The notes beneath the pieces were generated by a model. That model was not told where the DNA came from. It saw nothing but the letters and a program-made list of their open reading frames with translations, and did not search any database. Below, in pieces: positions 1 through 32,000 of a stretch of 32,000 nucleotides of DNA. This stretch comes from Archaeoglobus fulgidus DSM 4304. Its GTDB lineage: Archaea > Halobacteriota > Archaeoglobi > Archaeoglobales > Archaeoglobaceae. The first letter of the stretch is position 1. Each line of letters starts with the position of its first letter. The stretch is taken from the NCBI RefSeq assembly GCF_000008665.1, contig NC_000917.1, forward strand, positions 600,001 through 632,000. Direction: 5' to 3'. The position numbers and the translations under genes are program-made.

Positions 1-76
1 TCGAAATTAAGCCACATTCGAAATCCAGGATTTTTGGAAACCGAAAACATTTTTAAGGTTAAATTGTTTATTTAGT

Positions 77-1285
77 GTGTTGAGAGCTAAGCTTCTGTCA
101 TGGCAAGAGGGAGTGGGTAGCAAAACTTTTGAATTTGATGTTGATGTCGAACCGAGAAGCTACGTAATTTCGAAGGTTAGCCAGCTCAGCCCCATAATCG
201 CAAGTGAGGACCTCACCGTTTGCGAGGGGGAGGTTGCGGTTGTTGGTACAAGAGTAATCGAAATACCTGAAAACACCGTTGTCAGGCCTGTGGCTGCAAT
301 AAGCCATGCAAACGGTTTTGTTGCAGACGTAATTGAGTGCGGGGCTCCCGGAATGGTTGAGGACGAAAAGTGCATAAATCACGCAGTTTTCATCCCAACG
401 AGGTCTGGGGACGTAAAGGAGGGCGACTTGCTAGGAATGCTGCGGATAAATTTCGTTAGGACGGGTTTGCTCTCCAGGGTGATTCCCTCAAAACCGAGGG
501 TGGAGGAAAGAACTGTTAAAGCATCTCTGACGTGGGTGGAGGGCGGAGTTTTCTATAGAGAAAACGTAACGGGAACGTTCAGCGGATACTTCGAGAGTGA
601 GAGGTGCAGTCTTCTGCCGATTGTTGCGGACGAGAGGGTGAGGATCGAGAAGGGAGGAGTTTCGGCTGTAGAAATAGAGAGGGTGGACGTGAAGGGGGGA
701 AGCATCATCACCCCCTACGGTCTGGCCGCAAACGCCTTTGCTCAGCTTCTTGATCTTGTAGGGGGTAGAACTAGGAAGTTTGAGGAGGATAGAGTCTTCG
801 ATGAGGCCGTTTTGGTTGGGTTCAGCGATGGAGTTGTTGAGAAGGGGGAAGTTCTGGGTCTCGTCTGCGTTATGGGCGAGAGCAGTGGAGGGGGCAACAG
901 CAGACAGTTGCAGTTCTCCAGAAAGGCCGGCAAAGGTGTTGTCAAGACGATTCACGAATACCGAAGCAAGCCACTCAGGGTAGGCAGAAAGGGGGAGTGG
1001 AGGCCAGCCATTTCCGACGAGAACAGGAAGCTCATAAGGGGTGTTGCGGAAATCATCAAAATCCGGCCGATTAACGTTCCTGATTATGCAGTAGTTAATC
1101 CTCTCGGCATCATGAGGCAGGCCTACGGAACGATGGTTGGTGGGATTGCAAATGAGCCTTGGAGTCTGGAGAGCAGAAAAACCATAGAAGAGGTTGTTTT
1201 CCTGCCGATAATGGATGGAGAGGTTAGAAAAGGGCAGCTCATTGGTGTTTTCAATGTAACAAGAGTTGCAGAAGGCAAGCTTTAA
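77..1285 (+). CDS. Uncharacterized archaeal protein built from three tandem ~115-130 aa repeats (possibly DUF22-like)
   Basis: 402-codon ORF with a GTG start at 77 (TTG at 80 is an alternative) and a T-run after the stop. Three similar modules each end in a G-x-V-[KE]-[KE]-G-x-[LV]-[LI]-G motif: VFIPTRSGDVKEGDLLGML, VLVGFSDGVVEKGEVLGLV, VVFLPIMDGEVRKGQLIGVF. No catalytic motif recognised. Confidence 0.65.
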   Translation: MLRAKLLSWQEGVGSKTFEFDVDVEPRSYVISKVSQLSPIIASEDLTVCEGEVAVVGTRVIEIPENTVVRPVAAISHANGFVADVIECGAPGMVEDEKCINHAVFIPTRSGDVKEGDLLGMLRINFVRTGLLSRVIPSKPRVEERTVKASLTWVEGGVFYRENVTGTFSGYFESERCSLLPIVADERVRIEKGGVSAVEIERVDVKGGSIITPYGLAANAFAQLLDLVGGRTRKFEEDRVFDEAVLVGFSDGVVEKGEVLGLVCVMGESSGGGNSRQLQFSRKAGKGVVKTIHEYRSKPLRVGRKGEWRPAISDENRKLIRGVAEIIKIRPINVPDYAVVNPLGIMRQAYGTMVGGIANEPWSLESRKTIEEVVFLPIMDGEVRKGQLIGVFNVTRVAEGKL

Positions 1286-1309
1286 CTTCCCTTACTCTTT
1301 TTTCAAGCC

Positions 1310-1897
1310 GTGAAGGTCTATCTTGGTGGAGAAGCGGAAGTAAAAATTCTGGAAAATGTGGTTGTAAAAACCAGAATCCCAAAGAGGTACAGGATAAAGG
1401 AGCTTGACAGGGAGCTGAGGCTAAGAAGGACAAAGATGGAGGCGAAGATAATCTCCGCTGCAAGAAGAGCTGGTGTGCCAACACCAATCGTTCTGGATGT
1501 TGAGGAGGACACCATCGTCATGGAAAGGATTTACGGAGAGGCTGTGAAGGATGTGATGAGTAAGGACGTGAGCAGAGAAGTAGGGAGAATGGCCGCGAAG
1601 CTCCACAGAGCGGGAATAATTCACGGAGACATAACCCCTATGAACTTGATTTTAAGCAACAGCAGAATATACTTCGTTGATTTTGGGCTCGCTTTCTTCG
1701 ATAACAAAGTGGAGCCGATGGGTGTGGACGTGCACGTTTACTTTGAATCGCTGAAGGCGAGCTTTGAGAACTGGGAGAGGCTGAGAGACGCCTTTATTGA
1801 AGGGTACCTCGCAGAGGGGGGAAGTGAGGAGGTAATAGAGAGGGCAAAGGAGATTGAGGAGAGGGGGAGGTACGTCGAGAGGGTTAGCATGGGCTAA
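1310..1897 (+). CDS. bud32: Bud32/PRPK-type atypical protein kinase, KEOPS subunit
   Basis: 195 aa with a GTG start. The small RIO-like kinase pattern is present: GGEAEV, VVKTRIPKRYR, LDRELRLRRT..EA, catalytic HGDITPMN and metal-binding FVDFGLA. Confidence 0.8.
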   Translation: MKVYLGGEAEVKILENVVVKTRIPKRYRIKELDRELRLRRTKMEAKIISAARRAGVPTPIVLDVEEDTIVMERIYGEAVKDVMSKDVSREVGRMAAKLHRAGIIHGDITPMNLILSNSRIYFVDFGLAFFDNKVEPMGVDVHVYFESLKASFENWERLRDAFIEGYLAEGGSEEVIERAKEIEERGRYVERVSMG

Positions 1898-2211
1898 AGC
1901 CTTTCAAGCTCCCCACCCTTAGTGATTAGGATTGCTCTGCCCTCGAAAACTGCCTTTGCCATCTTTTTTCTTGCAGCATTCACCAGTCTCCAGACTGTAG
2001 CCTTCGAAACTCCCATTTTTGCTGCGGCATCATCAAAGCTCATCTCTTCGTAATCCACAAGCCTTAAAGCCTCGGCCTCAGCAAGATTTATCGCGACAGG
2101 CTTCTTTCCGGTTCCCGGTTCTGGAATCATGGCCCTTACTGCTGGCAGACCTGAGATGTAAATATCTCTGAGCTTTCTTCCCCTGCACTTCCCCTTTCTC
2201 CAGCGGAACAC
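1894..2211 (-). CDS. DUF134/UPF0251 family predicted DNA-binding protein
   Basis: Only the C-terminal 105 codons of the 225-aa track ORF look like a protein. The GTG at 2211 gives MFRWRKGKCRGRKL...LAEAEALRLVDYEEMSFDDAAAKMGVSKATVWRLVNAARKKMAKAV, a basic N-terminus plus a sigma70-region-4-like HTH typical of DUF134. A TATTTAAAT box lies ~25 nt upstream on the minus strand. Confidence 0.7.
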   Translation of the reverse strand: MFRWRKGKCRGRKLRDIYISGLPAVRAMIPEPGTGKKPVAINLAEAEALRLVDYEEMSFDDAAAKMGVSKATVWRLVNAARKKMAKAVFEGRAILITKGGELERL

Positions 2212-2280
2212 AAATTTGAAACATGTCGCAAAATTTAAATACTTTGCTATTGAAACATATTTCAAATAGGAGGTGAGAAT

Positions 2281-2466
2281 ATGAGATGCATGAGAGGAGG
2301 ATGGGGCAGGGGCTGGAAAAGGAGATGTTACTCGACCGGAAAGCCGGGATGGATGAGGTATGAATCGGAAAGGGACGAGAAACTCAGAATGCTTGAGAGA
2401 ATGAGGGATGAGCTCGAAGCGGAGCTTGAGGAAATAAAAAGGGAAATCGAGAGGCTGAGAAGATGA
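2281..2466 (+). CDS. Small G/W/R-rich protein with a C-terminal coiled coil (DUF5320-like)
   Basis: 61 aa. The RBS AGGAGGTGA lies 5-6 nt before the ATG. The N-terminus is GGWGRGWKRR...GKPGW and the tail is the helix EKLRMLERMRDELEAELEEIKREIERLRR. It overlaps the next gene by ATGA. Confidence 0.55.
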   Translation: MRCMRGGWGRGWKRRCYSTGKPGWMRYESERDEKLRMLERMRDELEAELEEIKREIERLRR

Positions 2467-2768
2467 GGGTTGCCATGCCGATTTTGGACCAAAAGGATGG
2501 TTTGAGGGTGGCCCCGCACTTTGGCAAGGCCAGACGATTTTACATTCTTGACCTTGAAAGCGGGAAATCAAGCGTTGTTGAAATCCCGGAAGCGGAAAAG
2601 GGTAGAGGTAGGATGATTGCCGAGATTCTCAGGGAAAAGGGTGTCAGTGTGGTAGTATGCAGGAACATAGGAGAAGGAGCGCTGGAAAGACTGAAAGAGG
2701 CAGGAATCGAGGTCAGAAAGACCGATAAATCGAATCCTGACGATGCAGTTGAAGATTTAAGGGTTTAG
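2463..2768 (+). CDS. NifB/NifX-family domain protein (dinitrogenase Fe-Mo cofactor biosynthesis-like domain)
   Basis: 101 aa: MRVAMPI...LRVAPHFGKARRFYILD...VVVCRNIGEGALERLKEAGIEV. This matches the HFG...f.i...G.ga...L...GI pattern of PF02579-type proteins. Confidence 0.75.
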   Translation: MRVAMPILDQKDGLRVAPHFGKARRFYILDLESGKSSVVEIPEAEKGRGRMIAEILREKGVSVVVCRNIGEGALERLKEAGIEVRKTDKSNPDDAVEDLRV

Positions 2769-2803
2769 AAAAACGTTTTATTACCCAATTGCCAACACAC
2801 TTT

Positions 2804-2995
2804 ATGCCAGTCCTGATTGTTTACGGCCCCAAGCTGGATGTGGGTAAAAAGAGGGAGTTTGTTGAGAGGCTGACGTCGGTTGCTGCAGAAATCTACGGCA
2901 TGGACAGGAGCGCGATTACAATTCTGATTCACGAGCCTCCAGCCGAGAACGTTGGCGTTGGTGGGAAGCTTATAGCGGATAGAGAGCGAGAATGA
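2804..2995 (+). CDS. 4-oxalocrotonate tautomerase family protein
   Basis: The ATG at 2804 gives [32 protein letters not shown]...[17 protein letters not shown]. It has the N-terminal Pro1 and the beta-alpha-beta 4-OT pattern in ~63 aa. The TTG at 2789 would bury Pro1, so it is rejected. Confidence 0.75.
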
Positions 2996-4074
2996 ACACC
3001 TTCGGCCATTTTTTGAGGGTCACAACCTGGGGAGAGAGTCACGGCAGAGCGGTGGGCTGCGTTATAGACGGCTTTCCCGCAGGTCTTGAGGTTGACGAGG
3101 AGTTCATTCAGAGGGAAATGGAAAGGAGGAGGCCGGGGAAGAAGTACACTACGCAGAGAAAGGAAGTTGACAGAGTTGAAATCCTCTCCGGAGTTTTTGA
3201 GGGTCTCACTACCGCCACGCCCATATCAATGGTTGTCTGGAACGTCGATGCGGATTCGAGCGCTTACGAGAGCTTGAAGACCGTTTTCAGGCCGGGACAC
3301 GCTGATTACACGTACTGGGCCAAGTTTGGCGTGAGGGACTGGAGAGGTGGTGGAAGGGCTTCAGCGAGGGAAACCGCTGCAAGAGTTGCTGCAGGGGCGA
3401 TGGCAAAGCTGCTGCTCAGAAGGTATGACGTTAAAGTTATGGGGTACGCGAAGGAAATTGCAGGAGTAAGCTGTGAGGTCGATGATGCTGAAAAGGCCTT
3501 TGAGAGGGCTGAAAGGAGTCCTTTGAGGATGCCGGACGAGAGAGCGGAGAAGGAGGCGGAGCAGAGGCTAAAGGAGGCGATGAGCGAGGGGGATAGCGTG
3601 GGTGGGGTGGTGGAGGTCGTTGCAAAAAACGTCCCTGCCGGTTTGGGTGAGCCGGTCTTCGGAAAGCTCGACGCCTACTTGGCTTACGCCGTTATGGGCA
3701 TTCCTGCTGTAAAGGGTGTGGAAATCGGCGCCGGATTTGAGGCCGCAAGAAAGAGGGGGAGCGAGAACAACGACCCCATAGTGCTGAAGGATGGCAGAAT
3801 CCGCTTTGCCACCAACAACGCAGGAGGAATTCTGGGAGGGATTTCGAATGGGGAGGATATAGTGTTAAGGGCAGCAATCAAGCCCACACCATCAATTTCA
3901 AAAAAGCAGAGAACCGTTGACTACGAAAAAATGGAGGAGGCTGAGATAAGCGTAAAGGGCAGGCACGACCCCTGCATAGTTCCAAGGGCCGTGCCCGTGG
4001 TTGAGGCAATGGTGGCTTTGGTTTTGGCCGACTGCATGCTGATGCAGGGGCTGATACCGAGGAGTTTGCTGTAA
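2992..4074 (+). CDS. aroC: Chorismate synthase
   Basis: 360 aa with the hallmark motifs [30 protein letters not shown] and KGRHDPC. Its start overlaps the tautomerase stop (ATGA). Confidence 0.95.
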
Positions 4075-4075
4075 G

Positions 4076-5320
4076 TCACTCGTAAACCTTCTCCCACTCC
4101 TTGTACCAGTCCATCGCGTCCTTCTCAACATCCCTGTCCTTTGACGGCAGCCCCATCATCTTGTAGGTTTCGTGCTGTATCAGCACCTTCATGATTTCGT
4201 TGCTGCCAGTCCATATAGGGGCGAGACGCATGTCTCTCAGCATCCTCTCGACCGGATAAACCTGGGTGTAGCCTATTCCACCGAGAATCTGCATTGCTTT
4301 GTTGACAACATCCCATCCTACGTCGGTTGCAAAGTACTTCGCCTCGCTGACCAGCCTTCTTGGGTCGGGGCCCTTTCCCGCATCGTAGAGGTCCACAGCC
4401 CTCGCAGCGTTGTAGGTTAAAGCCCTTGCAGCGTCAAGCTTCGTCACAGCCTCAGCAACCATGAAGTTGACTCCCTGAAACTCCCTTATTTTCCTGCCGA
4501 AGGCTTTCCTTTTGTTGGAGTACTTCACCGCCACCTCCAGCGCCGCCCTTGCGGTTCCAAGCGCTCCTGCAGCGGAGGTCATCCTTTCGGGAATCATCAT
4601 CCTGTTGAAAATCACTCTGGCCCCATTAACCTCTCCCAGCCTGTACTCATCTGGCACTTCAACATCCTTAAACACAATCCTCGCAGTCCCCATTCCCCTG
4701 AAGCCGAGGAGGTTGTAGAGCTCCTCCACCTCAACGCCCATGTCCCTCTCAACCAGAAAAGCTGTAAGGGCCTTGTGGCCTGGAGCAGTTGGATCAGTTC
4801 TGGCGTAAATCAGGTAGAAGTCCGCTACCTTGCCACCAGCTATGAACCTCTTCGCACCATTCAGCACCCACACATTCCCCTTCTTCTCCGCCCTCGTTGT
4901 TGTTCCGAAGAAGTCGCTCCCTCCTCTCGGCTCCGTCAGTCCTTCGGCAGAGACTTTCTTACCCTTTATTATCGGCTTCAGAAACTCCTCCTTCTGCCAC
5001 TCCTGACCGAAGCGGTAAATTGCTTCCCCAACAATGCTGACCATCGCATAACTGCACCCTATTCCGTTGCCCAGAACGCCAACCTCCTCAACAGCAACGC
5101 TCTCAGCAGTCCAGCTAAGCCCTCTCCCCCCGTACTCTTCCGGAAATCTCAATCCAAGCATTTTCCTCTTCGCAGCTTCCTCAAGAAACTCGAAGGGGTA
5201 GTCAACCTCATCCCTGTCCATTTTCCTCAGAAGCTCGGGGTCAATAGCATTAACAAGCTCCTTTGCCTCCTCCCTTATCTTAATCTCCTCTTCAGTAAGA
5301 AGGGCGTCGTTTTCGAGCAT
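4076..5320 (-). CDS. Acyl-CoA dehydrogenase
   Basis: 414 aa. The ACAD signatures GLTEPRGGSDF and QILGGIGY are present. The RBS GGAGAGGTGA lies inside the end of the upstream ligase gene, with a 5-nt gap between the two. Confidence 0.9.
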   Translation of the reverse strand: MLENDALLTEEEIKIREEAKELVNAIDPELLRKMDRDEVDYPFEFLEEAAKRKMLGLRFPEEYGGRGLSWTAESVAVEEVGVLGNGIGCSYAMVSIVGEAIYRFGQEWQKEEFLKPIIKGKKVSAEGLTEPRGGSDFFGTTTRAEKKGNVWVLNGAKRFIAGGKVADFYLIYARTDPTAPGHKALTAFLVERDMGVEVEELYNLLGFRGMGTARIVFKDVEVPDEYRLGEVNGARVIFNRMMIPERMTSAAGALGTARAALEVAVKYSNKRKAFGRKIREFQGVNFMVAEAVTKLDAARALTYNAARAVDLYDAGKGPDPRRLVSEAKYFATDVGWDVVNKAMQILGGIGYTQVYPVERMLRDMRLAPIWTGSNEIMKVLIQHETYKMMGLPSKDRDVEKDAMDWYKEWEKVYE

Positions 5321-5325
5321 TTACA

Positions 5326-6840
5326 TCACCTCTCCAACAGCATTTTTCTTAACGAAAGTTTGTTAATTTTTCCCGTGCTCGTGAGAGGCATATCATCAAC
5401 AATCGCAATTTCCTCCGGAATCCACCACTTGGCAATTCTGCCCTCTTCAACAGCTTTGGCCAGATGCTCTTTCACCTCTTCAATGCTCGCCTTACTCCTG
5501 TCAACGGGCTTTATTACTGCAAAAGGTCTCTCACCCCACTTCTCGTCGGGCTTGCCGAGAACTGCAACGTACTCCACCCACTCAATTTCCGAAATCACTG
5601 ATTCGAGAATGCTGCTCGGAATCCACTCTCCGCCGGATTTGATGGCATCCTTCACCCTGTCGAGTATCTTTACTCCTCCGTCTGGCATCTCAACTCCGAG
5701 GTCTCCTGTTTTGAACCAGCCATCTTCGGTGTAGGCTTCTTTGGTTTTCTCCTCGTCCTTGTAGTACTCCATGGGTAGCCAAGGGGCTCTGAAGTATATC
5801 TCCCCCGACTCACCCCCCATTCCCTCCTGGGGGACTATTTTGAACTCCGCAAAGGGAACGGGATGAGTTACCTGCCTGATGTAGTCAACACCCTTCACCT
5901 TGGCCTCTTCGGTCATAATAGCAATGGATGCAGCCAGCATGTCGGTACCGCCATAGATTGTTGAGAACTTCATTCCTGCTTTTTCCATGCGCCTTGCCAG
6001 GTCAATTGTAATCGTACTCCCTCCGATGAGCACCTTAATGCCGCTGAGGTCCTCTTTCGTCTCGAGGAGCATGTTAACCATTGTCGGAACGGCGTTAATC
6101 CATGTTACCCCCTCTTTTTTGATGAGCCTCACAGCCTCTGCCGGATCAAATCTTCCGCCCATCACCAGATTCAAACCCATGTAGGGGGCTATGAACACAG
6201 TTCCCCAAGCGAGAATGTGGTAGATGGGTATCTGAGGGAAGATTACGTCCCTCGGAGTTAGATTTGCAGGAGTCTCGTGGTGAGCAAGCTGATGTGCTAT
6301 GCTAAGAGCTCCGTGAATCATTTTTTCGTGAGTGTATCTCACAGCCTTTGGCAATCCCGTGGTACCGCTGGTAAAGAGCATAACAGCCATATCATCCTGC
6401 TTAACGTTGACTTCAGGCTCTGCCTCATCAGCCTTCTCAGCCACCTCTTTTATGTGCAAGCTTTCTCCTTCATGAACTTTTGCAAGGGCTGAAAAGTCGT
6501 CGGAGTAAATCAGAAGTCCCGATTCCGATTTTTTCAGCGTGTAGGCTATTTGATCTGGTGGCAGTCTTATGTTGACCGGATACAGAATCCCTCCAGCTGC
6601 AGTTATCGCATAAATCAGCTCGAAGAACTCCGGTGTGTTCCAGTCCGCTACTGCCACAACCTCGTTCCGTATCCCTATGTTCTCAAAAAACGCTGTTAGC
6701 CCAAGAACCCTTTTCCTTACTTCTGAGTAGCTTTTTGTCCCTTCCCTGCCAACAACTCCCTTGTTGGGAAAAAGCTTTGCCGCTCTTTCCAGAAGATACG
6801 GTATAGTAAACACACTCTCACCCAAACAAAAATAAGCCAT
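5326..6840 (-). CDS. AMP-dependent acyl-CoA synthetase/ligase (fatty-acid type)
   Basis: 504 aa with the AMP-binding motifs LFTSGTTGLPKAV, GWFKTGDLG and PLTSTGKINK. The start could instead be the in-frame GTG at 6813, because the TATA-like box sits very close to the ATG at 6840. Confidence 0.9.
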   Translation of the reverse strand: MAYFCLGESVFTIPYLLERAAKLFPNKGVVGREGTKSYSEVRKRVLGLTAFFENIGIRNEVVAVADWNTPEFFELIYAITAAGGILYPVNIRLPPDQIAYTLKKSESGLLIYSDDFSALAKVHEGESLHIKEVAEKADEAEPEVNVKQDDMAVMLFTSGTTGLPKAVRYTHEKMIHGALSIAHQLAHHETPANLTPRDVIFPQIPIYHILAWGTVFIAPYMGLNLVMGGRFDPAEAVRLIKKEGVTWINAVPTMVNMLLETKEDLSGIKVLIGGSTITIDLARRMEKAGMKFSTIYGGTDMLAASIAIMTEEAKVKGVDYIRQVTHPVPFAEFKIVPQEGMGGESGEIYFRAPWLPMEYYKDEEKTKEAYTEDGWFKTGDLGVEMPDGGVKILDRVKDAIKSGGEWIPSSILESVISEIEWVEYVAVLGKPDEKWGERPFAVIKPVDRSKASIEEVKEHLAKAVEEGRIAKWWIPEEIAIVDDMPLTSTGKINKLSLRKMLLER

Positions 6841-6855
6841 AAATAATATTTAAAT

Positions 6856-6871
6856 TTAACGTTTACGTTAA
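6856..6871. promoter_or_regulatory. Perfect dyad TTAACGT-TT-ACGTTAA, candidate MerR-type operator upstream of the acyl-CoA ligase/dehydrogenase genes
   Basis: 7-bp inverted repeat with a 2-bp spacer. It overlaps the merR-like stop codon and lies directly upstream (minus strand) of the TTTAAATA box preceding the ligase start. Confidence 0.35.
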
Positions 6872-7260
6872 CTTCCCTTTTCCAGCTCCTCAAGTCTCTT
6901 GACTAGCATCTCCCTTAAGTTGAGAAGGTCCTCTTTTAGAAGCTCGAGCTCCCTGATTTTTTCCTCAATCTCTTTAAGCTTCTTTTCGCCGTACTTCAGC
7001 GTCAGCCTTATCTGCTCCGGCTCTCCTGCCACATCGTACATCTCAATCATCTCTCTAATCTCCTCAAGGCTGAAACCGAGCCTCCTACCCCTTAAAATCA
7101 ACTTCAGCTTTGCCCTGTCTTTTCTCGAAAAAATTCTCTGATTTCCCGGCGTTCTTTCGGGGTTGAGAAGACCAATTTCCTCGTAATACCGAATGGTCCT
7201 CGTGCTTATCTCGAACTCTCTTGCAAGCTCCGAAATCGTGTAGCGGTCTTTTTTCTTCAT
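6868..7260 (-). CDS. MerR family transcriptional regulator
   Basis: The N-terminal HTH is YTISELAREFEISTRTIRYYEEIGLL...R..GNQRIFS..D, followed by a C-terminal coiled coil. The ATG at 7260 (MKKKDRY...) is preferred over the TTG at 7320, and ATATTATAAAG lies upstream of it. Confidence 0.85.
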   Translation of the reverse strand: MKKKDRYTISELAREFEISTRTIRYYEEIGLLNPERTPGNQRIFSRKDRAKLKLILRGRRLGFSLEEIREMIEMYDVAGEPEQIRLTLKYGEKKLKEIEEKIRELELLKEDLLNLREMLVKRLEELEKGS

Positions 7261-7424
7261 TTTAAGGATTGTCGGCTTTAGGACTTTATAATATTTCCCA
7301 TCTAATGATTTATCTGACAAAATAGCGATTGGATATTAGATAAATACCTAAATGCAAAAAAATTTATATAGTCCTTAGTATAAGTAAAGAGTGTTGCACA
7401 TAACGGTAATGGGAGGTGAATCAC

Positions 7425-7793
7425 ATGGTTGAAGAGCTGACCGAGAAGGAGGAGAGAATCGTTCAGCTGCTCTCAGAAACGGGTTTGAACAGGAATATAG
7501 CCAAAGTTGTGGTTTTCCTTGCGAAGGCTGGTGAGGCGGTTTCAAGAGACATAGAGAGAGCCGCAAACCTCAGACAACCAGAGGTAAGCCTTGCGATGAA
7601 GGACCTGAAAGAGTGGGGATGGATTAAGGAAAGGGAGCTCAAAAAGAAGGGCAAGGGAAGACCGCTCAAGTGCTACAAGCTCACAAGAGATTTGAAAGAG
7701 ATAGTTTCAGAGCTTGTCCAGAACAAAAAGGAGGAAATAAAGAAAATTGAGAAGGACCTCGAGGAACTTGAGAAGCTCGTCGGATTGAAATAA
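7425..7793 (+). CDS. Winged-helix transcriptional regulator (ArsR/TrmB-like) with a C-terminal coiled coil
   Basis: The RBS GGGAGGTGA lies 6 nt before the ATG at 7425. The HTH-like segment is LNRNIAKVVVFLAKAGEAVSRDIERAANLRQPEVSLAMKDLKEWGWI, followed by a GKGRP wing. Confidence 0.7.
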   Translation: MVEELTEKEERIVQLLSETGLNRNIAKVVVFLAKAGEAVSRDIERAANLRQPEVSLAMKDLKEWGWIKERELKKKGKGRPLKCYKLTRDLKEIVSELVQNKKEEIKKIEKDLEELEKLVGLK

Positions 7794-8510
7794 ATGCACT
7801 TTGATAAAAAAATTGGCAGAGTATTCGCGAGGATATACGTGGAGAGGGCGCTAATTGTCTGCCACGGACTTCCCTACGAGCCCGGTTCAGTAGTTGAAAA
7901 GAGCTACACAGACCTCGCCGGTTTTTTCTCCAAACGTGGTTTTCCAACCCTAATTTTTGATTTTTCGGGAACAGGATTGAGCGACGGGCACTTCAGCCTT
8001 AAAGCCTGGGTCGAGGATTTGCTGAGGATTGCAGAAAACTTTGAGGAGGTTAGCATACTCGGATACAGTATGGGCGGAGCAGTTGCTGTAAGAGCCGCTG
8101 CTGAGTTGAGGAACCTTCGGAAAATGGTCGTTGTTTCCTCACCCTGCTGCCTGGATATGTTTACCGAGCAGGTTCTGAAATTGGTTTACGAAAATGCTCG
8201 CATGAAAAACACCCTTAAGGGGATTGGAAGCTTTGAGAGTTTTAAGAATTTGTTTTTGAAGGAGTTCACCGAGATTGAGCCCAAAAACTGGATAGGAGAT
8301 GTTGGTGCCGAGAAGCTAATCGTTCATGGCAGGCTGGATGAGATTGTTCCGTTCGAGAATGGGCTCACACTTTACAACCTTGCGAGGGAGCCCAAGGCAT
8401 TCGTGGAGGTGGAGAAGGGAGACCACTTTTTAAGGCATGACAATAGGATTGTTGAGCTAATTGCCGAGTGGCTTGACGGGAAAATAAAGGAAAAAATTAT
8501 CAGGATTTGA
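7794..8510 (+). CDS. Alpha/beta-fold serine hydrolase
   Basis: 238 aa. It has the nucleophile elbow GYSMGG, an acid in HGRLDEIVP and a His in KGDHF. The start follows the regulator stop directly (TAAATG). Confidence 0.8.
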
Positions 8511-9153
8511 TCTTTTCCAATATGGCCTCTATCTCTTTCCAGACGCCCTCTATATCTTTGGTTCCGTCCACGTCGTAGAGTATGCCCTTCTTTCTGTAGT
8601 AATCGATAAGCGGCTCCGTATTTTGCTTGTAAACCCTGTACCTCTCCCTCACAGTTTCCTCCTTATCGTCGTCTCTCTGGTATAGCTCTCCACCGCACTT
8701 GTCACACTTGTTATCCTCCTTGGGTGGAGCGTAAATCAGATGATAGACGGCTCCGCAGTTTCTGCACGTTCTTCTGTACGTGATTCTCTTTACGACTTCC
8801 TCCTCAGGAACAACAACGTTGATGACGGCATCGATTTTCTTGTTCAGCTCTTTGAGCATCTCGTCGAGAGCCTCTGCTTGAGCGAGAGTTCTCGGAAATC
8901 CGTCGAGGATAAAGCCCTTCTCACAGTCAGGCTGCTGCAGCCTCTCCTTGACTATGCCAATAACAACCTCGTCAGGCACAAGCTCCCCCTTGTCCATGTA
9001 CTCCTTGGCCTTTTTTCCCAGCTCCGTCCCCTTAGCAACAGCCTCCCTCAGCATATCACCGGTTGAAATCTGCGGAATGCCATACTTTTCGGAAACTCTC
9101 TTTGCCTGCGTACCCTTACCCGCTCCGGGTGGGCCGAGAAAAATCAGGTTCAT
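8500..9153 (-). CDS. adk: Adenylate kinase, long bacterial-type with a Cys4 lid
   Basis: 217 aa with the P-loop [15 protein letters not shown], and lid cysteines CRNCGAVYH...CDKCGG. It overlaps the convergent hydrolase by 11 nt. Confidence 0.95.
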
Positions 9154-9225
9154 GTGATTGCTTTGCAGTTACACCTTTAAACTTTTTGATTTTTACCGGA
9201 GCAAGAGAAAAAAAGGAATAAATTT

Positions 9226-11157
9226 TTAAAGTTTCTTGAGCTTCTCAACCGCCTCCTTGATTTCCTCAACCGATGCCTCCTCCTCGATCGTTGACAGGTC
9301 ACCAAGCTCCTGCCCGAGGAAAAGCCTCTTCATGACCCTCCTCATGATTTTACCGCTCCTCGTCTTTGGAAGCATGTTCACGAACTGTATGTCCTTGAAA
9401 ACAACAATCGGGCCGAGAGTTTTCCTCACGTGGTCTATTATCTCCCTCTTCAGCTCCTCGCTCGGAGAGTAGCCGGGCTTGAGAACGACGAATGCTGCCA
9501 CAACCTCTCCCCTGATTTCATCAGGTATGCCGCTTACACCTGCCTCAGCTACTGCCGGATGACTTATCAGGGCATTCTCAACCTCTATTGTCCCAATTCT
9601 GTGACCTGCAATCTTTATGACCTCATCAGCCCTTCCCGTGAACCACACGTAGCCATCCTCGTCAATGTAGGCAGCATCTCCGGTGCAGTACATTCCTCTG
9701 CCCGCTCCAACCTCCCAATATGACCTCACGTATCTGTCAAAGCTGTCCCAGAGCGTTGGTGTTAGGCCGGGGAAAGGTCTTTTGAGGTACATGACTCCCT
9801 TTTCCCTCGGTGGTAGCTCCTCTCCACTCAGCTCGTCAAGAACGACGGGAATTATTCCAGGTAAGGGAAGTCCGGCGGAGCCGGGCTTGATGTACTCCTT
9901 AATTTCATCCCCGTAGAGACCGTAGGGATAGCCGAATAGCGCTCCGGTGGTTTCGGTCTGCCACATGTGGTCAATTATTGGAATTTCCTCCTCAAAAACA
10001 TCTCTGTAGAGCCAGTACCACACCTCTGGATTCAGAACCTCCCCCGCACAAACCACCCTCTCGACCGAGCTCACGTCGTACTCCTTTGCCTTCTCCACTC
10101 CAAGCTTTCTCAGTATCCTCGCACCAGTCGGGGATGTCCATATCAGCGTTGCTCCGTTTCTCTCCACAACCTCCCACCACGTGCCCGGCTCGGGATAATC
10201 AGGAGTGCCGTCGAAGAGAATGCACGTAGAGCCTGCGAGAAGCGGGCCGAAAACCATGTAGCTCTGCCCGACAATCCAGCCTATGTCCGAGGTGTTGAAT
10301 ATCACATCGTCAGGCTTCAGGCCGTAAACCCACTTAGCAGCATAGTAGTTCCATATCTGATAACCTCCCTGAACGTGAACCACAGGCTTGGGCTTGGCCG
10401 TTGTGCCTGATGTGGGCATGACGAAGATTGGGTCCATCGCATCCATCTCAACATAATCACTGCTTTCTCCTCCTTTCAGGTCAAGAAACTCCTTCAGGGT
10501 GAAATCCCGCCCCTCCTTTAAATCGACCTCCTCTTCCGGCATCGCTCTCTTCACGACCACCATTCCGACGTTTTCCCTTACGTTTTCAGGCACGTAGCTC
10601 AGAGCCTCATCGATGTTGTCCTTCAGCCTCACCAGCTTCCCTCTCCTTGTGGAGAAATCCTGCGTGAAGATTAGCTTCGGTGTGGTCAGCTCAATTCTGT
10701 CGGCAACGGCCTTGGGGGAGAAACCAGCAAAGACTGTCACAGAAATAACGCCAATTCTTGCTGCTGCGAGCAGCATTGCCGCAGCTTCGATTGAGTTTGG
10801 AAGATAAAGAAGAATTCTGTCCCCCTTGCTCAGTCCAGCTCCTCTCAGAGATGCGGCATACTTTTTAACCATGCTGTAAAGCTGTCTGTAGGTAATTGCA
10901 TAGCTCAAGTCCATTTCGGGGTTTTCGTAGATGTAGGCAGGCTTTGAACCGTACCTCTTCACCTTGTAGTCAAGGCAGTTGTAGCAGATGTTGGTCTTCC
11001 CCCCTTCAAACCAGCTGAACTTTGGGTATTCCCATTTAAAAACATTCTTCCAAGGTTCAAACCAGTTTATGTCGTCCATGGCCTCCTCAGCCCTCTCATT
11101 CCAGAACTTTTCAGGATTTTCATACGCTTCCTGCCACAACTTTCTAAACTCTTCCAT
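9226..11157 (-). CDS. acs: Acetyl-CoA synthetase (AMP-forming)
   Basis: 643 aa. The ACS-type N-terminus is FW...WFEGGKTNICYNCLD. Also present are MPTSGTTAKPKPV, the TGDAAYIDEDGY.W..GRADEVIK region and PKTRSGKIMRR. Confidence 0.9.
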   Translation of the reverse strand: MEEFRKLWQEAYENPEKFWNERAEEAMDDINWFEPWKNVFKWEYPKFSWFEGGKTNICYNCLDYKVKRYGSKPAYIYENPEMDLSYAITYRQLYSMVKKYAASLRGAGLSKGDRILLYLPNSIEAAAMLLAAARIGVISVTVFAGFSPKAVADRIELTTPKLIFTQDFSTRRGKLVRLKDNIDEALSYVPENVRENVGMVVVKRAMPEEEVDLKEGRDFTLKEFLDLKGGESSDYVEMDAMDPIFVMPTSGTTAKPKPVVHVQGGYQIWNYYAAKWVYGLKPDDVIFNTSDIGWIVGQSYMVFGPLLAGSTCILFDGTPDYPEPGTWWEVVERNGATLIWTSPTGARILRKLGVEKAKEYDVSSVERVVCAGEVLNPEVWYWLYRDVFEEEIPIIDHMWQTETTGALFGYPYGLYGDEIKEYIKPGSAGLPLPGIIPVVLDELSGEELPPREKGVMYLKRPFPGLTPTLWDSFDRYVRSYWEVGAGRGMYCTGDAAYIDEDGYVWFTGRADEVIKIAGHRIGTIEVENALISHPAVAEAGVSGIPDEIRGEVVAAFVVLKPGYSPSEELKREIIDHVRKTLGPIVVFKDIQFVNMLPKTRSGKIMRRVMKRLFLGQELGDLSTIEEEASVEEIKEAVEKLKKL

Positions 11158-11276
11158 TTCATCACCTCTAATAGATATATTTATTTATTGTTAAAATCTA
11201 TTTTAAAAAACTTGCGAAAGCGTGCTGAGATAAATCATACCTGATATTAATTGAACTGTCAACTTTTATTCAATTA

Positions 11277-11316
11277 GAGTATTAGACAAAACATTTTTAA
11301 CTAACAACTACAAAAC
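11277..11316. repeat. Left terminal inverted repeat of the IS element
   Basis: Matches the reverse complement of 12327-12357 in the blocks AGTAyTwGACA, TAACTAAC and AAC..CAAAA, with a 9-nt insertion in the left copy. Confidence 0.55.
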
Positions 11317-11322
11317 AAATAC

Positions 11323-11805
11323 ATGGGACGAAAACCCGAAAAAGAGGTAGTTAGGTGGCTAACCCTGGAAGAGTTAAACGAAGAAATTCGCAAGAGAAAA
11401 ATCTGTTCGGAAGTCCTCAGAAAACTTTTCTTCATCAAAGAGCTATACAAGGGGGCAACTGTTCCTCAAGCAGCGAAAGAAGTTGGAGTAAGCAAAGTCA
11501 TAGGCTATGTATGGCTTGAAAGGTGGAATAAACAAGGTTTGGAAGGCTTAAAACCGAACTACGGAGGGGGAAGACCTTCAGAATTAAGCGATGAGCAGAA
11601 GGAAGAGTTAAAATCCATTCTGAAAGAGAGAGATAACTGGACAACAAAAGAGGTAAGAGAACTCATCAAGGAAAATTTCGGAGTAGAGTATAGCTTAAGG
11701 CACGTGAGCAGGCTGCTAAAATCATTTGGCATGAAATACGCCAAGCCATACCAGAAAGACTATAGAAGGCCTGAGAACGCAGAAGAGGAGTTTAAAAAAA
11801 CTTGA
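11323..11805 (+). CDS. IS630-family transposase, N-terminal DNA-binding part (ORF1)
   Basis: 160 aa with paired HTH segments: GATVPQAAKEVGVSKVIGYVWLERWNKQGLEGL and WTTKEVRELIKENFGVEYSLRHVSRLLKSFG. It ends 3 nt after an A7 run. Confidence 0.85.
   Translation: MGRKPEKEVVRWLTLEELNEEIRKRKICSEVLRKLFFIKELYKGATVPQAAKEVGVSKVIGYVWLERWNKQGLEGLKPNYGGGRPSELSDEQKEELKSILKERDNWTTKEVRELIKENFGVEYSLRHVSRLLKSFGMKYAKPYQKDYRRPENAEEEFKKT
11794..11800 (+). other. A7 slippery run joining the two transposase frames (+1 ribosomal slip or loss of one A in the mRNA)
   Basis: ORF1 reads TTT AAA AAA ACT TGA. The +1 frame is open from 11762 and reads KKLEELEVDLESCIIGFLDETS..., which holds the first catalytic Asp upstream of the first start codon of ORF2. 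Confidence 0.45.
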
Positions 11806-11911
11806 AGAACTTGAAGTTGACTTAGAAAGTTGTATCATAGGATTTCTGGATGAAACCTCGCCCCAGCTCAACGCAAACACTCAAAGGCTTTGGTCCTTCA
11901 ATAAACCATCT

Positions 11912-12337
11912 GTGAAGAAGAACACTACAAAAATGAGAGCCAACACTTTCGGTTTCTATGCGATAAATGGGGAGAGCGTTGTAGATTTCAAGGAAAATTC
12001 TAAGAAAGAATCCGTATGTGAATTTCTTGAGAAGATAAGAGAGAAGAATCCGGATAAAATCATAATCATTGTTCTGGATAACTTCAGATCGCACTGGGCC
12101 AGAAAGACGAGAAGAAAGGCAAAGAAGCTGAACATGGTTCTGGTTTATCTGCCTCCCTACTCTCCCGATCTGAATCCTATTGAGCAAATCTGGAGAGTTA
12201 TAAAGAGAGTGTTGTCTCCTCTCTTCATTAAAACGTTGGAAGAGCTTAAGGAAGTGATTTCGAATAGCTTTTACCAGTTAACTCAGAGAATGAGCTTCGA
12301 AGAAAAGTGGATAAAAAAGTTCTTGAATTTTGGTTAA
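11912..12337 (+). CDS. IS630-family transposase, DDE catalytic part (ORF2)
   Basis: The track ORF begins at a GTG, but the frame is open back to 11762. The DDE triad is GFLDETS (upstream of 11912), IIIVLDNFRSH and YSPDLNPIEQIW, with exactly 35 residues between the second D and the E. Confidence 0.85.
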   Translation: MKKNTTKMRANTFGFYAINGESVVDFKENSKKESVCEFLEKIREKNPDKIIIIVLDNFRSHWARKTRRKAKKLNMVLVYLPPYSPDLNPIEQIWRVIKRVLSPLFIKTLEELKEVISNSFYQLTQRMSFEEKWIKKFLNFG

Positions 12338-12357
12338 GTTAGTTATGTCAAGTACTA
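12327..12357. repeat. Right terminal inverted repeat of the IS element
   Basis: See the left repeat. It overlaps the transposase stop codon at 12335-12337. Confidence 0.55.
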
Positions 12358-12363
12358 TAAAAA

Positions 12364-13092
12364 TCAAAGTATCATGCTCAAGAACTTTCTGGTTCTCTCG
12401 TGTTTGGGGTTGGAGAATATCTGCTCCGGCTTCCCCTCCTCTACTATCACACCACCATCCATAAAAATCACTCTGTCCCCCACCTCCCTTGCGAAGCCCA
12501 TTTCGTGCGTAACTACAACCATCGTCATACCATCTCTTGCGAGCTGCTTCATGACATCGAGAACTTCCTTCACGAGCTCAGGGTCAAGAGCGGAAGTCAC
12601 TTCATCAAACAGCATCACTTCGGGATTCATGGCCAGAGCCCTTGCGATTGCAACCCTCTGCTGCTGCCCGCCGCTCAGCTGAGCCGGATAGTAGTCAGCC
12701 TTGTCCTCCAAACCGACCTTTTCAAGCAGCCTCATACCGAGTTCCTCGGCCTCTCGCTTGCTCATCTTCTTTATCTTGATTGGGGCAAGAGTGACGTTCT
12801 GCAAGGCTGTGAGGTGAGGAAAGAGGTTGAACTGCTGAAAAACAATTCCTATTCTCTGCCTCACCTTGTTGATGTCAATCTTGCTGTTGGTTATGTCAAC
12901 GCCATCCAGAAGAATTTTTCCGCTCGTAGGCTCCTCGAGACGGTTTATGCATCTCAGCAAAGTGGATTTTCCGCTTCCAGAAGGCCCTATAATGACCACA
13001 ACCTCTCCTTTTTCTACTTTCATCGTCACGCCTTTGAGAACCTCAAGCTCACCGAATCTCTTGTGGAGGTCTATGATTTCAAGCTGCGCCAT
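12364..13092 (-). CDS. glnQ: Polar amino-acid-type ABC transporter ATP-binding protein (GlnQ/HisP-like), without adjacent permease or binding-protein genes
   Basis: 242 aa with Walker [11 protein letters not shown]-loop FQQFNLFPH, signature [15 protein letters not shown], Walker [12 protein letters not shown] and H-loop VVTHEM. Confidence 0.9.
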
Positions 13093-13237
13093 CGCTTGAA
13101 GTTTAGGTTTGTTATATAAAATCTTTTTTCTCGTGCGTACTAATCAATACAAAGCATACGAAGTGAATTTTAAAGAGAGGCAACAGTTAGTATAATGTTT
13201 ATATAGAGGGATTAATAGAGTTAAACAAGGTGGTGTA

Positions 13238-14929
13238 ATGGAACACGACATCGTTATTGTCGGGGCAGGGATTGCAGGGATGAGGGCTGCAATAGCTGCA
13301 GCAGAAAAAAGCAGAAAGCTATCCATCGCTCTTATCGCAAAAACTTACCCCATCAGGTGCCACAGCGTTTGTGCGGAAGGTGGGACGGCTGCTGTTTTAA
13401 GGGAAGGGGACAGCTTTGACCTGCACGCCTGGGATACGGTTAAGGGTGCAGACTTTCTCGCTGATCAGGATGCGGTGGAGTTTTTTGTGAGGGAATGCCC
13501 TAAGGAAATCATAAGGCTGGAAAACTGGGGGTGTCCGTGGAGCAGAAACGAGGATGGAACGATTGCCCAGAGGCCATTCGGAGGACACAGCTTCAATCGC
13601 GCCACATACGCGAAGGACAGGACGGGCTTTCATGAAGTTCACACCCTCTACGAGCGGATGCTGATGTACGACAATGTCGAGATTTTCCCTGAGTACTTCA
13701 TAACCAACTTAGCGATTGAGAATGGAGCGGTGCAGGGAGTTTCAGCAATCCAGCTCAAGACGGGAGAGATGGAGTTTTTTGAAGCAAAAGCCGTGATTTT
13801 CGCCACCGGAGGAGCGGGGAGGCTCTACGGCTTCACAACGTACAGCCACCAGGTTACGGGAGATGGGCTGGCGATAGCCTACAGAAATGGCATCCCGCTG
13901 AAGGACATGGAGTTCTTCCAGTTCCACCCCACAGGCCTTGTACCTTCAGGCATCTTGATGACCGAGGGATGCAGAGGTGAGGGTGGCTACCTCTTGAACA
14001 AGAACGGTGAGAGGTTCATGAAAAGATACGCTCCTGAAAAAATGGAGATAGCGCCAAGGGATGTCGTTTCGAGGGCGATGTGGACTGAGATCATTGAGGG
14101 AAGAGGATTTGAGGGGGAGTATGGCCCCTACATAGCCCTCGACCTGAGACATCTTGGCGAGGAGAAGATAGAGGAGAGGTTACCGCTAATCAGAGATGCA
14201 GCAATAAAATTCGCTGGCGTTGACCCCGTGGAGGAGCCGATTCCGGTAAGGCCGGTCGCTCATTACACGATGGGTGGAATAGATACCAACGTGAGGTGTG
14301 AGACAGCAGTAAAGGGCTTCTTCGCTGCCGGTGAGTGCGCATGCGTAAGCATTCACGGAGCAAACAGGCTTGGTTCAAACTCCACTGCTGAATGCTTGGT
14401 TTTTGGAAGGGTTGCGGGAGAGGTTGCGGCTGAGTATGCATTGAAGGCGAAGCAGGGGAAGATTTCAGCCGAGTTCAGGGAGAAGGAGGAGAAGAGAATA
14501 TTCGATGAGCTTCTGGGCAAAAGCGGGGACGAGAGCCCATACCAGATAAAGAAGGAGCTGAACGAAACGATGGAGGCTAACATGTGGATTTTCAGAGAGG
14601 AGAAGGGACTGAAGGAAGCTGTGAAGAAAATAAAGGAGCTGAAGGAGCGCTACAGAAACGTGGAAATCAACGACAAGTCGAGGGGCTTCAATACCGATTT
14701 GACCTCTGCCATCGAAATCGGCTACATGCTCGACTTGGCTGAGGTTGTTGCCATAGGGGCTTTGAAGAGACAGGAGAGCAGAGGAGCCCACTACCGCCTT
14801 GATTACCCAAAGAGAGACGACGAGAACTGGCTGAAGCACACTCTCGCCTACTACACCCCCGAGGGGCCGAAATTCGACTACAAGCCAGTAACCATAACGA
14901 AGTGGCAGCCGGTTGAAAGGAAATACTGA
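13238..14929 (+). CDS. sdhA: Succinate dehydrogenase/fumarate reductase flavoprotein subunit
   Basis: 563 aa with the FAD fold VIVGAGIAGMRAA, FQFHPTG, CRGEGG, HYTMGGI and SRGAHYR. The RBS AAGGTGGTG precedes the ATG. Confidence 0.95.
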   Translation: MEHDIVIVGAGIAGMRAAIAAAEKSRKLSIALIAKTYPIRCHSVCAEGGTAAVLREGDSFDLHAWDTVKGADFLADQDAVEFFVRECPKEIIRLENWGCPWSRNEDGTIAQRPFGGHSFNRATYAKDRTGFHEVHTLYERMLMYDNVEIFPEYFITNLAIENGAVQGVSAIQLKTGEMEFFEAKAVIFATGGAGRLYGFTTYSHQVTGDGLAIAYRNGIPLKDMEFFQFHPTGLVPSGILMTEGCRGEGGYLLNKNGERFMKRYAPEKMEIAPRDVVSRAMWTEIIEGRGFEGEYGPYIALDLRHLGEEKIEERLPLIRDAAIKFAGVDPVEEPIPVRPVAHYTMGGIDTNVRCETAVKGFFAAGECACVSIHGANRLGSNSTAECLVFGRVAGEVAAEYALKAKQGKISAEFREKEEKRIFDELLGKSGDESPYQIKKELNETMEANMWIFREEKGLKEAVKKIKELKERYRNVEINDKSRGFNTDLTSAIEIGYMLDLAEVVAIGALKRQESRGAHYRLDYPKRDDENWLKHTLAYYTPEGPKFDYKPVTITKWQPVERKY

Positions 14930-14938
14930 GGTGGTTGG

Positions 14939-15649
14939 ATGGTGGAGTTCAGGATTAGAAGGTTTGATGGGACAAAGGCTTACTGGCAGAGCTTCGAGGT
15001 GCCTGCAAAGAGGGGGATGACCGTTCTTGAGGCTCTATACTACATCAAGGAGAATCTCGATTCAAGCCTTGCTTTCAGAGCCTCATGCAGAATGGGAATT
15101 TGCGGTAGCTGCGCGATGAAGATAAACGATAAGCCACGGTTAGCGTGTGAGACTCAGGTTTTAACTCTCGGCAATGCTGTGAAGGTTGAGCCCTTGGATA
15201 ACTTCAAGGTGATTAAAGACTTGATTACGGAGTTTGATGGATTCTTCGCCAAGCACAAGGCCGTGAAGCCATATCTGATAAGAAAGGATGACAACTACGC
15301 AGAGCCCAAAGAATTGCTGCAGACTCCGGAGGAGCTGAATGAGTACTACGTCTTCACACTCTGCATCAAGTGCGGAGCCTGCTACTCGGTCTGCCCAGCA
15401 GCAGCAACTCTTGACGGCTACCTTGGCCCCGCTGCAATGACTGCTGCCTATAGATTCTGCGCTGACAGCAGGGATGATGGGCAGAGGGAGAGGTACGAGA
15501 TTGCCAGCTCATCAAACGGAGTCTGGAGGTGCCATCTAGCAATGGAGTGCAGCGAGGTTTGTCCAAAAAATGTGGAGCCTGCCAAGGCTGTGCAGATGCT
15601 GAGGAAAAAGACAGCTTTCAGCATTCTGAAGAGCCTTTTGGGGTGGTAG
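14939..15649 (+). CDS. sdhB: Succinate dehydrogenase/fumarate reductase iron-sulfur subunit
   Basis: 236 aa with three cluster motifs: CRMGICGSCAM, CIKCGACYSVCP and CHLAMECSEVCPK. Confidence 0.95.
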   Translation: MVEFRIRRFDGTKAYWQSFEVPAKRGMTVLEALYYIKENLDSSLAFRASCRMGICGSCAMKINDKPRLACETQVLTLGNAVKVEPLDNFKVIKDLITEFDGFFAKHKAVKPYLIRKDDNYAEPKELLQTPEELNEYYVFTLCIKCGACYSVCPAAATLDGYLGPAAMTAAYRFCADSRDDGQRERYEIASSSNGVWRCHLAMECSEVCPKNVEPAKAVQMLRKKTAFSILKSLLGW

Positions 15650-15650
15650 A

Positions 15651-16025
15651 ATGGGCGTTTCAGGCTGGTTCAGGTTTAAGGGAAGGAGCCTTTTCAGCTG
15701 GGCCTTCACGTTTCAGCGTCTCACTGGAGTTGTGCTGCTGATTTACCTTTTGATGCATCTAACCTACCTCTCGTCCCTTATGGACAAGACTGGGTCAACT
15801 TACGAGGGGATGATAGCTCTTACTGTCTCAAGGCAGTTTCTCGTCTTCGACCTGCTGCTTGTGCTCTGCGGTGTTTTTCACGGAGTTAACGGCTTCAGAA
15901 TAATCCTGCACGAGTTTGGGGTGGCTTACGAGTACAGAAAGCCTCTTCTTGTGATTTTCACCTTAATTGCAGTGGTGGTGTGGCTCTACGCAAGCTACAT
16001 CATGTATTCTCTAACGGGTGGTTGA
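15651..16025 (+). CDS. sdhC: Succinate dehydrogenase membrane subunit (cytochrome b-like)
   Basis: 124 aa with three predicted TM helices. His residues sit in the helices (LMHLTY, VFHGVNGFRIILH). It starts 1 nt after the sdhB stop. Confidence 0.8.
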   Translation: MGVSGWFRFKGRSLFSWAFTFQRLTGVVLLIYLLMHLTYLSSLMDKTGSTYEGMIALTVSRQFLVFDLLLVLCGVFHGVNGFRIILHEFGVAYEYRKPLLVIFTLIAVVVWLYASYIMYSLTGG

Positions 16026-16026
16026 A

Positions 16027-16371
16027 ATGGAGTCTGCAAAGAGCGTTCTGGAACCACTTGCATGGCTTATGCAGATGATCACCGGACTGCTGATGATTTT
16101 GCTGGTAACAGCCCACTTCTATGTGACCCACATGACCACACATGATGCGCTTAGATATGCTGAGGTTGTTGAGAGGGTCGCTCAGCCTGAGTTCAAGGCT
16201 CTCTATGCGCTTTTACTGCTTGCAGTGTCCTTCCACGCCTTCAACGGGCTGAGGGCAATACTACTGGACACCAATGCGGGAATGAGGAAAAAGGGGGCAG
16301 TTTCAGCTTTGACAACGCTCGCCTTCCTTCTGGCGTTCTTCTACGGGCTTTATCTTCTGTTTTCAATTTAA
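16027..16371 (+). CDS. sdhD: Succinate dehydrogenase membrane anchor subunit
   Basis: ~114 aa from the ATG at 16027; the GTG at 16018 is an alternative. Three TM helices carry His residues (TAHFYVTH, SFHAFNGLRAIL). A T5 run follows the stop. Confidence 0.75.
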   Translation: MESAKSVLEPLAWLMQMITGLLMILLVTAHFYVTHMTTHDALRYAEVVERVAQPEFKALYALLLLAVSFHAFNGLRAILLDTNAGMRKKGAVSALTTLAFLLAFFYGLYLLFSI

Positions 16372-16418
16372 TTTTTAAAGGAAAGATTTATCTTGCAAGA
16401 GTCCAATTTTTCCACGTC

Positions 16419-16490
16419 GCCCCCGTGGGGTAGCGGATATCCTGAGGGGCTGCGGACTCCTCGACCCGGGTTCAACTCCCGGCGGGGGCA
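16419..16490 (+). tRNA. tRNA-Arg (anticodon GCG)
   Basis: 72-nt cloverleaf read by hand. Acceptor stem GCCCCCG/CGGGGGC; T-arm CCGGG-TTCAACT-CCCGG; anticodon arm AGGGG-CTGCGGA-CTCCT. The discriminator is A and no CCA is encoded. An AT-rich box lies ~27 nt upstream and a T5 run follows at 16496-16500. Confidence 0.85.
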
Positions 16491-16583
16491 TGGAATTTTT
16501 AATGTCAATAAATGCTAGTTCAAGCCTTTGAGGAGTTCATAGAATTTTCCAAAAATTTCTATTTCTTCACAATAAATAGGTCT

Positions 16584-17438
16584 ATGAATTACAAAAATAT
16601 TGAGGTAGAAGAGGATGGGAGGGTTTTCACTATACGCATCAACAGACCCGAAGTTCTGAACTGCATAGACCCCGAAACCAATGAAGAGCTTTTTGAGGCT
16701 TGGAAAACTTTCAGAGACGACGACGATTTGTGGGTTGCAATAATCACGGGAACTGACAGAGCGTTTTGTACTGGAGCTGACCTAAAGGCGTGGCACAAGT
16801 TTGTGCTGGAGCAGAGGGTTAACTTCCCGAGGAAGAACGCCTACTACGGCCCGGGCTTTGGCGGGTTGACGAGGGGGATGGAGATTTTCAAGCCGATAAT
16901 TGCTGCCATAAACGGCCTTTGCTATGCAGGCGGTCTTGAAATTGCACTTGCAGCCGACATAAGGATTTGCTCCGAAAATGCCAGATTTGGGGTGTTGAAC
17001 AGAAGATGGAATGTTGGATTGGGTGACGGAGGAACTCAGAGGCTTTGGAGGGTAGTTGGGCTTGGAAGGGCAATGGAGCTTATTCTGACGGGGAAGGAGA
17101 TCGATGCGGAAGAAGCATACAGGATAGGGCTCGTGAATGAGGTTGTCCCTGCGGAGAAGCTTTTGAAGAGGGCAAAGGAAGTGGCGAGGAGAATATGCTC
17201 CTTCCCTCAGGGCTCGGTAAGAATGGACAAGGAGGCCGTGATAAGGGGCATTGGAAGGCCGATTGAGGAGGGTGTAAGGGTGGAGAACCTGCTCTTCTGG
17301 AATCTGCTGCTCAACAGGGACTTCTTCGAGGGGCCTGCTGCCTTCAGAGATAAAAGGGAGGCAGAATTTACCAATGAGAGTGAAAAGTTGAGAGATGTTT
17401 TGAGCCCTGATTTGGTGAGGAGGTGGTTGGATGAGTGA
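16584..17438 (+). CDS. Enoyl-CoA hydratase/isomerase (crotonase) family protein
   Basis: The ATG at 16584 gives MNYKNIEVEEDGRVFTIRINRPEVLN. Crotonase motifs are ITGTDRAFCTGADLK and YAGGLEIALAADIRI. The 24-codon upstream extension from 16512 looks non-homologous. Confidence 0.85.
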   Translation: MNYKNIEVEEDGRVFTIRINRPEVLNCIDPETNEELFEAWKTFRDDDDLWVAIITGTDRAFCTGADLKAWHKFVLEQRVNFPRKNAYYGPGFGGLTRGMEIFKPIIAAINGLCYAGGLEIALAADIRICSENARFGVLNRRWNVGLGDGGTQRLWRVVGLGRAMELILTGKEIDAEEAYRIGLVNEVVPAEKLLKRAKEVARRICSFPQGSVRMDKEAVIRGIGRPIEEGVRVENLLFWNLLLNRDFFEGPAAFRDKREAEFTNESEKLRDVLSPDLVRRWLDE

Positions 17439-18099
17439 GAAAACCCACTGGAATCGCAGAGAAATGGCTGAGAAAGGCTTTACTTTCGTCTTTCCTTACA
17501 GTGAGGGCCTCAAAAGGGTGAGAGAGCTGCTCAATACTGACTATGACCCAGCGGTGCTGTGGGTTTGGGGAACCATGCAGGCAAGGGCTGTTATTGAGAC
17601 CCTCAAGGCCTGTGAGAGTGATTTTGGCGAAAAAGGACAGAAGGTCGTGTATGAAGCGCTGAAGAAGGTTGGCAGGGAGGTTGCGGAGCAGATGATTTCC
17701 AGCAGCAAATTTGAGGGTATGGATGAGGCCGAGCTATTGAGCTTCTTCGCCACAATCGTAAACACCATTGCCTACGCATCCATCGAAAAGCCATGGGTTG
17801 AAAGCGAGGAAAGAGTGGGCTTTGATATCCTGTGGTGCCCTCATCAGGACGTTTACTCCGCTTTCGACTGCAGAGTTCAGAGATACTTTGTTCAGGGAAT
17901 GCTTGAGGCTCTGAGGGAAAAATATGAGAAGGAGACAGGGAAAAAGCTCAAGTGGCAGGTGAAGTTCGAGACAACCATCCCTGCCGGGGCCGATGTCTGC
18001 AGATTCGTCATCTGGAGGTCTGAGTCAGAAGACAATGAATGGGAAAAATACACCGAATTGCTGAACAGGAAGGCCCTAAATGGGAAAAACATTTTGTAG
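17431..18099 (+). CDS. Conserved hypothetical protein, translationally coupled to the enoyl-CoA hydratase (weakly ATC-hydrolase-like)
   Basis: 222 aa with an 8-nt overlap on the upstream stop. Conserved-looking Cys/His positions are ILWCPHQD, FDCRVQ and GADVCRFVIW. The family assignment is from memory only. Confidence 0.55.
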   Translation: MSEKTHWNRREMAEKGFTFVFPYSEGLKRVRELLNTDYDPAVLWVWGTMQARAVIETLKACESDFGEKGQKVVYEALKKVGREVAEQMISSSKFEGMDEAELLSFFATIVNTIAYASIEKPWVESEERVGFDILWCPHQDVYSAFDCRVQRYFVQGMLEALREKYEKETGKKLKWQVKFETTIPAGADVCRFVIWRSESEDNEWEKYTELLNRKALNGKNIL

Positions 18100-18139
18100 T
18101 CGGCGATGTATTTTGAGCAGTACTCTCTTAGCTCTTCCT

Positions 18140-19789
18140 TCAAGCCGAATAATAATCCTTAAAGATTTTCCTCAACTCCCTTTTCATTATCTTTCCAGAC
18201 GGCGTTTTTGGCAAATCTTCAGGCTTAAGCACGATTACACCTTTGGGAACCTTGTAGGGGGAGAGTTCCTTACGGCAGAACTCAATAATCTCCTCAGGAT
18301 TGATTGTTTTCCCCGGCTTGGGCACAACGATTGCCGTTACAGCCTCAATCCATTTTTCATGCGGCAAACCGATGACGGCAACCTCCCAGACGTCAGGGTG
18401 CTTGTATATAACCTCCTCCACCTCCCTGCTGGATACGTTCTCACCACCAGTCTTTATCATGTCCTTCTTTCTGTCAACGATTTCGAAGTAGCTTTCCCTG
18501 TACTTCACCGCAATGTCACCGCTGTGGAACCATCCGCATTTGAAAGCCTCTTCAGTCTTCTCCGGGTCTTTGTAGTACATCAGCATAACGTGAGGTCCGC
18601 GGGCGGTAATCTCTCCCGGAACCCCTATTTCAGCTATCTCCTCATGCTCGTCGTTTTCAAGCCTTGACTCAAGATTCAGCCCGCTTCTGCCAGCAGTCTT
18701 TGTGTACTCCAGTATCTCTTCATGGTTCGCAACTGTGTGGTATGGAGCGAGCTCCGTCTGTCCGTAGTACTGGAAAAATCTCGCCTGTGGAAGCTTCTCC
18801 ATGAGCTCTTTCAGGGGCTCCTCCGGAAAGATTGAGGCCCCGTAGTAGCACTTTCTCAGTGATTGAAGGTCATATTTGTCGATATCAGGATGTCTCAGCA
18901 ATCCTATCCAGACAGTGGGGGCAAGGAAGAGCATCGTGGGCTTGTATCTGTCAATGTATTCCAGCATTAAATCCAGATTGGGCTCCGTCATCATTACATT
19001 CGTTCCGCCAACGTAGAATATTGGCATCATGAAGACATCTCGCTGGGCGCAGTGGTAGATGGGCATCGTGTTAAGCATGATGTCATTAGCTGTGTACTCC
19101 CCATCCACTATGCATCCAACATATTGGGCTATAAGCGACTCATTGGTGTGAACAACACACTTCGGCAGACTCTCAGTTCCGCTTGTGTAGGTCATCTGCA
19201 CCGGGTCTTCGATGTTCAGTATCGTATCTGGCTCCGTATCACTCTCTCCATCAAAGAAATCATCGAAACTTTCCCATCTCCCTTCACCTTCAACCCCAAC
19301 ACCCTGATTCGACCACAGGAACGTATCGACCGTCTTGAGCTGGTCCATCGCCGGCTCGATTCTTTCAAACAGAGCATCCTCAACAATCAGAACCTTTGCC
19401 TCCGAGTGGTTGATGCAGTAGGCCAGATCTTTTCCGTACATCAGGTAGTTCAGGCCGAGATATATCGCTCCAGCCTTAGCACAGCCGAAGATTGTCAAAA
19501 CGTGGTGCAGGGTGTTGTGAGCGAGAATGGCAACTCTGTCATACTTCTTTATCCCCAAATTCAGGAGAGCATTTGCCACCTTATTTGCCATTTTGTCCAG
19601 CTCGCTGTAAGTTAGTCTGATCTCCCTGCCATCGGGATGGTTGAAGATAAGCGCAGTTTTTTCCGGATATCTTCTCCCGCTCCGCCTCAAAAAGTCCGCA
19701 ATTACCCACCTTCTGATTTTGTTGTATCTCTTTCTCAGCTCTCTGACGTTTTCGTCATTAATTTCGTAAAATACATCCTCTCCTCTCAT
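18140..19789 (-). CDS. AMP-dependent acyl-CoA synthetase/ligase
   Basis: 549 aa with YTSGTESLPKCV, YGQTE, GWFHSGDIA and PKTPSGKIMKREL. An AT-rich TATA region lies ~25-35 nt upstream. Confidence 0.9.
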   Translation of the reverse strand: MRGEDVFYEINDENVRELRKRYNKIRRWVIADFLRRSGRRYPEKTALIFNHPDGREIRLTYSELDKMANKVANALLNLGIKKYDRVAILAHNTLHHVLTIFGCAKAGAIYLGLNYLMYGKDLAYCINHSEAKVLIVEDALFERIEPAMDQLKTVDTFLWSNQGVGVEGEGRWESFDDFFDGESDTEPDTILNIEDPVQMTYTSGTESLPKCVVHTNESLIAQYVGCIVDGEYTANDIMLNTMPIYHCAQRDVFMMPIFYVGGTNVMMTEPNLDLMLEYIDRYKPTMLFLAPTVWIGLLRHPDIDKYDLQSLRKCYYGASIFPEEPLKELMEKLPQARFFQYYGQTELAPYHTVANHEEILEYTKTAGRSGLNLESRLENDEHEEIAEIGVPGEITARGPHVMLMYYKDPEKTEEAFKCGWFHSGDIAVKYRESYFEIVDRKKDMIKTGGENVSSREVEEVIYKHPDVWEVAVIGLPHEKWIEAVTAIVVPKPGKTINPEEIIEFCRKELSPYKVPKGVIVLKPEDLPKTPSGKIMKRELRKIFKDYYSA

Positions 19790-20017
19790 GTATTGGTGTC
19801 AATTTTTAATTTTAAAAAAATTTACTATATTGATTCGTACAATCCATGTGAGAACCAAGCTGTCATGCTGTCTTGCAAAACATCAATTTTCCTGCCCATT
19901 TCTTCCAGCCTTCCAGCAGCTCCTCCATCAGACTGTAGCTCATCATATACTATACAAATCTATAGCATTTGCGATATAGTTATATAATTTGCGGAGAAAA
20001 GGCTATGAGGTGAAAGC

Positions 20018-21124
20018 ATGCACCACTCGCACCATCTCGAAATATACGAGAAGCTGAGGGAGAAGCTGAATAAGGCACCCATAGGTTTACCAAAAACTGT
20101 AAGCGGTGTCGAAAAGGAGCTTTTGAGTGTGCTTTTCGATGAGGAGGAGGCGAAGATTGCAGTTCACATGCCCTTCATCAGGTTTACAGCAGAGCAGCTT
20201 GCCGAGAGGACGGGGAAAAGCTTGGAATATGTGGAGAAGATTCTGAATGAGATGGCGAAAAAGGGGACGGTTTGGAAGGGTGAAAAGGACGGCCAAACAT
20301 ACTACCGCCTCTTTCCAGTGATAGTGGGCTTTGCGGAGACTCCCTTCTGGCCCGGCCCCGGCAAGGATCCAAGGCAAGAGAAGCTCGCAAGGCTCTGGAG
20401 TCAGTACAGGAAAGAGGGATTTCTGGACGAGATTGGTGATAGAGAGCACCCGATAATGAGAGCTTTGCCCGAAAGGGACACCATTTCAGAGAAATCGGAG
20501 ATTCTGCCCTACGAGGATGCAGTAAAGCTTGTGAAGGAGAGAGATTACATTGCTGTGGGTTACTGCCCCTGCAGAGTTATGGCGAGGCTTGTTGGGGAGG
20601 GTTGCAGGCACAGCATTGAGAACTGCATCCACATGGGCTCCGTTGGCAAATACATGGTCGAGCACGGGCTTGGAAGGAGAATTTCTGCTGATGAAGCAAT
20701 AGAGATTCTGAGGCAGTCCAACAGGGAGGGGCTAGTACATCTCACAGAAAGGTCAAAGCACGTGGCAACAATCTGCAACTGCTGCAGCGACTGCTGTGTT
20801 TTCTTCAAAGCCGTTCACGAGGCAAAGCATCCGAACACCATCGCCCACTCCAGCTACCTTGCCACTGTTGACACCTCAAGATGCATTGCATGCGGCATCT
20901 GCATGCTCCGCTGCCCGATGAAGGCAATAAAGGCAAAGATTAACAGAGAGCCAGCCAGCGTCGATGCTGAAAAGTGTTTGGGTTGTGGAGTTTGCGTGCC
21001 AACATGCCCGATGGAGGCAATTGAGCTGGTTGAGAGGGATGAGCTGCTTGAGCTGCCAGATGGAATGACCTACGTTCAGGAGCTGCTGGCTGACAAGGGA
21101 AGAGACCCTTCAGGGCTTTTCTGA
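20018..21124 (+). CDS. Cys-rich iron-sulfur protein: N-terminal wHTH-like region, CxC/CxCCxxCC block and a 2x[4Fe-4S] ferredoxin domain
   Basis: 368 aa. The cysteine blocks are GYCPCRV..GEGCRHSIENC, ICNCCSDCCVF, CIACGICMLRCP and CLGCGVCVPTCP. The RBS GAGGTGA precedes the ATG. Confidence 0.8.
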   Translation: MHHSHHLEIYEKLREKLNKAPIGLPKTVSGVEKELLSVLFDEEEAKIAVHMPFIRFTAEQLAERTGKSLEYVEKILNEMAKKGTVWKGEKDGQTYYRLFPVIVGFAETPFWPGPGKDPRQEKLARLWSQYRKEGFLDEIGDREHPIMRALPERDTISEKSEILPYEDAVKLVKERDYIAVGYCPCRVMARLVGEGCRHSIENCIHMGSVGKYMVEHGLGRRISADEAIEILRQSNREGLVHLTERSKHVATICNCCSDCCVFFKAVHEAKHPNTIAHSSYLATVDTSRCIACGICMLRCPMKAIKAKINREPASVDAEKCLGCGVCVPTCPMEAIELVERDELLELPDGMTYVQELLADKGRDPSGLF

Positions 21125-21196
21125 TTTTTCCCCATTAACATTGACCGAAATGTGAGAAATTTTTAAATGGTTTGATATTTAATTTCTCAGAAAGAG

Positions 21197-21769
21197 GTGG
21201 TTTGGTTGGCGGAACTTCCCGACGAAATATTGGAAAACCTTTACCCGGGCGAAGACGTGCTTTACAGCGTTAAGAAGAAGCTCTACACCGAGCTGAAGCC
21301 GAAATACCTGATTGTAACGGACAGGCGTATCATCTACCTTGACCAAAAAATTCTTGGCAGATACGACCTGATTGATATTCCATACGAAAAACTCGAATTT
21401 GTGCATTTCAAAAAGGGAAAAATCGGAGCAAAGTTCATCATTCGAAATGAGGAGGGAGAGGAAATAGTTTTGACGTGGATGGAGAAAGATGAGGCTGAAA
21501 AGGCTATTGAAGCGATTAGGGATGCTATCAACGCGATTGCCGTGGAGCCGGTCTCCATTCAGAAACGGAAGGGGATTCTCGGATTCGAGCTTGAGCTGAG
21601 CAAGCCGAAGGAGTTTATTACACGCACCTATCCGCAAGCTGTCGCCAAAGCGGCTCCGAAGGAGGATCCAATAGAGAGAATCAGAAAACTGAAGGAGCTT
21701 TATGAAAGTGGAGTAATATCAAGAGAGGAATTCGAAGAGAAGAAAAGAAAGCTGCTTGACCAGATTTAG
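21197..21769 (+). CDS. bPH (bacterial pleckstrin-homology-like) domain protein with a C-terminal SHOCT domain
   Basis: 190 aa with a GTG start after AAGAGGTG. The bPH-like pattern is GEDVLY...LIVTDRRIIYLD...IPYEKLEFVHFKKG. The SHOCT-like tail is RIRKLKELYESGVISREEFEEKKRKLL. Confidence 0.65.
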   Translation: MVWLAELPDEILENLYPGEDVLYSVKKKLYTELKPKYLIVTDRRIIYLDQKILGRYDLIDIPYEKLEFVHFKKGKIGAKFIIRNEEGEEIVLTWMEKDEAEKAIEAIRDAINAIAVEPVSIQKRKGILGFELELSKPKEFITRTYPQAVAKAAPKEDPIERIRKLKELYESGVISREEFEEKKRKLLDQI

Positions 21770-21784
21770 CTTGATTGCTGAACT

Positions 21785-22543
21785 CTACCAACCCGCAAAC
21801 AACCCAACGATGTCTTTCAGCACATCATCCCTCAATCCTAAAGCAAGCATTATCAGGCTCTTTCTTCCTTCGGCCATTTTCATGAAGTTCTTCACCAGCT
21901 TTTCCCACTCCTCTCTCCCGAATGGCATTTCCGCATACTCTCTGCTGTCCAAATCAAGCCCGAGATACCAGATGACAAGATTTGGGTCGTATTCCTTAAC
22001 TCTCTCTACCAACTCCTCGAAGGACTTCACGTAATCCTTCCCCATCCTCCTTCCGAGAACACATCTAAGGTCTTCGGAAATCTCACACTCCCTTCTGCCG
22101 ATGCAGAAGAATGTTGCTCTTTCCTCCGAAACAATTGAGGCCTTTCCGTGGTGGGCGTCAGTTTCAATAACAGCAATTCGTCCGTAGCTTTCAGCCGCCT
22201 TAACAGCTATTGCCAGACCATTCAGAAGGCAGTAGCCCCTCATTCTGCTCTGCTCTGCCAGATGTCCCGCGGTGGTAACAGGAACTATCACAGCGTCGTA
22301 ATCCTTCAACGCCTTAAGGCCAGTAAGTATGCACTTCACATTCTCAACAGCATTTTCAAAGAAGGGGTGACTTCTAATTCTGCTAAAATACTCTTCAGAG
22401 TGAATCTGCATGATTAGCTCTTCCACTTCCTGCTCCTCACCCTCAATAAGCCTTATTTCGACCTCCTTCAAAACTCTGAGCTTTCTTGAGGGAGGAATCT
22501 GGGGAGAAAGCAATCTGTCAGAGTAAACCATTGCAATGTCCAT
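21785..22543 (-). CDS. Shortened histone deacetylase/acetoin-utilization (arginase-fold deacetylase) family homolog
   Basis: The ATG at 22543 gives MDIAMVYSD. It aligns by eye to HDAC core blocks: AGHLA..RGYCLLNGLAIAV, IAVIETDAHHG, LVIWYLGLDLDSRE and LIMLALGL. At ~252 aa it is much shorter than typical members. Confidence 0.6.
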   Translation of the reverse strand: MDIAMVYSDRLLSPQIPPSRKLRVLKEVEIRLIEGEEQEVEELIMQIHSEEYFSRIRSHPFFENAVENVKCILTGLKALKDYDAVIVPVTTAGHLAEQSRMRGYCLLNGLAIAVKAAESYGRIAVIETDAHHGKASIVSEERATFFCIGRRECEISEDLRCVLGRRMGKDYVKSFEELVERVKEYDPNLVIWYLGLDLDSREYAEMPFGREEWEKLVKNFMKMAEGRKSLIMLALGLRDDVLKDIVGLFAGW

Positions 22544-22556
22544 AAACAATTTTGGG

Positions 22557-22576
22557 AAAAGGGATTTATAACTTTT
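22557..22576. promoter_or_regulatory. Shared bidirectional promoter core: quasi-palindromic AAAAG-GGATTTATAA-CTTTT
   Basis: The TTTATAA centre (~22568) lies 24-25 nt from both divergent ATGs (22543 minus, 22592 plus). A-rich BRE-like arms flank it on both sides. Neither ATG has a nearby SD, which suggests two leaderless mRNAs. Confidence 0.45.
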
Positions 22577-22591
22577 AGTTTGTCTTTAAGC

Positions 22592-24349
22592 ATGCCGATT
22601 ATCACTTTCCTTCCTTCAGGCAAGCGTGCTGAGGTTGATGAAGGTAAAACCATTCTCTCTGCTGCTCAGGAAATTGGTGAAGGAATTAGAAGCTTATGCG
22701 GCGGAAAAGGGAGTTGTGGTAAGTGTTTAGTGGTGGTAAGGAAGGGAGATGTGGAGATTTTAAGTGAGGAGGCTCACGAGAAGTTTGTCAGGGAAAAGGG
22801 ATACTACCTCGCTTGCCAGACTGCAGTCAAAGGTGATGTTGAGGTCTTCATTCCTCCTGAATCGAGGCTGGAAAGGCAGCAAATCCTCAAGGACTTCTTC
22901 ATCTCCTCCAAAGAGTTCAACCCGGTTGTGAAGGTGGAGTTCTGCAGCGACGCTTTCCTTCCTGAAGTTTTGTCGCAGAAGGGGTTGAGGCTTGCTTGCA
23001 GCACAGACGTGGAGGAGGGCGATTTCGGGCTTGTTGTGAGGGGTAAGGAGGTTATCGATGTCCTTCCCGACGAGAAAGCCTTTGGGCTGGCTGTTGATGT
23101 GGGCACAACGACTATTGTAGCAGCTCTTGTGGATTTGAAGGATGGGAAGGTGGTGAATGTAGCATCAGACTACAACGGGCAGATTATTTACGGTGAGGAG
23201 GTGCTCAGCAGGGTTGAGTTCGCAAGAAGCAGGAAGGATGGTGTTGAGGTTCTGCAGAGGGCTGTGGTGGAGTCGATAAACAAGCTCATTGACAAACTTC
23301 TGGAGGGCTACGCAACGCCTGACAGAATCTATGATGTTGTTGCCGCAGGAAATACAATAATGACCCACTTTCTGGTGGGGAAGGACGTGGAGTACCTTTT
23401 CTCCTCTCCCGATGTAAAAGTAGAAAGGGAGGGTTTTGTAGTAAATGCCTCAGAAATTGGATTGAAGGTGAACAGCAACGCCGAGCTCTTCTGCCTGCCT
23501 CCAGTGGGCAGATTTGTTGGCGGTGACATTGTTGGCGACATTCTCGCCTCAAGAATTGTCGATTCTGCCACCATTTCGCTGATGGTTGACCTCGGAACCA
23601 ATGGGGAGATTGTTGTGGGGAGTGAGGGCTGGGCAATGGCGACGAGCGTGGCGAGCGGGCCGGCCTTTGAGGGCTACGAAATCAAGCACGGAAGCAGGGC
23701 GGTTGAAGGGGCGATAGACCACGTTGAAATTGAGGGCGAGGAGGTGAGGTACACTGTAATTGGCAATGGAAAGCCGAGGAGCATTTGTGGTAGTGGGCTA
23801 ATTGACCTGATGGCGGAGATGTTCAAGAACGGCATTCTCGACGCTACCGGGGCGATGAACAAAAAGCATCCGAGAGTTAGGAGGGGAGAGGATGGCTACG
23901 AATTTGTTGTGGTTGAGGCTGAAAAGTCCGCTACAGCCAAAGACATCGTTTTCACCGAAAAGGATGTCGAAACTTTGCTTAAATCCAAAGCTGCGGTGTG
24001 TGCGGGGATAGCGGTGCTGATAAAGAAAGCTGGTCTGGGACTTGAGGATATAGACGAGTTTTACATTGCGGGAGCCTTTGGATACTACATAAACTTTGAT
24101 AATGCCGTTACAATTGGCTTATTCCCCGAACTGAAAGCGGAGGTAAAGCAGATAGGCAACGGCTCACTTGCTGGAGCATACCTCGCCCTCGTGTCGGAGA
24201 GAAAAAGGAAGCTTGCAGAGACAATTGCAAACGCCTTCGCCTACTTTGACCTCTCAACGGATGCGGACTTTGTTGAGGAATACAGGGCTGCTCTCTCACT
24301 TCCGGGAAGGCCTGAACTCTTTCCCGAAACCTACGCAAAGTATGTATGA
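22592..24349 (+). CDS. RACo-like corrinoid-protein reductive activase family protein (N-terminal [2Fe-2S] ferredoxin plus ASKHA/DUF4445 ATPase domain)
   Basis: The ATG at 22592 gives MPIITFLPSGKRAEVDEGKTILSAA. The plant-type 2Fe-2S motif is CGGKGSCGKC...LACQT. ASKHA-like phosphate motifs are GLAVDVGTTTIV, MVDLGTNGEIV and AGAFG. Confidence 0.8.
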   Translation: MPIITFLPSGKRAEVDEGKTILSAAQEIGEGIRSLCGGKGSCGKCLVVVRKGDVEILSEEAHEKFVREKGYYLACQTAVKGDVEVFIPPESRLERQQILKDFFISSKEFNPVVKVEFCSDAFLPEVLSQKGLRLACSTDVEEGDFGLVVRGKEVIDVLPDEKAFGLAVDVGTTTIVAALVDLKDGKVVNVASDYNGQIIYGEEVLSRVEFARSRKDGVEVLQRAVVESINKLIDKLLEGYATPDRIYDVVAAGNTIMTHFLVGKDVEYLFSSPDVKVEREGFVVNASEIGLKVNSNAELFCLPPVGRFVGGDIVGDILASRIVDSATISLMVDLGTNGEIVVGSEGWAMATSVASGPAFEGYEIKHGSRAVEGAIDHVEIEGEEVRYTVIGNGKPRSICGSGLIDLMAEMFKNGILDATGAMNKKHPRVRRGEDGYEFVVVEAEKSATAKDIVFTEKDVETLLKSKAAVCAGIAVLIKKAGLGLEDIDEFYIAGAFGYYINFDNAVTIGLFPELKAEVKQIGNGSLAGAYLALVSERKRKLAETIANAFAYFDLSTDADFVEEYRAALSLPGRPELFPETYAKYV

Positions 24350-25287
24350 AAGCGCTATACTGGCTGCTTATCGGCTTCCTATCCTCAACTCTTGCAGAAG
24401 TGCTCTCATCATCCCATCCTGCAGGTGTGTTTGATGCATGGGGAATTGGGGTGATTTTTCCTCTCTACTCCCTCCACGCTCTCGTTCTGGGTGGCTGGCT
24501 TTTCCGGCTGGGTGTGAACTGGCAGAGGCTCTTTCTTTTCGGCTGCGTTTTCGGGATGTATGAGGCCTACATCACAAAGGTTCTCTGGAACCCCTACTGG
24601 GGGCCAGACGCCTTCCAGTTTCTGGGAATCTACTGGTTTCAGTTTGCTGTTCTCGTATTCTTCTGGCATCCAATTTTTGCCTTCATTTTACCTCTGCTGA
24701 TTGCAGAGTACATCTACACAAGCTCAAACACTCTGCTGAACGCAGCAAAGCAGTTTCCACTGATGCAAAAAGCTGGAAAGAAGTTTGCCCTGCTTTTAGC
24801 AGCATTGGCCGGACTCAACCAGTCAGTCAACACTCCTCCGTCTATGTTTTGGGTTGCTCTGCTGAGCTTCTTCACCATTCTAACCCCATCCTTCCTGCTG
24901 GAAAAGAGGAAGATTGAGGATATAATGCCCAGCGGTAGGGTTTTGAAGTTGCTAACCTTCGCCCTGATAATCCTCTACCTTTTCTGGACCTTTGCCCTGA
25001 GATTCGACAAAATGGGAAGCTTTTCGGGCCAGCTGGTCGTCTGGCTTTTCTACCTGCTTCTCTTCTATCTCATAATAAACATCAAAAGCTGTAAACCTGA
25101 GAGCAAGACAAGCGAGAAAAAAGGTGAGAGAAGATTTTTTGCTGCCTGCTTCCTCGTCTATCTGACTGCCTTCCTTATCACCTCCTCATTCAAGGCCTTT
25201 CCTGCTGCAATGCTTTTCCTTCTTGCAGGAACTGCCTACGGCACCATTGTTTTTGCCTCGATTCTAATCAAATTCTTGATGAGATGA
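24346..25287 (+). CDS. Polytopic integral membrane protein, unknown function
   Basis: 313 aa with about 8 hydrophobic helices. It is rich in aromatic residues (WNPYWGPDAFQFLGIYWFQFAVLVFFWHP). It overlaps the upstream stop by ATGA. Confidence 0.7.
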   Translation: MKALYWLLIGFLSSTLAEVLSSSHPAGVFDAWGIGVIFPLYSLHALVLGGWLFRLGVNWQRLFLFGCVFGMYEAYITKVLWNPYWGPDAFQFLGIYWFQFAVLVFFWHPIFAFILPLLIAEYIYTSSNTLLNAAKQFPLMQKAGKKFALLLAALAGLNQSVNTPPSMFWVALLSFFTILTPSFLLEKRKIEDIMPSGRVLKLLTFALIILYLFWTFALRFDKMGSFSGQLVVWLFYLLLFYLIINIKSCKPESKTSEKKGERRFFAACFLVYLTAFLITSSFKAFPAAMLFLLAGTAYGTIVFASILIKFLMR

Positions 25288-27201
25288 CTTTAAAAACCAG
25301 CTCAGCTCCTCCCACGCTTTATCGAGCAGTTTTCTGTAGTATCTGACGTCAAAATACGAGTGGTTCCTCACACTGACGACCTTCCTCTTGGAGTCAGCAA
25401 CCACGTATTCCACAACCATCCCTGGCTTGATTTCAATTCCTGCCTTTCTGTACTCTCTGATTGCCGAAGATTCCAGCAGCTTTTTTCCGTATTCCGCCTT
25501 TCCAACAACCTTTCTGATAATCATTTCCTCAGGCCTCGCCCTTCTTATGTTCTCGGCATATCTCTCGTAAATCCGTCTCAGCTCGGGGAAAAGCCTGAGA
25601 AGCTCGCCAGCGCTTCTTGCTCTTTTCATAACATCAAAGCACTCCCTCTGCATTCTTTTCACGTACTCCGGTACGTCACGCCTTCTAGCCATAACCCCCC
25701 TGAGCTTCATCTCTCCGCTGCTCAGCCTGCCGTAATAGCGGTTGTACGCTCCACTGCCGTCCTTCATCGGAAGAAAGACTATCCAGTCGAACTTCTCCAC
25801 CTCGGTCAGCAGGCCCGTTTCCTCCTCAACCCTCGCCTGGAAGCTGCCGATGTCTTCACCCCTAACCCACAAGCAGTCAACTATCCCGTGAAGAACCTTA
25901 AAGCCTAGCTCCTCCGCAATTTCCTTTGTTTTTATAAGAATTTCTCTTCCGATTCTGTTTATCTCCTCGTGAACCTCTATTCTGCCGAACTTGGCGTTTC
26001 TGTAGCCGGTGTAGCCGAAGCAAGTGACGAGCATCCACTTGAGAATTGAGTCCACTCCCGCATAGCGGGAATCCTTCCTCTTAAGGCTCTTCGTCTTTAT
26101 CCTCAGCCTGAGAAGGGGCTCGAGCACCTCCGCCAGGAATCCCCTCCCCTCCTTTCCGATGCTCTCTGGTGAGAGATTGTGCTTCACAATTATCGACGGA
26201 TACATGGACGTGAAGTCGAGCTGCCAGACGTTCTCGTAAATTCCGGGTTCGGGCTGGAAAATCATCCCGCCTCTGTCCGAGAATCTCAGCTCCTCGATGC
26301 TCTTAACCCTCTCAGCGTCGCTCTTTCTGAATGGCACCGCAATGCCCCTCATCAGCGCCTCAAAGACCTCGTAAAGCGAGATGAGCGAGCCGGGTGTGAT
26401 TCGGGATGCGTGGTTTGGGGATATGGCGGATATCCTTGAGGCGAGTAGAACTCCCCTAAGCCCACCCTCCCTGAAGTTGAAGGAGTTCGAGTCTATGAGA
26501 ACTCTTCCCTCCGGTATCAGGGCCTGCTTTCTGTATCTCGCCCTGCCGTAGCTCCAGTAAACCTTCTGAGAGAGCTTCCGAAATCTTCCGGTTCTGCTCA
26601 TCGCCTTCAAGCCGAGATGCTGCATCCAGAAATCCGCATCCTCCATCACAACGATGTCGGGATTCATGTCCTCCATCGCACCGGAAAGCTCCTCTAACAG
26701 CTCTTTCTCGCTGCCCTCAATTCTCTTCCCGTTTATGCTCATCTCCTCGACCTCGGGTTTGAAGACATCTCCCTTAACACCCACCCTTAGAACTTCAAAC
26801 GGCAGGTCGAAGTCAGCCTCAAACCTTTCCGAAACGTCTTCGAGAACGTGAGAGCACGGAAAAATCCTTTTTCTGGCCATGAATTTCTGCTCCAGCCTAA
26901 CGTCAACGTTGAAGAGCTTAGCATCCTTTGCCTGCCTCTCTATCATCTCCGCAACCTTCCTCCCGGCGTAAATTCTGTATCCTTCAATTTCACCGTAAAT
27001 TGTTTTGAAAGTGCACTCCTCAACTTTGTAGCGAGTTTCCAGAGCCTCTAAAAGCTCAACGTGGAGAGCTCTGTCGGGAAAATGCAGAAAAAAGTAATTT
27101 TCAAACCTGAAACTTCTCCTGACAACTTTTCCGTTCTCCTTCTTGATCCAGAGGTCAATCCCCCTTCCCGAAGGCGCGCAGTCCAGTATCCACATTTCCA
27201 T
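25264..27201 (-). CDS. Family B DNA polymerase homolog with degenerate exonuclease motifs and degenerate motif C (probable inactivated PolB, PolB2-like)
   Basis: ~645 aa. Motif A DFTSMYPSII (26188-26217) is intact. Motif B is KWMLVTCFG rather than Kx3NSxYG. At the YxDTDS position it reads LHGIVDCL (25864-25899). No ExoI DxE was recognised, and the ExoII region is NPDIVVMEDADFWMQHL. Confidence 0.85.
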   Translation of the reverse strand: MEMWILDCAPSGRGIDLWIKKENGKVVRRSFRFENYFFLHFPDRALHVELLEALETRYKVEECTFKTIYGEIEGYRIYAGRKVAEMIERQAKDAKLFNVDVRLEQKFMARKRIFPCSHVLEDVSERFEADFDLPFEVLRVGVKGDVFKPEVEEMSINGKRIEGSEKELLEELSGAMEDMNPDIVVMEDADFWMQHLGLKAMSRTGRFRKLSQKVYWSYGRARYRKQALIPEGRVLIDSNSFNFREGGLRGVLLASRISAISPNHASRITPGSLISLYEVFEALMRGIAVPFRKSDAERVKSIEELRFSDRGGMIFQPEPGIYENVWQLDFTSMYPSIIVKHNLSPESIGKEGRGFLAEVLEPLLRLRIKTKSLKRKDSRYAGVDSILKWMLVTCFGYTGYRNAKFGRIEVHEEINRIGREILIKTKEIAEELGFKVLHGIVDCLWVRGEDIGSFQARVEEETGLLTEVEKFDWIVFLPMKDGSGAYNRYYGRLSSGEMKLRGVMARRRDVPEYVKRMQRECFDVMKRARSAGELLRLFPELRRIYERYAENIRRARPEEMIIRKVVGKAEYGKKLLESSAIREYRKAGIEIKPGMVVEYVVADSKRKVVSVRNHSYFDVRYYRKLLDKAWEELSWFLKSSHQEFD

Positions 27202-27415
27202 CAAGCTCCTTCAGGAGCTCAACAAGCACGGAGAAGATCGCCGCTTCCAGTGGGTCATCGAAGGTGTAAAACGCCTCGCTGCTGTGCTTCCTGACCATGC
27301 CGGCAAGCTTTATGGCGTAAAGGCTTTCCTCCTTCTTCATAGCCTTTGCAGTCCTCTCCCACCGCTCTGCAATCCTCTTTACCCCCATTCTAACGCTTGA
27401 AACGCTCCTTCCCAT
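27155..27415 (-). CDS. Small hypothetical protein (86 aa) between the RecA-like and PolB-like genes
   Basis: Its ATG follows the upstream stop directly (TGAATG), and its 3' end overlaps the PolB-like start by 47 nt. The helical, charged sequence looks more protein-like than the opposite-strand ORFs. No family recognised. Confidence 0.45.
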   Translation of the reverse strand: MGRSVSSVRMGVKRIAERWERTAKAMKKEESLYAIKLAGMVRKHSSEAFYTFDDPLEAAIFSVLVELLKELDGNVDTGLRAFGKGD

Positions 27416-27988
27416 TCAGAACACCTCCAGCGTGAGCTGTCCAACCATCTTCGGATAGAAGCGCTGGTTTATTCCCTTCTCATCAACTTCCGCTATGAAG
27501 TACCCACCCTCCTCAGCCTCAACGAGGATGTAGCGGTCCGCGAGCGTGGTTAGAAAGTCAAAGATTCTGTCTCGATTGGTTGTGAAGTAAACGACCGTTC
27601 TGTCCCTCCCTATTTGCCTCAGAAGCATTACGAAGTCCTCAAGGGTGTGGAAATCGCAGTCCTCAAAGAGTAGTGCGTCGTGCTCGATGAATATCATGTC
27701 CTGATAGGCGTTGAGGAGAATCTCTATTAGCTGGTGAATTGTAAAGCCTCTCCTCACCCTGAAGTTCCCCCTGATACCATCCAGAGCCTTTGAGCTGTTT
27801 CCACACACGTATAGCGCTGGAAATCTGCTTCTGTAGCCGTTCAAAAAGTCAAGGCACACTTCCAACGGTGCGGCTACAGCGTTGAACCCTCCATACACCT
27901 CAACCGAAAGTACCTCAATCATAGTAGGTAATGCTCCAAGGTCAATATAAACTTCGACCCCCGGATGCAAGTGAAAAGGATTATACAT
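27416..27988 (-). CDS. Hypothetical protein, possibly a RecA/KaiC-fold domain lacking the P-loop GK[ST]
   Basis: 190 aa with an AAGGAG RBS ~8 nt upstream. By-eye alignment to the KaiC/RadB pattern: VEVYGGFNAVAAP at the Walker A position, ALYVCGNSS, the Walker-B-like DMIFIEHDALLF, TVVYFTTN and ADRYILVE. The fold assignment is inference. Confidence 0.55.
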   Translation of the reverse strand: MYNPFHLHPGVEVYIDLGALPTMIEVLSVEVYGGFNAVAAPLEVCLDFLNGYRSRFPALYVCGNSSKALDGIRGNFRVRRGFTIHQLIEILLNAYQDMIFIEHDALLFEDCDFHTLEDFVMLLRQIGRDRTVVYFTTNRDRIFDFLTTLADRYILVEAEEGGYFIAEVDEKGINQRFYPKMVGQLTLEVF

Positions 27989-28009
27989 ATTAACGTCTCC
28001 TTTACATTA

Positions 28010-29095
28010 ATGCTCTCGTGGGATGAGACGCTCTTCAAAAATCCGGAGGTCTTCGACCCTGACTACATTCCGGACGAGTTGCTGTTCAGGGACGGCCAGA
28101 TCAGGCAGCTTGTGTCGTGCATAAAGCCAGCAATGCTCAACTCGTCCCCGATTAACGCATTCTGCCTCGGACCGCCGTCAACGGGAAAGACCTCGACGAT
28201 AAGGTACGTTCTCAGAGAAGCTGAGAGAGAAACGGGGCTGCTTTACTCCTACATACGAATCCCGAGGTTCAAGGAGCCCTACAAAGTCTTCTCCAAAATT
28301 TTTCAGGACGTTCTGGGACAGCAGTCCCCGCCATCCGGGATAAGCAAAACGGTTTTGATGGACAGAGTCTGGAGCAACCTTGACGAGCCCCTTTTGGTCG
28401 TTCTCGACGACATAAACTTCCTCGGAAAGAATTACGCCAACGAGATTCTTTACGAAATCCTGAAGGCTCCAGACGAGTACGGAGTTAAGGTGGGAATAGT
28501 TGCAGCAGCCACCGATGTAAAGTTCCCCCTGCTACTCGACCCCTTCGTGGGGGCATCGTTCCACTACATGGAGATACACTACCCCTCGTACGGCTATGCG
28601 GAGATTGAGGGAATTTTGAGGAAAAGGGTCGAGCACGGATTTTACGAAGGGGTTTTCGATGACGGGGCATTCAGAAGAGTTGTTGAGCTCGCATACAGGG
28701 CGAGTGATGTCAGGTACGGAATATACCTCCTAAAGGCTGCGGGAATGAACGCGGAGAGCAGGGGGAGCAGAAAGGTTGAGGAGAGGGACGTTGAGGTCGC
28801 CCACGCCGGAGAGTCCCTTTCATTCATAGCAAAGATTCTCACGGCCCTTAACAGCGAGGAGAGGGCAGTTCTCAGAATGATATACTCCCAGAACGCAATT
28901 TCAACCGGCGACCTTTACGAGCAGGTGTGCAGCGAAATTAAGATGAGCTACAGAAAGTACTACAACATCCTCGAAAAGCTCGAAAGGCTGAAGCTGATTG
29001 AAATCTCCTTCGGAGAAAAGGGGAGAGGCAAGACGAGATATGTGCAGGGAAAATACGATGCAGAGGTTGTTGATAGGGCGATGCAGCTGATTTAG
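28010..29095 (+). CDS. cdc6: Orc1/Cdc6 family protein (divergent paralog)
   Basis: The ATG at 28010 gives MLSWDETLFKNPEVFDPDYIPDELLFRDGQI. Walker A is GPPSTGKTS. Walker B is VVLDDINFL (DD rather than DE). The C-terminal winged helix is STGDLYEQV...YYNILEKLERLKLIE..GEKGRGKTRYV. Confidence 0.9.
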   Translation: MLSWDETLFKNPEVFDPDYIPDELLFRDGQIRQLVSCIKPAMLNSSPINAFCLGPPSTGKTSTIRYVLREAERETGLLYSYIRIPRFKEPYKVFSKIFQDVLGQQSPPSGISKTVLMDRVWSNLDEPLLVVLDDINFLGKNYANEILYEILKAPDEYGVKVGIVAAATDVKFPLLLDPFVGASFHYMEIHYPSYGYAEIEGILRKRVEHGFYEGVFDDGAFRRVVELAYRASDVRYGIYLLKAAGMNAESRGSRKVEERDVEVAHAGESLSFIAKILTALNSEERAVLRMIYSQNAISTGDLYEQVCSEIKMSYRKYYNILEKLERLKLIEISFGEKGRGKTRYVQGKYDAEVVDRAMQLI

Positions 29096-29170
29096 TTTCA
29101 AAGCTGAAATTGCAATTTTGCCTTGCCATTACAAAATATTTAAATATGGTAAGGTCATAATGAGTATTAG

Positions 29171-29977
<807 letters not shown>

Positions 29978-29982
29978 GGGTT

Positions 29983-30168
29983 ATGGACGTGCTCGAGTAT
30001 TTGCTTGTTTTGCTGCTGGTCATCAGCATAGCTCTGAACCTGCTGCTCCTAAAAAAAGTGAGAGAATTAAACAGAGAATTGCGCGAGGTCGGGGCAAGAG
30101 TGAGCGTGACGAAGGAGGAGCTTACCGCAATCAGGTCGAGACTTGAGAGGATGAAGGGTGAGCTTTAA
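29983..30168 (+). CDS. Small single-pass membrane protein with a cytoplasmic coiled coil, coupled to minD
   Basis: 61 aa from the ATG at 29983; a GTG at 29974 would overlap the minD stop as GTGA. It has the TM helix [21 protein letters not shown] followed by [35 protein letters not shown]. Confidence 0.5.
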
Positions 30169-30182
30169 AATCGGCGTTTGAA

Positions 30183-30398
30183 TCAGCCGAGAACCTCAAG
30201 AACTCCTTCACACATTTTTATGTTCATGAGGTAATCATCCAAGGCGGAGAGAAGAGTTCCGATTTTCTCAACCCTGACCTCTATCACGATGCGGTTATCA
30301 GCCCAGCAGCTGCACCACTCGGGGTCGTCTGGCTTGAGAGCCTTCACAACAGCCTCAGGGTCTTTGGATTCTACTTCTAAGCGAGCATGGCACAGCAA
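30183..30398 (-). CDS. pcc1: Pcc1-like KEOPS subunit
   Basis: 71 aa with a TTG start overlapping the upstream gene by 22 nt. The pattern ARLEVES.DPEAVVKALKPDD....NRIVIEVRVEKIGTLLSALDDYLMNIKMCEGVLE resembles archaeal Pcc1 (A..v..al.pe...l.i...a.d...LR...nsylrwi). Confidence 0.55.
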   Translation of the reverse strand: MLCHARLEVESKDPEAVVKALKPDDPEWCSCWADNRIVIEVRVEKIGTLLSALDDYLMNIKMCEGVLEVLG

Positions 30399-31693
30399 AG
30401 CCTGTCAACCTCCTTCAGAAACTCTTCGACTTTATCCGGCGTGATGTTCGCTCCCGCTGCAACCCTGTGCCCCCCTCCTCTTCCCCCAACCTTCTCGGCT
30501 GCAAGCCTCATTACTTCCGCAAGGTCAACTCTCTCAGCCAGAGCCTCGTTAGTTCTCGCGGAAACTTTCGCGTACTCATTCTTGATGTTGACGACGATCA
30601 GGGGTTTGTCTGTGAAAACGTAGCGGGAAAATATGGTCGCTATCGGACTCGCGGAGAGCCCGTTCTCCATAACCAGATACCTTATGCAGAAGCCTTCTTT
30701 AACCTCATTTCTCCATTTTTTGAGCTCTTCAAGAGTCTGAATGACGTATTCGTTGTTTATCCTGATGGCTCTGTTCATCGCCTCCACGTCTCCGAGAAGC
30801 ATGGCTAAGGCCGTGCTCATAGCCCCAATCCTCCCGCAGGAGTTTACAACATCGACAGCCGTAACAGCATTCTTGATGAGCAGGTTTTTCAGAATCAGCC
30901 TTTTTCCAACGATTTGGCTGAATATGCCCGTGTAGGCATTCATCTTTAGAAGTCTCAGCACTATCGCGTCAGCGAGTCGCCTGATCTCCTCGTCGCTAAG
31001 CTCATCAAACTCCTTGTCTCCATCGAGCCTCGCCTTCTCAAGAAACTCCTCAAGCTCCTCCTCCTTTCCGTAGAAGTCGAGAAACGGCTCCAGGCTCTGG
31101 ACCAGCACGTCGCGCAGCTTCCCCGACGGGAGGCTCACCCCTTTTCTCTCCTCAACCACTCCAGCCTCCAAACCGTTTCTCAGAATCTCCTCGTTACCCC
31201 CAACCATCCTCTGCTTGTCTCCGAGGGCGCCGATCAAAGCTACAGATGCCAGCTCCCTGTTCCTCCCGAGCTCGTTGGCAAAGAAGTAGCATACGCCGCT
31301 TGCCGATAGTTCAAAGGTTCCGTCCATGCCCACGAGGTGGGGGTTGACGTGGGCAAGATTCCTCTTCGGCCTTATCTCCCCGTTGGGGATGTGGTGGTCT
31401 AGTATGACAACATCCGTGTCAACCTGCGAGATTAAATCAGCATAACCACTCCCCATATCGGCGAAGAGCAGAAGCTCTCCCTGCTCGTACTCAAAGGGCT
31501 CGTTCAGACCCTTCAGAAAAGTGATGTGAAAGGCCTTACCCGCCTTTAGGAGGGCTTTGGCTATGATCGCACCAGCTGAGATTCCATCTGCATCATGGTG
31601 TGTGTATATTCTGATGAAGTCGTGCCTTGCAACGAGGTCGGCAGCCCTCCTTGCCCTCTCCCTCAGCAGGTTAATTGCCGAGCCCGAACTCAT
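30377..31693 (-). CDS. RecJ-like DHH/DHHA1 phosphoesterase (archaeal RecJ/Cdc45/GAN-family candidate)
   Basis: 438 aa with the DHH motifs YTHHDADGISAG, FADMGSG and VILDHHIP, plus the DHHA1 motif GGRGGGHRVAAG. Confidence 0.8.
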   Translation of the reverse strand: MSSGSAINLLRERARRAADLVARHDFIRIYTHHDADGISAGAIIAKALLKAGKAFHITFLKGLNEPFEYEQGELLLFADMGSGYADLISQVDTDVVILDHHIPNGEIRPKRNLAHVNPHLVGMDGTFELSASGVCYFFANELGRNRELASVALIGALGDKQRMVGGNEEILRNGLEAGVVEERKGVSLPSGKLRDVLVQSLEPFLDFYGKEEELEEFLEKARLDGDKEFDELSDEEIRRLADAIVLRLLKMNAYTGIFSQIVGKRLILKNLLIKNAVTAVDVVNSCGRIGAMSTALAMLLGDVEAMNRAIRINNEYVIQTLEELKKWRNEVKEGFCIRYLVMENGLSASPIATIFSRYVFTDKPLIVVNIKNEYAKVSARTNEALAERVDLAEVMRLAAEKVGGRGGGHRVAAGANITPDKVEEFLKEVDRLCCAMLA

Positions 31694-32000
31694 CGTGCAC
31701 TACCTTCACAGCATTAACGCCATCGCTACCGTCAACGACGAACGAAACGTTGTACTCAGAGCAGCTCTGGCTGATCATTATTACGTTTATTCCGTTCTTG
31801 CCAAGCGCTGAGAAAATCTTTCCTGCAACGCCCGGCGTTCCAGCCATTCCCGAACCAACTGCGCTCACGACCGCTATGTAGGGAATCTTTTCGACCTTTA
31901 TCACGCCGTTTTCCAAGCTTTTCAGGGCGTTGTAGGCCTTCTCCAAGTCCCGGATATCGACCACTATCGACAGATTCAGCTCTGAGGAGCTCTGAGCTAC
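31671..32000 (-). CDS. Aspartate kinase, C-terminal ACT-domain part (5' end lies beyond the window)
   Basis: The frame is open to the window edge (VAQSSSELNLSIVVDIRD...). The ACT-domain pattern is AVVSAVGSGMAGTPGVAGKIFSALGKNGINVIMISQSCSEYNVSFVV. It overlaps the RecJ-like start by 23 nt. Confidence 0.8.
   Translation of the reverse strand, partial: VAQSSSELNLSIVVDIRDLEKAYNALKSLENGVIKVEKIPYIAVVSAVGSGMAGTPGVAGKIFSALGKNGINVIMISQSCSEYNVSFVVDGSDGVNAVKVVHDEFGLGN

Follow-up and report, generated by a model that had tools for sequence, protein, structure and literature searches.

The 32,000-nucleotide stretch of Archaeoglobus fulgidus DSM 4304 DNA analyzed here (hereafter the window) carries, at positions 25264-29095, a minus-strand iRadA-PPB2-PolB2 operon and a divergent Orc1/Cdc6 gene that together very probably represent, in this species, the known PolB2 'mutasome' with its orc neighbor; we suggest that the Orc paralog may control both promoters. 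All four ORFs lie where an earlier note had placed them, and the compact divergent unit that it described is present: on the minus strand, an iRadA gene (inactivated RadA/RecA-fold protein, 168 aa; 27416-27922) is followed by PPB2 (arCOG07300, 'partner of PolB2', 86 aa, helical; 27155-27415) and polB2 (AF_0693 / WP_010878196; a 646-aa ORF at 25264-27204, with the gene itself placed at 25264-27201), and on the plus strand lies the Orc1/Cdc6 paralog (AF_0695, O29563 'ORC1-type DNA replication protein 2', 361 aa; 28010-29095). The operon is tight: the iRadA stop codon abuts the PPB2 ATG (TGAATG), and the 3' end of PPB2 overlaps the start of polB2 by ~41-47 nt. Families, folds and motifs bear out the assignment of the four products as an Orc1/Cdc6 paralog, a P-loop-less RecA-like protein, a small partner and a PolB2-type polymerase. 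The extents given for the two divergent ORFs do need correction at their 5' ends, as the 190-aa ORF (27416-27988, minus strand) and the 376-aa ORF (27965-29095, plus strand) are over-extended calls. M23 of the former (27922) and M16 of the latter (28010) are the starts on which database entries, an independent gene prediction and homologues more distant than the close Archaeoglobus relatives agree, and the two genes therefore do not overlap but are separated by 87 bp (27923-28009, 38% GC).

The module has a published history. Makarova, Krupovic & Koonin 2014 (PMC4104785) described PolB2, arCOG07300 and an inactivated RadA as an operon, with an Orc gene in its neighborhood in many euryarchaea. 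The names iRadA, PPB2 and PolB2 are those of Timinskas, Timinskas & Venclovas 2025 (PMC11791011), who modelled the three proteins as a translesion 'mutasome' with the form of a heteropentamer and reported an enrichment of orc1/cdc6 in the vicinity; their supplement enters the A. fulgidus locus in the order orc1/cdc6, iRadA, PPB2, PolB2. The iRadA of the window shows 100% identity with the A. fulgidus iRadA of that supplement, the first 399 aa of its PolB2 are identical to the sequence given there, and its PPB2 is exactly AIG97572.1, which is entered as PPB2 (the Orc sequence is exactly AIG97574.1). Because both papers describe the module, and the second enters the A. fulgidus locus itself, the module is not new. 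This refutes the claim of novelty in the earlier note, including its statement that the two upstream partners lacked a description; its idea that an Orc paralog controls a damage-tolerance PolB2 complex is plausible, and is likewise a hypothesis already in print.

When 80 PolB2 loci from other genomes were compared, PPB2 homologues were found at 55 and iRadA homologues at 50, most of them directly upstream of polB2 on the same strand, and because these partners recur so widely the iRadA-PPB2-PolB2 arrangement is no chance juxtaposition. An Orc gene adjoins PolB2 at three of the 80 loci; among these 80, a divergent Orc neighbor was seen in Archaeoglobaceae only, and most PolB2 loci of Methanomicrobiales and Methanotrichales had no Orc within 10 kb. 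It is possible, if somewhat unlikely, that the adjacency is a lineage-specific neighborhood with no regulatory coupling, in which another factor binds a conserved element of the control region and governs the operon. The 77 loci without an adjacent Orc point that way, as do the mere 364 orc1/cdc6 hits surrounding 1823 operons in the published survey (PMC11791011) and the haloarchaeal PolB2-linked Orcs, which belong to another subfamily and stand in another arrangement. Against it, enrichment of orc1/cdc6 close to polB2 has been reported twice independently (PMC4104785, PMC11791011), and dpo2 induction depends on Orc1-2 in Sulfolobus.

The architecture of the 87-bp control region also argues for coupling. 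A TATA-like box for the operon (TTTATATT, 27944-27951, minus strand) has its center ~25 nt ahead of the iRadA start codon and is kept as T[T/C][A/T]TATT in eight Archaeoglobaceae loci, a spacing that would imply a leaderless or near-leaderless mRNA. The orc gene has its own TATA-like box (TTATACAT, 27981-27988, plus strand), likewise centered ~25 nt upstream of its ATG (28010) and kept in the eight loci as ATGT[A/T]TA on the opposite strand. Between the two boxes lies a 24-nt element (TTTCACTTGCATCCGGGGGTCGAA, 27953-27976, minus strand) whose ends overlap the expected BRE positions and whose central TTGCATCCGGGGG is a candidate operator. The 24 positions over this element are 96% invariant across the eight loci, compared with 10-40% in flanking coding sequence, even though the PolB2 proteins of these loci are as little as ~65% identical. 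It occurs once in the window (chance expectation, 0 matches), and in public collections it is found in Archaeoglobaceae at this position only. Every Archaeoglobaceae locus recovered thus has head-to-head promoters, 37 bp apart, that share one highly conserved element, which counts against a neighborhood without coupling; one locus (L089), where the element, PPB2 and PolB2 remain while orc and iRadA are degraded, speaks in its favor. The element may be a small new item of the locus: in the accessible part of PMC11791011, neither the 87-bp region in its corrected extent, with a TATA-like box for each direction, nor the 24-nt element is reported.

The Orc protein matches NF001624 at 470 bits and has the Pfam domains Cdc6_lid, AAA_16/22 and Cdc6_C (lid and winged-helix domain). 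Its Walker A motif is GPPSTGKT and its Walker B motif VVLDDINF; the DD of the latter, pointed out in the earlier note, recurs in at least one further member of this Orc subfamily. The best PDB matches are 2qby_A (4e-38) and 2v1u (1.5e-33), and the scores against solved structures are 135 bits for Sso Cdc6-1 and 120 bits for Ape ORC1, both of initiator type, and 46 bits for Ape ORC2. [quoted passage not shown] 2014 (PMC4104785). In the alignment, basic winged-helix residues of the Orc do match the arginines with which ApeORC1 contacts ORB, and the 24-nt element has a G-run and loosely resembles a mini-ORB. However, all three euryarchaeal Orcs compared scored best against Orc1-1-type structures, and the comparison therefore does not discriminate. 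Neither of the cores 'TTCC' and 'GAA', for which perfect conservation is reported among ORB and mini-ORB repeats (PMC1904270), is present in the element, the intergenic region is short, and no ORB cluster, repeat family or AT-rich unwinding element was found in the window. A single origin is reported for A. fulgidus (PMC4010727), and experiments have shown the PolB2 of Sulfolobus to be a translesion enzyme induced by damage (PMC11791011). We consider a role in initiation improbable.

PolB2 is assigned by NCBIfam NF004416 (1029 bits; cut-off, 516) and also matches Pfam PF00136. Motif A (DFTSMYPS) is retained and the D(K/R) motif is present as 310-DR-311 (DR-GGM), whereas motif B carries substitutions, the exonuclease region is decayed (the alignment with Thermococcus PolB spans residues 259-603 only), and motif C reads HGIVD where Thermococcus PolB has YADTD. 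Of the altered motifs listed in the earlier note, the Walker B DD of the Orc and the absent P-loop of the 190-aa protein stand, but its 'missing DTD' is half right: IVD keeps the second Asp of motif C, as do other PolB2 enzymes. Calling the polymerase inactivated is outdated, since Sulfolobus Dpo2, in which IID takes this place, is catalytically active: according to the accessible parts of PMC8764526, PMC7390963 and PMC11791011 it acts as a translesion extender and is induced by damage, and it is needed for targeted mutagenesis (PMC11791011). By analogy, A. fulgidus PolB2 is probably an extender of mismatches and lesions.

In iRadA, GNSS replaces the P-loop GK[ST] and EHD occupies the Walker B position, yet the AF2 model (pLDDT 89.3, pTM 0.85) has a RecA/Rad51/KaiC-type fold, and a Foldseek search against the PDB returned RAD51 paralogs, Rad51, RadA (2zuc), RecA, KaiC and FlaH at probability 1.0 and TMq 0.55-0.67. 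Its C-terminus, QLTLEVF, is a PIP-like tail (162-168) that is disordered in the model and in which Q162 and L165 are invariant. PPB2 carries an MGRS arm, with R3 and R9, at its N-terminus, together with a conserved motif, DDPLEAAxFSVL; its single-sequence AF2 model places helices at 5-25, 29-45 and 55-72 with low confidence (pLDDT 60). That the locus is an undescribed module of catalytically dead homologues with PolB2 as a non-enzymatic scaffold is very improbable, as the module is published with A. fulgidus included (PMC4104785, PMC11791011), PolB2 keeps the Asp of motif A and the second Asp of motif C, and Dpo2 is active with IID, even if the substitutions in motifs B and C, the lost exonuclease domain and the missing iRadA P-loop might suggest it.

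Taken with the published models, homology suggests that the operon encodes a multisubunit translesion polymerase with exonuclease-dead PolB2, bearing IVD in motif C, as the catalytic subunit. A Rad51-oligomerisation-like loop of PolB2 would be the docking site for one iRadA, the MGRS arm of a PPB2 trimer would reach in close to the active site, and the iRadA tail QLTLEVF would probably bind PCNA and so tether the complex. Both promoters would be controlled by a regulator bound at the 24-nt element, for which the Orc paralog itself is the most plausible candidate.

As far as the accessible parts of the sources go (PMC6061795, PMC9738581, PMC7390963, PMC8764526), the Dpo2 and Orc1-2 regulon of Sulfolobus/Saccharolobus likewise comprises a PolB2-type polymerase with radA-like and arCOG07300 partners, and an Orc1/Cdc6-family protein regulates dpo2 transcription. 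The analogy drawn in the earlier note is nevertheless weaker than implied. Sulfolobus Orc1-2 has 413 aa and a catalytic E154, and this Walker B Glu is functionally critical in S. islandicus, whereas the A. fulgidus Orc has 361 aa, D at that position and Orc1-1-type scores. Orc1-2 is described in those parts as a global regulator acting via ANTTTC in many promoters and not as a dpo2 neighbor; the A. fulgidus orc stands head-to-head with the operon, and its 87-bp control region contains no ANTTTC. Haloarchaeal plasmid loci (e.g. Haloarcula marismortui pHMA155) also combine an iRadA-like protein, PPB2 (MGRT...), PolB2 (HGIVD) and an adjacent orc1/cdc6, but their iRadA is much longer (312 aa) and an additional 130-aa gene lies between PPB2 and PolB2. 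Their Orc is downstream on the same strand rather than divergent, shares only 24% identity with that of A. fulgidus, and differs from it in NCBIfam affinity and in its Walker B motif, which is the canonical DEID; the linkage of PolB2 and Orc is therefore no single, conserved pair of orthologues.

The E. coli Pol V mutasome (UmuD'2C-RecA, under LexA control) is analogous in architecture, with a specialised polymerase joined to a RecA-family subunit via an oligomerisation-like motif, a small oligomeric subunit with an inserted N-terminal arm, and a sliding clamp bound in both; a damage-response regulator gene also lies close by in bacterial PolB2 operons (PMC11791011). Pol V is a Y-family and PolB2 a B-family polymerase, and in the PolB2 complex the RecA homologue is ATPase-dead, dedicated to the complex and the bearer of the clamp motif, while the small subunit is a trimer of unrelated fold. 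Closest of all is group 1a of the PolB2 mutasome operons (PMC11791011; first noted in PMC4104785), from which the A. fulgidus locus shows no difference of substance: gene order, orientation and tight coupling are the same, as are the IVD and D(K/R)GG motifs, the MGR[T/S] arm, the degenerate GN.S P-loop, the PIP-like tail of iRadA and the orc1/cdc6 neighbor.

In the window, the minus strand carries iRadA (27416-27988, 190 aa as first listed), PPB2 (27155-27415, 86 aa; arCOG07300) and PolB2, a B-family polymerase (25264-27204, 646 aa), and the plus strand carries a divergent Orc1/Cdc6 paralog, here called Orc (AF_0695; 27965-29095, 376 aa as first listed); all four open reading frames (ORFs) lie where the earlier note had placed them. 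At these lengths the divergent ORFs of 190 and 376 aa share a 24-nt head-to-head overlap, an artefact of choosing the longest ORF. Residue M23 of iRadA is the aligned start in homologues outside the close Archaeoglobus group, and most of its nearest relatives in the databases have 168 aa; RefSeq-type Orc entries have 361 aa, and on a 69-kb Logan contig that carries identical genes an independent prediction gives 168 aa for iRadA, 361 aa for Orc and 86 aa for PPB2. Homologue starts, database lengths and the independent call together therefore place the real starts at 27922 for iRadA and at 28010 for Orc (MLSWDE...), leaving an 87-bp intergenic region between them. The three operon genes are closely packed: the PPB2 ATG follows the iRadA stop codon with no gap (TGAATG), and about 41-47 nt of PPB2 overlap the start of polB2.

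Convergent with polB2 is a gene for a 313-aa membrane protein (24346-25287, plus strand; the 3' ends overlap by 24 nt, 25264-25287), which has a precomputed match to PF27245 'AF_0692' and none in the Pfam copy searched. Before it lies a 589-aa RACo-type protein (reductive activator of corrinoid proteins; 22580-24349, plus strand) with 2Fe-2S ferredoxin and ASKHA domains, which appears unrelated to the PolB2 locus. On the other flank, a MinD/ParA-type ATPase of 263 aa follows about 90 bp downstream of orc; its stop codon is overlapped by a 64-aa ORF whose hydrophobic N-terminal stretch gives way to a charged region and which matches no family (29186-30168 for the pair, plus strand). A 438-aa DHH/DHHA1 protein of the RecJ-like phosphoesterase family (30377-31693, minus strand) lies 1.3 kb from orc.

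The earlier note had presented the unit as a candidate undescribed module and knew of no description of two of the partners; the literature overturns both statements. An operon of PolB2, arCOG07300 and an inactivated RadA was predicted by Makarova, Krupovic and Koonin in 2014, who discussed roles in damage repair and in replication initiation (PMC4104785). Timinskas, Timinskas and Venclovas renamed the partners iRadA and PPB2 in 2025 and modelled a heteropentamer of PolB2, iRadA and three PPB2 chains for 40 species; they also described the MGRT arm, the D(K/R) motif and a Rad51-oligomerisation-like contact, located PCNA-binding motifs mostly on iRadA, and reported that the first Asp of DxD is missing in most PolB2 enzymes (PMC11791011). 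In the same study the surroundings of polB2 are enriched in orc1/cdc6 in archaea and in lexA in bacteria, with 364 orc1/cdc6 hits counted among the ±5 genes that surround 1823 operons (PMC11791011 Supplementary Table S1). The locus itself is tabulated there for A. fulgidus DSM 4304 (PolB2 WP_010878196.1, iRadA WP_048064269.1, PPB2 WP_048064268.1) and DSM 8774 (AIG97571/73/72), with the neighbourhood entered as orc1/cdc6, iRadA, PPB2, PolB2, group 1a, motif IVD (PMC11791011). The window iRadA equals the printed sequence over all 168 residues, and the 399 residues printed for PolB2 are likewise identical; exact matches to the window PPB2 and Orc are AIG97572.1 and AIG97574.1, respectively, and the DSM 4304 Orc is UniProt O29563, 'ORC1-type DNA replication protein 2'. 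A literature search on the locus tags AF0693-AF0695 returned unrelated accession numbers only. Given this identity with published A. fulgidus entries, the finding amounts to a rediscovery, in which the observation holds and the interpretation largely re-derives published work. The operon, the predicted heteropentamer and the orc1/cdc6 association thus carry little weight as discovery; the control region between iRadA and orc, with the conserved element that it contains, is the only item we did not find described in the literature, and is a small addition.

The 190-aa ORF that encodes iRadA matched no family in the Pfam or NCBIfam copies searched. An AlphaFold2 model built from a 62-sequence alignment (pLDDT 89.3, pTM 0.85) was compared with the PDB using Foldseek and matched RecA-superfamily folds with probability 1.0 and TMq 0.55-0.67, among them RAD51 paralogs, Rad51, RadA (2zuc), RecA, KaiC, FlaH and the degenerate RecA-like domain of BcsE. 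A sequence-profile search of the PDB with the iRadA alignment recovered no RadA or RecA and gave spurious coiled-coil matches only, in keeping with what Makarova et al. described for arCOG07763 (PMC4104785); the homology is therefore visible at the level of the fold only. The 168-aa protein begins straight at the RecA/RadA core, with no N-terminal helical domain. At the likely P-loop position it has an invariant G41-N42-x-S44 and no GK[ST], in agreement with the missing P-loop reported earlier, and E80-H81-D82 follows strand 76-80 at the likely Walker B position, both positions being assigned from motif spacing and the secondary structure of the model. The residues for ATP binding and hydrolysis thus appear to have been lost. 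The last seven residues, QLTLEVF, fit QxxLxxF, with Q162 and L165 invariant and the tail disordered in the model, and form a predicted PCNA-binding motif; such a motif occurs in many, not all, members of the iRadA families arCOG07763/04294/08101.

PPB2 likewise had no family match in the Pfam or NCBIfam copies searched. Its N-terminal arm, MGRSVSSVR, is conserved across loci and contains R3 and R9, corresponding to the MGR[T/S] arm with Arg3 and Arg9 that defines PPB2 in PMC11791011. A DDPLEAAxFSVL motif is also conserved, and a single-sequence model with a pLDDT of only 60 places helices at 5-25, 29-45 and 55-72. Timinskas et al. modelled the A. fulgidus pentamer, in which PPB2 would be a homotrimer that docks on PolB2 and iRadA (PMC11791011).

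PolB2 matches PF00136 (2.9e-18, Pfam) and NF004416 (1029 bits vs a cut-off of 516, NCBIfam). Residues 259-603 are the sole part that could be aligned to Thermococcus/Pyrococcus PolB. There the motif A Asp is kept (LDFTSMYPS), and the motif C sequence HGIVD pairs with YADTD of Thermococcus PolB, so that the first Asp is substituted and the second kept; this IVD, at residues 441-443, is the same in the A. fulgidus and Natrialba rows of PMC11791011. No exonuclease domain was matched in Pfam, residues 1-258 could not be aligned to solved PolBs, and the protein has 643 aa vs 773 aa. From this absence of a match, the 3'-5' exonuclease domain appears to have decayed and to lack its active site. The D(K/R) motif is 310-DR-311, inside D[RK]GGM[IM]FQ, the top-conserved peptide in our alignment of PolB2 relatives, where AVPFRKSDAE, upstream of the motif, is invariant; a role in iRadA binding has been proposed for the segment before the motif (PMC11791011). 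The description of this polymerase as inactivated is outdated. The Sulfolobus PolB2, Dpo2, has IID at the motif C position (PMC11791011) and is an active, damage-induced extender of mismatches and lesions that is required for targeted mutagenesis (PMC11791011, PMC8764526, PMC7390963). Translesion or mismatch extension and damage-inducible expression of PolB2 are known only for Sulfolobales (PMC11791011, PMC6061795).

Conservation of the gene order was assessed at 80 loci, fetched from one-genome-per-species contigs through the alignment of PolB2 relatives and covering Archaeoglobi, Methanotrichales, Methanomicrobiales, Thermoplasmata and others, whose ORFs were searched with iterated HMMs. In the window and at 50 of the 80 loci, iRadA shares an operon with PPB2 and PolB2; PPB2 homologues were found at 55, and most homologues of either kind immediately precede polB2 on its own strand. 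Many loci that lack the partners end prematurely because the contig stops there. In our sample the divergent Orc is confined to Archaeoglobaceae: a true Orc stands divergently beside iRadA only in the Archaeoglobus loci L001-L003 and the metagenomic contigs L081, L091 and L098, and the Orc of the Methanoregula locus L070 is 8.3 kb away. The iterated Orc HMM drifted to other AAA+ proteins (the 'second Orc' of L001 is RuvB-like/TIP49 and the L028 match is CDC48), so only first-round Orc matches were trusted.

Some loci depart from the common arrangement. In Archaeoglobus sp. GB_MAG2_100, a 465-aa RuvB-like/TIP49 AAA+ protein (L001:11974-13371, minus strand; 435 bits vs eukaryotic RuvBL2 structures) is encoded immediately downstream of polB2; the gene is absent at the matching position of the window, which is occupied by the membrane protein of the AF_0692 family. 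Nine loci (L009, L014, L017, L032, L044, L045, L054, L065 and L077) have 10 kb upstream of PolB2 and neither PPB2 nor iRadA nearby, and at L012 the partners are 4 and 8 kb off; several Methanothrix loci, L012 among them, either have no partners close by or have them at distances of 4-8 kb. These loci all belong to Methanotrichaceae and Methanoregula, and the operon therefore appears dispersed or lost in some lineages. In the metagenomic locus L089 (Ga0180302_10001920, 4345-4850), iRadA is a 48-aa remnant in which an N-terminal piece is fused to the C-terminal ...ALEVF tail, and of orc only the first codons are left; the conserved 24-nt element of the control region, PPB2 and PolB2 are intact. 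Either the deletion is natural or the assembly is at fault.

Family matches (NF001624, 470 bits vs 354; TIGR02928, 206 bits vs a cut-off of 181) and Pfam domains (AAA_16/22, Cdc6_lid and Cdc6_C, giving lid and winged-helix regions) place the window Orc in the Orc1/Cdc6 family. Its Walker A motif, GPPSTGKT, is intact. The altered Walker B remarked on earlier is present (VVLDDINF), but it is not unique to this protein, since the Methanoregula Orc in L070, which reaches the NF001626 equivalog threshold, also has DD (VALDDANY). Against solved structures the window Orc scored 135 bits with Sso Cdc6-1, 120 bits with Ape ORC1 and 46 bits with Ape ORC2 (1w5s); other euryarchaeal Orcs score alike, so that these values do not settle orthology to Orc1-1 or Orc1-2. 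Makarova et al. assigned PolB2-linked Orcs to 'arORC2' (PMC4104785).

The 87-bp control region (27923-28009) has a symmetric layout. Each gene has a TATA-like box whose centre lies about 25 nt before its ATG: TTTATATT on the minus strand (27944-27951) for iRadA and TTATACAT on the plus strand (27981-27988) for orc. Given the usual archaeal distance between TATA box and start site, this spacing suggests that the iRadA-operon and orc transcripts are leaderless or near-leaderless. Between the boxes lies a 24-nt element, TTTCACTTGCATCCGGGGGTCGAA (27953-27976, given here in minus-strand orientation). Across eight Archaeoglobaceae loci, whose PolB2 proteins include some only ~65% identical, a 24-nt window over the element is 96% invariant vs 10-40% in flanking coding sequence. 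It occurs once in the window, where 0 chance matches are expected, and in the Archaeoglobaceae of the scanned collections it was found at this position only. An exact-match metagenome scan returned 18 matches, 4 of them the same Archaeoglobaceae locus and 14 chance-like matches in other organisms, so that exact matches offer no evidence for a regulon. The two ends of the element coincide with the expected BRE positions of both promoters; its central TTGCATCCGGGGG is unexplained by basal promoter elements, which makes it a candidate operator.

Judging by this layout, both divergent promoters could be under the control of a regulator that binds the 24-nt element, with the neighbouring Orc paralog as the leading candidate, a proposal that we put forward tentatively. 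The fuller version, in which the element is the operator of the adjacent Orc and binding sets transcription of both orc and the PolB2 operon, we consider rather unlikely as it stands. Our confidence in Orc regulation is kept low because the adjacency is limited to Archaeoglobaceae in our sample and because halobacterial PolB2-linked Orcs belong to another subfamily. One rival is that orc is a neighbour with no regulatory coupling to the operon; against it stands the near-invariant element between the two promoters. A replication-related role for Orc and the complex, as raised by Makarova et al. (PMC4104785), is disfavoured, since origin features are missing at the locus: neither a cluster of ORBs nor a repeat family nor an unwinding element is present in the window, no repeat families occur near the Orc gene (intergenic regions of 87 bp upstream and ~90 bp downstream), ORB-like matches are fewer than expected by chance, and an origin at this gene is therefore unlikely. 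The 24-nt element was itself considered as an ORB and rejected as unsupported, since it has neither TTCC nor GAA, the cores that show perfect conservation among the ORB and mini-ORB repeats of Pyrococcus (PMC1904270).

On the basis of published models and Sulfolobus experiments, the three operon proteins probably form a PolB2-iRadA-(PPB2)3 complex that may extend mismatched or damaged primer ends and may be brought to PCNA by the iRadA tail. The corrected anatomy, with its revised starts, bidirectional 87-bp region and candidate operator, makes Orc regulation of PolB2 testable outside Sulfolobales.

The gene arrangement on haloarchaeal plasmids is a different one. In Haloarcula marismortui pHMA155 (L100:2762-8479) the order is iRadA-like, PPB2, an extra 130-aa gene, PolB2 and Orc. 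The iRadA-like protein has 312 aa, PPB2 begins MGRTNPTYR..., and PolB2 has HGIVDSIWV. The plasmid Orc lies on the same strand as the operon, is 24% identical to the window Orc, and has a canonical DEID Walker B and an affinity to NF001625, whereas the window Orc matches NF001624. The PolB2-linked Orcs of Archaeoglobus and of the haloarchaeal plasmids examined are thus not close orthologues, and a single model in which Orc controls PolB2 may fail across archaea.

The analogy that the earlier note had drawn with Sulfolobus Orc1-2 is likewise looser than it was stated to be. Orc1-2 has 413 aa vs 361 aa for the window Orc, and depends on its Walker B Glu, E154, which switches the regulator off; an E154A mutant was unobtainable, from which its authors infer lethality (PMC9738581). 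The window Orc has Asp at that position. Sulfolobus target promoters contain the damage element ANTTTC (PMC6061795), which is absent from both strands of the 87-bp control region; the only nearby match falls within the coding sequence of iRadA, and chance alone would give about 0.3 matches per 87 bp. If the adjacent Orc does act through the 24-nt element, Archaeoglobi would possess an Orc-based DNA-damage switch of separate origin from Sulfolobus Orc1-2, one built on another Orc subfamily, whose Walker B has DD, and on another DNA motif.

Follow-up and report, generated by a model that had tools for sequence, protein, structure and literature searches.

iRadA and PPB2, known accessory genes of archaeal PolB2, precede the polymerase gene in Archaeoglobus fulgidus

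The archaeal operon iRadA-PPB2-PolB2, in which two small genes accompany a gene for a family B DNA polymerase, was described by Makarova et al. (2014; PMC4104785), and its products were named and modelled by Timinskas et al. (2025; PMC11791011). Both studies interpret the three products as partners in a physical complex, and both report an enrichment of orc1/cdc6 genes near PolB2 operons. In the Sulfolobales, PolB2 (Dpo2) is an active, damage-induced translesion polymerase that is needed for targeted mutagenesis, according to the introduction of the later paper (PMC11791011).

We analysed a stretch of 32,000 nucleotides of A. fulgidus DSM 4304 (the window; positions 600,001 to 632,000 of contig NC_000917.1), and all positions refer to this window. 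The two small genes upstream of PolB2 in it are the known archaeal PolB2 accessory genes iRadA and PPB2 (Table 1). These genes had been taken for a candidate undescribed module. The observation of both small ORFs in a preliminary description was real, but the operon is not new, having been published already; here a gene start is corrected and a putative divergent promoter is recognised. An excerpt of the supplement to PMC11791011 includes the A. fulgidus locus itself, in group 1a, with an orc1/cdc6 neighbour. The same excerpt lists iRadA as WP_048064269.1, which our sequence matches, PPB2 as WP_048064268.1, and PolB2 as WP_010878196.1 with the motif C 'IVD'. The gene order is identical in six other Archaeoglobus genomes and at more distant loci. 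[quoted passage not shown] It is very probable that the locus as a whole is a coupled operon in which iRadA and PPB2 serve PolB2 in a translesion 'mutasome'.

Table 1. Features of the PolB2 locus, in window positions
Feature	Position	Strand	Basis or remark
PolB2, family B DNA polymerase, motif C IVD	25264..27195	-	NCBIfam NF004416, 1029 bits; start probably ATG 27195, RefSeq 27201
PPB2 (arCOG07300 / DUF8156, PF26485), 86-aa helical PolB2 partner	27155..27415	-	homologs, conserved arm, synteny
iRadA, inactivated RadA/Rad51-like protein	27416..27922	-	168 aa + stop; coding signature, fold, literature match
QLTLEVF, candidate PCNA-interacting (PIP-like) tail of iRadA	27419..27439	-	conservation, family enrichment, RNase HII likeness
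GGAGGTG, Shine-Dalgarno-like, 6 nt upstream of PPB2 ATG, within last iRadA codons	27422..27428	-	junction sequence read
Putative divergent promoter region, 87 bp	27923..28009	.	sequence reading, 7-species alignment, coding signature absent
TATA-like TTTATATT	27944-27951	-	starts 29 nt before iRadA ATG
Genus-conserved block between both TATA-like boxes	27953-27976	.	24-mer unique in genome
TATA-like TTATACAT	27981-27988	+	starts 29 nt before orc1 ATG
Orc1/Cdc6 paralog, divergent	28010..29095	+	NCBIfam NF001624, 470 bits; usual neighbour of archaeal PolB2 operons

The iRadA gene had first been read as a long ORF of 190 aa (27416..27988, minus strand), and residue numbers here follow that ORF. 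The real gene has 168 codons and starts at M23 (27922), because the coding signature begins at codon 23, relatives start at this methionine, and the confidence of the structural model is low before it. In an alignment of six Archaeoglobus orthologs, codons 1-12 of the long ORF are near-invariant at all three positions, and codons 13-22 have 7 and 7 variable sites at positions 1 and 2 versus 3 at position 3, with 6 synonymous versus 75 non-synonymous pairwise differences. From codon 23 onward the pattern turns to that of coding DNA: the third position is variable in 17-21 out of 22 codons, and most 22-codon blocks have more synonymous than non-synonymous changes. In other lineages the M23 equivalent is where iRadA family members begin (the representative P0136 lacks a Met at this position), the AlphaFold pLDDT of residues 1-21 is below 50, and both RefSeq and the literature give 168 aa. 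These features make it improbable that the 190-aa form is real, with ATG 27988 as its start and a 22-residue N-terminal extension specific to Archaeoglobus. The frame of such an extension is open in seven Archaeoglobus genomes, but the conservation of its first 12 codons is the all-position invariance just described, and both TATA-like boxes fall inside it, at the right distance from the M23 and orc1 ATGs. The sequence AAGGAG lies 8 nt upstream of ATG 27988 in the A. fulgidus strain; as its GGAG is not kept in the other species of a seven-species alignment, a Shine-Dalgarno site there was rejected.

The 168-aa iRadA protein has a RecA-superfamily fold without a P-loop, as had been proposed from its strand rhythm. 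Its AF2 model (pLDDT 84 overall, >90 for residues 30-180) matches RAD51, RAD51 paralogs, KaiC and RecA in Foldseek at E 3e-7 and prob 1.0, with FlaH and BcsE also among the matches. In a VIA fold search the top match is Dmc1 (Z 14.5, rmsd 3.1 Å, 163 residues), and Rad51, RadA and RecA score Z 13.6-14.4. The model aligns to approximately residues 75-340 of Rad51/Dmc1 chains, that is, to the core only. The motifs singled out in the preliminary description, DMIFIEHD, TVVYFTTN and ADRYILVE, are all there, each on a predicted strand (98-102 for DMIFIEHD, 131-136 for TVVYFT, 152-159 for RYILVE). At the P-loop site, a strand (34-39) is followed only by A40-P41, both conserved, and then by a helix (42-50), and a GxxxxGK[ST] Walker A motif is absent from the iRadA sequence. 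The protein is a Rad51/RadA core domain from which the N-terminal helical domain and the P-loop have gone, and the loss of the loop would preclude ATP binding and hydrolysis of the usual kind.

The iRadA family, assigned to arCOG07763/04294/08101, has 387 cluster representatives among its homologs, and its conservation, like that of PPB2, is far above chance. A profile search with iRadA against PDB sequences found no recombinase, only noise (E at least 0.24), and an hhalign comparison of the iRadA and RadA alignments gave a probability of 0.3, not a significant match. The hhalign result is no argument against RadA homology because the RadA alignment was shallow (9 relatives). Of the RadA-like groups, the one that includes A. 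fulgidus iRadA is the most eroded, so a sequence-level match was not obtained, and in the literature too HHpred was required to link the group to RadA (PMC4104785). The basis of the RadA assignment is therefore structure, together with the published HHpred result.

Could the protein instead be a signalling protein of a generic, degenerate RecA-superfamily or KaiC/DUF835-like kind, with no functional tie to the polymerase and only incidentally next to it? One homolog is named 'DUF835 domain-containing' in UniRef, but nothing significant was found for iRadA (or PPB2) in Pfam and NCBIfam scans, neither DUF835 nor KaiC included. KaiC, FlaH and BcsE do occur among the Foldseek matches, whereas the 50 top-scoring VIA structures consist entirely of Rad51, Dmc1, RadA, RecA or Rad51 paralogs, so KaiC is not the nearest fold and the earlier label 'KaiC-fold' does not hold. 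Stand-alone iRadA-like copies without PolB2 exist (L009, L012), against which stands the adjacency in 11 of the 12 genomes given above. We reject a KaiC/DUF835 identity, and consider incidental adjacency of such a protein very remote. A different doubt concerns PolB2. If it were a dead polymerase, the complex of the three products would be structural or regulatory and not catalytic, and might for instance modulate origin recognition together with Orc1/Cdc6. This possibility was raised by Makarova et al. (PMC4104785) and is the view of the preliminary description. Motif C of PolB2 reads HGIVDC, with the first Asp replaced, its exonuclease motifs are degenerate, iRadA is without a P-loop, and the Orc1/Cdc6 neighbour is conserved. 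However, D327 of motif A and D440, the second Asp of motif C, which are the two metal-binding Asp residues that active family B enzymes retain, are invariant in a 35-sequence PolB2 alignment, as are H436 and G437 of motif C. Moreover, the Sulfolobales enzyme is reported to be active, and Orc1-type neighbours are now seen as damage-response regulators (PMC11791011). We therefore hold a non-catalytic complex to be unlikely. Of the earlier phrase 'structural or regulatory complex rather than enzymes', the complex survives as the published reading, with weak support from modelling, but the words 'rather than enzymes' are out of date, since translesion polymerase activity has been demonstrated for PolB2 in Sulfolobus.

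With iRadA starting at M23, the 66 nt upstream of it appear from their sequence to be promoter DNA with two back-to-back TATA-like boxes. The 21-bp gap between the long ORF and orc1 would then be only apparent, and the intergenic region would really be an 87-bp divergent promoter. Transcription of the operon would be driven by the TATA-like box that lies about 25 nt ahead of the iRadA ATG, and the mRNA is probably leaderless. On the other side, an ortholog of the Orc1/Cdc6 paralog (in genome G008) begins at the MLSWDE methionine, and the paralog itself is likely to be a damage-responsive regulator. The conserved 24-mer between the boxes does not recur in the genome even when 3 mismatches are allowed, and its 16-mer core has only chance-level near matches there. 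An ORB-like or repeated operator was considered on this basis, but a repeated-motif regulon is not supported.

The 86-aa ORF is a genuine gene, as was first supposed. PPB2 has at least 159 homologs, most of them carrying a precomputed PF26485 tag; in a local Pfam scan of the A. fulgidus protein PF26485 was not among the families listed. The protein begins MGRSVSSVR, an arm in which G2 is invariant and M1, R3, S7, V8 and R9 are at least 90% conserved. The conserved core comprises residues 1-72, whereas the tail (residues 73-86) is variable, and it is here that the gene overlaps the start of PolB2. In the AF2 model (pLDDT 71.5), helices span residues 5-24, 28-43 and 55-74. A wide VIA fold search with this model reached no Z above 5.6, a level typical of generic helical matches, and did not reproduce the similarity to a sigma-factor N-domain reported in the literature. 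Read directly, the junction with iRadA is TGAATG, the iRadA stop abutting the PPB2 ATG as originally noted. PPB2 would be translated by coupling at this stop-start junction with its internal GGAGGTG. PPB2 and PolB2 overlap by 47 nt, the figure given earlier, if PolB2 starts at ATG 27201, but by 41 nt from ATG 27195, the start (MWILDC) kept by all PolB2 orthologs. With its start sited at the end of the PPB2 core, PolB2 too would be translated by coupling.

From published models and Sulfolobus genetics, the products are expected to assemble as PolB2:iRadA:PPB2(x3), a translesion polymerase 'mutasome' for damage tolerance. The role of iRadA in it would be structural, with PolB2 binding it through a RadA-oligomerisation-like motif, and the arm of one PPB2 would extend into the cleft close to the active site. 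In A. fulgidus, the complex and its stoichiometry are in silico predictions. A pentamer model in the excerpted supplement to PMC11791011 has a pLDDT of 86.6 and an ipTM of 0.79. Our prediction of a ternary complex, with PolB2, one copy of PPB2 and iRadA(23-190), gave iRadA as partner a score of 0.39 versus 0.01 for the best control, which is classed as 'weak support'. Of 80 solved complexes, 58 reach that mark, as do 2 of 110 mismatched pairs; at 0.60 or under, only 7 of the 80 and both mismatches reach it. Contact agreement between the runs was at least 90%, and partner pLDDT at least 81.

The iRadA protein ends in QLTLEVF, with Q184, T186 and L187 invariant or nearly so. The pattern Qx[TS]Lxx[hydrophobic] occurs within the last 16 residues of 42 out of 96 full-length iRadA representatives (at the very C-terminus in 29 of these), against 5 hits in 15,645 residues elsewhere. 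In the same genome, FEN-1 ends QATLERWF and RNase HII ends QKTLDDF. The latter (residues 199-205) has been validated as a PIP box in the A. fulgidus enzyme by crystal structure and pull-down (PMC3089482), and both it and the iRadA tail have the format Q-x-T-L-acidic-x-F-COOH at the extreme C-terminus. While PCNA binding of RNase HII has been demonstrated experimentally (PMC3089482), that of iRadA is predicted from its sequence. QLTLEVF-COOH fits Qxx[LIM]xx[aromatic][aromatic] at 7 of 8 positions; the last aromatic is missing, likewise in QKTLDDF. In the excerpted supplementary table of PMC11791011 the PCNA-motif columns are empty for A. fulgidus iRadA, so the PIP-like tail is a small candidate addition to the published picture. 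The codons for QLTLEVF also contain the PPB2 ribosome-binding site, which could add to the conservation of the tail. The tail probably tethers the PolB2 complex to PCNA. More tentatively, iRadA may be a clamp adaptor through a 7-residue C-terminal PIP missed by the published scan, and the block between the TATA-like boxes may at the same time be an Orc1/Cdc6 operator that switches on both the operon and orc1 after DNA damage; we think this joint proposal possible, if on balance doubtful.

PolB2 operons correspond in archaea to Pol V of bacteria and Pol zeta of eukaryotes, multi-subunit translesion polymerases responsible for damage-induced mutagenesis. All that is known of the PolB2 holoenzyme comes from computation, so biochemical work would benefit from a tractable set of proteins from a hyperthermophile. 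Structures have been solved for A. fulgidus PCNA, FEN-1 and RNase HII.

Like the Rad51/RadA paralogs RadB, XRCC2 and RAD51D, iRadA would be a RecA-core-only or accessory recombinase fold used as a structural partner, and such paralogs are among its best structural matches (Z about 14). They retain the Walker A motif, even if weakened, whereas the loop of iRadA has shrunk to Ala-Pro. The E. coli Pol V mutasome (UmuD'2C-RecA) likewise joins a translesion polymerase to a RecA/Rad51-family protein through an oligomerisation-like motif, and in both systems a small subunit is argued to send an N-terminal arm towards the active site (PMC11791011). However, the Pol V polymerase belongs to family Y and PolB2 to family B, Pol V uses the active, ATP-binding RecA of the cell while iRadA is a dedicated copy without a P-loop, and the small subunit of Pol V is unrelated to PPB2 and present in another stoichiometry. 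From the putative PolB2 (Dpo2)-iRadA-PPB2 mutasome of Sulfolobus islandicus and other archaea (PMC4104785, PMC11791011), the A. fulgidus locus differs in nothing categorical. It has the same three families in the commonest arrangement, iRadA-PPB2-PolB2 (group 1a), and shares with it the divergent orc1/cdc6 gene, an iRadA without N-terminal domain and ATPase residues, a PPB2 with an MGR[TS] N-terminal arm containing R3 and R9, and a PolB2 whose motif C reads I-x-D.

The iRadA-PPB2-PolB2 module of this locus is one that has been described. Makarova et al. (2014; PMC4104785) predicted an operon in which PolB2 is joined by an inactivated RadA (arCOG07763, 04294, 08101) and the small helical arCOG07300, and which often adjoins an arORC2 gene. 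Timinskas et al. (2025; PMC11791011) gave the partners their present names, iRadA and PPB2, and built a model of a PolB2:iRadA:PPB2x3 pentamer. They also reported that PPB2 has an MGRT arm, that PolB2 has a RadA-oligomerization-like motif, and that iRadA proteins carry clamp-binding motifs at their C-termini. The entries of their supplement for this locus give PolB2 as WP_010878196.1, iRadA as WP_048064269.1 and PPB2 as WP_048064268.1, in group 1a, with an orc1/cdc6 neighbour and the motif C IVD; the A. fulgidus pentamer model there has a pLDDT of 86.6 and an ipTM of 0.79. Since the operon and the locus are both in these papers, the finding was already known. The closest homologs in the databases are named Archaeoglobus.

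Open reading frames and TATA-like boxes of the locus (positions in the window)
Feature	Position	Strand	Remarks
PolB2 ORF	25264..27204	-	646 aa counted from a TTG; ORF listing
PPB2 ORF	27155..27415	-	86 aa; ORF listing
Larger ORF (iRadA, long form)	27416..27988	-	190 aa; ORF listing
TTTATATT, TATA-like box	27944-27951	-	starts 29 nt before M23 ATG; direct reading
TTATACAT, TATA-like box	27981-27988	+	starts 29 nt before orc1 ATG 28010; direct reading
Orc1/Cdc6 ORF		+	divergent from iRadA; ORF listing

The RecA-type fold and the motif placement proposed for iRadA in the preliminary description are essentially right. There was no match in Pfam, in NCBIfam or, by profile search, among PDB sequences; among 1.84 billion cluster representatives, a profile search found 387 relatives, mostly of 165-185 aa. 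The AlphaFold model (69 sequences) has an alternating strand/helix core, with pLDDT >90 for residues 30-180 (190-aa numbering). Foldseek against the PDB matches it to RAD51 paralogs, RAD51, KaiC, BcsE, FlaH, RadA and RecA (E ~3e-7, probability 1.0). Upon VIA re-alignment, Dmc1 fits best (Z 14.5, rmsd 3.1 A over 163 residues), followed by Rad51, RadA, RecA and Rad51 paralogs (Z 13.6-14.4), and no family other than these recombinases is among the best 50 matches. Only A40 and P41, both conserved, separate the first core strand (34-39, FNAVAA) from the following helix (42-50); the P-loop has therefore been deleted, not mutated. The Walker-B-like strand ends in E102-H103-D104, E102 being invariant and D104 nearly so. 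Comparison of the iRadA alignment with a shallow RadA alignment by hhalign gave no match, in line with the published remark that this type of iRadA needed HHpred for its assignment to RadA (Makarova et al., 2014).

The three proteins had been proposed to form a structural or regulatory complex rather than to act as enzymes. Complex prediction with PolB2, iRadA 23-190 as partner and one PPB2 copy returned "weak support" for the complex (score 0.39 against 0.01 for the best control), with at least 90% contact agreement between runs and partner pLDDT of at least 81. Of 80 solved complexes, 58 attain the mark of this result, as do 2 of 110 mismatched pairs; at 0.60 or less, only 7 of the 80 and both mismatches attain it. 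The denial of enzymatic activity is outdated: according to evidence summarized in Timinskas et al. (2025), Dpo2 of Sulfolobus is active in translesion synthesis, induced by damage and needed for targeted mutagenesis. The present PolB2 matches NCBIfam NF004416 at 1029 bits. It has an intact motif A (DFTSMYPS), in which D327 is invariant; in its motif C (HGIVDC), H436, G437 and D440 are invariant among 35 sequences.

The 86-aa ORF, earlier taken for a gene, is indeed conserved, with at least 159 homologs (55-90% identity) in Archaeoglobi, Methanothrix, Methanomassiliicoccales and others, most carrying the precomputed Pfam tag PF26485 (DUF8156). At its N-terminus G2 is invariant and M1, R3 and S7-V8-R9 are nearly invariant. 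The model is helical (5-24, 28-43, 55-74), and a wide fold search with it gave generic helical matches only (best Z 5.6). The iRadA stop directly abuts the PPB2 ATG (TGAATG), as described before, and GGAGGTG can be read 6 nt upstream of this ATG, within the final iRadA codons. Also seen as described is the 47-nt overlap of PPB2 with PolB2, counted from ATG 27201; it is 41 nt from ATG 27195, which opens the MWILDC N-terminus common to all orthologs. The conserved PPB2 core extends to about residue 72 and the final 14 residues, which overlap PolB2, are not conserved. Genome searches place the end of this core no more than 1-5 nt from where PolB2 starts in several lineages. The "overlap" is therefore the variable PPB2 tail reading to the next out-of-frame stop, and the coupling junction ahead of that tail is conserved.

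The start of iRadA has to be moved. When seven Archaeoglobus species are aligned, the 190-aa ORF is near-invariant at each codon position over its first ~36 nt, and the AAGGAG before ATG 27988 is found in this strain only. Among six ungapped orthologs, codons 13-22 have 7, 7 and 3 variable sites at positions 1, 2 and 3; of their pairwise differences, 6 are synonymous and 75 non-synonymous. Starting with codon 23, 17-21 of 22 codons vary at position 3, and synonymous changes exceed non-synonymous ones in most blocks. Family members of other lineages begin at the equivalent of M23, and residues 1-21 have pLDDT <50. The spacing of the two TATA-like boxes from their ATGs fits two divergent leaderless transcripts, judged by the usual layout of archaeal promoters. 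From the codon statistics, the M23 starts, the low pLDDT, the non-conserved AAGGAG and the box geometry, we conclude that the true iRadA gene is in all probability 27416..27922 (168 aa), and that 27923..28009 (87 bp) is a divergent promoter. The 190-aa start was rejected on these grounds, codons 1-22 having a non-coding pattern that turns coding at codon 23. The 168-aa form is also that of RefSeq and of the literature (supplement entry in Timinskas et al., 2025). From its long start, ATG 27965 (MQVKR...), the Orc1/Cdc6 ORF overlaps the promoter region over 27965-28009; this start is missing from the ortholog in one compared genome (G008). Orc1/Cdc6 likely starts at ATG 28010 (MLSWDE...), which makes the gap between the opposing ATGs an 87-bp intergenic region, not the apparent 21 bp. 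Between the boxes, the 24-mer TTTCACTTGCATCCGGGGGTCGAA (27953-27976) is almost identical in the seven species and conserved above the flanking coding DNA; a genome-wide search found no second copy at up to 3 mismatches. For the orc1/PolB2-operon pair, this block is a candidate operator.

iRadA has QLTLEVF at its C-terminus, and no positions beyond the core are better conserved than Q184, T186 and L187 of this tail. Qx[TS]Lxx[hydrophobic] occurs within the last 16 residues in 42 of 96 full-length family representatives, ending exactly at the C-terminus in 29 of the 42, and 5 times in the 15,645 residues elsewhere. The ribosome-binding site of PPB2, which overlaps these codons, does not explain the conservation, because stand-alone iRadA genes with no PPB2 downstream (loci L009 and L012) keep the motif. 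RNase HII and FEN-1 of the same genome end in QKTLDDF and QATLERWF, and the former is a PIP box that a crystal structure shows in contact with A. fulgidus PCNA and that is needed for pull-down (PMC3089482). Given this precedent, the likeness of the tails, their enrichment and their retention in L009 and L012, binding of iRadA to PCNA is a reasonable prediction from sequence. In the table of Timinskas et al. (2025), the clamp-motif columns for A. fulgidus iRadA are empty, probably because the 8-position motif overruns the protein end; QLTLEAFS is scored in a relative.

The association of the three genes holds across genomes. The order, with orc1 divergent from iRadA-PPB2-PolB2, is kept in six further Archaeoglobus genomes and partly in loci of other families and classes. 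Among 151 sampled genomes of the phylum, 12 have a close PolB2 (>800 bits), adjoined by PPB2 in 11, by iRadA in 11 and by both in 10. Of the exceptions, G127 has iRadA elsewhere, and in G160 PPB2 was not found with the query used. The locus of G040, the thirteenth, runs into a contig end with all three genes still visible. PolB2 proteins of a group at greater distance (430-480 bits; G078, G086, G094, G125 and G139, family f12) also have PPB2 adjacent, and the Archaeoglobus-type profile detects no iRadA there; presumably the iRadA of this group belongs to another of the three arCOGs. G014, a genome of the Archaeoglobaceae, carries two additional iRadA genes that lack a PolB2. The one at L008 (G014:C26) looks like a decaying copy, having a stop in frame upstream and a PPB2 remnant that is split across two frames; the one at L012 (G014:C60) adjoins an orc1-like gene, PPB2 and PolB2 being absent there. 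At L010 (G027:C6, about 930-1960), intact iRadA and PPB2 are followed directly by only residues ~460-551 of PolB2, which suggests that the polymerase has undergone a large N-terminal deletion there. In G040 (C47), G134 (C3) and G088 (C1:1277901-1278110), one of two PPB2 matches starts at profile position 9, without the N-terminal arm; it is found apart from the PolB2 locus in the first two and beside PolB2 in the third. These armless copies recall the published note that only one of the duplicated PPB2 proteins retains the MGRT arm.
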